Source of the DNA: Thermodesulfobacteriota bacterium
GTDB lineage: Bacteria > Desulfobacterota > Desulfobacteria > Desulfobacterales > SURF-7
Direction: 5' to 3'
DNA length: 64,000 nt
Assembly: GCA_049320885.1 (NCBI GenBank)
Contig: JBMORA010000035.1
Span: 32,001 to 96,000, forward strand
Under the pieces are notes generated by a model that saw nothing but the letters and a program-made list of their open reading frames with translations, was not told where the DNA came from and ran no database searches. Of this stretch, positions 1 to 64,000 are shown one piece after another (positions within the stretch are counted from its first letter, which is position 1; each line of letters opens with the position of its first letter). The position numbers were made by a program, and so were the translations under genes.

Positions 1-275
1 TTCCCCTCCATCACCGGCTTGGCCGCCAGGGGGCCGATATTTCCCAGCCCCAGGACAGCCGTGCCGTTGGTCACAATGGCCACCAGATTCGACTTGGCCG
101 TATACTCGAAGACCGTGTTCGGATCCTTGGCGATCTCCCGGCAAGGCTCGGCCACGCCGGGGGTGTAGGCCATGGAAAGGTCCCGCTGGGTCAGACAGGG
201 CTTGGTGGAGCGGATTTCGATTTTTCCCGGTCGGTCCGACCGGTGATATTCCAGGGCGTCTTTTGCTCGAATCAC
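1..275 (-). CDS. maeB: NAD(P)-dependent malic enzyme, N-terminal part (runs off the left edge)
   Basis: Manual translation gives [10 protein letters not shown]...[29 protein letters not shown]...[23 protein letters not shown], with a GTG start after an AAGGAG RBS. Not in the ORF track. Confidence 0.9.
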
Positions 276-429
276 GTCGACTCCTTATGTTGTCGGTGAT
301 CCCGGTCTGTTGCCGGGCCTGTCTACCCGGGGGCGGCGATTGCGGAAACCATAGCGCCATCCCGGTTCCGGCGTCAACAGTTTTATGGCCGCGGCGGTGC
401 CGGTTGGAACAGGTGGGTCGGAAAGGTGT

Positions 430-503
430 TCATGCCTGCCGGACTCGATCCGGCATCCAGCAAATACAATATGTTCTGGGATCCCGCTTTCGCCGGAGTG
501 ACG
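430..503. repeat. REP/REPIN-like paired palindromes
   Basis: Minus strand reads CGTCACTCCGGCGAAAGCGGGATCCCAG...CTGGATGCCGGATCGAGTCCGGCA. A related arm, CGTTATACCCGCGAAGGCGGGTACCCAG, is at about 34758-34785. Confidence 0.6.
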
Positions 504-794
504 GAACAGGGACTTTTTACCTTTTTATCGACGTTCTGATATGAAAAATTCTTAACTTGTGCGGTTTTTTCCATCATTTATTCTGGCTCCTGGCTGATGT
601 GCAGGTGGTTGATTACCTTCTTTTTCGCTCCCCCTCTTTACAAACCCCGTATATATTGGATAATATGGATTACTGCGCGAACCAGCTGCATGGGGACGCG
701 CAACAGCCGTGCGCTCTTGAGCCGCGATTATCGCACCGGGCAAAGCGCGGCGTATCTTGGAGGGTGAAAGCCCCTACCGCATGGGAAAGTAGGA

Positions 795-1181
795 ATGAGA
801 AACAAATTTCTTGGAACCGGCCATCAAGGATTCAACCCAATACGAAAAATTCGTGTAGCCATACGTGGCGTCCACTATGCAGTGGTATTTGATTTCGCCG
901 TTGCCTACAAGATCGTACTGTCGTTTTTTATCCTGGCAGGCTGCTTTTATTACCGCCAGTGGCTTGATTTTAATTTGGTGCTGGTTTCAACGGCTCTGAT
1001 GCTCGTCGCGGAAATGTTTAACACGACAATTGAGGCCCTCTGTGATTTTATAGAGTCCAATGAAAATGAGAAAATAGGCATTGTGAAGGATATCTCGGCA
1101 TCGGCCGCGGGAATCAGCATACTGGTCTGGTTTGTGGTCGTAATTATTGAATCAATCCGTGTATTTCAGATGGTAACCTAG
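795..1181 (+). CDS. dgkA: Prokaryotic diacylglycerol kinase family membrane protein
   Basis: Three hydrophobic segments plus AEMFNTTIEALCD and IGIVKDISASA motifs. Confidence 0.8.
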   Translation: MRNKFLGTGHQGFNPIRKIRVAIRGVHYAVVFDFAVAYKIVLSFFILAGCFYYRQWLDFNLVLVSTALMLVAEMFNTTIEALCDFIESNENEKIGIVKDISASAAGISILVWFVVVIIESIRVFQMVT

Positions 1182-1262
1182 CTCCCAAAATCGCGGATCA
1201 AGGCGCTGCGGAACCGGTTGTTTGAAAGCGCCGGTCAGCGCGATTCCGGCCAGGAAGACCTC

Positions 1263-2579
1263 TCATGGAGAGGTAAGCAGAAATGTGCGCAGGTTGATTT
1301 TCTTGCCGGTCAGGCCCGTCTTTTGGCGAATGCTGTTGCGATGCCCCTCCACGGTCCGCAGGGACAGCCCGGCCAGTGACGCGATTTCCTTGTTGGTGCG
1401 GCCCATTTTTACCAGGTTGGCCACCCGGATCTCCATGGGGGTCAGCTTCAGGTGGCGGGCCGACAGACGCCGGGGGAATGTGGACAGAATATCCATGAGG
1501 TTGGACTCGATGACCTCCACACACCGCCGCTGGTGTTCCTCCAGCCGGCCCGCCTTGAGCTGCTCGATATACGGCAGCAGCAGTTCGTGCACATTGGCCA
1601 GGATGGTTTCCTCCAGGGTTTTGCGGTCATCCTCCCTCCCTCTCAGCAGGACCCGCAGGGCCGTATTGGCCTCCTCGAGATTAACGGTCCGCTCGCGGAC
1701 TTTCTGCTCCAGTTTCGCGTGGGCCCGGCGCAGCATGGTTTCCGCTTGTTTCCGGTCCGTGATATCCCGGGCGATGCCCAGGGCAACGGCCCTGCCGTCG
1801 ATCATCACCGGGTAGGATCGGATTTCCACGGCGACCTGGGTGCCGTCCTTGCGGTTCAGGATGAACTCGGTGGGTTGGGAGGCCTGCCCCTGGCGCAGTT
1901 TTTCCAGGCTTTCCAGGGCATGGCCGATCTGATCCGGCGGCAGGATGTGGAGCTGGAGATAGTTCCGGCCGATCAGTTCCTCTTTCCGGTAGCCGATGAT
2001 CCGCTCCGCGGCCCGGTTGCCGTCGAGGAAGACGCCGTTCAAATCCGTCAGATAATAAGCGTCCGGCGCCAGTTCGAACAGGATTTTCAGGCGTTCCTCG
2101 GAGTTTTTCAGGGCCGCTTCGGTCTTTTTCCGATCGGTGATGTCCCGGGTTCCATAGACGATCCGGTCCGGTCTGCCGGAGGTCCGGCACACGAGGTTGC
2201 CGACGGTTTCCACCCATTTGTAGGAACCGTCGGCGCAGCGATGGCGGAATTCGATGAAAATCTGGGTGCCGAGACGGATGCCGTTTTTCACCGCGAGGGC
2301 CACCGCCTCCCGGTCCTCCGGATGGATGTAATCCAGGATGTTGCAGCGGATCAGATCATCGGGATGATGTCCGGAAATTGTCTGGCAGGAAGGGCTCATG
2401 TATTCGATGACGCCGTGCAGGTCGGTCATGCAGATCAGGTCCAGCATGTTGTCGGTGATCATGGTCAGACGCCGGGCTGTTTCCCGGAACGGATCCGCGG
2501 CGGTCGCCTGGTGACGTGGCGCATCGACCGGCGCTGCCGTCGGGTGTTGCGGGGATACGGGTGATGAAGGGGCAACCAT
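1263..2579 (-). CDS. PAS-PAS/LuxR-type HTH transcriptional regulator (start uncertain)
   Basis: Two PAS/PAC repeats ending in RDITDRK; C-terminal LTPMEIRVANLVKMGRTNKEIA...TVEGHRNSIRQK. Confidence 0.85.
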   Translation of the reverse strand: MVAPSSPVSPQHPTAAPVDAPRHQATAADPFRETARRLTMITDNMLDLICMTDLHGVIEYMSPSCQTISGHHPDDLIRCNILDYIHPEDREAVALAVKNGIRLGTQIFIEFRHRCADGSYKWVETVGNLVCRTSGRPDRIVYGTRDITDRKKTEAALKNSEERLKILFELAPDAYYLTDLNGVFLDGNRAAERIIGYRKEELIGRNYLQLHILPPDQIGHALESLEKLRQGQASQPTEFILNRKDGTQVAVEIRSYPVMIDGRAVALGIARDITDRKQAETMLRRAHAKLEQKVRERTVNLEEANTALRVLLRGREDDRKTLEETILANVHELLLPYIEQLKAGRLEEHQRRCVEVIESNLMDILSTFPRRLSARHLKLTPMEIRVANLVKMGRTNKEIASLAGLSLRTVEGHRNSIRQKTGLTGKKINLRTFLLTSP

Positions 2580-2789
2580 CCACGGCTCCTGAATGCTTGA
2601 ACCGCCGGTTGCCGCAGCCGGGACGCCGGAAGGGAACGCTTGCAGCCGGCGGTCCGTCCGAACCTCCTTTGCGGAGAAGACCGGCGATGACGCAAACCAT
2701 ATCGCCAAGTCTGTTGCGGCGTCAACAGTTTTGACAGCCGCGGCCGGCCCGGCAGGCAACCGGGGACCGCGGCGTAACGGAAGGTTCGG

Positions 2790-3635
2790 TCAGGGCTGGT
2801 CGCCGTCCACGAACAGGGTCAGCGGCGTTGTCGCGCTGAAAGTCAGATTGGTTTTGGACCAGACGCCGTAGAAGGCAGCGTCGATGAATTTGTCCACGCT
2901 GGTGGCCAGGTCGGTGAAGAAATAGCTCGGGGTCGTCATGCAGTTGGTGCAGGCCGGACAATGGCCGTCGCAGAAGCTGCAGTGGAAGAACTTGGGGGAG
3001 TAGCCGCAGGGACCCCAGACATATTTCTTGGCCACGCGCACAAAGGCCCGGGGGCCGGCGCTGCCGTAATAGGCGGCCTCGGCGGCGTCTTCCTTGGTCA
3101 CGAAGCAGGTGGTGACGTTAAAGCCCCAGTAAAGGGCCGGGACATGGACGGTTCCGGTTTCGCTGCAGTTGTAGGGATCGATGCTGAACACCGCATCCGC
3201 CAGGCCGGGATTGCCGGCGACGGCGTTTTGGGCCGCCTGGCCGCCGGCCGAGTGCCCGCCCATGATCCAGTGGGCGATGGCCCTGCAATTGGTGGCGGCC
3301 AGCCAGCCCACCAGGTTGGTCCGCACATCCAGCGCCAGGTTCCTGAATTTCGTCGCGTCGGTCTTGATCATGTTCCCGGGATTGTGATCCATGATCACGA
3401 CGATATGGCCGAGATTGGCCATGGCGTTGGCCAGGTTGCCGTAACTGCTGGTGAGCATGGAGGTGCCCACACCCAGCAGGATCGCGTCGCTCGTGGCCGG
3501 GCAGGCGGTGGAATAATATACCCGGACATTTCCGGTGGCGAGGCTTTTGTCGAAATAATTCGCCCGGGCGGCGGTGATGGAGAAGCAACACACGGTGATC
3601 AGGATCATGGTGAAAACGGTGACGGTTCGTTGCAT
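2790..3635 (-). CDS. Secreted alpha/beta hydrolase (chlorophyllase/cutinase-like), Cys-rich
   Basis: Signal peptide, GHSAGG nucleophile elbow, IDP motif. Confidence 0.7.
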   Translation of the reverse strand: MQRTVTVFTMILITVCCFSITAARANYFDKSLATGNVRVYYSTACPATSDAILLGVGTSMLTSSYGNLANAMANLGHIVVIMDHNPGNMIKTDATKFRNLALDVRTNLVGWLAATNCRAIAHWIMGGHSAGGQAAQNAVAGNPGLADAVFSIDPYNCSETGTVHVPALYWGFNVTTCFVTKEDAAEAAYYGSAGPRAFVRVAKKYVWGPCGYSPKFFHCSFCDGHCPACTNCMTTPSYFFTDLATSVDKFIDAAFYGVWSKTNLTFSATTPLTLFVDGDQP

Positions 3636-3920
3636 GGGCCCCCCTTGGATGAGATGATTGCGGGTTGATGATGGACATATGGATGAAACGGAATGAATCG
3701 ATAGATAGCCGGAAACGGGGTGTTGGACAACACTAGAAAAATACGCATGAAATACCTATATAATACACGTATTAAATGCCTGCCCAATGAACAACCCAGC
3801 CGGGGCTTGCTTTTGCGGCCGGGGCCAAGTATTTTAGGATCGCGGGTTCGCCGGAATCGTATGTCGAACCGACGCAATCAACCGAACCAATGGCCGGACC
3901 GGACCGGCCGGGAGGTGACC

Positions 3921-5225
3921 ATGAATGCTTCCAGGACCAAAGTCGTGTTGGCGGACACCAGGCCGGGCATCTCCTCGGCGGTCGGTGAAGTTTTCGACCA
4001 TTTCGGCGGTGGTGCGGCGCTGCTGCGCGCCAGCCGGGATGTATACATCAAAGTGAACGGTGTGGGGCCGGAACCGAATGTCTATACCGATCCGGAGGTG
4101 TTGCGCGCCGTCATCGTCTACTTCAAGGATTGCGGCGCCCGGTCCATCCATGTCCTGGAGAACTGCACCCAGGCCAATTTCACCCGCCTGGTTTTTAAAG
4201 GCACCGGGTACGACCGGGTCTGCCGGGAAACGGGCGCCATACCGGTCTATCTGGATGAAACCGCGGCTGTCCCGGTTTTTCTCGAAGGGCTTGAGGAATT
4301 CATCGACATCTCCCGTTTCGTGTCCGAGCGCCTGATGGAACAGCGGCCGGAGAATCTGTATCTTTCCCTGCCCAAGCTCAAGACCCACTCGATGTCCCAG
4401 GTGACCTTGTCCATCAAAAACCAGTTCGGGCTCGTGCATCAGCACAGCCGCATCGCGGACCACAACTACCGCCTGCACCAGAAATTCGCCGATATCTATC
4501 GGGTGCTGCGGCCGGATTTCAGTCTCATCGACGGCCTGATCGCCACCACCCATGGTCATTACCCCACGGCCTACAATGCCGACAAATGCCTGGTGCCCAT
4601 GAATCTCCTCGTGGGCGGCCCGGATTCCCTGGCCGTGGATGTCGTGGGTGCCGGCCTCATGGGTTTTGACGTGCAGGAAGTCACGCATCTGGAACTCTGC
4701 CGTGCCATGGGCATCGGCGTCGGCGACCTGGAGCGGATCGAGATCGTCCCCCGGAACCTCTTTGAGGAACGCAGGCAGAAGCTCACCTGTGAATTGCTGG
4801 ACGACTTCCCGCCGGACCTGACCTTCATCCGGGGGCGGGAGCGCTGCTGCCTGGAGGGATGCCGCCGCAACACCGAAAGCGTGGTGGAGATGATCTATCG
4901 GGATCATGGCGGCCGGGGCGGCTTTACGATTCTCATGGGCAAGGGCATCGACCGGCAGGTAGTTGACCGGATCACGGGGCGGGTGCATCTTGCCGGCAGT
5001 TGCGCCATCCAGGAGCATGGCGTGGCCTTGCAGGCGCGCCTGGGCAACCGCAAGGTGACCATGAGTCCGGGCTGCAATGATCTGGCCCTGACCGTGCATG
5101 GCCTATGCCGGCAAATGAAAGTGCATCCGTTGCAACTGTCCCAGGTGGATCCCTTGCGCTCCGCGGCCTTGCTCATCATGGCCAGGCTCAGGGGAACCCG
5201 CGCCAATATCGTTCCCCTGATTTGA
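3921..5225 (+). CDS. DUF362 domain Fe-S protein
   Basis: LPKLKTH, VTLSIKNQFG, IDGL, DSLAVD and CCLEGC motifs; ATG after GGAGG. Confidence 0.8.
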   Translation: MNASRTKVVLADTRPGISSAVGEVFDHFGGGAALLRASRDVYIKVNGVGPEPNVYTDPEVLRAVIVYFKDCGARSIHVLENCTQANFTRLVFKGTGYDRVCRETGAIPVYLDETAAVPVFLEGLEEFIDISRFVSERLMEQRPENLYLSLPKLKTHSMSQVTLSIKNQFGLVHQHSRIADHNYRLHQKFADIYRVLRPDFSLIDGLIATTHGHYPTAYNADKCLVPMNLLVGGPDSLAVDVVGAGLMGFDVQEVTHLELCRAMGIGVGDLERIEIVPRNLFEERRQKLTCELLDDFPPDLTFIRGRERCCLEGCRRNTESVVEMIYRDHGGRGGFTILMGKGIDRQVVDRITGRVHLAGSCAIQEHGVALQARLGNRKVTMSPGCNDLALTVHGLCRQMKVHPLQLSQVDPLRSAALLIMARLRGTRANIVPLI

Positions 5226-5257
5226 TGTGGACCAACATGGCGGGAACACCATATCCA

Positions 5258-5452
5258 CTAGTCGAACATCATGGTGCATTTCGCCAGAATCGTTTTGATC
5301 ACCGGACTGTTGGCGGCCAGAAAAAAGGTCAGCTTTTCCAGGTCGTACTCGTCCGTCTCGATCCCCCGCGCTTCCAGGAGATCGGTCAACTGCATGGCGG
5401 CCTCGATGACCCGATCATGGGCATCGGCCTCTCGTTTCGAAATGGCCTGCAT
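5258..5452 (-). CDS. Short YebG-like protein (paralog of the upstream gene)
   Basis: SKREADAHDRVIEAA resembles DKREADAYDKMLDAA in the neighbour. Confidence 0.6.
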   Translation of the reverse strand: MQAISKREADAHDRVIEAAMQLTDLLEARGIETDEYDLEKLTFFLAANSPVIKTILAKCTMMFD

Positions 5453-5458
5453 GCGGGC

Positions 5459-5797
5459 CTATTTGCTTTTGCGCTTGGATTTCTCCACCGGCGCCTTTTC
5501 TTTTTCCGTATCCGGGGCGGCGGACGGGGCGTCGGACGACCGTTTGGCCGGCGCAAGCGGCTTGACGTTCTTCAGGATCCGGGTGACCTCGGGACCGTTT
5601 TTGGCCAGCACCACCGCGATTTCCCGGATGGTCCGGTCATTCAGATCGATCTCGATGCCGCTGTGGCGGATGAAGGTCTCCAACTCGTCCGCCGCGTCCA
5701 GCATCTTGTCATAGGCGTCGGCCTCTCTTTTGTCGGTGAACGCCTGTTCCAGCTCGACGCCGTTACGGACGATGAAATATTTTACGATGACGGCCAT
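5459..5797 (-). CDS. yebG: YebG family DNA-damage-inducible protein
   Basis: MAVIVKYFIVRNGVE...FTDKREADAYDKMLDAA signature. Confidence 0.75.
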   Translation of the reverse strand: MAVIVKYFIVRNGVELEQAFTDKREADAYDKMLDAADELETFIRHSGIEIDLNDRTIREIAVVLAKNGPEVTRILKNVKPLAPAKRSSDAPSAAPDTEKEKAPVEKSKRKSK

Positions 5798-6039
5798 CTG
5801 GCACTCCTCTGCTGTTATCGGGATAACGACCATGCCCCAAGGCAGGTCCTTGGTTAGCATTTTATCCTGTTGATATCAATATGGACAAGGAGTGTCTATT
5901 TACAAACCGGAGATTTGCTGCTAAAAAACCCCAAGATGTTGGATGTCGATGACCGGTGGACAACAACAGGTCGTGCATCCGGCCATGTGCCATCCTTCCT
6001 TCGCGCTGTGCGGCATGACCCATTCCGAAAGGCGATGAT

Positions 6040-7851
6040 ATGGGCTCCGATATCCCGACGATATTGCGGAATCACAAGGATTGGATCGAATCGGCGGGCG
6101 CCGGCGGGCGCCGGGCGGATTTCGCCCGGGCCGATCTGCGGGGCGTCGTCTTGCAGAGCTCGGATTTGCGGTCGGCTGATTTTCGTCAGGCCGATCTCCG
6201 GGAGGCGGATTTGCGGTTTTCCCTGCTGGATTCCGCCGACCTGAAGGGGGCTTTGCTGGAGGGTGCCCTGCTGGAAGGGGCCAGTCTGCGAAAGGCGGTT
6301 CTCACCGAGGCGCGGCTGGAGGGCGCTGATTTCGTCAAGGCCTGTCTCGCGGAAGCGAATCTGGCCCGGGCCCATGGCGAAGGAGCTGATTTTTCACATG
6401 CCGATCTGGGCAAGGCCGAACTGGATCTGGCGAATCTGCAGGGCGCCTGTTTCCGGAATGCGGATCTCGGAAATGCGGAACTCGGAGGTTCAGACCTTTC
6501 CAACGCCATCCTTACCGGGGCGAATCTGACCCATGCGTTGCTGAAACGCGCCGATTTGAGCCATGCCGACCTGTCGGCGGCGGTTCTGGATGATGCGGAT
6601 TTGGAGGACAGCCGCCTGGGACAGGTGTGCCTGGCGAAGGCGCGGCTCCAGGGTGCCAACATGACCGGCGCCGATCTGACCAATGCCGATCTGACCGAAG
6701 CCTGTTTGCGGAACGCCCATCTGAAATTCGCTTTTTTCATGGGCGCTTCGCTGGCAAGGGCTGATTTGCGGCATGCCGACATGGAAGGATGCAACCTCAT
6801 GAGCGCGGATTTGAGCCGGGCTGACATGGGAAAAGCCCTGGCCATGAGGTCTAACCTGGACAAGGCCGATTTGAGCGGGTGCCGCCTGGAGAAGGCCAAA
6901 TTGCTCAGCGCTTCCCTGAAGGGCTGCCGCCTTGCCAAAGCCGATCTGCGTAGCGCCAATCTGGACGGCGCCTGCCTGGACGGATCCGATCTGAGCGAAG
7001 CCTGCCTGACGGACGCGACGCTGAATCTGGCTTCCCTGCGGGGCGCCAATCTCGGGCGCGCCGTTCTGAAGGGAGCCTCCCTGAAGGGCGCCGGCCTTTC
7101 GGGGGCGAAACTTTCGGGGGCGTGCCTGCAGCAAGCCGATCTGGAGGGCGCCAGGCTGGATTACTGCGATTTGTCCCGCGCCGATCTGCGCGACGCCATG
7201 TTGGAAGGCGCTGGATTCAAGCGTGCCAGCCTGCGGAAAGCCGATTTGTCCAAAGCCCGCATGGATCACAGCGATCTGGTGGGCGCGGATCTGGAGGGAG
7301 CGAAAATCGACGGCGAGACCGTCGACCCCCGGAACTGGCGGCGTCTGCTCCTGCCTCCCACCTATCGGACCATGGATTTCCGGCCCGCCGAGTCCAAGGA
7401 CGAGCTTCCGGTCGACCCGGGCGTGCGCTTCTGCCTGACCAACGAGGAAACCCTCACTCCCCATGACCTTTCCACCCGGATCGGACCTTATCTGGAAGCC
7501 CTTGCCGCGATTCAGGAAGTCATCGCCGTTCTGTCGGGCCTTCCGGCCGGACAGGTCAAGGTTGCCTCCATTACCTGCCGGTCCTCCATTTGCATCGAGG
7601 TCCAGGGGATCGGCGAGGCGTTTCAGTATCTCAACGATCATATTGTTCCCTGGCGGGAAAACCAGGAGGATTCCCGAAAAGAGCCGCGACAAACCGATCG
7701 GCGGATTCAGGAGGAATTGATCGCCGGCCTGCTGGACCGCACGGCGCCGCATTTGACGGCCGAGGAACAGGCCGCGTACCTGGAAAGGCTGCTGCCCGCC
7801 CATCGGCTGCTGATCCACAGCCGGCTCGATGACGGCCTGATGCCGCTGTAG
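6040..7851 (+). CDS. Long pentapeptide-repeat protein with a non-repeat C-terminal domain
   Basis: About 400 aa of continuous A(D/N/S)Lxx repeats. Confidence 0.9.
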   Translation: MGSDIPTILRNHKDWIESAGAGGRRADFARADLRGVVLQSSDLRSADFRQADLREADLRFSLLDSADLKGALLEGALLEGASLRKAVLTEARLEGADFVKACLAEANLARAHGEGADFSHADLGKAELDLANLQGACFRNADLGNAELGGSDLSNAILTGANLTHALLKRADLSHADLSAAVLDDADLEDSRLGQVCLAKARLQGANMTGADLTNADLTEACLRNAHLKFAFFMGASLARADLRHADMEGCNLMSADLSRADMGKALAMRSNLDKADLSGCRLEKAKLLSASLKGCRLAKADLRSANLDGACLDGSDLSEACLTDATLNLASLRGANLGRAVLKGASLKGAGLSGAKLSGACLQQADLEGARLDYCDLSRADLRDAMLEGAGFKRASLRKADLSKARMDHSDLVGADLEGAKIDGETVDPRNWRRLLLPPTYRTMDFRPAESKDELPVDPGVRFCLTNEETLTPHDLSTRIGPYLEALAAIQEVIAVLSGLPAGQVKVASITCRSSICIEVQGIGEAFQYLNDHIVPWRENQEDSRKEPRQTDRRIQEELIAGLLDRTAPHLTAEEQAAYLERLLPAHRLLIHSRLDDGLMPL

Positions 7852-7884
7852 GCGCTCTGTGGCCGCGACCGCAGGTCGAAGGCG

Positions 7885-8667
7885 CTATTTCCGCGGCCGG
7901 CCGTTGAGTTTCCCGTAGAGGGCTTCGAATTCCAGGGTCAGTTTGTGTTTCGGCGCCAGGTGGATCATGGGCAGCGATTTCTCGTGGGATTCGCGGATTT
8001 TAACCGATGAGGACAGATAGGCCTCGATCACCGGAAGGCCTTCGTCGATCAGCTCCGTGACGATTTTTTGGGGCAGGTTGGCCCGGGGTTGGAACTGATT
8101 GACGATGATGCCTTCGATCACCAGGTCCGGGTTGTGGTCTTCCCGGATTTCGTCGACATTTTCCATCAGAGCGTACAAGGCGCGGCGGGAGAAATCGTCG
8201 CAGTCAAAGGGGATCAGGCAACGGTCTGCGGCGATCAGGGCTGAACGGGTATAGAAATTATAGGCCGGCGGCGTATCGATGAAAATGGAGTGATACTCAT
8301 CCAGTTTTTTAAGGGAATCCCTAAGTTTATACATCTTGTAGCGGGATTCCAGCTTGGCCGTCAGGTCTTCCAGGGAGGGATGGGCCGGCAGGATGTCCAG
8401 GTTTGTAAAGGCGGTTTCGCGGATGCATTCCCGGGGATTTTTGGGACGGAAGGTGAAATACAGCAGATCGTTGAAAAAATCCGTGGCGGTGACCGTCAAC
8501 TCCTCGGTTGCTTCTCCGAGCAGGTACTGGGAGGAGTTGCATTGGGGATCAAGATCAATGAGCAGCGTCCGTTTGCCGTGCATGGCGCTGATGGCGGCCA
8601 GATTGCAGGCAATGGTGGACTTGCCGACACCGCCTTTCTGGTTGAAGATCACGCGACAGGTTTGCAT
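7885..8667 (-). CDS. ParA/Soj family ATPase, no adjacent parB
   Basis: FNQKGGVGKST, LLIDLDPQCN and IDTPP motifs. Confidence 0.9.
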   Translation of the reverse strand: MQTCRVIFNQKGGVGKSTIACNLAAISAMHGKRTLLIDLDPQCNSSQYLLGEATEELTVTATDFFNDLLYFTFRPKNPRECIRETAFTNLDILPAHPSLEDLTAKLESRYKMYKLRDSLKKLDEYHSIFIDTPPAYNFYTRSALIAADRCLIPFDCDDFSRRALYALMENVDEIREDHNPDLVIEGIIVNQFQPRANLPQKIVTELIDEGLPVIEAYLSSSVKIRESHEKSLPMIHLAPKHKLTLEFEALYGKLNGRPRK

Positions 8668-8790
8668 GGAACCCCCCTTTGAAACAGTATCTTTTCGGCT
8701 GTGTACCGTGTTTTTCCTGGGACCTGGTATGGCTGGGATGATACGATTGTCCGGACTATGTCCGAAAACCCGACCGGTGTCAAGAGTCGT

Positions 8791-10833
8791 TCATTTTTTA
8801 TCCAGGGGCCAGTAGTGCCCGATTCCTTCCATATGGAGGGGGGAATCGCCGTTTTCCAGGCGATCCAGATGAAATACCGCCGGTCCGAATTCCGGTTTCT
8901 CCTTCAGCAGTCTCCGGCACCTTTCTCCGGCGGTTTTTACATCCAGGCGATCCAAAAGATCCAGTATCCGGGCCAATTCCCCGTAGGCTTCCTCCTCGTC
9001 CGGGCCGGCGGGAGTAAAAAACGAAACGGGGATTTTCTTGCCCTTCACGCTGACCCGTCCCACCAGGCATAGCTCCGATTCCCGGTTTTGCCGGGTTTTT
9101 TTCAGGCAGGCGTCGGAGACCAGCAGGCGGGTGCCGAAAAACTTGTTGATGCCCTCGGTCCGGGAAGCCGTGTTGACCGTGTCGCCGATGGCAGTGTAAT
9201 CGATGTACAGGTCCGAGCCGATGTTGCCCACCACGGCCTCGCCGCTGTGCAGACCGATGCGCATGGTCAGGGACGGGAGGCCGGTTTGACAACGCTCCCG
9301 GTTCGCCTCTTCCACGCGCGTGAGCATCGCCAGGGCCGCCCGGATCGCCATGTCCGCCTGGTTCTCCTGGGGCTCCGGCGCGCCCCAGAACGCCATGACG
9401 CCGTCGCCGAGGAACTTGTCCAGGGTGCCCTCGTGGGCGAAAATGACTTCGGTCATGTCCTTCAGATGACGCTGGAGCAGGGTGATGACCGTATCCGTGG
9501 GCAGTTCCTCGGACAGGGTCGTGAAGCCGGCCAGATCAGCGAAGAGGACCGTGATTTCGGAACGATCGCCGGCCATGGCCATGCGGAACGGTTCCGCGAG
9601 CATATGGCGGGCCACCCGCTCCGGCAGATACCGGAACAACTGGGTGCGGATGAGCAGCCGACCGTCGCGTTCCCGGATATAGGCGGTGACCGTGGCGTAC
9701 AGGAAATGGAGGACGGCGAAAAACAGGAAAGGACCGAGGAGCAGCACGATGTCGTTGCGAAACAGCAGAAAGGCGGCGCCTTCGAGGGCCGAAAGGAGGA
9801 CGGTCATGGAGGCCAGGGCTCCCGCGGGATGGGTGAACCGTCCGGAAACCACCAGGCAGGTGAGAATCCAGATGAGAAACAGGGGCGGGACGGCCGCGGC
9901 CGGTAGCAGGCGGATGACCCGGTTCCGGGACAGGGAGGCGAATACGTTGGCGTGGATTTCCACGCCGGCGGTGAAGCCGGGGCGGTAGGGGGTCAGGAAC
10001 AGGTCGCTCTGCTGGCCGGGGGTCAGGGGCGCATAGAGGGCCCGGCCGATGAAGACCGTTTTGCCGCGCAGGTCTTCCCGGTAGCCTTCGGCCAGGTTGT
10101 CGTCGCAGAGTTCAAAAAAGGAAAGGGTGCGGAAACACCCCGGTCCGCCGAAATACCGGATCATCCCCGGCGGCGGAGCGATGGCGCCGGGGCTTGTCAG
10201 GTTCAGCAGCCTTTCCGGCGCCGCCGGCAGACGTTTTGGAACCTCGCCGGCCGGTGGTCGCCTGATCCGCCAGCCGCCGCAGAAATAATCCAGGCTTTGA
10301 CAAAAGCCCTTGGGGATGCCGGCGCCCCCGAACATATCCCGGACCACTCCATCCATGTCCACCGGCACAATGGCGTTGCCGGGTATGGCGCCCTGCCGGA
10401 CGAACCGTTCCAGGGGCGGACTGGATACGCCCCTGTCCAACTCCGCCGCCAGGACCGTGGGGACGAGATTCAAGGCCTGTTCGAAGCGCCGGTCGTCGGC
10501 CTCGCCGAAGCCCGAGGGCAGATCGAAGAGGATATCGAAAAAAACGGCCGTGGCGCCGAATTCCGCCAGTTTTTCCAGGACCGTCGCGTGGAGGGACCGG
10601 GGATAGGGATACTTGAGGCCGCCCTGAAGATCAGCCAGGACATCCAGGGTGGCGTCGTCGATGGCCACGATCACGATGTCCCGGGGCTCTTCGGGACCGG
10701 CATCGAGTCTGGCGTGCAGGTCGTAAATATAGCGTTCGGTGACGCCCCAGAAGTCCGTGGCCGCCAGCAGCAAAGCCAGCAGGGCGATGACCGGAACCGC
10801 GGCCCGGCTCCTCAGCGTCGCCAAGAGGTTCAT
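8791..10833 (-). CDS. CHASE2-domain class III adenylate/guanylate cyclase
   Basis: IVIVAIDD, DILF, DMDGVVR, GVEIHAN (CHASE2); three TM segments; FADLAGFT, DKFLGDGVMAFWGAP, GDTVNTASRTEG. Confidence 0.92.
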   Translation of the reverse strand: MNLLATLRSRAAVPVIALLALLLAATDFWGVTERYIYDLHARLDAGPEEPRDIVIVAIDDATLDVLADLQGGLKYPYPRSLHATVLEKLAEFGATAVFFDILFDLPSGFGEADDRRFEQALNLVPTVLAAELDRGVSSPPLERFVRQGAIPGNAIVPVDMDGVVRDMFGGAGIPKGFCQSLDYFCGGWRIRRPPAGEVPKRLPAAPERLLNLTSPGAIAPPPGMIRYFGGPGCFRTLSFFELCDDNLAEGYREDLRGKTVFIGRALYAPLTPGQQSDLFLTPYRPGFTAGVEIHANVFASLSRNRVIRLLPAAAVPPLFLIWILTCLVVSGRFTHPAGALASMTVLLSALEGAAFLLFRNDIVLLLGPFLFFAVLHFLYATVTAYIRERDGRLLIRTQLFRYLPERVARHMLAEPFRMAMAGDRSEITVLFADLAGFTTLSEELPTDTVITLLQRHLKDMTEVIFAHEGTLDKFLGDGVMAFWGAPEPQENQADMAIRAALAMLTRVEEANRERCQTGLPSLTMRIGLHSGEAVVGNIGSDLYIDYTAIGDTVNTASRTEGINKFFGTRLLVSDACLKKTRQNRESELCLVGRVSVKGKKIPVSFFTPAGPDEEEAYGELARILDLLDRLDVKTAGERCRRLLKEKPEFGPAVFHLDRLENGDSPLHMEGIGHYWPLDKK

Positions 10834-10847
10834 TTTTCGGTCTGGAT

Positions 10848-13800
10848 TCAAAAAAAACATATGGCCATGATCCGGGTCGACCAGACGGTGTCGTGGCTGC
10901 ATTCCGGCGGGCCGGTGAGGTCCTCCATGGTCCGGTCCTCGCAGCGGGTTTTCAGTTCCAGCTCCAGGTCGTTGTCCAGCAGGGACCAGCCGATGAGGGG
11001 CTCCACAAACCAGATCCGTTGTTTTTCCATGGCGGCTGGTTCCGCATCGGGGCGGCGCAGCAGATGGCCCGCAACCAGCTTGAGGGTTGCGCCGTTTCCA
11101 AAAAAATAGGCCAGCCCGGCATCAACAGCCTGTTCGTCGTATTCGTACGGCATTTCGTGGCGGGCGTGGCGCCATCCCAGGTGCCCGGCCAGGCGTTCGG
11201 TGATCAAGGCCTCCAGGTAGGCGTGGAGCCGCTCGGTGGTGGCCAGCCGGTTATCCCGGGCTTCCGTTCCGGCTGGGTCGAACCGGGAGGTTTCCGCGCG
11301 ATCCACCCCGGCTTCGAGGCCGCAGAACAGCGGCAAGGCCGGCAGGGTGTAATCCATTGCTACGGCAGCGGTTTTTTGGGTCAGGGAGAGCATTTCCTCG
11401 GGAGTATACGCATCGGAGATGTCGGTGGAAATCAGCGGGAAAGCCGCCAGCATGACCGGTTGCAGGCGGGCGCCCCGGTCTCCTGCAAGGTCTTCGATGT
11501 AGGCGGCCCGCAGACGCCAGTTCTCCGCGAAATCCCAGCCGGCGCCGATGACGGGATTCACCTGGGCGGTGGAATACCTCCGGCCGTCTTCCAGGGAATA
11601 CTGAAGCGCGTGGGTGAACAGTCCCCAGCCGGCGAAGAGGTCTTCCGCCACGGCGAGCTGATGGAAAAAATGGCCGGACAGCAGGCTGTTTTTAATCCCG
11701 GTGGTGGAAAAAGAGTCGGTGTCCGCGGGAACATAGGTGGTGGTGCTGCCGGTATTCTCCCGGCCGTCCGCATACCGGCAGCCGGCCTGGAAATGATTCC
11801 GGCCGGCGGATTTCCAGAGGGCGGCCTGGAGGATGCGGCGGAGGGTCTTCTGATCGCCGTCCATGCGGGTGGAGGCAAGGCTCTGGATGGTGGTGTCGGC
11901 TCCGAACCGGGAGTCGGCGCCTTCCTGGGAATAATTCACCAGAAACTGGGTCTCCTCACCCAGTTTCAGGCGGCTGCCGAATCCGGCGGCGCCCATGTCG
12001 CTTTCGGAACGTGAGGCGGTGACGCTTTGGGTGGACATGGGCGGCAGGTCGGGGAAGGCGGGAAAATAGAGGCTGGAAAAGGTGTCCGTGTCGCTGTCCG
12101 TATCCGCGCGGGTCAGGCGGAGTTCCGAATACAAATCCAGGTTCCAGGAGGGCCGCCATTTCAGGAAGGCCGAGGTGTAATCGGTGTCCAGGTCCTGATC
12201 CATGTGCATGTCCGTTCGGGTTTCATAGCCGGGGGCCGGCTGGATGCTTTGGGTCGAGAGCCGGGTTTCACCGGAATTTTTTGAAAAGACGGCGGCAACA
12301 GCCAGGGGCAGGGAGGGTTTGGCGGCCACGGAGCCGGTATAGGTCTGCTGGGTATTGACCGTTATGTCGTCCCGCTGGGAGAAAAACTGTCCGGCCAGAT
12401 GGATATCCGCGCCGGCGCGGTCGAACATCTCCTGGTAAGCGGACAGGCTGGATTCGTCGAAAACGACCCCCGCCCGGGTGGGAGCGGTGAACAGTTTGGC
12501 GAGGGTCAGCTCGGATTCCGCCGCCGGATAATACAGGCGCGGATCATTCAGCAGGGCGAAATACAACCTTCGATGGGCGCCTTCGTCCATGGGGTTGGTT
12601 TCCAGGGCCCGGGCCGCCGTCAGGGTGGACGCGTGGGTCAGGCCCAGTTCGTGGTATATCCCGGCGGCGTTGCTCATCAGCACGGCATTGTCTTGGTCCA
12701 GGAGAAAGCGGGAGCGCAGGACCGCCCGGTTGTGGTTCAGGGCCTTGGCTTTTTCCAGATCCCGGAGGGCCTCGCCGGGCCGGTGCCGGGCATATTTCAG
12801 CATGGCGCCGTACAGATAGGGGGTCGGATCCCGGGGATCCAGGCGCTTGGCCCGATCCAAGCCCGATTCCGCCTGATCCCATTGCTTCAGTTCGTAAAAG
12901 GCCTTGGCCAGGTAGGACTGGCTGATGGAGGAGCGGGGGGCGAGGAGGGCGGCCTCGGCCATGGCCCGGGTGCCTTCTTCCGGCCGGTTGAGGTTGAACA
13001 GGGCGATGCCGGCGCCCAGGGCCGCGTCGGCTTCTTCCGGTTCCCGGGCCCGGGCGCGGCGGAAATGTTCGAGGGCTTCTTGCGGAAACCCTTCCCGCAG
13101 GGCGGTGAATCCCAGCAGGGTTTCTTTTTCCGCCTCATGGGGGCCGCCGGGAGGAATGCTTTCCAGCAGGTGGTGGCAGGCCGGGATATCATCGGTTTCC
13201 AGGGCGATGGTCGCAGCGGTGAGCCGGGCCGGAACAAAACCGGGAGCGGCGGCCACGGCTTTGCGGCTGAAGGCGCCGGCTCCGTCCATATCGAGTTCCG
13301 CCTTTTTGACCAGCGCCATGGTCATCAGCGCCAGGGCGGAATCCGGCTGGAGGGCGAGGGCCTTTTCCGCCAGGTTCCGGGCCTGGTCCATCCGGTTCTG
13401 GACGATGGCCGCCATCGCCGGCATGGCCAGGGGCAGGGCCCAATCCGGGGCCAGTCGGGCGGCGGCGGCGAAGAAACTTTCCGCTTCCCGGTCTTTTCCG
13501 GCCACCAGATGCAGGAATCCCGCGAGTGCATTCCAGGAGGCGGTCCGGCCGGACTCCGGCCGGGAAGCCGCAAGGATATCAAAGGCGGATTTCAGATCCA
13601 TCCCATGGCAGGCGGAAAGCGCCTGCTCCATGACCAGGGCAAAGGCCTCGCCGTCCCGGAATTTGTCCGCTTCGTCCCAGGGCGGACGGTAGCGCAGGGT
13701 CCAGTTGACGGCGTTCTCCGGCATGACCAGGGCGGTTTTGATCGGTGCCGTCCCCGGCCGGATCAGGGCGGCCTCTCCGGCTCCCAGAATCAGGCTGCCG

Positions 13801-14297
13801 TGATCGTTGTTCACGCGGACCCGGCCGTCCAGGATGCCGATGACGGTCCGGCCTTCCGGGTCCACTTCCATGAACCATTCCGTTCCCCGGATGGTAGCCG
13901 TGGCCGACGGGGAGGCGATCCCGAAGCGTCCGTCCCGGCTGCGGCCCCGCAGCCAGACCTTGCCTTTTTTCAACAACCCGTTCCGGCCGCCGGCGGACGG
14001 ACCCTGGTAGATGAAATCCGTGTTTTCGTCGATTTTCAGGAGCATGTAATCGGGCAGCAGCAGGGATATGGCGCCGAAGGGGCCGGTGACGAGACTTGTA
14101 CCCGGCGCGATGTTCCCGCCGATGACCGCATCGCTGCGCTGTTCTTGAAGGAAGCAGCCGGCCTCGGGCCGGAAGGCGACGATTTTGGCAGTGCCGGCGG
14201 CAAAAGCAAGGGAGTGTTGCACCAGGCAAAGAGTGAACAGGATCGTCCGGACCGTTCGGTCCGGAAAAAACTGGCGGAAGGCAGCAGGATTCAGCAT
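10848..14297 (-). CDS. FecR + TPR + outer-membrane beta-barrel protein
   Basis: Signal peptide, SPSATATIRGTEW (FecR), many TPRs, DPRDPTPYLY and RAVLRSRFLLDQD, beta-rich C-terminus ending in Phe. Confidence 0.82.
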   Translation of the reverse strand: MLNPAAFRQFFPDRTVRTILFTLCLVQHSLAFAAGTAKIVAFRPEAGCFLQEQRSDAVIGGNIAPGTSLVTGPFGAISLLLPDYMLLKIDENTDFIYQGPSAGGRNGLLKKGKVWLRGRSRDGRFGIASPSATATIRGTEWFMEVDPEGRTVIGILDGRVRVNNDHGSLILGAGEAALIRPGTAPIKTALVMPENAVNWTLRYRPPWDEADKFRDGEAFALVMEQALSACHGMDLKSAFDILAASRPESGRTASWNALAGFLHLVAGKDREAESFFAAAARLAPDWALPLAMPAMAAIVQNRMDQARNLAEKALALQPDSALALMTMALVKKAELDMDGAGAFSRKAVAAAPGFVPARLTAATIALETDDIPACHHLLESIPPGGPHEAEKETLLGFTALREGFPQEALEHFRRARAREPEEADAALGAGIALFNLNRPEEGTRAMAEAALLAPRSSISQSYLAKAFYELKQWDQAESGLDRAKRLDPRDPTPYLYGAMLKYARHRPGEALRDLEKAKALNHNRAVLRSRFLLDQDNAVLMSNAAGIYHELGLTHASTLTAARALETNPMDEGAHRRLYFALLNDPRLYYPAAESELTLAKLFTAPTRAGVVFDESSLSAYQEMFDRAGADIHLAGQFFSQRDDITVNTQQTYTGSVAAKPSLPLAVAAVFSKNSGETRLSTQSIQPAPGYETRTDMHMDQDLDTDYTSAFLKWRPSWNLDLYSELRLTRADTDSDTDTFSSLYFPAFPDLPPMSTQSVTASRSESDMGAAGFGSRLKLGEETQFLVNYSQEGADSRFGADTTIQSLASTRMDGDQKTLRRILQAALWKSAGRNHFQAGCRYADGRENTGSTTTYVPADTDSFSTTGIKNSLLSGHFFHQLAVAEDLFAGWGLFTHALQYSLEDGRRYSTAQVNPVIGAGWDFAENWRLRAAYIEDLAGDRGARLQPVMLAAFPLISTDISDAYTPEEMLSLTQKTAAVAMDYTLPALPLFCGLEAGVDRAETSRFDPAGTEARDNRLATTERLHAYLEALITERLAGHLGWRHARHEMPYEYDEQAVDAGLAYFFGNGATLKLVAGHLLRRPDAEPAAMEKQRIWFVEPLIGWSLLDNDLELELKTRCEDRTMEDLTGPPECSHDTVWSTRIMAICFF

Positions 14298-14517
14298 GGC
14301 ATTACCATAAAGAAGACGGCCGGCGATGGTAGTGGTTGAACGGGATCCGGCCGGGCAGGGGCCGGAAACGCTGGGCGATGTCCTCTTATTTACAATACAA
14401 CCGCTTGGGACACAAGCGTGATTTTTGCCTGGCGGCGGGCCGGAGGCAGAACTGCTTCCGGGAAGATTTCGTGCCCTGCAGCGGAGCGGGTGGCTGAAAA
14501 ATCAGGCGGCCGCTCTT

Positions 14518-15699
14518 TCAATCCTTGCTTGCTCCCTGTGCATACCGCCCGTAACCTTCCTTTTCCAGATCCGCCTCCGGGATGAAGCGCAGGGCCGCCG
14601 AATTGATGCAGTAACGCAGACCCGTGGGTTCGGGGCCGTCGTCAAAGACATGGCCCAGATGGGAGTCCCCGTACCGGCTGCGCACCTCGGTGCGGGTCAT
14701 GAAGAGGCTCCGGTCGGTCTTTTCGATGATATAGTGCGCATCCAGCGGCCGGATGAAACTCGGCCAGCCGGTGCCGGAATCGAATTTGTCGGCGGAATGG
14801 AACAGGGGTTCGCCGCTGACGATATCCACATAGATGCCGGGAGCGTGGTTTTCCCAATATTCGTTCTGGAAGGGCGGCTCGGTGCCGTTTTTTCGGACCA
14901 CCTGGTATTGCAGGGGCGTCAGGCGTCGGCGCAGGGTTTCGTCGTCCGGACGCTCATACGGCTTTTTTTCGGCAGCGCGGATGTCCCTGTTTTCCCCTTC
15001 CTTCAAGGGGGCGGCGGCATCCGGGGCGGCGGTTTCCGGTCGCGGCCCGGGTTTCGCTTCATCCTTTTCCTGCCAGACAGTTTCCAGAAACCGGTCGCGG
15101 CCGGAGTTGTAACGGTAAAAGCGGTAGCGGATGGGATTTTTCTTGTAGTAATCCTGGTGGTAGTCCTCGGCCGGATAAAACCGCCCCAGGGGCAGGATTT
15201 CCGTTGCGATGGGCCGGTCGAAACGTCCGGAGGCGGCCAGTTTCCGTTTGGATTCCTCCGCCAGAAGGCGTTCCTTGTCATCGGCGTAAAAAATCACGCT
15301 GCGATACTGGGCCCCCCGGTCCACGAACTGCCCGCCGGCGTCGGTGGGATCCACATGTTTCCAAAAAACATCGAGCAGGCCGGCATAGTCGATTTTTGCC
15401 GGATCGTAGATCACCTGGATGGCTTCCACATGGCCGGTTACTCCCGAGGATACTTGTTCGTAAGTCGGATCCGCGACCTGTCCGCCGGTGTAACCGGAAA
15501 TGACCGCCGTCACTCCCGGCGCTTTTTCAAAATCCGATTCCGTGCACCAGAAACACCCGCCGGCGAAAACGGCGGTCCGGGTTTCCGTGGCGCCGAATGC
15601 CGGTGCATCCGAATCGGCGAAAAGACCGAACCGGAAACGGTAGCCCGCGAGGAGACCCGCGGCCATCAGAATACTCAGGATGAGGGTTGTGTTTTTCAT
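14518..15699 (-). CDS. msrAB: Exported peptide methionine sulfoxide reductase MsrA/MsrB fusion
   Basis: [44 protein letters not shown]-terminal signal-like segment. Confidence 0.95.
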
Positions 15700-16064
15700 G
15701 GTTTCCCCCTTTCGGATGGATTCGGGCCGGCGGTCATTCCGTCGGCATGAATCCGGTCGGGGCATTTTCCCCGGATGGTCGTCCCTGCTTACCGGATTAT
15801 CATAAGCATCGAAACGGCCTTTGGGAAGATCCGGGGACTCGGCCTCGTTCCGCCATGGAATCCGTGGATAATAAAATGAACCACGGATGTAATCAGATGG
15901 ACACGGATGGATGACACCATGATTACGGAGACCAATGCGGGGAAACGATTGAAGGTCGAACGGGGGCAAGGCCCTGTCTGGACTCCCATCCGGAAGTCAA
16001 GAAAAGCGTGAACCGTTACGCTCCAGTTTTTCACCTTTTCCCAGGGCTGATCCCGGCAACTGGT

Positions 16065-18461
16065 TCATGCCGGGTCCTCCGGGGCGGCGTTCCGGATTTC
16101 CCGGGCTTTTAAACGGCCCTGGATGTATTTTCCCAGGACCCAGACGGCCTGATCCGCGGAGCGGAAGACGGGCAGGCCGCCGGACTGGAAGGCCTCGGCC
16201 AGGGGGTCGTACAGGGGGCCGCTGTCCACCACGATAATCAGGGGTTTGTCGGATCGTGCGGCCAGATGGATGATGTTGCGGGCCGGATTGCCGCCGTCCA
16301 TCCCGGACGCCGCGGGCCGGAGAGTGTGCAGAAGGGGGGTCAGTGGCACCAGGGCCGCGATGACGGCGTCCACCGTCGGATCCTGGAGCAGGATTTCGAT
16401 GACCGCTTCGTAAACCGTTTCGTCGGCCATGGGGGTGAGATCCAGGGGATTGTTCAGGTCCACCAGGGTGTCGAGATGGGCGTCCCGCAGGGTTTGCAGG
16501 AGTCGCTGCCGGGTGTCCGGGGTGAGCCCGGCCATTTCCAGGCGATAATCCTCGCCCAGAATGTTGTCGGCAATGCCCACGGATTCGTATCCCGCATTGC
16601 TCACCGCCGCCAGCCGGTTGCCGGATATGGTTTTACCGCCCAGGGCGGAGGAAAGCCGGAAAAGTCCCTCGAAGCCGGTGAAGGTGGTGGCCACCATGGC
16701 GCCGGCCTGGCGGACGCAGGCTTCGCAGACCATGTAATCGCTGGCCAGGGACGCGGTGTGGCTTGACATGGCGGTTTTGCCTTCGGGCGTCCTGCCGGCC
16801 TTGTAGAAGATGACATCCTTGCCTTTCCGGACAGCCTCCCGGATGGCCCGCGCGAAATTCAGGCCGTCCAGATCCCGGAACCCTTCCATGTAAGAGGCCA
16901 CGGTTTTAATGGAGTCGATGCGGTTGATGAACCGCAGCATGTCGCCGGCGGTCATGTCGATCTGATTGCCGATGGAAACGGCGTAGGCCGGGTCCAGAAA
17001 ATTCAGCTTGCTCATGCGGGTGATCATGTAGGCGCCGCTTTGACTGATAAAGGCGCTGGTGCGCGGATGGTCGCCGCGGTGCTTGGGCAGCTTGTCGTCG
17101 GGAATGAAAAACGTGTCGAATTTTCCTGGCTGGGAGAGAATGCCGAGGCTGTTGCCCCCCACAAAAAGGGGGCCGCCGCCGGGCTTGTTGCGGGCGGCGC
17201 GGATGTCCGTCTCGATTTCCAGGCTGCGTCCCGCGCTGCCTTTTTTTTCGCCCAGTCCACCGGGAATCAGCAAAACGGTTTCGGCCGCGTCCGTGTCGAT
17301 GATGCGGCGTACCAGGTCCGGCACAGTATCGGCTTCCACCGCCAGAATCAGCAGGTCCGCCTTGGGGGCCAATTCCACAAGGGATGGAACCGTGGCAATG
17401 CCCTCAATCGGTTCGGCGGAGGGGTGGATGATCCGGAGGCCGGCCGGATCAAAGCCGTTTGCCAGAATATTCCGGAGGATGATGCGTCCCACATTCATGG
17501 ATTTGCGGGAAACGCCGATCAGGGCGATCCGTTCGGGGTGCAGCAGGTTATGGATTTTGACAATCGGCCTTTCAACCGGCAACGGCTGGGGCTTGGAAAA
17601 GCGGCAACGGCCGTCCAGGGGCAGCATCAGGTAATCGGCGAAGGCGAAGGGGTTGATTTCCAGATCCTCGATGACGAATCCGGCCGCGGGATTCAGGGGT
17701 GAAAAATGATTTCCCAGGGCGATGAAGGCGGAAAAACATTCTTGCAACTGTTCGTCGGTCACCAGCCGGCGGTGTCCGCGGGTCAGCCCGGCCAGTTTCT
17801 TGTAGGAAATGGTGCGCTTGAAAAGGGGAAAAAACGCCTCGCCGCCAGTCATGACCGTGGAGGCCGTCGCGGCGGCCTGCCCTTTTTTCAGGCTTTCGGC
17901 GTAGAGCTCCGTGTCGGTGCCGCCCAGGCCGGCGGTGATGGTCATGCCGAATTCCCGGGTTCTTCTGAGGCTGACGATCAACTCGTTGCCGAATTCGTGG
18001 GAGACATCCGGAATATACTGGCAGATGAGCACGCCCTGGATATCCCGGGCGATGGCCGCGATCAAGTCTTCGCCCCGCAGATCCCGATAGATTTCCGGCG
18101 TTAGGGCGGGGTTGGTTTCCAGCATCCGGGCGAAGGCGGCCGGAACCTCATATAGCATGGCCCGGGTGGCCGAGAGGATTTTTTCCGGATCCTTCCGGGT
18201 GATGCGCACGCCGCCCACATCGCTTTTATGAGTGATGAACGGCGATACGATCTTGACGACGATATCCCCGCCCGGCAGGGAGTTCAGAATGTCCGGATTC
18301 AGACGCGCATCCCTGGCCAACAGCGAAAAACGGGGCAGGGTTTCGGCGCCGGACAGACGGATCAGTTCATAGACTTCATGCTCATACAGAAAACTGCGGT
18401 TTTCCGTTTGCGCTTGGGAGAACAACCCGGCGATGGATTTCAAGTCGACATGGATGTCCAC
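16065..18461 (-). CDS. ADP-forming acetate/acyl-CoA ligase (ATP-grasp + CoA-binding)
   Basis: HKSDVGGV, LEINP, ISQSGA, SHTASLA, NAGYE and NPLDLT motifs; GTG start after CAGGAG. Confidence 0.85.
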   Translation of the reverse strand: MDIHVDLKSIAGLFSQAQTENRSFLYEHEVYELIRLSGAETLPRFSLLARDARLNPDILNSLPGGDIVVKIVSPFITHKSDVGGVRITRKDPEKILSATRAMLYEVPAAFARMLETNPALTPEIYRDLRGEDLIAAIARDIQGVLICQYIPDVSHEFGNELIVSLRRTREFGMTITAGLGGTDTELYAESLKKGQAAATASTVMTGGEAFFPLFKRTISYKKLAGLTRGHRRLVTDEQLQECFSAFIALGNHFSPLNPAAGFVIEDLEINPFAFADYLMLPLDGRCRFSKPQPLPVERPIVKIHNLLHPERIALIGVSRKSMNVGRIILRNILANGFDPAGLRIIHPSAEPIEGIATVPSLVELAPKADLLILAVEADTVPDLVRRIIDTDAAETVLLIPGGLGEKKGSAGRSLEIETDIRAARNKPGGGPLFVGGNSLGILSQPGKFDTFFIPDDKLPKHRGDHPRTSAFISQSGAYMITRMSKLNFLDPAYAVSIGNQIDMTAGDMLRFINRIDSIKTVASYMEGFRDLDGLNFARAIREAVRKGKDVIFYKAGRTPEGKTAMSSHTASLASDYMVCEACVRQAGAMVATTFTGFEGLFRLSSALGGKTISGNRLAAVSNAGYESVGIADNILGEDYRLEMAGLTPDTRQRLLQTLRDAHLDTLVDLNNPLDLTPMADETVYEAVIEILLQDPTVDAVIAALVPLTPLLHTLRPAASGMDGGNPARNIIHLAARSDKPLIIVVDSGPLYDPLAEAFQSGGLPVFRSADQAVWVLGKYIQGRLKAREIRNAAPEDPA

Positions 18462-18610
18462 ATGTAACTCCTGAATGAGGGGTTGTGGATGAATAGCCGT
18501 TTCAGTGTAGCAGGAGCGGTCTGGAATTTCAACGAAACATCGCAGCCAGTTGACTAAACAGACTCGCATGTCGTACCATCGATTCTTTCAGAAAAGAAGA
18601 GGATCAACAG

Positions 18611-20068
18611 ATGCCCAAAGTCTTTTTGCATATTTTTGACACGATCCTCGGTTCCGTCCGTGAACCGTTGGTGGTGCTTGATTCGGATTTGAAAGTTGTC
18701 AGAGCCAACGATGCTTTTTATCAGACCTTCCACGTGAAACCTGAAAAGACGGAGGGGAAGATCATATACGATCTCGGCAACCGACAATGGGACATACCCA
18801 AACTCAGGGAACTGCTCGAGAATATCCTGCCTCAGAATACGAAATTCAATGATTTTGAAGTGGAACATACCTTTGAAACCATCGGCCGAAAGATAATGCA
18901 TCTGAATGCCAGACGGATTTACGGAAAGCTGAAGAAACCGCAGATGATCCTCCTGGCCATCGAGGATGTAACCGAACGCGAATATTATAAAAGGCATCTT
19001 GAGGAATTGGTTGAAGAACGAACGACTGAACTCAGGAGGTCAAGAGAAGCGGCGGAAACGGCGCTTGCAGAAATAAAGGATTTGAAAGAAAAGCTTGAAG
19101 CCGAAAGAACATATCTTCAGGAAGAAATCAAGCTGGAATACAACCATGAAAACATTATCGGTCAAAGCAACGAAATCAATTATGTGTTTTATAAGGTAGA
19201 GCAAATTGCGCGTACGGATACGAACGTGTTGGTTCTGGGCGAAACCGGAACCGGCAAAGAGCTGGTCGCACGGGCAATTCATGGCTTGAGCTCACGAAAA
19301 AATCGCGCTTTGGTCAAGATGAATTGCGCCACACTCCCATCAAATCTGATTGAAAGTGAGCTGTTTGGGCACGAGAAAGGCGCGTTCACCGGCGCCCAGG
19401 CAAGGCGGTTGGGGCGATTTGAGATTGCCCACGGTGCCACCTTGTTTCTCGATGAAATCGGCGAACTGCCGTTGGAATTGCAACCGAAGTTGCTCCAGGT
19501 AATTCAATGCGGTGAGTTCGAACGGTTGGGAAGCTCGGAAACGATCAAGGTAGATGTGCGAATCATCGCAGCCACAAATCGCCATCTGGAGGAAGAAGTC
19601 TGCATGGGGCGATTCCGGGAGGATCTCTGGTACCGGCTGAATGTGTTTCCAATTACGATGCCACCGCTCCGAAATCGGGTGGACGACATCCCCCTTCTGG
19701 TGAGGTTTTATGTTGATAAGATTTCAAAACGACTCGGCAAATCCATCCAGTTGATTCCAGCGGGCGTGATGGGGGCGTTGCAGAATTATCATTGGCCCGG
19801 CAACGTTCGCGAACTGGAAAATGTTCTGGAGCGGGCGGTGATCAGTTCCTCGGGGACCAAACTGCGGCTGGTGGATGATCTTGAATTGCCCAACAGGAAA
19901 TCGGCGTTGGCAGAACGGACCCTGCGGGAGGTCGAACGGGAATATATTATCCGTGTACTTGACCAGACCCAATGGAAAATAAGCGGGAAAAAAAGCGCCG
20001 CCGAGATCCTCGGTCTTGACCGCAGCACCCTGCGCGCCCGGATGCGCAAGCTCGGTATTCAAAAATGA
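18611..20068 (+). CDS. PAS-domain sigma54 enhancer-binding protein
   Basis: [31 protein letters not shown] and a Fis-type HTH. Confidence 0.95.
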
Positions 20069-20186
20069 AACCCGGCCGGAAAGCGCATTGCCCGCTCGTA
20101 AACCAGCAATGATATCCCGGCCCGGTTCGATGGTTCTTTTCACCGTAAACCGAATCTGACCCACCGAAACCCAATCTCCGAAACAA

Positions 20187-20217
20187 GGTCATATATGACC
20201 ATTGGTTACATATGACC
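20187..20217. promoter_or_regulatory. Tandem palindromic operator/UAS GGTCATATATGACC
   Basis: Perfect 14-bp palindrome plus a degenerate copy 3 bp away; same arrangement at 24127-24157. Confidence 0.65.
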
Positions 20218-20316
20218 CGGTCGATCAAGTTGTTTCTACCGGCCCCGCTGAAAACGAGAAAATGAATTGTTTATAGATATCAAAACGATGTTTTATCAAA
20301 ACGATTATATTTAACA

Positions 20317-20335
20317 TTCGGCATGAAGTTTGATT
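20317..20335 (+). promoter_or_regulatory. Putative sigma54 promoter (variant -12)
   Basis: TTCGGCATGAAGTTTGATT (GG-N10-GA), with AT-rich DNA between it and the UAS. Confidence 0.45.
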
Positions 20336-20432
20336 ACCTAAATGAATGACTGCATGCTGGTTATTGCAGGACTCGTTTTGTCGGCTCCACATGACTTATA
20401 CTTTCGATCCGTGGGAGAAAAAGAGGTGCGCC

Positions 20433-20663
20433 ATGAAACAACTGATAGAAATCATTGCCCGAGAGCTGGTTGATGAACCGAATGTCGTATCTATTACAGA
20501 AGTTGGGGGGATGTACACATCCATTCTAGAGCTGCGGGTCGCAAAATCGGATATCGGCAAGATAATCGGCAAAAATGGTCGGACCGTCAGTGCGCTGCGG
20601 ACCATCATCAGCGCTGTTTCTGCAAAAGGAAAAAAGCGCACGGTCCTTGAAATCCTTGAATAG
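20433..20663 (+). CDS. Single KH-domain RNA-binding protein (KhpA-like)
   Basis: LVDEP...ELRVAKSDIGKIIGKNGRTVSALRTII. Confidence 0.9.
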   Translation: MKQLIEIIARELVDEPNVVSITEVGGMYTSILELRVAKSDIGKIIGKNGRTVSALRTIISAVSAKGKKRTVLEILE

Positions 20664-20697
20664 CGCAAACATCCTGAAATACCGGGAGGTGGGAGCA

Positions 20698-21033
20698 ATG
20701 ATCATCGTCAGAATTACAATGAGCGTACTTTCGGAAAAACAGAAAGAGCTGGTGCAGACCCTGCTCTCCATGATGGCGCCGTTGAAAGAAGAAGCCGGAT
20801 GCCGGAGCTACGCCCTCTTTTGTGACATCGAGGATAAAAATCTGTTGACGCTTCTCGAAGAGTGGCGAACAAGAAAAGAGCTGGATCATCACTTGCGATC
20901 TGAAATGTTCGGCGTTCTGCTGGGAACGAAGAGTCTTTTAAACGAACCGCATGGAATTCATATCTACACCATTCAACAATCCGAAGGGGCGGAGGCCGTC
21001 CTGGCCGCGAGGGGCAAAAATATCGCCCCGTGA
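20698..21033 (+). CDS. Antibiotic biosynthesis monooxygenase (ABM) family protein
   Basis: EAGCRSY...LLEEWRTRKELDHHLRS. Confidence 0.8.
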   Translation: MIIVRITMSVLSEKQKELVQTLLSMMAPLKEEAGCRSYALFCDIEDKNLLTLLEEWRTRKELDHHLRSEMFGVLLGTKSLLNEPHGIHIYTIQQSEGAEAVLAARGKNIAP

Positions 21034-21283
21034 TCCCATGGGCATTGAAAGGCAGGGGTCTGAATTCAATCTCCACAAAACAACGAACCGCTGCCGGTAC
21101 ATCAATGAATAACGAGCAGATGGAAGATAAACGCAAAACAAAAAGCAGGCTGATCAGTGAGCGGAACCCTGCAATATGCGGCGTGCATTTGGATTTGGCC
21201 TTGGCGAGCCATCACGAACGGAATTTGTGCATTCATATTCATTCAGGAAGAATTTTCGCTCTGCTCCATTTTCATTTTTCCTC

Positions 21284-21658
21284 TCATCCTTTAGAGTCCG
21301 AATACAGAAAACCGGCAGTCGCTTTTTCAAGAGTCTGAAAAGTTAATGGTTTCGACAATACCAGATCGACATTTTCGTGTTTTGTTTTTCGCGATTCAAG
21401 GTCTTCAATCACACTGCCGGTTATCATGATCACCGGCGTATCCGGAGACTTTTGCTTTATACGTTTGGCTAGGATATACCCGTCCATCACCGGCATATAC
21501 AAGTCCGTGGTTACAAGGTCGAATGGTGTTTGAGCAAACAGCCGCAACGCTTCCGACCCATTGAAGGCCGTCCTCACTTCATGCCCCATGTTACGGAGCA
21601 TTTCAGACAGGACATCGCGCGATATTTGTTGATCATCCGTGACTAAAATGGTTGCCAT
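21284..21658 (-). CDS. Single-domain response regulator
   Basis: ILVTDD, DLYMPVMDG, MITG and LSKP motifs. Confidence 0.9.
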   Translation of the reverse strand: MATILVTDDQQISRDVLSEMLRNMGHEVRTAFNGSEALRLFAQTPFDLVTTDLYMPVMDGYILAKRIKQKSPDTPVIMITGSVIEDLESRKTKHENVDLVLSKPLTFQTLEKATAGFLYSDSKG

Positions 21659-21720
21659 TCGGGTCCCCTTTGTTTGTAACAGTAAGTAAACCGTGCGTCC
21701 GGCAGCGACATTCATTTGGC

Positions 21721-22080
21721 TCATCGGCACTCTAAAACCGGTAATTTTTCAAACAGGTCGATGCCGTCAAAGAGCAGCTCAATCGAACCGTCGCCCTTGG
21801 AATCATATAAATCCATGACGGATTCGGCGATTCTGATTGCATGGGGCGCGATGGGAAACAAGTTGCGGGTCCGCAGGGTCGCGACCAATGTCGCCATCCC
21901 CTCCCGAATGGAAGACAAAATAGCCGAACCTTCATACGTTTCTTCGCAGAGAAAAGAAAACGTTTCTTTGCACGCCATCGAAGAGCCTGTTTTCCTCAGC
22001 GCCCGTTGGATGATTGCATATTCTTTGATATTGAGCTTATTATTTAAACTTTCCCGGGAGATAAGAAATTTTTGTCGCAT
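21721..22080 (-). CDS. Hypothetical protein
   Basis: ORF with a GGAG RBS, co-oriented within the groEL run. Confidence 0.6.
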   Translation of the reverse strand: MRQKFLISRESLNNKLNIKEYAIIQRALRKTGSSMACKETFSFLCEETYEGSAILSSIREGMATLVATLRTRNLFPIAPHAIRIAESVMDLYDSKGDGSIELLFDGIDLFEKLPVLECR

Positions 22081-22120
22081 GCATTTTCTCCGTTTCATCC
22101 GGTTTCAATTGCAAATACGC

Positions 22121-22273
22121 TCATGGATTTTCGCCATCATCATGAGAAGGATTTGGTTCATCTTCCGGTTTTATGGTTTTACTATCCCGCTTGTTTTGTC
22201 GCTTTTGTTCTTTTTTTTCTTTTCTGGCCAGTTCTTTCTGGCGTTTTTTAAATTGAAAATTGGTTTTCGCCAA
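22121..22273 (-). CDS. 50-aa basic small protein missing from the ORF track
   Basis: TTG start after GGAGGAGG; MAKTNFQFKKRQKELARKEKKEQKRQNKRDSK...ENP*. Confidence 0.65.
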   Translation of the reverse strand: MAKTNFQFKKRQKELARKEKKEQKRQNKRDSKTIKPEDEPNPSHDDGENP

Positions 22274-22324
22274 TGCTGCCCCTCCTCCGTTGGTTTTGTT
22301 GCCTGTAAAAATGGGCTGAACATT

Positions 22325-23998
<1,674 letters not shown>

Positions 23999-24013
23999 TC
24001 AGGCATTCTTTAT

Positions 24014-24031
24014 AGTCAAGGTTTATGCCAA
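24014..24031 (-). promoter_or_regulatory. Putative sigma54 promoter for groL (variant -12)
   Basis: Minus strand TTGGCATAAACCTTGACT. Confidence 0.5.
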
Positions 24032-24122
24032 TATGGGTACAACCGGCTTAATTAAAAAATTGTTATGATATCAATATGTTTATTATTTGAAAGACGGTTG
24101 CCGGGAGAAGACGGGACACAAA

Positions 24123-24161
24123 GCAAGGTCATATATGACCATTGGTCATATATGACCTTGC
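24123..24161. promoter_or_regulatory. Double GGTCATATATGACC palindrome (UAS)
   Basis: GCAAGGTCATATATGACC-ATT-GGTCATATATGACCTTGC. Confidence 0.7.
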
Positions 24162-24162
24162 A

Positions 24163-24468
24163 TCGCCGACAATTCTGATATTGGCGGCACTCAGCTTGAA
24201 ATGATCACGAAACTCCTGAAAATATGTTGGCTCGGTTTTCCCGCCTTCACTGAGCGGGGTGGAACTCCAGCCGGAAATCGAGCAGCGGTATTTGAACGAG
24301 ATCAAACTGTCCACCTGTCCTCAAATCATGCCAATCCGGGACGGTTATACGGCGCTGATAAATAAGGGTATGATTGAGATGACCATTCCCGACAACCCGA
24401 GGAGCCGGTTGCAGAAATACCGGCTTACCGAAAAAGGCAAGGCGCTCCTATCCGTCAAGGGAAGGTGA
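24163..24468. pseudogene. Mosaic of fragments: RloB-like piece (minus) and C-terminal wHTH of a Fic/RecG-like protein (plus)
   Basis: EGGKTEPTYFQEFR (minus); IEMTIPDNPRSRLQKYRLTEKG (plus). Confidence 0.5.
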
Positions 24469-24487
24469 CGAGGCAAACGAAACCCGT

Positions 24488-24560
24488 TTTTTTATCTGTG
24501 TCCATCCGAGCAATCTGTGGATAAACCGCTTTTCCCGCCGGCGGCAGAGAGATTGATCCA
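24488..24560 (-). repeat. Inverted half-copy of the CACAGAT hairpin element
   Basis: Reverse complement TGGATCAAT...GCCGCCGGCGGGAAAAGCGGTTTATCCACAGAT...GACACAGAT matches 44949-45020. Confidence 0.8.
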
Positions 24561-24858
24561 AAAGATTTTTTGAAGATGGTTTCCGTCCTGTGTCCGCAGC
24601 TGACACACCATTGTGATACAGATAAACACAATCGGATTTTTCAATCCCCGATGAAAAAAGTATAGCATAAACAAATCAATGTATTATGGCGCTTTTTCAT
24701 GGAAAAGACAATACAATTGAAATGTTAGGGTGATTGGTTCGAAAATGATGAATAAATAAATACTTATCGGTATTGACAAGCCGCTGGCTTTCAGGTTTAG
24801 ATAAAAATCTTCTTAATATTGTTAAAGTCGGGCGTTCATTTCCATTGATTTTCAGAGG

Positions 24859-24980
24859 TTGGCCATCGGCGTGGCCTATCTGGTGAAGCTGGCCCTGGAC
24901 GCTACGCCTCCGGATCAGATGACCCCCGAACTCCTGGACTTCAGCCACGGCATCTCCCTCGAGTTCGACAAAGCGATCCA
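24859..24980 (+). pseudogene. ADP-ribosylglycohydrolase internal fragment
   Basis: IGVAYLVKLALD...GISLEFDKAI; the continuation lies at about 26192-26461. Confidence 0.5.
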
Positions 24981-25103
24981 CTTCGAGATGCTTGAAAAAG
25001 ACTATCCACAGATGATGCAGATTAACACAGATGAAAACCGTAACAATAAGCTGCGCGAATCTTCGAAACCCGCAGATTCAAACCATTTTGTGGAGGTCAG
25101 TAA

Positions 25104-26138
25104 GTGAGCGGACTGAAAAAAAGCAATCCAGGCCCGGACTACACCCACCTCCTTGCAGAGGTGAAAGAGCGTGTTCGTTCGGCGCAATATGCCGCGTTGA
25201 AATCGGTCAATACCGAGTTGGTCGGGCTGTATTGGGACATCGGGCGGATGATCGTGGAACGCCAGACAGACGCCGAACATGGCACGGCCATAGCTGAACA
25301 GTTGGCCAAGGATCTGAGGACAGAATTTCCCGGAATCAGCGGTTTTTCCCGGCGCAATGTCTTTTATATGCGGGAATTTTACCTGCTTTACCGCGACGAT
25401 AAGCGAGTGCAACCACTGGTTGCACAAATCGGATGGACTCATAACCTGATGATTTTTCAGCGCTGTAAAGATCCTTTGGAGCGGGAATTTTATATCCGCA
25501 TGACCCAAAAATTCGGCTGGTCCAAGAATGTTCTTATCCACCAGATCGACAACCAGAGCTATGAAAAATCCCTGCTCGGCCAGACCAATTTCGATCAGGC
25601 GCTGACACCGGAACTGCGCGGTCAGGCCAAATTGGCGGTGAAGGATGAATATACCTTTGATTTTTTAGAATTGGGCGAGGAGCACAGCGAACGGGAGTTG
25701 GAACGGGCGCTGCTCGCCCGGATCGAAGACTTCCTAAGGGCCATGGGTGGTATGTTCGCCTTCATGGGCAGTCAATATCGGTTGGAGATCGATGGCGAGG
25801 AATTTTTTATCGATCTGCTGCTGTTTCACCGGCGGTTGCGCTGTCTGGTGGCCATTGAGTTGAAAATAGGGAAGTTCAGGCCGGAGTTTGTCGGCAAGAT
25901 GCAGTTTTATTTGACCGCACTTGACCGACAGGTGAGGCATGAAGACGAAAATCTTTCTATCGGAATCATTCTTTGCAAAGAAAAGAGCCGTACGATTGTC
26001 GAGTATGCCTTGCACGATGCACGCAAGCCCATTGGGGTGGCAACCTATAGAATCACCAAGACCTTGCCAAAGGAATTGAGAGGACAGTTGCCACTGCCGG
26101 AAGAGATTGCAGCCCTGCTGGAAGGGATTGAAGAATGA
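25104..26138 (+). CDS. YhcG/DUF1016 PD-(D/E)XK nuclease
   Basis: LYWDIG, GFSRRN, KDEYTFDFL, FIDLLLFHRRL, IELK, GKMQFYL. Confidence 0.9.
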   Translation: MSGLKKSNPGPDYTHLLAEVKERVRSAQYAALKSVNTELVGLYWDIGRMIVERQTDAEHGTAIAEQLAKDLRTEFPGISGFSRRNVFYMREFYLLYRDDKRVQPLVAQIGWTHNLMIFQRCKDPLEREFYIRMTQKFGWSKNVLIHQIDNQSYEKSLLGQTNFDQALTPELRGQAKLAVKDEYTFDFLELGEEHSERELERALLARIEDFLRAMGGMFAFMGSQYRLEIDGEEFFIDLLLFHRRLRCLVAIELKIGKFRPEFVGKMQFYLTALDRQVRHEDENLSIGIILCKEKSRTIVEYALHDARKPIGVATYRITKTLPKELRGQLPLPEEIAALLEGIEE

Positions 26139-26461
26139 GTGCATACCCCTCATTTGATCCGGGCACAGTTGAGGCCATTGCCAAGATGATAGGCGAAGGC
26201 TGGATCGCCGAAGAAGCCGTGGCCCTGGCCCTCTACTGTTTTCTCAAACACCCCGACATCTACGCCGACACCGTCATCCGCGCTGCCAACACCAACACCA
26301 ACGGCGACTCGGATTCCATTGCCTGCATCGCCGGGGGGATCAGTGGTGCGTATCTGGGGGTTGCGGCGATTTCCGGTGAATGGGTCAGACGGGTTGAAAA
26401 GATGGAATACCTGGACACTTTGGCGATTCGACTGGTTGAAAAAAAAGAGTTCAAGGTTTGA
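26135..26461 (+). pseudogene. Chimera: unrelated 20-aa N-terminus fused to an ADP-ribosylglycohydrolase C-terminus
   Basis: GEGWIAEEAVALALYCF...NGDSDSIACIAGGISGA; the N-terminal two thirds of the family are absent. Confidence 0.7.
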
Positions 26462-26484
26462 AAGTTCAAGGTTCAGGGTTGAAA
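26449..26484 (+). repeat. GTTCAAG heptamer run (unpaired left arm)
   Basis: GTTCAAGGTTTGAAAGTTCAAGGTTCAGGGTTGAAA. Confidence 0.75.
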
Positions 26485-26564
26485 AACAATCAGGTGGTTA
26501 AAAATCCGGTTTTATTTTGTAAAAATATATAGTATGGTATGTATAAATATATAATAAATACCTT

Positions 26565-28019
26565 TTGAGGTCTTTTTTGAAGGATTTTTTGGATCGCAGC
26601 GAGATCATCAATGTACTCACCGGGTTCAATCCCTGGTGGAGTGAGCGTCGCCTGGCAGTGCCCCCGTTTCGGCGTCTGGCCTTTGACGCCTGCCGGCGCT
26701 ATCTGGAGGATACCAGCTTGCGCCGGGCCGTGCTCCTGTCCGGGCCGCGGCGGGTGGGCAAAACCACCGTGCTTCAGCAGATGGCCCAGGCATTGGCCCA
26801 AAAAGGAGACACCCCCAGAAGCATCCTCTATCTGAGCCTGGATCATCCCCTGTTGAAATTGCTGTCCCTCCGGGAGATCCTGGCGCTCTTTCACGAGAGC
26901 ACCCATCCCGACGGCCAGCCGGCCACCCTGTTGCTCGATGAAGTCCAGTACGCCCCGCAATGGGAAACCGAGATCAAGCTGCTCATCGATCACAAGCCCC
27001 AGTATCGCATCCTGGCTACCGGCTCCGCTTCGGTGGTCCACCAGGACCGCCTGGCGGAAAGCGGCGTGGGGCGCTGGATCACCGTTCCCATTCCCACCCT
27101 TTCCTTCTTTGAATTTGTCAGCATGCGCAACCAGCTGCCCGAGGGCCTTGCTCCGGATCTGCGGGTCAGCGCCATCTTCTCCTTTTCGTCCGGCGACCTG
27201 GCCGCCCTGGCAGCCCGAATGCGGCCCCTGCAGCCGCTTTTTCAACGCTATCTTCTGGTGGGAGGTTTCCCGGAAACCGCCAACCAGGAAAACATCGACC
27301 TGTGCCAGCGGCTGTTGCGGGAAGATGTGGTGGAACGGGTGCTGAAGCGGGACATGACGGCCCTCTTCGGGGTCCGAAATATCAACGATCTCGAAAAGCT
27401 CTTCATCTATCTGTGCCTGCATTCCGGCGGTATCCTGGCCCACCAGGCCTGCGCCCGGGATTTGGGCACCACCACCACCACGGTGGCCAACCACCTGACC
27501 CTGCTGGAACAGGCCAATCTCATCTATCGCCTGCCGCCTTCCGGGCTGAGTGGCAAACGCATGCTCAAGGCCCGCAACAAATACTATCTGGTGGATGCGG
27601 CCCTGCGCAATGCCGTGCTCCTCAAAGGGGAAGAGATCTTCACCAGCCCCGAGGAGATGGGTACCATCGTTGCGACCACCGTGCTGCGCCACCTGTTTGT
27701 CTACTATTACCGGGACACGCCGGAGATCGTCTACTGGCGGGATGCCATAACCCAGAAGGAGGTGGACATCATCGTGCGCAGCCCGGCATATGTGTTGCCG
27801 TTTGAAGTCAAATACAGCGCCAAACCGCAATTGGATGCAAAGAGCGGGCTGGGCATCTACTGCGCATCGGAAAACCCGAAGCAGGGGTATCTGGTGACCC
27901 AGCGGGATGCGGATTTTGCGGTTACCCGGTTGAAGGGTGTGGATACGACCTTTTTGAAGATTCCGGCGTATATTCTCTGTTATTTGTTGGGGCAGTCGGA
28001 GCGGTTGTTGTGGGGCTAA
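26565..28019 (+). CDS. AAA_14 + DUF4143 ATP-binding protein
   Basis: GPRRVGKTT, LLDEVQ, ATGS, GGFPE, EVDII...FEVK. Confidence 0.9.
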   Translation: MRSFLKDFLDRSEIINVLTGFNPWWSERRLAVPPFRRLAFDACRRYLEDTSLRRAVLLSGPRRVGKTTVLQQMAQALAQKGDTPRSILYLSLDHPLLKLLSLREILALFHESTHPDGQPATLLLDEVQYAPQWETEIKLLIDHKPQYRILATGSASVVHQDRLAESGVGRWITVPIPTLSFFEFVSMRNQLPEGLAPDLRVSAIFSFSSGDLAALAARMRPLQPLFQRYLLVGGFPETANQENIDLCQRLLREDVVERVLKRDMTALFGVRNINDLEKLFIYLCLHSGGILAHQACARDLGTTTTTVANHLTLLEQANLIYRLPPSGLSGKRMLKARNKYYLVDAALRNAVLLKGEEIFTSPEEMGTIVATTVLRHLFVYYYRDTPEIVYWRDAITQKEVDIIVRSPAYVLPFEVKYSAKPQLDAKSGLGIYCASENPKQGYLVTQRDADFAVTRLKGVDTTFLKIPAYILCYLLGQSERLLWG

Positions 28020-28073
28020 ATAGAATCAATCCAATCCCGCCCGAACCTGGCGGATTCCATTGGCTGTATTGCT

Positions 28074-28213
28074 GGTTCAAGGTTGAAAAGTTCAAGGTTC
28101 AAGGTTGCCAGGTTCAATGTATAAGGTTGGTTGTTACGGGGCTTTCAAACTTTGAACCTTGAACATTTGAACTTTGAACAGTCTTTACCTTTGAACCAGT
28201 TAACTTTGAACTT
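28074..28213. repeat. Heptamer inverted-repeat hairpin (GTTCAAG)n...(CTTGAAC)n without a cargo gene
   Basis: Left arm 28074-28119, right arm 28143-28213. Confidence 0.8.
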
Positions 28214-28234
28214 ACTATCGTTGCAGTTTAAAAC

Positions 28235-29188
28235 ATGATCGAAGCCTATATTGAAAAATTCAAAAAGCTGCGGACTGACAGGAATCGAAAAATCTGGACG
28301 GAGCGCACTTCTTACCGCGCGCCCCACAAACCTTTCCTGCTGCTCTCGATCATGGATCTCATCAACCAGGGAGACATCACCGCCAATTTCATTGAACCGA
28401 CCTTCGACCTGGTGGAGATGTTCAATACCTACTGGTCGGCCGTCATGCCGCCCGCAGCCTCCACCAGTATGGCCTATCCGTTTTATCATATGCGCAGCGA
28501 AGGCTTCTGGAAGCTCGTACCGGACATCGACACCCCGGTTTATTCCGTCAGTAAATTGCGTGAGCACTACCAGGGTGCCATCATCGACGAGACCCTGTTC
28601 CTACTCTTACAGCAGTCCGCCAGCCAGCACCAGCTGCGCACAGCCCTGATCACCACCTATTTCGCCCCGGACCTGCAGCCATTAGTCTTCGAACAGGGCG
28701 TAGTAAGCTACCAGGCCCATGCCTATGGCCAGGAACTGCTGCGGATTGCCGAGTCGGCAGCCGGTTTTGAAAAGACTGTGCCGCCGGCCCTCCAGGAACC
28801 GAAAGTCCGCGACCAGGCCTTCCGCAAGGTGATCGTATCCCTGTACAACCACCGCTGTGCCCTCTGCGGCATCCGCATGCTCACCCCCGAAGGCCATACC
28901 GTGGTGGAAGCCGCCCACATCGTCCCTTGGCATAAAAGCCAGGATGATCGGCCCAGCAATGGGCTTTCTCTCTGCCGCCTCTGCCACTGGTCTTTTGACG
29001 AGGGCCTCATGAGCGTTGGTAAAGAGTACGAAGTCCTGGTTTCCAAACGCGTCACTCTGGAAAACAATTTTCCAGGGCATATGTTGACTCTTTCGGACCG
29101 ACGGATCTTCCGTCCCGATGATCAAAAATATTGGCCGGATCAGGAGAATTTAAATTGGCATCGTCAGAAATTTTATGAAAGGTTGTAA
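28235..29188 (+). CDS. SBD-like + HNH endonuclease (probable modification-dependent restriction)
   Basis: [50 protein letters not shown]. Confidence 0.8.
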
Positions 29189-29243
29189 AAATCCGGATCA
29201 GACGCTATCAATTCACGAGTGTCCAAGAGGGTTTGTGGCCCAT

Positions 29244-31628
29244 ATGGATAAAAAAAAGCTGAGTGAACGCGACATCTGCACCAAATTCATCACCCCGGCT
29301 CTGGAACGCGCGGGTTGGGATATCAGCACCCAGGTTCGGGAAGAATTTCCCCTTACCAACGGGCGTATCATCGTGCGTGGCAAGCTGTATACCCGCGCCA
29401 AGCACAAGCGCGCCGATTATGTCCTGTTTTACAAGCCGAATATTCCCATTGCCATTATCGAAGCCAAGGACAACAACCACACGGTTGGCGATGGCATGCA
29501 ACAGGCCCTGGGCTATGCTGACATGCTGCAAGTGCCGTTTGTATTCAGCTCCAACGGCGATGGCTTTTTGTTTCACAACAGAATTGCCGCAGATGGCGTT
29601 ATCGAGCGTGAGCTCTCACTTAACGAATTTCCCTCTGTGGAAACATTATGGCAACTATGGGGGCAACATCGCGGGCTGAACGACCAGCAGAATGCGTTGG
29701 TCACGCAGGATTATTATAGCGACGTAAGCGGCAAGAACCCGCGCTATTACCAGTTATTGGCCATTAACAAAACCATTGAGGCAATCGCTCAGGGGAAAAA
29801 TCGTATTCTTCTGGTGATGGCAACCGGCACCGGCAAAACCTTCACCGCCTTTCAAATCATCTGGCGTTTATGGAAGTCCAGGGCAAAAAAACGAATCCTG
29901 TTTCTTGCCGACCGCAACATTTTGATCGACCAGACCATGACCAATGATTTCAAACCATTCGGTTCGGCCATGACCAAGATCCAGAAGCGGCAGACCAATA
30001 AGTCCTACGAGATTTACCTTTCCCTCTATCAGGCTGTTACCGGAAATGAGGAAGAGAAAAACATTTATAAGCAGTTCAGCCCCGATTTTTTCGATCTGAT
30101 CATTATTGATGAATGCCATCGGGGCAGTGCGGCCGCCGATTCGGCCTGGCGTGAAATCCTCGAATATTTCACCTCCGCCACCCAGATCGGTCTTACCGCC
30201 ACCCCCAAGGAGACCAAAGAAGTTTCCAATATCGATTACTTTGGCGACCCCATCTATACTTACAGTCTTCGGCAGGGAATCGACGACGGTTTCCTTGCCC
30301 CTTATAAGGTCGTGCGCATCGATTTCGACCGGGATTTGACCGGCTGGCGACCCGACAAGGGCATGATCGACAAGTACGGCAACGAAATCGAGGACCGCAT
30401 TTACAACCAAAAGGATTTCGACAAGACCCTGGTCCTTGAACAGCGCACCCAGTTGGTGGCCAAAAAGATCACCGAATTCCTCAGGCAGACCAACCGCTTC
30501 GACAAAGCCATCGTCTTTTGCGAAAACATCGACCATGCCGAGCGCATGCGCCAGGCCCTGGTCAATGAAAACGCCGACCTGGTGGCGCAAAACAGCAAAT
30601 ACGTCATGCGCATCACCGGCGACAACGAGGAAGGCAAAGCCGAGCTCGATAACTTCATTTTTCCGGAGAGTAAATACCCGGTTATTGCCACCACTTCCAA
30701 GCTGATGACCACCGGCGTGGATGCTCAGACCTGCAAACTCATCGTGCTCGACCAGCGCATTCAGTCCATGACCGAATTCAAGCAGATCATCGGGCGCGGC
30801 ACCCGCATCAATGAAGACTACGGCAAGTACTATTTCACCATCATTGACTTTAAAAAGGCCACCGAGTTGTTTGCCGACCCTGATTTCGACGGTGATCCGG
30901 TCCAGATCTACGAACCCAAGGGGGATGAATCACCGGTGCCGCCGGATATTCCCGGCGAGGCCGAAAGTGGCAGCGGCGTCACCTACCCGGAACCAGGAGG
31001 CGAGCAGGATTGGACCGGCGTCGCCGAACCCGGCCCAGAAGAGGAGGGCGACGGAACTCGCCGTTACGTCGTGGCCAATGTCGAGGTCAAGGTTGCCGCC
31101 GAGCGCGTCCAGTATTTCGACGCCAACGGTAAACTGATCACCGAATCCCTCAAGGACTACACCCGCAAGGCCCTGGCTAGGGAATACGCCTCCCTCGACG
31201 ATTTCCTCCGCCGCTGGACCAGCACCGAAAAGAAGCAGGCCATCATCGACGAACTCTCCGAACAGGGGGTGTTCTTCGATGCCCTTGCCGATGAGATCGG
31301 GCGGCAATCCGGCAAAGCATTCGATCCGTTCGATCTGGTCTGCCATGTCGCTTGGGATATGCCGCCTCTTACCCGCAAGGAACGGGCGGAACAGGTGAAG
31401 AAACGTAACTACTTCACCCAATACGGCGAGCAGGCCCGTCGCGTGCTGGAAGCGCTGCTCGACAAGTACGCCGATGAAGGCGTGGCCCCCATCGAAGAGA
31501 CGCAGATTCTCACCATTGCCCCTTTTACCAAATTCGGCACCCCGCTGGAAATTATCCGCGCCTTTGGGGGGCTGGATCAGTATCAGCAGGCTGTGCATGA
31601 GCTGGAGGATGCGCTTTATGCCGGATAA
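29244..31628 (+). CDS. hsdR: Type I restriction endonuclease subunit R (EcoAI/EcoEI-like)
   Basis: [36 protein letters not shown]. Confidence 0.95.
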
Positions 31629-32082
31629 ACAAACCTCACACGAAGGCACGAAAACACGAAGGGATAAAGAAGGGTTATCCAAGATCGTTGTGGATTGTGC
31701 ATACCGGATGCATGTTGAGATCGGGCCGGGGTTGCTCGAGTCTGTTTATGAGGCGGTACTGGAGAAACTGCTATTGGAGAAAGGTCTCAGGGTAAATCGA
31801 CAAAAGTCCATACCGATTGAGGTGATGGGTCTTTCCATCCATGAAGGATTCAGGGCTGATCTGATCGTGGAGGATCTTCTGCTGATTGAGCTTAAATCAG
31901 TAGAAAAACTCGCCCCGGTTCATTCCAAACAAGTCCTGACCTACCTTCGGCTTCTCAATCTGCCTCTCGGACTCCTCCTCAACTTCGGCGCAGCCACGTT
32001 CAAAGAAGGCTGCAAGCGCATCGTCAACGGCAAACAGGACTTCGTGTCTTCGTGCCTTCGTGTGAACCAAAAAGGATACTAA
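31618..32082 (+). CDS. GxxExxY family PD-(D/E)XK-like protein
   Basis: [35 protein letters not shown]. Confidence 0.92.
31636..32065. mobile_element. Inverted-repeat-bounded unit carrying GxxExxY
   Basis: TCACACGAAGGCACGAAAACACGAAG (31636-31661) is 25/26 identical to the reverse complement of 32040-32065. Confidence 0.65.
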
Positions 32083-32084
32083 TC

Positions 32085-33551
32085 ATGTCACTGACCAACC
32101 TGATCAAAACCATTCAGGACATCATGCGCAAGGATGTCGGCGTCGATGGCGACGCTCAGCGCATCAGCCAGATGGTCTGGCTGATTTTCCTGAAGATCTT
32201 CGACGACAAGGAGCAGGAGTGGCAGCTCACCGTGCCCGGCTACAAATCGCCGCTGCCCAGCCGTTTCCGCTGGTCCAGCTGGGCCAAGAACCCCGAGGGG
32301 ATGACCGGCGAGGAATTGATCGACTTCGTCAACAATGACCTCTTCCCGGCGCTTAAAAAACTGGCCATCACAGCCGGCGTGTCGACCCATGGCAAGGTGG
32401 TCGGTTCGGTGTTCGAGGACGCCTACAACTATATGAAATCAGGTCATCTCCTGCGCCAGGTGATCAACACCATCGAAGCGGATGTGGACTTCAACAAATC
32501 CAGCGACCGGCACCTGTTCAACGACATCTACGAAAAGATTCTTTCTGACCTGCAATCGGCCGGTAACGCAGGTGAATACTACACCCCCCGCGCCGTCACC
32601 CGGTTCATGGTCGACATGCTCGATCCTCGACTCGGGCAAACCATTCTCGACCCGGCCTGCGGCACCGGCGGCTTTCTGACCTGCGCCATCGAGCACCTGA
32701 ACAAGCAGGTCAAAACCGCCGAGGACCGCAAGCGCCTGCAGGGGTGTATCCACGGCGTGGAGAAGAAACCCCTGCCGCACATGCTGGCCATGACCAACAT
32801 GATGCTGCACGGCATCGATGTGCCCACCAACGTCCACCACGACAACACCCTGAGCCGACCGCTGAAGGATTACGGCCCCCGCGACCGGGTTGACCTGATC
32901 ATCACCAACCCGCCCTTTGGCGGCATGGAAGAGGATGGAATCGAGAATAACTTCCCGCGCAAGTACCAGACCCGCGAGACCGCCGACCTCTTCATGGCGC
33001 TGATCATGCACCGCTTGAAGCACGATACCGGCAAGGCCGCCGTGGTTCTGCCCGACGGCTTTCTGTTCGGCGAGGGAACCAAAACCAATCTGAAGCGCGA
33101 ATTGTTGGAGGAATTCAATCTGCACACCATCGTGCGCCTCCCCAAAGGCGTGTTCAGCCCCTATACCAGTATCGCCACCAACATCCTCTTTTTCGAAAAA
33201 GGCGATCCGACCAAGGAGGTCTGGTTCTTCGAGCACCCGTATCCTGAGGGCTACAAATCCTACTCCCGCTCCAAGCCCCTGACCATCGCCGAGTTCGATC
33301 TCGAAAAAGCCTGGTGGGGCGGAGCCGGGCGCAAGGGCCGCAAGACCACCGAACAGGCCTGGAAGGTTTCGGCCAAGGAACTGGCTGAACGCAACTACAA
33401 CCTGGACTGCAAGAACCCGCACCAGGTGGAGGTCAACCACCGCGATCCGGAAGAGTTGATGGCCGAATACCGGCAGATCGTCCACCAGCTCGAAGCGGCG
33501 CAGGCAGCCTTGAAAGCCGAGTTGACGGCCTGCCTGGGGGGCAAGTCATGA
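32085..33551 (+). CDS. hsdM: Type I R-M methyltransferase subunit (N6-adenine)
   Basis: GEYYTPR, DPACGTGGFL, NPPF. Confidence 0.96.
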   Translation: MSLTNLIKTIQDIMRKDVGVDGDAQRISQMVWLIFLKIFDDKEQEWQLTVPGYKSPLPSRFRWSSWAKNPEGMTGEELIDFVNNDLFPALKKLAITAGVSTHGKVVGSVFEDAYNYMKSGHLLRQVINTIEADVDFNKSSDRHLFNDIYEKILSDLQSAGNAGEYYTPRAVTRFMVDMLDPRLGQTILDPACGTGGFLTCAIEHLNKQVKTAEDRKRLQGCIHGVEKKPLPHMLAMTNMMLHGIDVPTNVHHDNTLSRPLKDYGPRDRVDLIITNPPFGGMEEDGIENNFPRKYQTRETADLFMALIMHRLKHDTGKAAVVLPDGFLFGEGTKTNLKRELLEEFNLHTIVRLPKGVFSPYTSIATNILFFEKGDPTKEVWFFEHPYPEGYKSYSRSKPLTIAEFDLEKAWWGGAGRKGRKTTEQAWKVSAKELAERNYNLDCKNPHQVEVNHRDPEELMAEYRQIVHQLEAAQAALKAELTACLGGKS

Positions 33552-34708
33552 GCGACGTGCAGTTGACAACTCCGGAATACCGCGACTGGCTGAAGGAGAT
33601 CAAGCAGCGATTGCGGCAGGCGCAGGTGAAGGCGGCGGTGCAGGTGAATACCGCCTTGCTGACCTTCTACTGGGAGCTGGGCGCGGACATTGTGGAGCGC
33701 CAGAAATCGGCTCTATGGGGCAGCGGATTTCTGAAACAGTTGAGCGCCGACCTGATGGCGGAGTTTCCGGACATGAAGGGGTTTTCGCGGCGGAACCTTG
33801 AACAGATTCGCCGCTGGTATCTGTTTTATGCCGAAGGGATTACAAATTGCGCAACAAGCTGTGGCACAATTGGGCAGCAAGCTGTTGTCCAATTACCGGA
33901 AAAGAGGGGAGAATCAATTGCGAAGCAGCCTGCTGCGCAATTGGCCGACAGTTCAGTTCCGTCACACCTCGTGGCCAAATTGGTTCAGATTCCCTGGTGG
34001 CATAATGTGGTGATTATCTCCAAATGCAAGGATGTGACCGAAGCGATTTACTATGTAAACAAGACCATCGATCATAACTGGAGCCGGAATGTCCTGACCC
34101 ACCAGATTGAGAGCGGTTTGTATGTGCGCGAGGGAAAGGCGGTCACCAATTTTGCACAGACCTTACCGGCTCCACAGTCGGATTTGGCGCAACAGTTGAT
34201 GAAAGATCCCTACAATTTTGATTTTTTAACGCTGACCAAAGACTACAACGAACGGGAGCTTGAAAAGGCGCTGACTGACCATATCACCAAATTTCTTTTA
34301 GAGCTGGGTGCCGGTTTCGCCTATGTGGGACGCCAAAAAGAGTTGCAGGTGGGTGAGCGGGATTTCTTCCTCGATTTGCTATTTTACCACACCAAACTTC
34401 ATTGCTATGTCGTCATTGAGCTCAAGACCGGCGAGTTTGAACCGGAGTATGCCGGTAAACTTAATTTTTATCTGAAGGCGGTGGATGAGCAGCTGCGCGG
34501 GGATCGGGATGAGCCGACCATTGGCATTCTGCTCTGCAAAACCCGAGATCGCGTCGTGGTGGAGTATGCGCTGAGTGACATTAGCAAACCCATGGGCGTT
34601 TCGGAATACCAGCTTACCCGCGCCCTGCCGGATAACCTGAAATCGAGCCTGCCCTCCATTGAGGAACTGGAAGCGGAGTTCGGCAACCCGGAGGGAGATG
34701 ATGAATAA
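33548..34708 (+). CDS. Second YhcG/DUF1016 nuclease, inside the hsd operon
   Basis: FYWELG, KDPYNFDFL, DLLFYH, IELK, GKLNFYL. Confidence 0.92.
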   Translation: MSDVQLTTPEYRDWLKEIKQRLRQAQVKAAVQVNTALLTFYWELGADIVERQKSALWGSGFLKQLSADLMAEFPDMKGFSRRNLEQIRRWYLFYAEGITNCATSCGTIGQQAVVQLPEKRGESIAKQPAAQLADSSVPSHLVAKLVQIPWWHNVVIISKCKDVTEAIYYVNKTIDHNWSRNVLTHQIESGLYVREGKAVTNFAQTLPAPQSDLAQQLMKDPYNFDFLTLTKDYNERELEKALTDHITKFLLELGAGFAYVGRQKELQVGERDFFLDLLFYHTKLHCYVVIELKTGEFEPEYAGKLNFYLKAVDEQLRGDRDEPTIGILLCKTRDRVVVEYALSDISKPMGVSEYQLTRALPDNLKSSLPSIEELEAEFGNPEGDDE

Positions 34709-34717
34709 CGGGATGGT

Positions 34718-34896
34718 CTCACACGAAGGCACGAAGACACGAAGTTTTGAAAACAGTCGTTATACCCGCGAAGGCGGGTACCCAGATTCGTGGCAACGAT
34801 TTATCCAACGGCTTGCTGCACTATTTCCAATTATTCAGACCGGGAGGGGGGTATGACCAGTTCGTCCTCCTTCGTGCCTTCGTGTCTTCGTGTGAG
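34718..34896. mobile_element. Gene-less (non-autonomous) copy of the CACGAAG inverted-repeat element, containing a REP-like arm
   Basis: CTCACACGAAGGCACGAAGACACGAAG (34718-34744) and CTTCGTGCCTTCGTGTCTTCGTGTGAG (34870-34896). Confidence 0.7.
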
Positions 34897-36895
34897 CGAT
34901 CTGCTGGAACAGCATTTCGACACCGCCTTTGCCGCGCCTGCCGGTATCGCCAAACTGCGCGAGTTGATCTTGACCCTCGCCATGCAGGGCAAGCTGGTGG
35001 AACAGGACCCGAACGACCCACCCGCCAGCGAGTTGCTGAAGGAGATCGAAGCCGAAAAACAGCAGCTTGTGAAAGCGGGCAAGATTAAAAAGCCCAAGCC
35101 GCTGCCGCCCATTAAGCCGGAGGAAGTGCCCTACGAACTGCCGGAGGGATGGGAGTGGGCGAGGCTCGGTGAAATAACTGAATACAACGGTCGAAAAAAT
35201 ATCTCGGGCGATGAGATAGCCCCCGATACATGGTTGCTTGATCTCGAAGACATTGAAAAGGGAACTTCTCGTATTCTGTTCCGAGCAAAGTTTTCAGAGC
35301 GCCAATCAAAATCTACGAAATCAACCTTTCAGAAAGGTGATGTGCTTTATGGCAAACTTCGTCCCTATCTCGACAAGGTTGTGGTAGCAGATGCTGATGG
35401 AGTTTGCACGACTGAGATTGTGCCCATCGTTCCGTTTAACGGAATACATTCTGAATTTCTCAGGTGGTTACTAAAGCGCCCTGCATTTATAACCCATGTT
35501 AACTCTCTCATGTATGGCGTCAAAATGCCCAGGCTTGGCACAGATGATGCTTTAACGAGTATTCACCCGCTTCCCCCCCTCCCCGAACAACACCGCATCG
35601 TCGCCCGCATCAACCAGTTGATGACCCGTTGTGATGAGTTGGAAAAGCTGCACAAACAGCGGGAGGAGAAGCGGCTGGCCGTCCACGCCGCCGCCATCAA
35701 GCAACTGCTCGACCCGCCGGACCTGTCTGCCGGCCAGGCAGGCGGCTCGGCCTGGGACTTTATCCAACAGCACTTCGACGACCTCTACACCGTCAAGGAA
35801 AACGTCGCCGAACTGCGCAAGGCCATCCTCCAACTCGCCGTAATGGGCCGCCTCGTTCCCCCTGCCTGCCGGCAGGCAGGCAAGACCCCAACGACCCTCC
35901 CACCACCAGAACCTGGATCATGGTGGGTGTACGTTATTGAGTGCGAAAATGGATCATTCTATAAAGGTTTTACAGAAGATCTTCCGCGTCGCTGGCGGCA
36001 ACATCTATCAGGTACTGCGAGCGAATGGACAAAAAAGCATCCACCCAAACAGGTTTACTACTGGGAAAAATGTTTTTCAAAAGAAGCAGCCATTAAGCGG
36101 GAAGACTATTTGAAATCAGGCTTTGGTCGAGAATGGTTCAAGCGCGAGGTGGTTGATAATCAAAAAGCATGGCAGACCGCCAGCGAACTGCTCAAAGAGA
36201 TCGAAGCCGAAAAACAGCGACTGATGAAGGCAGGTAAAATCAAGAAGCCCAAGCCCGTACCGCCCATCAAGCCGGAGGAAGTGCCCTACCAACTGCCGCA
36301 GGGCTGGGAGTGGGTGCGATTTGGAAAAGTTGCGAGCAACCGACTAGGAAAAATGCTCGATAAATCTAAGAATCGAGGTAACCCAAAACCATATTTGAGA
36401 AATACCAATGTTCAATGGCATCAGTTTGTTCTTGATGATGTCAAAGAGATGAAATTCGAAGATGAAGAGCTTGATGAATTTCGTGTACTTCCCGGTGACC
36501 TTCTAATATGCGAAGGTGGTGAACCCGGTCGCTGTGCAATATGGCGCGATTCAGAGGTAGAAATCTATTTCCAGAAAGCCATACATAGAGCGAGGCCGTT
36601 TTCGTGCGTTACTTCTGAGTATCTGCAAGTTTGCCTTACAAACGATGGGGGTAACGGTCAGTTGGAAAAGTATTTCACTGGGGCAACAATCAAGCATTTC
36701 CCTGGTGACAAGCTTAATGGGTATGTCATTCCTCTACCACCTCTTCCCGAACAACACCGCATCGTCGCCCGCATCGATCAGTTGATGGCCCTGTGCGACA
36801 CACTCGACCAGCAGATCGACGCTGCCACCGGCAAAAAGACCGAACTGCTGGACGCCGTGATGGCCCGCCTGTCGGCAGACACGGCCCAGGTATAA
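34853..36895 (+). CDS. hsdS: Type I R-M specificity subunit with an in-frame GIY-YIG insertion
   Basis: Two conserved repeats (ASELLKEIEAEK, PYELPxGWEWxR, PLPPLPEQHRIVARI) and two TRDs; insert WVYVIEC..SFYKG..RWRQH..EDYLKSGFGRE. Confidence 0.92.
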   Translation: MTSSSSFVPSCLRVSDLLEQHFDTAFAAPAGIAKLRELILTLAMQGKLVEQDPNDPPASELLKEIEAEKQQLVKAGKIKKPKPLPPIKPEEVPYELPEGWEWARLGEITEYNGRKNISGDEIAPDTWLLDLEDIEKGTSRILFRAKFSERQSKSTKSTFQKGDVLYGKLRPYLDKVVVADADGVCTTEIVPIVPFNGIHSEFLRWLLKRPAFITHVNSLMYGVKMPRLGTDDALTSIHPLPPLPEQHRIVARINQLMTRCDELEKLHKQREEKRLAVHAAAIKQLLDPPDLSAGQAGGSAWDFIQQHFDDLYTVKENVAELRKAILQLAVMGRLVPPACRQAGKTPTTLPPPEPGSWWVYVIECENGSFYKGFTEDLPRRWRQHLSGTASEWTKKHPPKQVYYWEKCFSKEAAIKREDYLKSGFGREWFKREVVDNQKAWQTASELLKEIEAEKQRLMKAGKIKKPKPVPPIKPEEVPYQLPQGWEWVRFGKVASNRLGKMLDKSKNRGNPKPYLRNTNVQWHQFVLDDVKEMKFEDEELDEFRVLPGDLLICEGGEPGRCAIWRDSEVEIYFQKAIHRARPFSCVTSEYLQVCLTNDGGNGQLEKYFTGATIKHFPGDKLNGYVIPLPPLPEQHRIVARIDQLMALCDTLDQQIDAATGKKTELLDAVMARLSADTAQV

Positions 36896-36990
36896 GGAGA
36901 TGCCATGCGCCTGACATCACTTTATATCGGCCAGTACAAGAACCTTCGGGATTTTTCTCTGAGGTTCGACCTGCCGGCCGGGCAGGCGGG
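35722..36990. repeat. Four copies of the 20-21 nt palindrome CCTGCCTGCCGGCAGGCAGG
   Basis: Copies at 35722-35742, 35861-35880 (perfect), 36864-36884 and 36970-36990. Confidence 0.85.
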
Positions 36991-37022
36991 CGGCAGCAAC
37001 TTTATCGATGTCTTTGTCGGCA
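36905..37022 (+). pseudogene. N-terminal stub of a restriction-associated AAA ATPase
   Basis: MRLTSLYIGQYKNLRDFSLRFD..GSNFIDVFVG after an AGGAG RBS; breaks at the start of Walker A. Confidence 0.65.
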
Positions 37023-37034
37023 ATACCGTCGGCC

Positions 37035-38466
37035 TGATGTGGTTTAATGAGAGCGGACACTGAGTCAAGCGTGGTTTTTTAATCGGCTTAGAAACATAGA
37101 CAAAACAGAAGGTTTTTGTTATCTGGCACGGCAACTAGCCGGAAAGGTTATTTGCGAGAATGGGCTATAGGTGCTCGTCGGAGCAAATAAACTTTCCGGC
37201 GGGTCCCAGGATTCGGCTTGGATAGCGGATATGTTTCGGGAGCTATTACGCAGACGAGGTGTTCAATGGGTGAAAAGAAGCAGCGAAAAGATTACACGGA
37301 TGAATTTAAACTGGATGCCGTCAAGCTAGTTATCGAACAAGGGTACTCCACCCCTGAGGTTGGCCGGCGGCTGGGGATCAATCATACCAACGTCTCAAGA
37401 TGGGTTCGGGAATATCATGCAAAGATAGGTGTCCCTTCCAAAAGTTCAGGTGCTGTCCAGGAACTGGAGGAGGAGGTAAAACGCCTCAGAAAAGAAAACA
37501 AACGCCTTTTGATGGAGCGAGAAATCTTAAAAAAGGCGGCGGCCTTCTTTGCGAACGAATCGAACTGAGGTTCGATTTTATCCGGCAGCAAATGAAGGCC
37601 TATCCCGTAACCGTCTTATGTTCGGTGATGCGGGTTAGCCGGGGTGGGTTCTATGGCTATCTGAAACGATTCAATGCTGGGAAGAATCGTCCAGAAGAGA
37701 CCGAATTGGGGAAGCGAATCAAAGAAATATTCAACGATCACAAAAACTGCTACGGATCCCGACGGATCGCAAGGCAATTAAGGGATGAAGGCCAGCCGGT
37801 GGGCCGATATAAAGTGCGACGGATCATGCGCCAGTTGTGGGGCTGAAGGCAAAAACTCCCAAGCGGTTCAAGCTGACGACCGACAGCCGACATTCGTTCC
37901 CGGTGGCGCCCAATACCCTGAATCGGAAATTCACGGTTGATGCTCCGAACAAGGTCTGGACGGCGGATATCACCTATGTATGGACCTTTGAAGGTTGGTT
38001 ATACCTGGCGGTTGTCATGGACCTGTATTCCCGCCGGATTGTCGGGTGGGCCATGAGTGAAAGAATGCAGAAGCAGCTTGTGCTGGATGCCCTGGCCATG
38101 GCGTATTGGCAGCGGAAGCCCTCAAAGGGTCTTTTGCATCATTCGGATCGCGGAAGTCAGTATGCCTGCCATGAATACAGGAAGCGGCTTAAAGGCTATG
38201 GCATGGAGGCCAGCATGAGCAGAAAGGGAAACTGCTGGGATAATTCACCAATGGAACGCTTTTTCCGCTCCTTGAAATCAGAACGGTTGACCGCTTGCCG
38301 TTTTGTGTCACGGAATGAAGCAAAAATGGAAATACTGGACTATATTACATTCTATAACAGCATTCGGCTTCATTCGACATTGGGGTACGTATCTCCGATG
38401 GCTTATGAGAAAAAACAGTACTTAAAGGTGGCTTGATTTTGTGTCCGTTTTTCCTTGACCATTACA
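37035..38466 (+). mobile_element. IS3-family insertion sequence, 1432 bp
   Basis: TG...CA ends, 36-bp imperfect IRs sharing CGGACAC...TCAAGC, GCC target duplication (37032-37034 and 38467-38469). Confidence 0.92.
37266..38436 (+). pseudogene. IS3 transposase orfA/orfB with an extra frameshift near 37837
   Basis: HTH OrfA, A6G slippery site at about 37529-37535, WTADIT, HSDRGSQY, DNSPMERFF; OrfB is split over two frames. Confidence 0.85.
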
Positions 38467-38622
38467 GCCTGGTTGTTTTTGGAGTGAAGGACTCGGGGCT
38501 TGAGCAGATCGTCGCGGCTGATCCGCATCAGTTCCGGCTCAATATGGGGGGCGTGACCGAGAACCGGAAAAATTCATACCAGCAGGCCCGGGAATATTTC
38601 TACCAGTTGATGAACCGCATCC
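38467..38622 (+). pseudogene. NERD-domain fragment (copy 1, interrupted by IS3)
   Basis: Near-identical to the corresponding segments starting at 39665 and 45345. Confidence 0.8.
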
Positions 38623-38760
38623 ACAATCACAAACCGAATCAGAGTCAGACTTACCCGCAATGCTCGGGTCCGTGGAATTATGGAGGCCGTGACGAATGCA
38701 TGATACGACCAAGCCATTGATGGTTAGCGAGGATAGTGTTTCATATGGGGGGGAAAAGCC

Positions 38761-39348
38761 ATGATGACCCTTCGGCTTTTCTCCGGGAAATTTGAATCCG
38801 TGCCGGCCGCCACATCCTGGTACTTGGCAGACCTTGGCGAGGCGCGTGGCAAACAGGAATTGTTTACCCGTCAATCGCCGCAGCGTCTCAAGGCTTTGCG
38901 GGAGCACGCCCTCATTGAAAGCGCCGTATCATCCAACCGGATCGAGGGCGTGGAGGTCGAGCAATCCCGAATCGCCACCATCGTCTTCGGCCAGCCGCTT
39001 CTGCGGGACCGTGATGAGGAGGAAGTCCGGGGATACCGGCAGGCCCTGACCTGGATTCATGAGCAAGGGGCGAAAATCCCGATATCGGAAGAGACCGTTT
39101 TACAGCTCCATCATATGACACGCGGGGAAATCTGGGATGCCGGAAAATACAAAAATAAAGACGGCGACATTATCGAAAAGTTTCCGGATGGCAGGTCGCG
39201 GGTCCGCTTCAAAACCGTTCCGGCGAAAGACACGCCGAGTTTCATGAAGGATCTGGTCGAGTTGTACGACGATGCCATCGAGGATCGCAAAGTCCCGCCG
39301 CTTGTCCTTTTAGCCGCCCTCAACCTCGATTGGGGCGGCAAGTGTTGA
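38761..39348 (+). pseudogene. Fic family protein, N-terminal fragment
   Basis: ESAVSSNRIEG, LQLH, AGKYK; ends just before where the HPFxDGNGR motif is expected. Confidence 0.75.
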
Positions 39349-39495
39349 AGATGCAATCCGAAAAAGGGAAGTCGTGATCCCTGTGGCGAAATAATGCATC
39401 AGAATGGATGGCAGACGGGCCGGGATAACAGGTCAACTTTATAGAAAATGGAACTAAAACAGGGACTGATTTGTATGTGCTATTGAGGTGCGCGT

Positions 39496-39984
39496 ATGGC
39501 CCAAATGATTCCGCCTGATGTTGAGACCTTCACAACCGATGGCGAAAGGCAGTTCTACCGATTTTTGGAAGCGGTCGCCAAGCCGGATTCGAATTTTATC
39601 GCCTGGTATACGCCGAACATTGACGGGAAGGAGCCGGATTTCGTTCTTTTCGGCAATACTGTCGGCCTGGTTGTTTTTGAAGTGAAGGACTGGGGGCTTG
39701 AGCAGATCGTCGCGGCTGATAAGCATCAGTTCCGGCTCATTATGGGGGGCGTGACCGAGAACCGAAAAAATCCTTACCGGCAGGCCCGGGAATATTTTTA
39801 CCAGCTGATGAACCGCATCGAGCAGGACGGGCGGCTGGTATCGCAGGAGCCGGGACATCATGGCAAGCTCCGGATACCGATCACCTGCGGCGTCATCTTT
39901 CCCAACATCAATAAATACGAGTATTCCCAAAAAGGCTTGGACATAAAAATTGCCCATTATTCACTATTCGAATCAGGAGAATAG
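39496..39984 (+). pseudogene. NERD-domain fragment (copy 2)
   Basis: First ~149 aa nearly identical to 45177-47048, then diverges. Confidence 0.85.
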
Positions 39985-41472
39985 ATGATGGATCGCTTTG
40001 ATCTTCTCAGTTTTGATGAAGGGAAAACCCTGGAATTCAAGCGGGACCTCTCGTCACCCAAAGCATTCTTGAAGACACTGGTGGCTTTTGCTAACACGGC
40101 GGGCGGTAAAATCATCATCGGCGTGGAGGACAAGACGCGCCGGCCTGTTGGTGTGCAGCATCCCCTGGATGAAGAGGAAAAATTGTGTAATCTGATCGCC
40201 GATTCCATTAGTCCACGCCTGGTGCCCAATGTGGAAATGGTAACGGTGGACAACAAGACCCTCCTGATCGCCGAAGTCTTCTTAAGCAATTCACGGCCCC
40301 ATTGGCTCAAAGCGGAAGGACCGGAAAACGGCGTCTATGTCCGACTCGGTTCCACCAACCGCCAGGCGGACCGGGAACTCATCGCGGAGTTGCGTCGGTC
40401 GGTGGAAGGGGTTGCTTTTGATGAAATGCCGTTGCCGGAAATGTCCGTTGACGATCTGGATTTGGCCGCCGCCCGGAAAGTATTCCAGGGGCGCCGCAAA
40501 CTGGATAAGCAAGAATTGCTGACACTGAAATTGCTGCGTAAAGACCAGGGGAAACTAGTCCCGACCAAGGGCGCTGTGCTTTTATTCGGAAAAGAGCGCG
40601 TTTTCCATTTCCCGGATTCCTGGGTGTAGTGCGGCCGCTTTATCGGCCGGGACAAAACTGATATCTTCGATCATATTGATTTGGACGAGCCCTTGCCGCA
40701 ACTGGTGGAGAGCATCCTGTTGTTTCTGAAAAAGCATGCCATGCGCGGTGCCGATTTCTCCGAAATTCGGCGGAAGGATGTCTGGAGTATCCCCCTCGGG
40801 ATTCTGCGGGAGGCGGTGATCAATGCCCTGGTGCATGCTGACTATTCCCAGCGCGGCGCTCCGATCCGCATCGCCTTTTACGATGACCGCATTGAAATCG
40901 AAAACCCGGGGATCCTGATGCCGGGCATGACCATCGAGGATATGAAGCAGGGGGTCTCCAAGATCCGCAATCCGGTGATCGCCAGGGTTTTCCGAGAACT
41001 GAAACTCATTGAACAATGGGGCAGCGGCGTGCGCAATATCCTCCGGGTCGCCCAGGAACAAAACCTGCCGGAGCCCATTTACGAAGAAATCGGCATGCGG
41101 CTTCGTTTGAGCGTGTTCCTTGCAGAACCGCAGGTTCTTTCCAAAATTCAGGCCGGGTCCAGGTCCATAACTGTCCAAAAGAGTCTTGAGGAAACCAAGG
41201 GGGGGGTGCCAAATCAAGAGCAGTGGGCTAAACGGTGGGGTGAAAAGTGGGGTAAAAAGTGGGGTGAAACCATGATGGCCAAGCGGCTTACGATTGCTCG
41301 CGCCATGCAGCGCAATCCGCGCATTTCAACCTCGGAGCTGGCCGCACACTTGGATATGGGAACTACTGGTGTGGAGAAGCATTTAAAAATATTGCGTGAA
41401 AATGGATGTATCCGACGGATCGGTCCAGCCAAGGGCGGTCGCTGGGAAGTGTTGGAAGACGGGGATGAATAA
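39985..41472 (+). pseudogene. AlbA_2 + HATPase_c_4 + HTH protein with a single in-frame TAG at 40627
   Basis: LEFKR, VAFANTAGG, REAVINALVHADY, IENPG, RNPVIA; both ORF halves are in the same frame. Confidence 0.85.
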
Positions 41473-41974
41473 AGAGACTACCGAGCTAAAGCGGTTTATC
41501 CACAGATTACGCGATTTCTTGCGATTTCTTGTCGGACCAAGTAGAACCATTGACTATCAATTGGTTAGGATAAAAATCAGACCATTTTGGGGTCTTAGAA
41601 CGATGTTTTTGGGGTCGAAAAGGGCGGTTTAAGGAACGCGAGGGCTGAAACTGTGTTTGGCGAAAATGTAACGATCAGCTAAAACGCCTGAAATAGGACG
41701 GGGATGCCTTGCTGTTCGACTTGAAATATAGCGTTGGACCGCTGAAAAATACGGAATCAGGTTCCATGGATTATCAGGCGCTCAAAAAACTGATACAGGA
41801 AGTCAAAACCGACCGGCTGGAAATTGCCAGTCCCGGCGGTCTTCGGTTCAGGTCTACCGAAGACTTACCCGCAATGCTCGGGTCCGTGGAATTATGGAGG
41901 CCGTGACGAATGCACGATACGAACAAGCCATTGATGGTTAGCGAGGATAGTGTTTCATATGGGGGGGGAAAGCC

Positions 41975-42615
41975 ATGATGACCCTTCGGCTTTTCTCCGG
42001 GAAATTTGAATCCGTGCCGGCCGCCACATCCTGGTACTTGGCAGACCTTGGCGAGGCGCGTGGCAAACAGGAATTGTTTACCCGTCAATCGCCGAAGCGT
42101 CTCAAGGCTTTGCGGGAGCACGCCCTCATTGAAAGCGCCGTATCATCCAACCGGATCGAGGGCGTGGAGGTCGAGCAATCCCGAATCGCCACCATCGTCT
42201 TCGGCCAGCCGCTTCTGCGGGACCGTGATGAGGAGGAAGTCCGGGGATACCGGCAGGCCCTGACCTGGATTCATGAGCAAGGGGCGAAAATCCCGATATC
42301 GGAAGAGACCGTTTTACAGCTCCATCATATATTCTTTCCATCATCAAGATGGCCTATCGGGAATTCGAGCAAGGCCTCGGCCAACTCCAGAGCCCCAAGG
42401 GTGAGAAAACGAGTCTCGTTCTTCATGCTATCGACAGTGCTCTCGGTTCTTTCAGCGTGACGGAAATTCAGAACAAGTGCCCGAACGTCAGCGTGGATAT
42501 GGTCCGCCGGGTGCTGAAGAACCTGCGGGCAAAAAATCAGGTTGAGTGCCTTGGCCGCGGCCAGAATGCCCGTTGGCAAAAAGCCGCCAAGTGGCAATTG
42601 GGTAATGTCGATTGA
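41975..42615 (+). pseudogene. Fic family protein copy 2, internally deleted (N-terminus + C-terminal HTH)
   Basis: About 470-bp direct repeat of 38649-39116, then a jump to AYREFE...VECLGRGQNARW in another frame. Confidence 0.75.
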
Positions 42616-42792
42616 ATTGGGTAATGAACTGGGTAATGTGATTTCTTGTCTGATTTCTTGTCGAGGCAACAGTAAGAATTTATAGGAAATGAATGATAAA
42701 TCAGAGCCGTTTTTTATGCTTAGAAACACCATTTTGGGGGTGAAAAGAGCTGTTTAAGGAGGGAAGGGGGGGGGCAAAGCGGAAAGATTGGT

Positions 42793-42937
42793 TCACGCGA
42801 AGACGCGAAGAGCGCGAAGGGAAAAGCGGTTTAACCACGGATTACACGGATTGCACGGATGAAAAACCAAAAGATGGTTTTTTGCCTCCGGCAGGAAAAA
42901 ACTTGCTTCTCTTCGCGCTCATCGCGGCTTCGCGTGA
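42793..42937. repeat. CGCGAAG triple-repeat hairpin enclosing a CACGGAT arm
   Basis: TCACGCGAAGACGCGAAGAGCGCGAAG ... CTTCGCGCTCATCGCGGCTTCGCGTGA. Confidence 0.8.
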
Positions 42938-43120
42938 GATAGATCTATTTTTTCAGTGAAGCATTCACTGGATGCTCCTGTCGCCGGAATTGAAACACAC
43001 AGTTTAAAAAGTGAGAAATTGCCGTTAAAATTTATGCAAAATCAAATAAAAATAAACAAATGGTTTGCGAAAAGCGAAAAAAGCATATATAAATAATGCA
43101 AAAACATAATTGTATAAACC

Positions 43121-43903
43121 ATGCCATCCCGAACCGAAAAAAAACTGGAACAAAGCCTGCCCGAAGGGCAAGTGGTGAACCGCGCCTGGCTCAAGGCGCG
43201 TGGATTCAACCGGCCCAGGGTGGATTATGCCTTGCGGGCCGGCAAACTGGAAGCCATAGCCCACGGGGTATACCGAAGGCCAGGACCGCCACTCAAGTGG
43301 GAGCATGTGGTCTATTCGCTGAACGAGATGGGCTGCCCGGTGCATGTGGGTGGCCGCAGTGCTTTGGAATTGCAGGGGATGGCCCATTACCTGCCGCTGG
43401 GTGGCACGCAGCGCATCGACCTTTACGGCACCGCCAAGGTGCCCGGCTGGGCATGCGATTTGTCGGCCCCGTACACATTCGTGGTCCATTCCCGGCGTTT
43501 TTTCAAGAAGCTCCCGGAGGCGGCGCTGTACAACCGGCCGTTCGGTTCCTGGGACTGGCCCATTCCGTACAGCACTCCGGAGCTGGCCCTGCTGGAGCTT
43601 TTAGCCGGTGTCCGGGAGGCGACGGATTTTTCCATGGCCGATAAATTTTTTGAAAGTGCTGCCAATTTGCGGCCGGAATTGCTCGATGACTTGCTGGGTT
43701 CCTGCACCCAGGTGAAAGCCAAACGCCTTTTCCTGTGGTTCAGCGATCGTCACGGCCATGCCTGGCGTCAACGGCTCGAAACCAGAGATATTGAACTGGG
43801 CCGGGGCAAGCGCATGCTGGTCAAGAGTGGGGCGTATGACGCAGTCTATCAGATAACCGTTCCCAAGGACATGGCCGGTGGAAGTGAACAGTCCCTATAT
43901 TGA
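43121..43903 (+). CDS. abiEi: Type IV TA antitoxin, AbiEi family
   Basis: HVGGRSALELQG, STPELALLELL, KAKRLFLWF, LGRGKR, YQITVP. Confidence 0.88.
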   Translation: MPSRTEKKLEQSLPEGQVVNRAWLKARGFNRPRVDYALRAGKLEAIAHGVYRRPGPPLKWEHVVYSLNEMGCPVHVGGRSALELQGMAHYLPLGGTQRIDLYGTAKVPGWACDLSAPYTFVVHSRRFFKKLPEAALYNRPFGSWDWPIPYSTPELALLELLAGVREATDFSMADKFFESAANLRPELLDDLLGSCTQVKAKRLFLWFSDRHGHAWRQRLETRDIELGRGKRMLVKSGAYDAVYQITVPKDMAGGSEQSLY

Positions 43904-44795
43904 ACAGGTCCGTCTGTTGATCAAGCTGATGCCCAGTGTGGCCAGGCAACCCTGTTTTGCCTTAAAAGGCGGGACGGCCATCAATCTGTTTCTGAGAGAC
44001 ACGCCACGGCTATCGGTGGATATCGACCTGGCTTATCTACCAATAGCGGATCGCGAGAGCAGCCTGGCGGGAATCGATGCGGCACTCGGAGCAATAGCGG
44101 AAGATATAGAAAGATATATACCGCGTACCCAGGTCAAGTCGTCTACCCTGAAAGGCACAGGCATGCGCTTCAAGCTATTGGTCATGCAAGCGGAAGCAAG
44201 TGTCAAGATAGAAGTGACGCCAGTGTTGCGGGGCACTGTCTATCCGGTTGAAAGCCGCCGGCTAGCGGAAAGAACGGAAAAGGCTTTTGGTTTTGCCGAA
44301 ATGCAACTGCTCAGTTTTGAGGATATCTACGCCGGGAAAATCTGTGCGGCTCTGGACAGGCAACATCCGCGGGATCTGTATGATGTGCATTGGCTGTTGC
44401 AGAATGAGGGAATTGGTGAGCGATTGAAGAACGCCTTCCTGGTGTACTTGATGGGCCATAATCGGCCTATGGCAGAGCTGTTGGCGCCCCAGCCACAAGA
44501 TATTACATCACTTTACCGGGCTGAATTTACGGGATTGGCTTACGAACCGCTGGAACTTGAAAGATTGCAGGAGACCCTGCCGAATTTGGTTGCCCTCCTT
44601 CATAGGGTTTTGAGCGATGATGACAAGCAGTTCCTGCTGGCGCTCAAACAGGGAACGCAGGATTGGCAAAAATTCCCATTGCCGGAAGTGGAACGGCTGC
44701 CGGCCATCCAATGGAAGATCCAGAATTTAGCGCGCATGAACCCCAGCAAACGTCGTCAGGCAATAACGAAGCTGGGAAATATCTTGTTCGGGTAG
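43878..44795 (+). CDS. abiEii: Type IV TA nucleotidyltransferase toxin, AbiEii family
   Basis: FALKGGTAINLF, RLSVDIDL, GKICAALDRQHPRDLYD. Confidence 0.92.
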   Translation: MEVNSPYIEQVRLLIKLMPSVARQPCFALKGGTAINLFLRDTPRLSVDIDLAYLPIADRESSLAGIDAALGAIAEDIERYIPRTQVKSSTLKGTGMRFKLLVMQAEASVKIEVTPVLRGTVYPVESRRLAERTEKAFGFAEMQLLSFEDIYAGKICAALDRQHPRDLYDVHWLLQNEGIGERLKNAFLVYLMGHNRPMAELLAPQPQDITSLYRAEFTGLAYEPLELERLQETLPNLVALLHRVLSDDDKQFLLALKQGTQDWQKFPLPEVERLPAIQWKIQNLARMNPSKRRQAITKLGNILFG

Positions 44796-44987
44796 TATCA
44801 TTGCGTCATTGTGTTCGGTTGGTCGGTTGTCGGTTGGGGACGGACGAATGTAACACCATAACTTCATAGAAAATGAATGGGAAAATATATCCGTTTTCAG
44901 TGCTTAGAACCACCATTGCGGGGTTGAAAAGGGTGGTTTAAGAAAGAGTGGATCAATATAGTTTTGCCTCCGGCGGGAAAAGCGGGT

Positions 44988-45110
44988 TATCCACAGATGA
45001 CACAGATTGACACAGATTAAAAACAAAAAAGAAGGGTTCTTTTGCCTCCGGCAGGGAAAAGGATATCATTTTTTTCAGTTATCTGTGTAAATCGGTGTAA
45101 TCGGTGGATA
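44988..45110. repeat. CACAGAT triple-repeat hairpin, copy A
   Basis: TATCCACAGATGACACAGATTGACACAGAT...GCCTCCGGC...ATCTGTGTAAATCGGTGTAATCGGTGGATA. Confidence 0.85.
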
Positions 45111-45176
45111 TAAAAAAACATGCCTCCTAAAATGTAAAGAAGCAAATGAAGGTACTGCAACGAATAAGGCGCGCAT

Positions 45177-47048
45177 ATGGCACAAATGATCCCACCCGAT
45201 GTTGAAACCTTCACGACCGAAGGCGAAAAGCAGTTCTACCGGTTCCTGGAAAATGTCGGCAAGCCGGATTCGAATTTTATCGCCTGGTATACGCCGAACA
45301 TCGATGGGAAGGAGCCGGATTTCGTGCTTTTCGGCAGTACCGTCGGCCTGCTTGTTTTTGAAGTGAAGGACTGGGGGCTTGAGCAGATCGTCGCGGCTGA
45401 TAAGCATCAGTTCCGGCTCATTATGGGGGGCGTGACCGAGAACCGGAAAAATCCTTACCGGCAGGCCCGGGAATATTTCTACCAGCTGATGAACCGCATC
45501 GAGCAGGACGGGCGGCTTGTCTCGCAGGAGCCGGGACATCACGGCAAACCCCGCATACCGATCACCTGCGGCGTCATCTTTCCCAACATCAATAAATACG
45601 AGTATTCCCAAAAAGGCCTGGACAACATCATCGGCGCGACCAAGATCCTCTTCTGGGACGATCTGCACACCGCCTCGGATATTTGCACGGATCCGTCCGG
45701 CAAATGTTTCCAGGATGCCCTGGAAAACATGTTCGAGCATCGATTCCGTTTTTCCGTCACGGTCAAGGAACTGGATCACCTGAAACAGCTGATTTTTCCC
45801 CTGGTGAAAATCGAATTGCCGGAACGGAAGGGGCAGGACACGTTTCAGCACCATCTGAACCGGCTCAAATCGATTGATCACCATCAAGAAGCCCTGGCCC
45901 GCAGGTTCGACGGCGGCCACCGGATCATCAGCGGACCTTCGGGCAGCGGGAAAACCCTCATTCTGGTCCATAAGGCCGCGTTCCTGAAACAATACAATCC
46001 CGCGATACATCGCCTATTGTTCGTCTGCTACAACATCACGCTTGTGAATTATATCCGGCGGCTGCTGGCGGCCAAGGGCGTGCCCCTGGGGAAAAACGGC
46101 GTTGATGTTTGTCACATCTTCGAGCTTTGTTCCCTAATCGTCGGTGAATCCGTTCCGTATGAAAACGAGGATGCCGATTATTACGATCTGGTTGTCCAGG
46201 AAGCGCTGGCCAGGGTGGCGACTTGCGGAATCCGCTATGACGCCATCCTGGTGGACGAAGGCCAGGACATGTCCGGCGATATGTACCGGGTCATTACGGC
46301 TCTTCTCAATCCGCAGACCAATCACCTGACCATCGTGCATGATGAAAACCAGAACATCTATCGAAAAAGCCATACGTGGAAAGATGTCGGTGTCCATGCC
46401 CGCGGGCGTGTTCACCGGATTTCCTATATTTACCGGAACACCATGGAAATAACGAATTTCGCCGCGCGGTTTTTGGACGCCTCGCCGGTGGACGGCCAGG
46501 GGGGCAACCGCGGGCAACTGGAATTGTTTCCGGATTTTTTTGATTTTCATGGACCCGAGCCCGAGCTGATCCCATGCGGCGGGCTGGAACCGCTGCTGAA
46601 TGTTATCGCCGGCAAGATCGACACATTGAGCCGTCACAACGGCCTGCCGTTCTCGGAGATCGCCGTGCTGTATTCCATGAAAACTCCCGGACGCCTCAAT
46701 GGTGTCAACCTGCCCCTGGCGATCCGGGAACGCCTCGAAGGCGCCGGCATCTTGTGCACCTGGACGACCGAGAATTACCAGGCCAAACGATCCTATGATA
46801 TCACGACCGACAGCGTCAGCATCAGCACCATTCACAGCGCCAAGGGATTGGATTATGCCTGTGTCTTTCTTGTCGGGCTGGATTTTATCGAAACAGAGCG
46901 ATGGTCCGAGGAGCAGATCCAAAAACTGACCTATGTGGGCATCACCCGGGCGCGCTACCAATTATTCATTCCCTTTATCGATGAATGCGAATTGATCCGG
47001 AACCTTTTGAAAGCGAAAAAAGATGGAGGTCAATCAAGATATTCTTAA
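45177..47048 (+). CDS. NERD nuclease + UvrD-like SF1 helicase
   Basis: EPDFV..FEVKDW, GPSGSGKT, VDEGQD, STIHSAKGLD, YVGITRAR. Confidence 0.88.
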   Translation: MAQMIPPDVETFTTEGEKQFYRFLENVGKPDSNFIAWYTPNIDGKEPDFVLFGSTVGLLVFEVKDWGLEQIVAADKHQFRLIMGGVTENRKNPYRQAREYFYQLMNRIEQDGRLVSQEPGHHGKPRIPITCGVIFPNINKYEYSQKGLDNIIGATKILFWDDLHTASDICTDPSGKCFQDALENMFEHRFRFSVTVKELDHLKQLIFPLVKIELPERKGQDTFQHHLNRLKSIDHHQEALARRFDGGHRIISGPSGSGKTLILVHKAAFLKQYNPAIHRLLFVCYNITLVNYIRRLLAAKGVPLGKNGVDVCHIFELCSLIVGESVPYENEDADYYDLVVQEALARVATCGIRYDAILVDEGQDMSGDMYRVITALLNPQTNHLTIVHDENQNIYRKSHTWKDVGVHARGRVHRISYIYRNTMEITNFAARFLDASPVDGQGGNRGQLELFPDFFDFHGPEPELIPCGGLEPLLNVIAGKIDTLSRHNGLPFSEIAVLYSMKTPGRLNGVNLPLAIRERLEGAGILCTWTTENYQAKRSYDITTDSVSISTIHSAKGLDYACVFLVGLDFIETERWSEEQIQKLTYVGITRARYQLFIPFIDECELIRNLLKAKKDGGQSRYS

Positions 47049-47083
47049 GAAACGGAGTGCGGTTACCGGTGGCCAGGACGGTT

Positions 47084-47206
47084 TATCCACAGATTACACA
47101 GATGGACACAGATGAAAAACGAAAAAAGTTGCATTATTCTGCCTCCGGCAGGAAAAGAATATCATTTTTTTCAGTTATCTGTGTAAATCGGCGTAATCGG
47201 CGGATA
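47084..47206. repeat. CACAGAT triple-repeat hairpin, copy B
   Basis: Same arms and loop motif as copy A. Confidence 0.85.
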
Positions 47207-47360
47207 GAAAAAAGTATGCCTTATAAAATTATCTGTGACCGTATCTGACACACCAATCTGATATTGAATGACGGTATTCGGCATTGGGGCGGTACTGGGC
47301 TGAACCGAGATACCAGGCCGATTTTCCCACCCATGATGATCGAAACCGAAAGGGAGGTAA

Positions 47361-48299
47361 ATGTCAGATTATATTTTCAAGCATGTCACGGACAAAATCC
47401 TTGCGCAACTTGAAAAAGGGAACGTCGTTTGGAAAAAACCATGGACCAGCAACGGGCTGCCGAGGAACCTCATTTCCAAACGCCCTTACAGCGGTATCAA
47501 CTGGCTGCTGTTGGCAATGGCGGGGTTTGCATCACCTTTTTGGGCCACAAAAGAAGCGGTAGGTAAATTGGGAGGGAGGGTTCGTCCTGGTGAGTTGCCT
47601 GAGTTTGTCTTTTTCTGGAAGATTCAAAATTTGGAACGCCCCGAGGGGGAGGAAGGAGACCAGAGCCACCAGTCGCGTATTAGCATTTTTTACAAGGCTT
47701 ACCAACTCTATAACGTGGAGCAGTGCGAAGGCATCGAGAAAAGGGTTCCCCCCTTTGTGCACCATGATTTCGACCCGATCGACAAATGCGAAAAGATTGT
47801 GAAAGATATGCCAGCCTGCCCGAAAATCTCCTATGGGGTTCCGGATCCTTACTACACCTCATTGATGGACGAGGTGAAAATGCCCTCTCGGAAACTTTTC
47901 AGTGATACGGGGGAATTTTACTCGGCACTCTTTCACGAAATCGTGCACAGCACCGGCCACGAGCGCCGCCTCGGCCGCCACGGGCGGATGCGCGAGAAGT
48001 TTGACAGCCATGAGCATAGGTACTCCCACGAGGAACTGGTGGCTGAGATCGGTTCCGGATTTTTGTGCGCCCATGCGGGAATCGAAAACCACGTGTTAGA
48101 GAATTCCGGCGCCTATATCCAACATTGGATAAAACGTTTTGAAAATAGGCAGCGGATGTTTTTTTTCGCTGCGGCGCAGGCGCAAAGTGCGGTGAATTAC
48201 ATTCTTGGTCTGGGGAAAACAGGTTATCCACAGATTACACAGATGGACACAGATGAAAAACAAGAAGGCCAGCATATTTTGCCCCCGGCAGGGAAATAA
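47361..48299 (+). CDS. ardC: ArdC-like antirestriction/ssDNA-binding protein (DUF1738 + zincin-like)
   Basis: WKKPW, YSGINWLLL, YNVEQ, HEIVHSTGH, EELVAEIGS. Confidence 0.88.
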   Translation: MSDYIFKHVTDKILAQLEKGNVVWKKPWTSNGLPRNLISKRPYSGINWLLLAMAGFASPFWATKEAVGKLGGRVRPGELPEFVFFWKIQNLERPEGEEGDQSHQSRISIFYKAYQLYNVEQCEGIEKRVPPFVHHDFDPIDKCEKIVKDMPACPKISYGVPDPYYTSLMDEVKMPSRKLFSDTGEFYSALFHEIVHSTGHERRLGRHGRMREKFDSHEHRYSHEELVAEIGSGFLCAHAGIENHVLENSGAYIQHWIKRFENRQRMFFFAAAQAQSAVNYILGLGKTGYPQITQMDTDEKQEGQHILPPAGK

Positions 48300-48348
48300 T
48301 TGTTTTATTTTTTTAATTATCTGCGTGAATCGGCGTAATCGGCGGATA
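48225..48348. repeat. CACAGAT triple-repeat hairpin, copy C (overlaps the ardC 3' end)
   Basis: Arm identical to copy B; similarity continues about 40 bp beyond the hairpin. Confidence 0.85.
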
Positions 48349-48358
48349 GAAAAAAAGC

Positions 48359-50005
48359 ATGCGTCATAGAATCATCTGTGATCGTATCGGATCAACAACG
48401 GAAGGCGGACATGGCAGAGCTGAAAAAATGCATGGAACAGCAGCAAGAGGAATCCTGCACCATCCAATGCGCCATCAATCTTTCCATGCTGTTCGATTCA
48501 TCGGTGCAACGAAAACGCTTCAACCAGAAAAAGAACTATCCGAAGAACGACGGGCAGTGAAAGAATTCATCACCCGTGATCCCCTGTTGAGCCGCTTCGT
48601 GTCCAAGGTATTTCTCTTCGAAGATATTCCTGCCGCAGACCGCAAACCGGATGATATCTATCTGCATGAGGTCGAGCAGTGCGATATTTACCTTGCGATC
48701 CTGGGCAAACAATACGGGTGGAAAGGCGTGGATGGTAAATCCCCGACGGAACTGGAATTTGAACAAGCCACCCGAACCCATCGGGAGCGCCTCGTCTTTG
48801 TGAAAGGAGACGATGACAAATCCCGCGAACCGGAAATGGCAAAACTGGTGAACAAAGCGGGCCGACAGGTCACGCGGCGGCGTTTTTCCGATACACCCGG
48901 CCTGATCCGTGAGGTCTATGCCAGCTTGATAGAATGCCTGGAGGGCAGGGGGGATTTCCGATCAACACCCTTTGACGACAGCGTTTGTGACGGGGCGACC
49001 CTCCAGGATATCGACACTGCGGAAGTCGACGCTTTTGTCGAAACCGCCGAAGCCGCCGGCCGGTTGAGCCTCAAAGGCGCGCGCACACCCAAAGCGGTCC
49101 TGCAGCATTTCAATCTCCTTCGGGACGGCCGGCCCACCAACGCCGCCATGCTGCTTTTCGGGAAGCGGCCAGAGGTGTTTTTCAACAACGCCCAAGTGCA
49201 TTGTTTTCATTTCCTTGGAACGGAAAAACGCAAGCCCATTGCCTCCCAGCAGCCATATTCCGGCAGATTGCGGGAAGTCATCGACCAGGCCGTGGAGTTC
49301 GTTCTCGGCAAGATCGACCGCAGCGTGGGAACCCGCGCCATGGGAGTGCAAGCGCCGGTCAAGTTCGAGATTCCCCGCCCGGTCATCACCGAAGCCATTG
49401 TCAACGCAGTCGCCCATCGGAACTACCGTCATAATGGCTTCGTCCAGGTAATCGTGTTTGCCGACCGCATCGAGGTGTGGAACCCGGGAGAACTCCCGCC
49501 AGGATTGACCCCCGCGCTGTTGCGGGAGCCCCATGGCCCCATACCGCGCAACCCCTTGATCGCCGAGCCGTTGTTCCGGGTGAAATACGTAGAGAAAGCC
49601 GGCACCGGCACAACGGATATGATCGCCGATTGCCGGGAAGCGGGACTTCCGGAGCCGGACTTCGGACAGCGCGGCCCCCATTTTGTGGTTACCATCTGGC
49701 GGGACTGGCTGACGGAGGATGTCATTGGTTCATTAGGACTCAACGATCGCCAACAAAGGGTTTTAATTCACCTCAAGGTCCGTGGACGGATCGGAAACAC
49801 TGAATACCAGACATTGGTTGGTGTATCCAAACGTACGGCGCATCGAGACCTTATTGAACTTGTGGAGAAGGGAATTGTAGAAAAGGTTGGTACTACAGGC
49901 AAGGGAACCGTATATATCTTGCGAAAAGGGGCCCAAAAGGGGCCAGAGGGGCCAACTGAATCCAAAGATGTCAAAGGGGCCACAAAGGGGTCAAAGGGGT
50001 CATAA
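48359..50005 (+). CDS. DUF4062 + HATPase_c_4 + HTH protein, 5' end probably damaged
   Basis: SPTELEF, EAIVNAVAHRNY, NPG, PRNPLIA. The expected SSVQ lies in a different frame (~48498) from KELSEERR. Confidence 0.75.
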   Translation: MRHRIICDRIGSTTEGGHGRAEKMHGTAARGILHHPMRHQSFHAVRFIGATKTLQPEKELSEERRAVKEFITRDPLLSRFVSKVFLFEDIPAADRKPDDIYLHEVEQCDIYLAILGKQYGWKGVDGKSPTELEFEQATRTHRERLVFVKGDDDKSREPEMAKLVNKAGRQVTRRRFSDTPGLIREVYASLIECLEGRGDFRSTPFDDSVCDGATLQDIDTAEVDAFVETAEAAGRLSLKGARTPKAVLQHFNLLRDGRPTNAAMLLFGKRPEVFFNNAQVHCFHFLGTEKRKPIASQQPYSGRLREVIDQAVEFVLGKIDRSVGTRAMGVQAPVKFEIPRPVITEAIVNAVAHRNYRHNGFVQVIVFADRIEVWNPGELPPGLTPALLREPHGPIPRNPLIAEPLFRVKYVEKAGTGTTDMIADCREAGLPEPDFGQRGPHFVVTIWRDWLTEDVIGSLGLNDRQQRVLIHLKVRGRIGNTEYQTLVGVSKRTAHRDLIELVEKGIVEKVGTTGKGTVYILRKGAQKGPEGPTESKDVKGATKGSKGS

Positions 50006-50561
50006 GTAGGGCAGACCATGGCTTTCATCTCTCATTGAGGCGATTATCGACCCCAGCTTCTCCGGCCGCCACGAGGATTAGATTCACGATTTTAGAAATA
50101 AATATGGACGTTGACAATCGATTCTTTTTTTGTGTCGTACCCAAAGGTGGAGTGAGACCAATGCTAGCAAGCGTCCTTGACCCATCCTTCGATCACTGGA
50201 AAGATATTTGACAACGATATAGAATTATTATAATTTGGTGCATACTATTTCGATGCGCGTTTTGTTTTGGTTGGTGATCAAAGCGTTCTATTTCGTCTGT
50301 TTTTTATAATTCATCGGTGTTCCGAATAAAAATCAACGAATAGATCTGATTTCAGATTATTCCGTCCGCCTCTCTTTCTCCAGATACCTATTCGAATTAG
50401 AACGTTATGCCTGGAGCCGCTTGGGGGGGTGTTCATCGGATTGATGTCAAGTCTCTTGAGAGAGAAAAAATGATTCGTTCTGATTTGAAAGAATTTTGAC
50501 ACGAAACGAACTGGCCGCAACCATCCGGATTGTTCTCGACCGACAAGCGCGAGGTTAATTC

Positions 50562-52028
50562 ATGGCGAACGTACTGATCATCGATGACGACCCCACCATC
50601 CAGGCCCTCCTGAGCGCCCATGTGGAAGACAGCGAGAATACACCGTTTGTTGCAGGTTCCTTGCATGAGGCGCTGCGGATTGCCGCTGCCCATGAATTTG
50701 ATCTCGTCTTTCTGGATGTGCGCCTTCCCGATGGGAATGGGCTGGAAGCATTGCCCCGGTTTCGTCAGCTTTCCGGGCAACCCGAAGTCATCATCATAAC
50801 GGCTGTGGGCGACGCCGCGGGCGCGGAACTGGCCATCCGCTCCGGAGCCTGGAATTACATTCAGAAGCCGGCGACGCGGCATGAGATCAGCCTGCAGATC
50901 ACCCGCGCCCTGCAATATCGGGAAAAACATCCCAGAGAGCAGGCCGTCGCCTTGAAGCGGGAAAGCATCGTCGGCAGCAGTCCGCAGCTGACAGCGGCAT
51001 TGGATCTTGTGGCCCAGTCGGCAAGAAGTGAAGCCAATGTCCTGATCACGGGAGAAACCGGCACGGGCAAGGAGCTTTTTGCCCAGACCATCCATCGCAA
51101 CAGCTTGCGGGCAGACAAGCCTTTTGTCATCGTCGACTGCACGGCACTGCCCGAAACCTTGATTGAAAGCCTCCTGTTCGGCCATACCAAAGGCGCCTTT
51201 ACCAATGCCGACCGGGACAAGTCCGGTTTGATCGAGCGCGCTGACAAGGGAACACTTTTTTTGGATGAGATCGGCGAATTGCCGTTGACGACCCAAAAGG
51301 CTTTCTTGCGGGTGTTGCAGGAGCGGACCTTCATGCCGGTGGGTGGCAGTCGGGAGATGAAAAGTGATTTTCGATTGATTGCGGCGACCAACCGGGATCT
51401 GTCCAACATGGTTACAGCGAACACGTTTCGAAAAGATCTGTTGTTTCGGATCAAAACATTTCACGTCGAATTGCCGCCGCTGCGGGAGCGGAGGAACGAT
51501 ATCAAGGAAATCGCGCAGCATTTCGTGACCGCCATTTGTGAACGCCATCGCTTACAGGTGAAAGGATTTACATCCGATTTCATGGGCGTACTGGAGTCAT
51601 ACAATTGGCCTGGAAATGTGCGGGAACTGTATCATACCCTGGAAAAGGCCATCCTGACCGACCCGGGCAACCCGACGCTTTTCCCGGCCCACCTGCCCCA
51701 GGAAGTGCGGATTCACCATGCCCAAAAAGAGATGCAAATGAAGCGTGGTGACCTGCAGACCGGAGATCGGGCCGGGGAGCATGCGCCGTCCCCCGATTCG
51801 CGTTCAGGCGCGGTACCGGCCGAAAAAGAACCGCTGTTTGGCGAAGTGATACCGCCCTTGCGGGAATATCGGCAGGAGGTCATCCAGGATGCGGAACGGC
51901 GATATATGGCGCATCTTTTGCGAAGAGTCGGCCAGGATATTAAAACGGCCATCGAGGTCGCCGGTGTCGGCCAAGCCCGTTTTTACGCCCTGTTGAAAAA
52001 GTACCGCCTTTCCCGCAAAAACAACTGA
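50562..52028 (+). CDS. NtrC-family sigma54 response regulator
   Basis: Receiver domain, [26 protein letters not shown]. Confidence 0.95.
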   Translation: MANVLIIDDDPTIQALLSAHVEDSENTPFVAGSLHEALRIAAAHEFDLVFLDVRLPDGNGLEALPRFRQLSGQPEVIIITAVGDAAGAELAIRSGAWNYIQKPATRHEISLQITRALQYREKHPREQAVALKRESIVGSSPQLTAALDLVAQSARSEANVLITGETGTGKELFAQTIHRNSLRADKPFVIVDCTALPETLIESLLFGHTKGAFTNADRDKSGLIERADKGTLFLDEIGELPLTTQKAFLRVLQERTFMPVGGSREMKSDFRLIAATNRDLSNMVTANTFRKDLLFRIKTFHVELPPLRERRNDIKEIAQHFVTAICERHRLQVKGFTSDFMGVLESYNWPGNVRELYHTLEKAILTDPGNPTLFPAHLPQEVRIHHAQKEMQMKRGDLQTGDRAGEHAPSPDSRSGAVPAEKEPLFGEVIPPLREYRQEVIQDAERRYMAHLLRRVGQDIKTAIEVAGVGQARFYALLKKYRLSRKNN

Positions 52029-52085
52029 ATCGACATTTCCATTGAATCGGTTCAATGGAAACATACGCGATAAAGGAATACAAGC

Positions 52086-55000
52086 ATGCGTAGATTTTTT
52101 CAGTTCGCCCTGCCGGCGCTCATGAGCGTTGTGTTGTTCGGTGCCACGGTATTCATTTTCATTCTGCCAAGAATGGAAGAGGCCATCATGGCCAAAAAGC
52201 GAGAAACCGTCCGGGAACTGGTCCGGACGGTGGTGGACCTTCTGAAAACCTATCAGGCGAATGTGGAAAGCGGAGGTATTGACCTTGGCGAGGCCCAGCA
52301 ACGAGCATTGGCCCGCATCCAGTGCCTCCGGTACGGACCGGAGATGAAAGATTATTTTTGGATCAATGATTTGACCCCGCGGATGCTGGTGCATCCCTAC
52401 CGGTCAGACCTGAACAGGCAGGATCTGCGGAATGTAACGGATCCAAATGGGAAAAAACTGTTTGTCGCAATGGTCCAACAAGCCACCGCGCAGGGCGGTG
52501 GGTTTGTCGAATACCTGTGGCAACACCATGACAACCCCAACAAAATCGTCCCCAAAGTTTCCTATGTGGCGTTATTCAAACCCTGGGGATGGATCATTGG
52601 CTCCGGACTCTATTATGACGATGTCCGTCAAGAAATCGCCAAAATTACAAGGAATCTCGTCCTGGTAGGCATTGGCGTTCTGATGTTGGGCTCGCTTCTC
52701 AGTGCCTATCTTGCCTTCCGCGGCATGAGCGTCATGAAGGAGAATCAACGGATGATGGCCTCGCTGCGTCACAGTGAGGCAAAATTCCGGGGCATCAGTT
52801 CCAGTGCCCACGATGGGATCATCATGATCGATTCCAACGGATTGGTGAATTTCTGGAATCCGGCGGCGGAAAAAATATTCGGTTATCGTGAAGACGAAAT
52901 TATGGGGCGTGATTTGCATAAGCTGCTGGCGTCAGGGAACCAATACCAGAAATATGCCAGTGTGATCAAAAGGTTTCGCGCCGACGGAACCGGCGATGCC
53001 ATCGGCAAAACCATCGAGCTGTTGGCCCTGCACAAAGAGGGTAAGGAAATCCCCATAGAACTGAGTGTGTCTGCGCTTTCTTTCGAGAATAAATGGCATG
53101 CGGTGGGGGTGGTCCGGGATATCTCCGAAAAGAAAAAAGCTGCGGCCAGTCTGCAGGAAAGTGAGACCAAATATCGTTCCCTTTTCGAGTCGACCCATGA
53201 CATCATCTTTTTAATCAAAGGGGATCGGATCGTCGACTGCAATGCCCGGGCAATGGAATTCTTCCAAATCGAAAAGGAAAAGATCCTCGGCAGGACACCG
53301 ATGGAATTGTCGCCGCCGTATCAGGCAGATGGGGAGCTGACAGCTGCGGTGGGCCGGCGTTATTTCGACCTGGTAATGCAGGGAGAGCCCCAGCATTTCG
53401 AATGGACCCATCGGCGCAATGATGGGGAACTCGTTGACACGGACGTGGTATTGAAAAAAATTACCATGCTGGGTGAAGACTTGCTGTTAGGCGTCAGCCG
53501 GGATATTACGGATCGCAAAAAAATGGCGCTGGAGCGCGAAAGGACGGCATCCCTCTTGGTGGCGGCCATTGAACAGGCCCAGGCGGGCGTTATCATTGTC
53601 GACGCATCTGATGGCAGGTTGCTGCACGTAAACAAGGCGGCGCTGCAAATGCTGGGAGAGACACCAGAGCTGCTGAATCCGGATCGCAAGCGGCTGGCCC
53701 GTGCCTCCTGGCGGATCCTGGATACGAATGGTCATATGGTGGATATTGAAAACCAGCCCCTGCGGCTGGCGTATTCCAAGGGCGTGGTGACCGCCAACCA
53801 GACCTATCTCATCGAGCGATCGGATAAAACGAGGATTTGGATCGAAGTCAACGCTTCGCCGGTACGCGACAAGAGCGGCCATATCATCTATGGTGTCGTT
53901 TTTTTCACCGACATCAGCGAGCGCATCCAGACGGAGGTGGCGCTTCGCCGTCTCAACCAATTTCAGGAAAGCATCATCGAGAACGCCAACGTCTGGATGA
54001 CGGTGCATGACCCGGGCGGGAATGCCATCCTCTGGAACAAGGCTGCCGAAACGATCAGCGGTTATGAGCGCACCAGTGTGATCGGCGGCAGTGACATCTG
54101 GACGCGGCTGTATCCCGCTGAAACGGAGCGAAACCGCGTACTGAAAATCATAACGGAAGTCATTCGATCGGGGTGCGCCGTCAGCGGAGATGAAACCGAC
54201 ATCCGTTGTCATGATGGCAGAATAAAAACGATTTCATGGCATATCAGACGGTTGGGAGATGAAGGCAGCAGCCAGCCGGAAGCCTTGTGTCTGGGATATG
54301 ATGTCACCGAAACCAAGCACCTTCAGAACCAGCTCGTCCAGACCCAGAAATTGGAGGCGGTGGGGACATTGGCAGCGGGCATTGCCCACGACTTTAACAA
54401 TATCCTCTGGGGAATCCTCGGGTTCAGCGAATTGGCGTTGGGACAAATCAAGACGAATCCGGAAAAAGCCCTCAACAGCGTCCGGCAGGTCCTTGAAGCC
54501 GGCAACCGCGCCAAATACATGGTGCAGCAGATCCTTCAGTTCAGCCGTCAGTCGGAAATCGCCATTGGGCCGCTTGACGTGACAAGTATCCTGAAAGAGG
54601 TTACCAAACTGTTGAAAGCCACGGTCCCGGCCAATTATGAAATCCGGTTGGCGTTGTCCAACAATGTGGGCTGGGTGCACGCGGATCCCACCCAGCTCCA
54701 CCAGGTGATCATGAACCTTGCCACCAACGCCTATCATGCCATGCAGCCCTTTGACAAAGGGGTGTTGTCTTTCTCGCTGGATATGCTGGAAACGGATTTC
54801 CCCATCAATTGTCAGGACCAGAACCTGCCGGCAGGGAAGTATGTTCGTCTTCAGATTGCAGACACCGGGACAGGCATCGACCCGGAAAACTTCGATAAAA
54901 TATTCGACCCGTATTTCACGACGAAAAAACAAAGTGAAGGCACAGGTCTGGGGCTGGCCGTGTCCTATGGCATCATCAAAGCCCACCATGGCGGCATCCA

Positions 55001-55481
55001 GGTGGACAGCCGCAAAGGGGAAGGCACCTGCTTTTCGATTTACCTGCCCGCCCGGCGCGATGCGGCCGTGGAAGTCATTCTGCATAAAGAAGAAAGCAGG
55101 GGCGGTACCGAGCATATCTTATGTGTCGATGATGAAAAGCCGCTGACCAAGATGACCGAAGACATGCTCAAGAGAATGGGATATACCGTAACCGCTTTTT
55201 GCAGCAGTCCGGAAGCCCTGGATTATTTCACAAGTCATGCCGAGGAGTTCGACCTGGTGATCACCGACCAGGCCATGCCGAAAATGACCGGCCTGGCACT
55301 GGCGGCGAAAATCAAGGCCATCCATCCCCGGACCCCCATCATTCTGTGCACCGGTTTCAGTGAGCACATCACGGCGGAAAACCTGGAACGCAGCGGAATT
55401 TCCATGATTTTGAAAAAACCAGTAACCGGAAACGATCTGTCGTTGTCGATCCGCAAGATATTGGACGAAAACAAAATATAA
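52086..55481 (+). CDS. Cache + multi-PAS hybrid histidine kinase
   Basis: DYFWIND (Cache), PAS repeats, AHDFNN, GTGLGL, C-terminal receiver. Confidence 0.95.
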   Translation: MRRFFQFALPALMSVVLFGATVFIFILPRMEEAIMAKKRETVRELVRTVVDLLKTYQANVESGGIDLGEAQQRALARIQCLRYGPEMKDYFWINDLTPRMLVHPYRSDLNRQDLRNVTDPNGKKLFVAMVQQATAQGGGFVEYLWQHHDNPNKIVPKVSYVALFKPWGWIIGSGLYYDDVRQEIAKITRNLVLVGIGVLMLGSLLSAYLAFRGMSVMKENQRMMASLRHSEAKFRGISSSAHDGIIMIDSNGLVNFWNPAAEKIFGYREDEIMGRDLHKLLASGNQYQKYASVIKRFRADGTGDAIGKTIELLALHKEGKEIPIELSVSALSFENKWHAVGVVRDISEKKKAAASLQESETKYRSLFESTHDIIFLIKGDRIVDCNARAMEFFQIEKEKILGRTPMELSPPYQADGELTAAVGRRYFDLVMQGEPQHFEWTHRRNDGELVDTDVVLKKITMLGEDLLLGVSRDITDRKKMALERERTASLLVAAIEQAQAGVIIVDASDGRLLHVNKAALQMLGETPELLNPDRKRLARASWRILDTNGHMVDIENQPLRLAYSKGVVTANQTYLIERSDKTRIWIEVNASPVRDKSGHIIYGVVFFTDISERIQTEVALRRLNQFQESIIENANVWMTVHDPGGNAILWNKAAETISGYERTSVIGGSDIWTRLYPAETERNRVLKIITEVIRSGCAVSGDETDIRCHDGRIKTISWHIRRLGDEGSSQPEALCLGYDVTETKHLQNQLVQTQKLEAVGTLAAGIAHDFNNILWGILGFSELALGQIKTNPEKALNSVRQVLEAGNRAKYMVQQILQFSRQSEIAIGPLDVTSILKEVTKLLKATVPANYEIRLALSNNVGWVHADPTQLHQVIMNLATNAYHAMQPFDKGVLSFSLDMLETDFPINCQDQNLPAGKYVRLQIADTGTGIDPENFDKIFDPYFTTKKQSEGTGLGLAVSYGIIKAHHGGIQVDSRKGEGTCFSIYLPARRDAAVEVILHKEESRGGTEHILCVDDEKPLTKMTEDMLKRMGYTVTAFCSSPEALDYFTSHAEEFDLVITDQAMPKMTGLALAAKIKAIHPRTPIILCTGFSEHITAENLERSGISMILKKPVTGNDLSLSIRKILDENKI

Positions 55482-55734
55482 TCAATAAATGGCCAATATC
55501 CCCGAAGCTGGTCATACGCCTCGCCAAGGGGTTGCTTGCCTGCCAGGATAACCGAACACGATCCGCTTTCGTTTGGGGCGGAGTCGCTGCGCCTTCCATT
55601 TTTCCACTCAAAATGGAAATTCTATTTTTTGTGGGGAAATGCCAATGACGCTTCGTTGCACAGAACACCTCACGAAAATATCCATCCATTAAAAAATAAA
55701 AGTAAAATCAATATATTATAAAATTTTCCTCCTG

Positions 55735-55751
55735 TTGGCACTCCTCTTGCG
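55735..55751 (+). promoter_or_regulatory. Sigma54 promoter of the MCP-cheW operon
   Basis: TTGGCACTCCTCTTGCG fits the TGGCAC-N5-TTGC-type consensus (GG-N10-GC). Confidence 0.8.
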
Positions 55752-55872
55752 AAGGCCTGATAGTGTCCGACAAACACCGGCGGTGAAAGCAGGTCAAGGC
55801 AGGAAAACAGAGCGTAACGGATTTAGATTAGAACAACAATAACGCAACCCCCAAATAAAGGAGTGCAGCAAC

Positions 55873-58017
55873 ATGAGAACATTTGGAATCGGTAAGAAAA
55901 TGATGCTGGGCGGACTTTCCATTGTCATTATTCCGCTGGTTGTCGTGGGCTTCTATTCGATTTTAAAGGCTTCCAACGGATTACAGACGCTGGCGGAGGA
56001 ACGGGCTGCCATGACCGCCGCAACCCTCGCCAAAATGACGGAACTGGCCTTGAACGAGGAGACCAAGCTGATCAGGGAAATCGCTTTGGATTCTCATGTC
56101 GTGCAAGCGGCGGCATTCAAAGACAGCCAAGATGCCATAGCGGCTGCCAATGAATTGCTTTCGAAGAAGCTGGCGGTATTGGGGGATACTTATGAAGAGA
56201 TTTTTGCAATCGATGAAAAGGGCATCGTTTTCAGTGACAGCGCAGACGGGAAAATGGCTGGCATGAGTCTGGGCGACCGGGCGTATTTCCAGACAGCTTT
56301 ACAAGGAGCGGCGGTCGTCAGCGATGCCTTGAAATCCAAAGTGACGGGGGCGCCGATTGTGGTCGTCGCAGCCCCCATACTGGATCCAGCCGGAAAGATC
56401 TGCGGGGTTGCCGGAACTTCCCTCAAGATCGATTTTCTCATCGAAAAAATCGTTTCCACCAGGATCGGTGAAACCGGCTACCCCTTTATGGTGAATAAGG
56501 ACGGACTCACCATCGCCCATCCCAAAAAAGAATATATCCTGGATTTGAATCTGCGGGATGACACCCAGAGCCAGATGGAAACCATCATGCGCCGGATGCT
56601 GCAGGGAGAAAAAGGCGTGGAGCATTATGTTTTCAACAATACTCCGAAAATCGCCGGTTTCGCCCCAGTGGCCATCACCAACTGGAGTCTTGCCGTGACC
56701 CAGGATGAAGCGGAATTCATGCAAGCGGTTCATACGATTCGAAACGGCATCCTCCTCGTGGGCTTCATCTCGTTGACTCTGGCGACTGTTCTGGTGCTCA
56801 GTTTTTCCCGGAGTATATCCCAACCCCTTGTCAAAGCGGCTTCCGTGGCCAATGCCATTGCCGTGGGGGATTTGTCGAAACGCGTGAATTACACCTCGCG
56901 GGATGAGGTCGGTTCGTTGTCGCAATCACTGGACAAGATGGCGGTCAGTTTGGAGCAAAAGGCGAAATTGGCCCAGACAATTGCCGCCGGCGATTTGACT
57001 TCCGATGTACCCATCGCTTCGGAAACCGATATCCTCGGGAAAGCCCTCCAGAAAATGGTGCTGAACCTGAACGATGTGTTGGGGGATGTCAACAGTGCTT
57101 CCATGCAAGTTTCCGCAGGAACTAGTCAGGTATCGGAATCCAGTCAATCGCTTTCCCAGGGCGCCACCGAGCAGGCGTCCTCGCTGGAAGAAATCACCAG
57201 CTCGGTGACAGAACTGGCCAGCCAGACCAAATCCAATGCCGAGAACGCCTCACAGGCCAACCAACTGGCAGTTACCGCCCGGAATACCGCGGATAAAGGC
57301 AATACCCACATGCAGGGCATGGTGGCAGCCATGACCGACATCGCCGGATCCAGCAAGGAAATCGCCAAAATCATCAAAGCGATCGATGACATTGCCTTTC
57401 AAACCAATCTGCTGGCGCTGAATGCGGCGGTTGAGGCAGCGCGGGCTGGAAAACACGGCAAGGGATTTGCGGTGGTCGCCCAGGAAGTGCGCAATCTGGC
57501 CTGGCGAAGCGCCAAGGCCGCTCAGGAAACCACCGAGCTCATTGAGGGTGCCGTTAAAAAGGTCGAAAATGGAACAGAGATTGTCAATCAAACCGCAGCG
57601 GCCCTGAACGAAATCGTTTCGGGCGCCACAAAGGTCGCCGATCTGGTGGCCGAAATCGCCTCGGCCAGCAATGAGCAGGCCCAAGGCATCAGCCAGATCA
57701 ATCAGGCCCTTTCGCAAGTCGACCAGGTAACCCAGTCGAACACGGCCAATGCGGAAGAAACCGCGGCAGCGGCCGAGGAACTGTCCGGTCAGGCTGTCCA
57801 GTTGCAACAGCTGGTGTCGCGATTCAAGCTGAACAGCGCAAAATCCTTGGCATATAGCGAACGGGCAGCCCTGCCGGAATCCAATCAGACCCAAACCCGC
57901 CGAAAAAAAACAGGTGCCATCGCTTGGGGGGAAAACAATGATATGGGCCGCAACGACAAGGTGGTTGATCCGGCGATGGTCATTGCATTGGATGAAAGCG
58001 AATTCGGCCGGTATTAA
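55873..58017 (+). CDS. Methyl-accepting chemotaxis protein (dCache, HAMP)
   Basis: IAFQTNLLALNAAVEAARAG; C-terminal EFGRY pentapeptide. Confidence 0.95.
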   Translation: MRTFGIGKKMMLGGLSIVIIPLVVVGFYSILKASNGLQTLAEERAAMTAATLAKMTELALNEETKLIREIALDSHVVQAAAFKDSQDAIAAANELLSKKLAVLGDTYEEIFAIDEKGIVFSDSADGKMAGMSLGDRAYFQTALQGAAVVSDALKSKVTGAPIVVVAAPILDPAGKICGVAGTSLKIDFLIEKIVSTRIGETGYPFMVNKDGLTIAHPKKEYILDLNLRDDTQSQMETIMRRMLQGEKGVEHYVFNNTPKIAGFAPVAITNWSLAVTQDEAEFMQAVHTIRNGILLVGFISLTLATVLVLSFSRSISQPLVKAASVANAIAVGDLSKRVNYTSRDEVGSLSQSLDKMAVSLEQKAKLAQTIAAGDLTSDVPIASETDILGKALQKMVLNLNDVLGDVNSASMQVSAGTSQVSESSQSLSQGATEQASSLEEITSSVTELASQTKSNAENASQANQLAVTARNTADKGNTHMQGMVAAMTDIAGSSKEIAKIIKAIDDIAFQTNLLALNAAVEAARAGKHGKGFAVVAQEVRNLAWRSAKAAQETTELIEGAVKKVENGTEIVNQTAAALNEIVSGATKVADLVAEIASASNEQAQGISQINQALSQVDQVTQSNTANAEETAAAAEELSGQAVQLQQLVSRFKLNSAKSLAYSERAALPESNQTQTRRKKTGAIAWGENNDMGRNDKVVDPAMVIALDESEFGRY

Positions 58018-58032
58018 TCGAGAAGGAGATCG

Positions 58033-58515
58033 ATGATGAAAAACGCACGACTTGATGCAATTGATATTGAAATCGACGAAGAAGCAGACGACACCAATGA
58101 GAACCGGTTTTTAACTTTCAGACTGGAAGATGAGGAATACGGCCTTGAGATCAATTATGTAAAAGAAGTGGTGGGGCTTCAAAAAATCACCGCCATACCG
58201 GATGTACCAGAGTATATCAAAGGGGTCCTCAATCTCAGGGGCCAGGTAATTCCGATTATGGACGCCCGAGCCCGTTTCAACCTGAGCGAAAAGGCCTATA
58301 ACGATAGAACCTGCGTCGTGGTGATCGATGTGGACATGACCCCCCTGGGCCTGATCGTCGATGAAGTCAAAGATGTATTGGAAATACCCGCGGAAAAAAT
58401 ATCGGCGCCGCCGAGAATGCAGCAGACGGAAGCAAACCATTTTATCCGTGGCTTGGGCAGACACGATGATGCGGTAAAAATTCTTTTGGATGCGAGGACA
58501 CTGTTTGACCTATGA
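58033..58515 (+). CDS. cheW: Chemotaxis coupling protein CheW
   Basis: FLTFRL, GVLNLRGQVIPI, GLIVDEV. Confidence 0.95.
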   Translation: MMKNARLDAIDIEIDEEADDTNENRFLTFRLEDEEYGLEINYVKEVVGLQKITAIPDVPEYIKGVLNLRGQVIPIMDARARFNLSEKAYNDRTCVVVIDVDMTPLGLIVDEVKDVLEIPAEKISAPPRMQQTEANHFIRGLGRHDDAVKILLDARTLFDL

Positions 58516-58658
58516 CTTCACGAGGCTGCCAGCTGATGAACAAGTCATTGCAATTGCCAGTCACTGATTTACCAATAGCTTGACGCGCAATTAAAAACCA
58601 TTGATTTCATGAATGCGGAAACGTGATTGGGCATAGGTCATCGATAGGAAATTTGGCT

Positions 58659-59135
58659 ATGAAAATAATAGCTTTTAGTGAGACAGCCGACGCGCCTTTT
58701 TTCGGGATTTTAAAAACGTTTGAGCGTGCTGATAAATGCCAGGTGTTACGTTTTTGTACGGCAAAGGATTTTAAGGAGGCGGTTCGAACAAACATTGCTC
58801 CCAAACCAGTTATCCTTTTTTCGGCTGTAGAAAGGTCACAGTTTCGCCATCTTCAGGATATCAGAGATTATTTATTCGACTCCATCCTATTGCTGATCGT
58901 ACCAAATGAAGAGCATTACCAAAGTTTTCAAAAAGAGAGTGCCATTTATCCACGGTATGTATTTTACAAAGAAGATGAACAGCAACTGTTACCGTCGGTG
59001 CTGACCAAATTGGGAGAAAAGATAGCAATTTCACAGATAGAACAATCATCTTGCATACCTGAAAAAAAGAGGTGGTCATTTGACACCAAGAAAAATTCCG
59101 ATGACTCAGAAATTATACGAGATACTCAAGCGTAG
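58659..59135 (+). CDS. Hypothetical low-GC protein
   Basis: ORF with an AGGA RBS; no recognisable motif. Confidence 0.5.
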   Translation: MKIIAFSETADAPFFGILKTFERADKCQVLRFCTAKDFKEAVRTNIAPKPVILFSAVERSQFRHLQDIRDYLFDSILLLIVPNEEHYQSFQKESAIYPRYVFYKEDEQQLLPSVLTKLGEKIAISQIEQSSCIPEKKRWSFDTKKNSDDSEIIRDTQA

Positions 59136-59288
59136 GCAGGAAAACAGCGAAAGCGATAAGCCTTGGGTATTCTGGCATCGGTTCTACAGCCAGAAAAAAA
59201 GTCTCACACGGAGTCTCACACAGCAAAATAAAATAGAAAGGGGATAACTTCCTGTATCAGTTATCCCCCACTATTCATTAAGTATTTT

Positions 59289-59364
59289 TGGTGGAGCTGA
59301 GGGGGATCGAACCCCTGGCCTCATGACTGCCAGTCATGCGCTCTCCCAGCTGAGCTACAGCCCC
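59289..59364 (-). tRNA. tRNA-Ala(GGC)
   Basis: GGGGCTGTAGCTCAGCTGGGAGAGCGCATGACTGGCAGTCATGAGGCCAGGGGTTCGATCCCCCTCAGCTCCACCA, 76 nt, CCA encoded. Confidence 0.97.
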
Positions 59365-59551
59365 AGAAAACCCCAAAAAAAGACAAAAGACGATTAGCAG
59401 AAAACCGCGGCCAGTGTCAACAATAAATTTTATCTGTTTTCAGAGAAATGATTGACAAAAGCCGGGAGAAAAAATAATAGATTAATTCCTTTGAACCATC
59501 TGCATGCGCCAGTGGGTTTGACCAAATTTTCATAGCAAGGGAGTTGCATTT

Positions 59552-61450
59552 ATGATGCTCAGAAACATGCGGAAAAACGCCTCCTCATGGGTGATTAAAA
59601 TTCTGTTAAGCCTTATCGTTCTCGCCTTTATATTCACGGGCGTGGGCACCTATCAAGCGGAGAAAGCCAACCGGCTCGGTCTTGTCAACGGTGAGACGCT
59701 TCTGGTTTCCGAATACCGCGACACCTACCAGAATCTGATCGAACAGCTGCGCCAGCGCTATGGTAACAACCTGAACAGCGAGATGCTCGAAATGCTGCAG
59801 GTGAAGAAACAGGCGCTCGATAGGCTCATCGGACAAAAACTGATCCTGCAGGAAGCCCAAAAACGTGGTTTGATCGTCGGGGATGAAGAACTGGCCGAAA
59901 CCATCCGCGGCATGGGTATTTTCAACGAAGCGGGGGAATTCAGCCAGAAACGCTACGACCGGATGTTGAGTCGGGTGCAAATGTCGCCGGAAATTTTCGA
60001 AACCAAGCAACGGGAGGCGATGCTCGCCGATAAACTGCAGACCCTGATCACCGACAATGTCAAGGTAACGGAAAAGGAAGCCCATGAATGGTTCAACTGG
60101 TTGAATGCCGAGGTGAACCTCGATGTCGTGAGTTTCCAGCCGGATCAATACAAGGATATCGTCCCCGCCGAGGAAGAAATCAACAATTATTACAAAACCA
60201 ACAAGGAGAAATATAAAACCGATTCCATGGTCAAGGCCGGGTATATCCGGTTCGCCGCCAAAGATTATCTGGATAAGGTTTCCGTTTCCGAGGCGGAACT
60301 GAAGGATTACTATACCGAAAACCGGAAACGGTACGAAACTCCCAAAACCGTCGAGGCCCGCCATATCCTGCTGCGGCTTGATGCCAACGCGCCCGCGGCC
60401 CTGGTGGAGGAAAAACGGGCCAAAGCCCAGGAAATCGCCAATCAGGCCCGACAGCCCGGCCAGGATTTCGCCAAGCTGGCCAGGGAATTCACCGAGGAGC
60501 CGAATAAGGAAAACGGCGGCTTCCTGAAGGCGTTCCGGCGCGAGGAGATGGTGGCGCCTTTTTCCGATAAGGCATTTTCCATGCAGGTAGACGAGATCAG
60601 TGACCCGGTGAGAACCCAGTTCGGGTGGCATGTCATCAAGGTGGAAAAAATCAATGAGAAATCGGAAAAAACCTTCGAGGCGGTCCAGGAGGAGATCCGA
60701 AAAACCGTGACGGATGAAAAAGCCAAAGCCCTGGCCTATGAGGAGGCTGAAGCGGTTTTTGAGATATCCATTGAAGGGGATGATCTGGAGCAAAGCGCCA
60801 AGGAACGGAGCCTGGCGTTGTCCACCACGGACTATTTCACGGCGGCCGGTCCCAAGGAAGGGGTTCCCGACCGGTTGAAATTCGCCCGGGCGGCGTTCGA
60901 TCTGCCGGAAAAGGGCATCAGCGATGTATTGGAGTTGCAGGACGGTTATTATATTCTTCAGGTCCAGGAAAAGGTTCCCTCCAAGACAGCGGAATATGCT
61001 GATGTCAAGGAAACAGTGACGGCGGATTTAAAGAAGGAGTTGCAGGACGCCAAGGCTTCCGCTGAAGCGGATCAATTCTTCCAGGCCTTGACGGCTGAGC
61101 CGGGATCCTTTGCGGCCGAGAGCGGAAAACGGGGCCTGGAGGTGATCAGCACCGGCTTTTTCAAGCGTGAGGGAACGATCCCGCGCATCGGCATGGAGGA
61201 AAGCCTGGCGGAGGCCGCTTTCAACCTGTCCGCGGAGGAACCGCGACCGAAACAGGTCATCCGTGGTCAGATGGGGTATTACATCATTCAGTTGAAGGAA
61301 CGCAGAATATCCGATACCATGAAATTCGACGCGGAGAAAAAAAAGCTGATGGCGCAACTGACGGTGCAGAAAAAAAATCAGCGCTTCAGCAAATGGCTGG
61401 CGCAACTGCGCGAAAAAAGTGACATCACCATTCAGGAAGGCTTATTGTAA
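59552..61450 (+). CDS. ppiD: PpiD-like SurA-N/parvulin periplasmic chaperone
   Basis: N-terminal TM anchor, ARHIL, PVRTQFGWHVIK. Confidence 0.88.
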   Translation: MMLRNMRKNASSWVIKILLSLIVLAFIFTGVGTYQAEKANRLGLVNGETLLVSEYRDTYQNLIEQLRQRYGNNLNSEMLEMLQVKKQALDRLIGQKLILQEAQKRGLIVGDEELAETIRGMGIFNEAGEFSQKRYDRMLSRVQMSPEIFETKQREAMLADKLQTLITDNVKVTEKEAHEWFNWLNAEVNLDVVSFQPDQYKDIVPAEEEINNYYKTNKEKYKTDSMVKAGYIRFAAKDYLDKVSVSEAELKDYYTENRKRYETPKTVEARHILLRLDANAPAALVEEKRAKAQEIANQARQPGQDFAKLAREFTEEPNKENGGFLKAFRREEMVAPFSDKAFSMQVDEISDPVRTQFGWHVIKVEKINEKSEKTFEAVQEEIRKTVTDEKAKALAYEEAEAVFEISIEGDDLEQSAKERSLALSTTDYFTAAGPKEGVPDRLKFARAAFDLPEKGISDVLELQDGYYILQVQEKVPSKTAEYADVKETVTADLKKELQDAKASAEADQFFQALTAEPGSFAAESGKRGLEVISTGFFKREGTIPRIGMEESLAEAAFNLSAEEPRPKQVIRGQMGYYIIQLKERRISDTMKFDAEKKKLMAQLTVQKKNQRFSKWLAQLREKSDITIQEGLL

Positions 61451-61498
61451 TTGAAAACCGGGCCGGCCCAGGACAAGTCGGCCGGCCATGGGGGAACG

Positions 61499-61735
61499 AT
61501 GGGCAAAGACGGGTTCCATACGGGCGACTTTTTGCAGTATAAAAAATGTCCGGAATGTTATACGAAATTGCCGATGAATGCCCAGAAATGCCACTCCTGC
61601 AATCAGAAGGTGGGGGAAATCGACAAGTTCGGATTTGCCAAGAAGCCGTTTAACTGGGTTGGATACGGCTCTGCTCTGGTGCTGTGGATCGCATTCGGGT
61701 ATTTTTTCTGGTGGGCTTTTTTAAAGGACCAATAA
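61499..61735 (+). CDS. Small zinc-ribbon membrane protein
   Basis: CPEC..CHSC plus a C-terminal TM helix. Confidence 0.65.
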   Translation: MGKDGFHTGDFLQYKKCPECYTKLPMNAQKCHSCNQKVGEIDKFGFAKKPFNWVGYGSALVLWIAFGYFFWWAFLKDQ

Positions 61736-61740
61736 GCCCG

Positions 61741-62409
61741 TCAGCCGGCGATCATTGCCCGCATGATATCTCCCGCTTTTTCGGCGTGGTCGGCGACGGT
61801 GCCGACTATTTCGGCGAACCGGATCATGTAAAACAAATCCGTGGCTTCCAGATTGAGGGTGAAGATTTTCTGTTTCAGGAGATTTTCGGCACGATCCGCC
61901 TCGTGTTCTTTCAGCCGGAGGTTACGGATCCGGTCGATGACGGTGCCGCGCTGTTTCGCCGTGGGTTTGCGGAAAAATCTCCGCGCTTCGTCCACCATTT
62001 CCACCAGTTCCTCGATGGGCTCGATGACGGCATCCACCAGCAGATTGGTTTCCTTGGTCAGAATCGCCGGGATGCCGGCCGTCGGGCGGTAGGAAAGCCA
62101 GGCCAGGGATTCTTCCACCGCGTTCAGGATATGGTCCTGCTCTCCCAGGTACATGAAAATCTGAAATTTATCAAAGGGCATTAAAAACTGTCTGGACATG
62201 CGGGTGCGGACCCGTCGCTTGATGATGTCCGCTTCGTTCTCCAGATTGACAACCTCCTTGCGATGCTCCTCGAAGGATTGACATTGCTGGTTCAGATGGC
62301 ATTCGATGGCCTGCTGGAAGGCCCAGGTGCATTCTTTTACTTTTTCGGCATGCTCCTGGATGCCGTCCAAAGGGGATCGCATGAAAAGAGGTAAGAATGG
62401 TATCCGCAT
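61741..62409 (-). CDS. DUF47/TIGR00153 PhoU-like phosphate transport regulator
   Basis: SPLDGIQEH, LENEADIIK, EHEAD, ADHAEKAGD. Confidence 0.85.
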   Translation of the reverse strand: MRIPFLPLFMRSPLDGIQEHAEKVKECTWAFQQAIECHLNQQCQSFEEHRKEVVNLENEADIIKRRVRTRMSRQFLMPFDKFQIFMYLGEQDHILNAVEESLAWLSYRPTAGIPAILTKETNLLVDAVIEPIEELVEMVDEARRFFRKPTAKQRGTVIDRIRNLRLKEHEADRAENLLKQKIFTLNLEATDLFYMIRFAEIVGTVADHAEKAGDIMRAMIAG

Positions 62410-62516
62410 TTCCGGCTCCTGTTTTACATGAATCAAATGAATCAATCGTCAATGGCTGTCGGTCTTCCATGTGGCGAACAGTGAATACGAGTCAGGATGA
62501 AGAGGGGGAATTGCCG

Positions 62517-62924
62517 TCAGGAATCGTCTGTCTGCTGATTGCGTTTGTTCCAGCGCTCGATTTTGTCGAACCCGTCCAGGGCGGCCCGAAACAGGATTTT
62601 CAGATCCACCGGTTTGGTGAAATAATCGTCGAAACCAGCCGCCCGGCAATCGGAAAATTCGTAGCGCGAGGCGTATCCGGTAACGGCGTATATGATCGCC
62701 ATGGGGTTTTGTTTGCGAATCCTGCGGCATAACTCCAGCCCGTCCATTTTGGGCAATTTCAGATCCAGGAACATGACCGGATATTTCTCCCGATCCAGAA
62801 TCGCCAGCGCCTCTTCGGCGCTTTGGGCGCGACGCACCGTATAGCCAGCCCGATTGAAACCATTTTTGAACAGATCGATGATCATGTCATCGTCATCGAC
62901 GATCAATATGTTTCTGCTCACCAT
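62517..62924 (-). CDS. Single-domain response regulator
   Basis: ILIVDDD, DLKLPKMDG, VTG, FTKP. Confidence 0.92.
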   Translation of the reverse strand: MVSRNILIVDDDDMIIDLFKNGFNRAGYTVRRAQSAEEALAILDREKYPVMFLDLKLPKMDGLELCRRIRKQNPMAIIYAVTGYASRYEFSDCRAAGFDDYFTKPVDLKILFRAALDGFDKIERWNKRNQQTDDS

Positions 62925-63185
62925 GGAGTATCCCCTGCTTCATTCCGAATGCTCAACGACCTCTCCCTGATAAGGCCAGGCTTCAGATCAGGCCGCAATA
63001 CGAAAGAAAACGCTCTTCCACCGTCGCCGACGTTCCGGTCGCACACCAGCTCGGAAAGGGGCTGATGAATTTCAACCAGTTTCCATGGTCTCGTTATATA
63101 ACCAATCATTTTGCGAATTTCAAATCAATTCCGCTAGGATTCATCCATCTTGCGGAAGAGTTCCGCTGCTTGTCGCATCGCGATC

Positions 63186-64000
63186 CTAGAGACGCCTGAC
63201 CGGCCCCACGGCGGTAACATACAGTAACGCCGAATTCTGCCGTAAACCCAGCAGGGTGCGCGCCTCGCCGTCATAGAAGGCGCCGATTCCGCAGCATCCC
63301 AATCCGAGGGCCGTGGCGCTCAGGTGGATGATCTGTCCCAGCCGTCCCGCCGTCATCATGGCGTGCCGGTATCCCCTGGGGCCGCGGGAATGATGGAGGA
63401 AATCCAGATCAGCCATGAACAGAAACAAAAGCGCCGAATTGGACAACCATTCCTGATCCAGACAGACCGCGGCCATTTCCCGGATCCGTTGGCCTTCCCG
63501 GACCAGTCCGATTCTCCGCTGATCCGGGTCCAGCAAATACAGACCCGGGGGGACATGTTCAACAGCGCCGGAAAAAAAACCGACCCGGATGGGGGGCTCG
63601 GGATTGTTATCCCCGATTTCCGACCGTCGCAATACATCCGCCGGCAGCTCCAACAGGCTGTCAAAAGCGGTTTCCGGCAATTCCTGATTCACGAAATTTC
63701 GTCTGGAACGACGCGTAAATACGATTTCCGGATACGGTATTGCCGCGGTCCTCTCGCCATTCCGGGTGATTGCCCGATACCGGCGGGGTTCGATTCCGAG
63801 TTCATGCCGGGTTTCCGGTTTTCCCGCATCGGCCGGCACGGGCGGTATTCCGGCGCGGTGGAGCTGCTCGATTTCGGGATAATCGACCTCCCGCAGGCAA
63901 ACCGGGGCTGCGGTCGGAATATCGTTTTCACCGTTCACCGGCGTCACAGGGGCGGCGGCGGGGGGCGACTTCCCGCCGTATACATGAAAACAGGCGAGAC
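63186..64000 (-). CDS. SagB-type nitroreductase/dehydrogenase, C-terminal part (runs off the right edge)
   Basis: RRSRRNF, PGLY, RGYRHAMMTAG, GCCGIGAFYD; frame is open to the window edge. Confidence 0.85.
   Translation of the reverse strand, partial: LACFHVYGGKSPPAAAPVTPVNGENDIPTAAPVCLREVDYPEIEQLHRAGIPPVPADAGKPETRHELGIEPRRYRAITRNGERTAAIPYPEIVFTRRSRRNFVNQELPETAFDSLLELPADVLRRSEIGDNNPEPPIRVGFFSGAVEHVPPGLYLLDPDQRRIGLVREGQRIREMAAVCLDQEWLSNSALLFLFMADLDFLHHSRGPRGYRHAMMTAGRLGQIIHLSATALGLGCCGIGAFYDGEARTLLGLRQNSALLYVTAVGPVRRL

Follow-up and report, generated by a model that had tools for sequence, protein, structure and literature searches.

Why would a single restriction locus carry four similar palindromes of 20–21 nt, clustered around a GIY-YIG nuclease domain? 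The window analyzed here, a stretch of 64,000 nucleotides from a Thermodesulfobacteriota bacterium, contains a type I restriction locus in which hsdS carries three of these palindromes and the fourth lies in what remains of the 5′ end of an AAA ATPase gene, so that four copies fall within 1.27 kb (Table 1). The neighboring hsdR, hsdM, and yhcG genes carry none. The initial annotation had proposed that all four are minimal insertions, possibly deposited in cis by the nuclease.

Table 1. Features of the hsdS locus, numbered by position in the window
Feature	Position	Strand	Remarks
hsdS host gene	34853–36895	+	680 aa, with two TRDs; frame open from 34790
GIY-YIG domain in HsdS	central conserved region		Pfam Methylase_S (two) and GIY-YIG (PF01541)
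Short form 1	35722–35742	.	21 nt; extra loop base; GA^CGG site
Short form 2	35861–35880	.	perfect palindrome of 20 nt; CG between the left and right 9-bp arms
Spacer	35881–35901	+	matches host QDPND-xP codons, out of host frame
GIY-YIG core insert	35902–36178	+	277 nt; junctions uncertain by a few bases
Short form 3	36864–36884	.	21 nt; last codons of hsdS
Short form 4	36970–36990	.	21 nt; GA^CGG site; within the AAA ATPase 5′ remnant
Truncated AAA ATPase gene	36905–37063	+	host of copy 4; 535-aa open frame in ortholog L376

A sequence check placed the four palindromes at the positions listed, each followed by C as had been described, and a second detector returned exactly these four in the 64 kb. 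None of 100 shuffles of the window contained a match to the 20-mer with three or fewer mismatches. Short form 2 was confirmed as a perfect palindrome and is the sole exact copy in the 5.6-Mb genome, in which no genome-wide spread was found; a single strict match was obtained, and the 20-mer had three matches within two errors and 17 within three. The possibility of an assembly artefact, which had been raised for positions 35861–35905, was ruled out by clean gaps in an ortholog (L376, below) and by independent contigs of run X1, possibly the source sample of the assembly, which span all four palindromes with no differences.

The empty sites that homolog alignment was expected to reveal were indeed observed. 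Ortholog L376, from the complete genome G302 of the same order, is about 90% identical to the window allele (248/273 and 210/236 identical positions in the flanks) and displays 21-nt gaps at sites 1, 3, and 4; at site 2 it has neither the 20-mer nor the 277-nt core. No strict short form was present in G302. In addition, L006 and a related X1 allele are empty at site 2, with a net difference of 297 nt that agrees with the frame-restoring sum of 20 + 277 nt in the initial annotation. Site 3 is likewise unoccupied in a different X1 allele. Since L376 is empty for all five inserts, the inserts postdate the split from this allele; the alternative, loss of all five from the L376 allele, is less parsimonious. 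In a structure model of HsdS (mean pLDDT 82.6), the GIY-YIG region folds as a separate domain, with copy 1 in a low-confidence loop, copy 2 in a loop, and copy 3 in the terminal helix. At the position of window site 1, L006 and L026 have in-frame inserts of other kinds that look like repeats, suggesting that this HsdS loop is a hot spot for several element families.

Comparison with related loci showed that the palindrome corresponds to the two inverted 9-bp terminal arms of a nuclease-bearing unit without the gene between them. We searched with the nuclease domain alone, omitting the palindrome, and 113 of the 150 top representatives had at least 40 extra residues on both sides of the core. 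Both arm peptides were present in 77 of the 150, in which LPA opens the domain and RQAG, or a sequence close to it, closes it; these are the translations of the left and right halves of the palindrome. The other representatives had the right arm only (21), the left arm only (5), the arrangement of the window (10), a short form just upstream (12), or no arm peptide at all (25).

At the DNA level, we examined 89 loci, nine from genomes and the others the best 80 of 265 confirmed matches in metagenomes. Both 9-bp arms flanked the core in 73 of them, and 64 of these 73 units were exactly 282 bp, or 94 codons, long; 13 loci had no detectable arm and three lacked the anchor motif. Because the arm filter demanded arms in frame with the core, a length that is a multiple of three is not evidence in itself, but the fixed length and the open host frame are independent of the filter. 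The host frame was open on both sides of 69 of the 73 units, and an ATG was found within the first 12 codons in only one of the 73. The units occupied 66 distinct insertion sites in 41 amino-acid contexts, with LeuRS, ArgRS, AlaRS, PheT, UvrB, RNase R, MsrB, DHFR, HsdR, HsdM, and SNF2 helicases among the hosts in the 33 ORFs scanned; hsdS also hosts the unit. Since the unit lacks both a start and a stop and lies in frame in many unrelated genes, the nuclease appears to be made as a passenger domain of host proteins. In one variant (L206, genome G354), the core has its own start codon and the right arm is still fused to the hsdS tail.

Insertion was favored at GA^YGR, with 0.5–1.1 bits per position from −2 to +2. 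The GA^CGG context noted in the window is thus present, but as a target preference of the whole family rather than a local feature. This preference is weak, is weaker or different for the short forms in genome G079, and may partly reflect survival in Asp-Gly turns. A flanking direct repeat was absent (0 nt) at 50 of the 66 sites and never exceeded 3 nt; the clean 21-nt gaps in L376 likewise show no target-site duplication.

The arms and the core differ in how they are conserved. Third codon positions were 97–100% conserved in the arms versus 48% in the core, indicating that the arms serve as DNA or RNA signals. In the minimum-energy fold, the two arms paired in only half of the units (32 of 64). 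Purifying selection acts on the core: none of 62 cores contained a stop, and Y12, Y22, R32, and E69, which we take to be the catalytic residues of GIY-YIG enzymes, were conserved at 98–100%. A structure model of the core was closest to UPF0213 (1zg2, E = 8e-5), with a weaker match to Slx1. Among the Pfam families shown inside the unit, GIY-YIG was the only one, with neither a DDE nor a Y1/HUH transposase, and no NCBIfam model for the core was found. The closest units at different sites were 78% identical and two units in one genome were 63% identical, so that no recent jump, that is, near-identical units at different sites, was caught among the 66 sites. A plasmid search returned 17 records with distant GIY-YIG domains only, none covering 80% of the query, and the full unit was not found in viral contigs.

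Gene-less forms of 19–45 bp share the arms and enclose a self-folding interior of variable length, and some of them start and finish exactly as the full unit does. The 20-mer of the window is the minimal form, supporting its description as a minimal non-coding element. A strict pattern for the short forms matched 135 of 401 genomes of the phylum, with up to 127 copies, compared with 0–2 for the reversed control; one variant occurred in 28 viral-contig stretches, and in G079 short forms were nested inside one another. When copy lengths were tabulated modulo 3 (42 nested copies dropped; copies not independent), 28 of 44 copies of length 3n lay inside ORFs versus 10 of 74 copies of other lengths, in line with the proposed selection for frame-preserving copies. 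In a strand test of wobble orientation, GA^ was found in 23 and ^TC in one of 86 copies, a result that is no more than suggestive, because 14 belong to copies that lie nested within other repeats of a single genome. Copies 1 and 3 of the window are closer to a widespread variant than to the local 20-mer and thus may not derive from it; copy 3 is the common T5/A12 variant, reversed in orientation and with one arm longer by a base. In genome G442 (31 copies; L325–L341), most of the copies fetched are embedded in larger repeats, two or three in number, whose flanks are identical; these copies probably hitch-hiked.

The short forms were associated with one clade of the nuclease. A palindrome was found within 1 kb at 15 of 16 close loci, and no copy within two errors was detected at 35 distant GIY-YIG loci. 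At distances of up to 1.2 kb from cores of the window type, 31 kb of sequence contained 13 copies, versus one in 153 kb farther out (the obligate copy was left out, and a few copies in hsdS repeat a single event). Around full units, there were 19 copies in 141 kb nearby versus two in 141 kb at a distance of 5–10 kb, and 29 distant GIY-YIG control loci yielded none in 465 kb. In the complete genome G144, half of the short forms (six of 12) are no more than 7 kb away from its unit. At least five short forms were present in six of seven other genomes with the clade versus 38 of 393 without it, a count of rich genomes made by hand in which kin are not independent.

Conversely, short forms also occur genome-wide elsewhere, often with no linked nuclease detected. 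A match to the clade at 1e-15 was absent from 38 of the 44 rich genomes, many of which are fragmented assemblies, and three rich genomes had no match even with an alignment as the query. We also considered a standalone, tRNA-linked GIY-YIG gene as a general driver, but this candidate proved weak: it was detected in 10 of 44 rich and 49 of 357 other genomes (p = 0.12, not significant), added just eight rich genomes and left 30 of the 44 with neither linked clade, and a strict short form was present at one of 30 such loci. Thus, the proposed tie to GIY-YIG genes held as a link to one clade with local clustering around the gene, and not as a genome-wide rule. The nuclease probably deposits the short forms, and strictly cis action cannot be the whole story given the genome-wide short forms for which a linked nuclease was often not detected.

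Several tRNA-linked loci carry palindromes of their own. In G079 (L201:1445–1810), a standalone GIY-YIG gene lies between duplicated tRNA-Asn sequences, with a 19-nt form inserted in the upstream copy, so that at least two GIY-YIG clades are tied to the arms. The same arrangement is seen at L346 (genome G254), where near-strict, arm-type palindromes occupy the upstream tRNA-Asn copy. At L360, L365, L370, and L208, a tRNA-linked standalone GIY-YIG gene lies beside another palindrome family with CCGCC...GGCGG ends; the linked tRNA is tRNA-Ser/Arg in L360, L365, and L370. On another contig of the window's own genome (L002), a second small standalone GIY-YIG gene is preceded by unrelated hairpin repeats.

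The window core retains the family-invariant residues and has neither a start nor a stop of its own, and intact arms around it are absent: no recognizable right arm follows, and the 3′ part of the spacer with the next codons may represent a decayed left arm, judging from the resemblance of LPPPEPG to LPAPRPG. In a quick tree of 76 columns, 24 of 25 window-type rows formed one branch (SH-aLRT 94) beside, not inside, the arm-bearing branch; the 25th row (P0014) has its palindrome at another site. In the window-type branch, the 20-mer lies 14–21 nt upstream of the hsdS target. Named loci of this type came from Spirochaetota, Verrucomicrobiota, Pseudomonadota, Bacteroidota, and Fibrobacterota, and the cassette occupies the N-terminal, central, and C-terminal conserved repeats of HsdS. 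Rubritalea tangerina, which can be cultured, is among the carriers of the window type.

Conservation in homologs of the peptide PACRQAG, which the 20-mer encodes, had been named as a sign against an insertion. The peptide did occupy this position in 119 of 120 longer homologs, in a search whose query included the motif, and in 10 of 150 representatives of the domain-only search. However, third positions in the palindrome were conserved at 9–10 of 10 versus 5–6 of 10 in the upstream host codons, in a comparison spanning loci of 35–61% GC, which rules out conservation at the protein level. Because the conservation is at the DNA level and none of the orthologs examined that lack the nuclease has the peptide, PACRQAG supports rather than weakens the element reading. 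Several alleles retain agreement between the out-of-frame spacer and the local host motif, and in the L029 allele a spacer change is silent only in the translated frame.

Taken with the L376 alignment, these comparisons show that, as far as sequence can tell, the window hsdS gained a sister-lineage cassette and three 21-mers after the split from its ~90%-identical ortholog. The view of four alike micro-insertions therefore stands for the three newer copies, which lie within 1.1 kb, but not for the 20-nt copy, which is an inherited part of the cassette rather than a fresh local insertion. The cassette probably moves between hsdS alleles or repeats by recombination at conserved flanks, and it may have kept the 20-mer as a functional recognition site.

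We conclude that the palindromes are probably non-autonomous members of a small mobile-element family defined by two 9-bp inverted arms, and we consider it likely that the nuclease mobilizes anything bounded by these arms. In the mechanism that we propose, the Slx1/YhbQ-like nuclease would recognize the arm–arm stem in single-stranded or extruded DNA and nick at the foot of the stem and at a GA^YG-like target. Host repair and ligation would then paste or copy the stem-loop in, with blunt insertion via ligation or template-switch repair, and the action would be biased toward DNA near the nuclease gene. Stem-foot nicking with blunt insertion would account for the free interiors, the wobble-tolerant arms, and the nesting. 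This specific nicking chemistry is offered tentatively and is rather doubtful in its details; we know of no strand-transfer step in hydrolytic GIY-YIG enzymes. It is quite possible, if slightly short of an even chance, that the family represents a new class of prokaryotic transposon, in which a start-less 282-bp GIY-YIG unit lives as a parasite in the reading frames of its hosts, translated as a passenger domain that is not spliced out. Together with the ligase of the host, it would cut and paste any stem-loop with its 9-bp arms, down to a 20-bp palindrome, precisely and without target duplication. If so, the unit would be among the smallest autonomous elements known and GIY-YIG would act as a transposase.

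Other explanations of the arms were weighed against the same data. The arms might be moved by another enzyme, either an unrecognized transposase or host repair, with the GIY-YIG gene as cargo that enjoys homing-like drive by cutting empty alleles. The many rich genomes with neither linked clade (30/44), the two clades (embedded and tRNA-Asn-linked) beside the same arms, and the repeated occupation of one hsdS site, which fits homing, all point in this direction. Allele-to-allele homing, however, cannot explain the 41 unrelated contexts of the full unit, the short forms thin out with distance from the nuclease, and no other gene was seen between the arms in the loci examined. We regard a different mobilizer as unlikely. 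Less probable still is a nuclease that is blind to the arms and nicks near its own gene, where repair captures hairpins from a cellular or incoming pool. Such capture would fit the three new window copies, which differ from one another and from the local 20-mer and of which two carry the T5 variant, as well as the short forms in viral contigs, but it leaves unexplained the exact arm ends of the 282-bp unit and the near-complete DNA conservation of the arms.

Two further possibilities appear very improbable, to a similar degree. In one, the arms are splice or excision signals, and the unit is removed from RNA, or from DNA in some cells, to restore the host protein. Inserts of 94 residues in essential enzymes, arms still conserved in long-resident units, and window-type spacers that in some cases read host QDPNDEP in a shifted frame would all make sense under removal. 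Yet removal would make it needless for frameshifting short forms to avoid ORFs, as they do (10/74 inside); the L029 spacer change is silent only in the translated frame, ten loci gave no Rfam match, and no intein domain was among the Pfam families shown. In the other, the local cluster results from co-transfer out of a palindrome-rich donor, with no activity in cis. In favor of this reading, the phylum includes possible rich donors, and mobility is common to restriction loci, but four copies in 1.27 kb far exceed the density of the richest genome, about one copy per 20 kb, the hsdR, hsdM, and yhcG genes next door are free of copies, and clustering within 1.2 kb recurs in 13 loci of several phyla.

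We compared the preferred reading, a nuclease that mobilizes arm-bounded DNA, with known systems. Insertion sequences with MITEs comprise an autonomous unit with terminal inverted repeats and internally deleted copies with the same ends. The present family likewise has terminal inverted repeats common to full and short forms; unlike them, it has no DDE transposase, no target-site duplication, and no translation start of its own, and its unit is 282 bp long. IS200/IS605 elements make no target duplication and use a short target motif, to which the duplication-free insertion at a short asymmetric GA^YGR target is similar, but the enzyme here is a GIY-YIG nuclease and not the Y1 tyrosine transposase of IS200/IS605 and REPIN/RAYT. 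Inteins with homing endonucleases place a nuclease in frame inside essential proteins at one allelic site. The unit, in contrast, occupies many unrelated sites and has neither a splicing domain nor Cys/Ser...Asn ends, reading LPAP...RQA(G) instead. It also differs from group I and group II introns in being fully coding, with no Rfam matches in 10 loci.

The small dispersed repeats (SDR) of Nostocaceae, reportedly described by Elhai in 2008, are said to be very short. To our knowledge, neither these repeats nor the Rickettsia palindromic elements have a partner nuclease. The SDR work is cited in PMC5861425, and PMC3733652 mentions the Rickettsia elements. Both resemble the short forms as tiny or palindromic in-frame protein inserts; they differ in being lineage-restricted and unrelated in sequence. 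REPIN/RAYT systems (Bertels and Rainey 2011, PMC3116915; Di Nocera 2013, PMC3733652; accessible sections of both) are similar in their gene-less palindromes beside a small nuclease gene and in nesting. According to the same sections, RAYTs are not self-mobile and REPs are mostly extragenic, whereas the nuclease unit described here is itself present at dozens of coding sites; the accessible sections of PMC3733652 do not mention GIY.

Like our family, the Ssn/SRM system, in the available part of Chenal et al. 2025 (PMC11893778), combines a small GIY-YIG domain with a hairpin repeat that has many gene-less copies, and its authors liken NTS-ssnA-NTS to an insertion sequence. The hairpin-directed cutting of single-stranded DNA by Ssn is the best biochemical model for the unit. 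However, no NTS-like motif was found within 300 nt of any of the 73 units, at up to five substitutions from the NTS consensus. As far as the available part of that paper describes them, Ssn ends are whole hairpins and Ssn genes are free-standing, with 2% of NTS in genes, whereas the unit ends in half-stems and lies start-less inside ORFs. The family thus works most like Ssn/SRM and REPIN/RAYT, yet fails the tested defining features of both. Two hairpins in the window, at 34758–34785 (+) and 476–503 (−), are four substitutions from the NTS consensus.

A GIY-YIG insertion in the HsdR protein MCA0838 was reported as a unique case (Dunin-Horkawicz 2006, PMC1564403); in the accessible part of that paper, its DNA ends, its family, and the short forms go unremarked. 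As far as we found, this kind of selfish DNA is apparently unpublished, with no description in the open literature, most subscription papers lying outside our coverage. If the enzyme turns out to be a hairpin nickase like Ssn and insertion is driven by something else, the system would be filed with the Ssn kind. How non-coding repeats of 20–40 bp such as REPs, SDRs, and RPEs spread is an old open question, and with a minimal element, its full partner, an empty ortholog, and a target preference in hand, it can be tested with a 94-residue protein. If the preferred reading is true, GIY-YIG would join the DNA-mobilizing enzymes. The family would account for stray peptides and "GIY-YIG fusion" annotations in many proteins, tRNA synthetases included, would provide a route for whole domains into essential proteins, and, as a scarless insertion system with 9-bp arms, could be of interest as a tool.

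The surroundings of hsdS contain further repeats. Inverted 27-nt arms at 34718–34744 and 34870–34896 delimit a cassette without genes at the 5′ end of hsdS; in contigs of run X2, these arms enclose different interiors, and a GxxExxY/PDDEXK_3 gene at 31474–32082 appears to share their arm word. The yhcG/DUF1016 gene contains an in-frame inverted repeat (33845–33872 and 33915–33942). In the region 36905–42460, the AAA gene is cut after 40 codons and joined to a fragment that is repeated near 39647, and an element labeled by eye as IS3-like lies 3′ of the remnant and fragment, at about 37064–38470. The same region contains a duplication of 155 nt (38467/39665), as well as partial Fic-like genes at 38761 and 41975.
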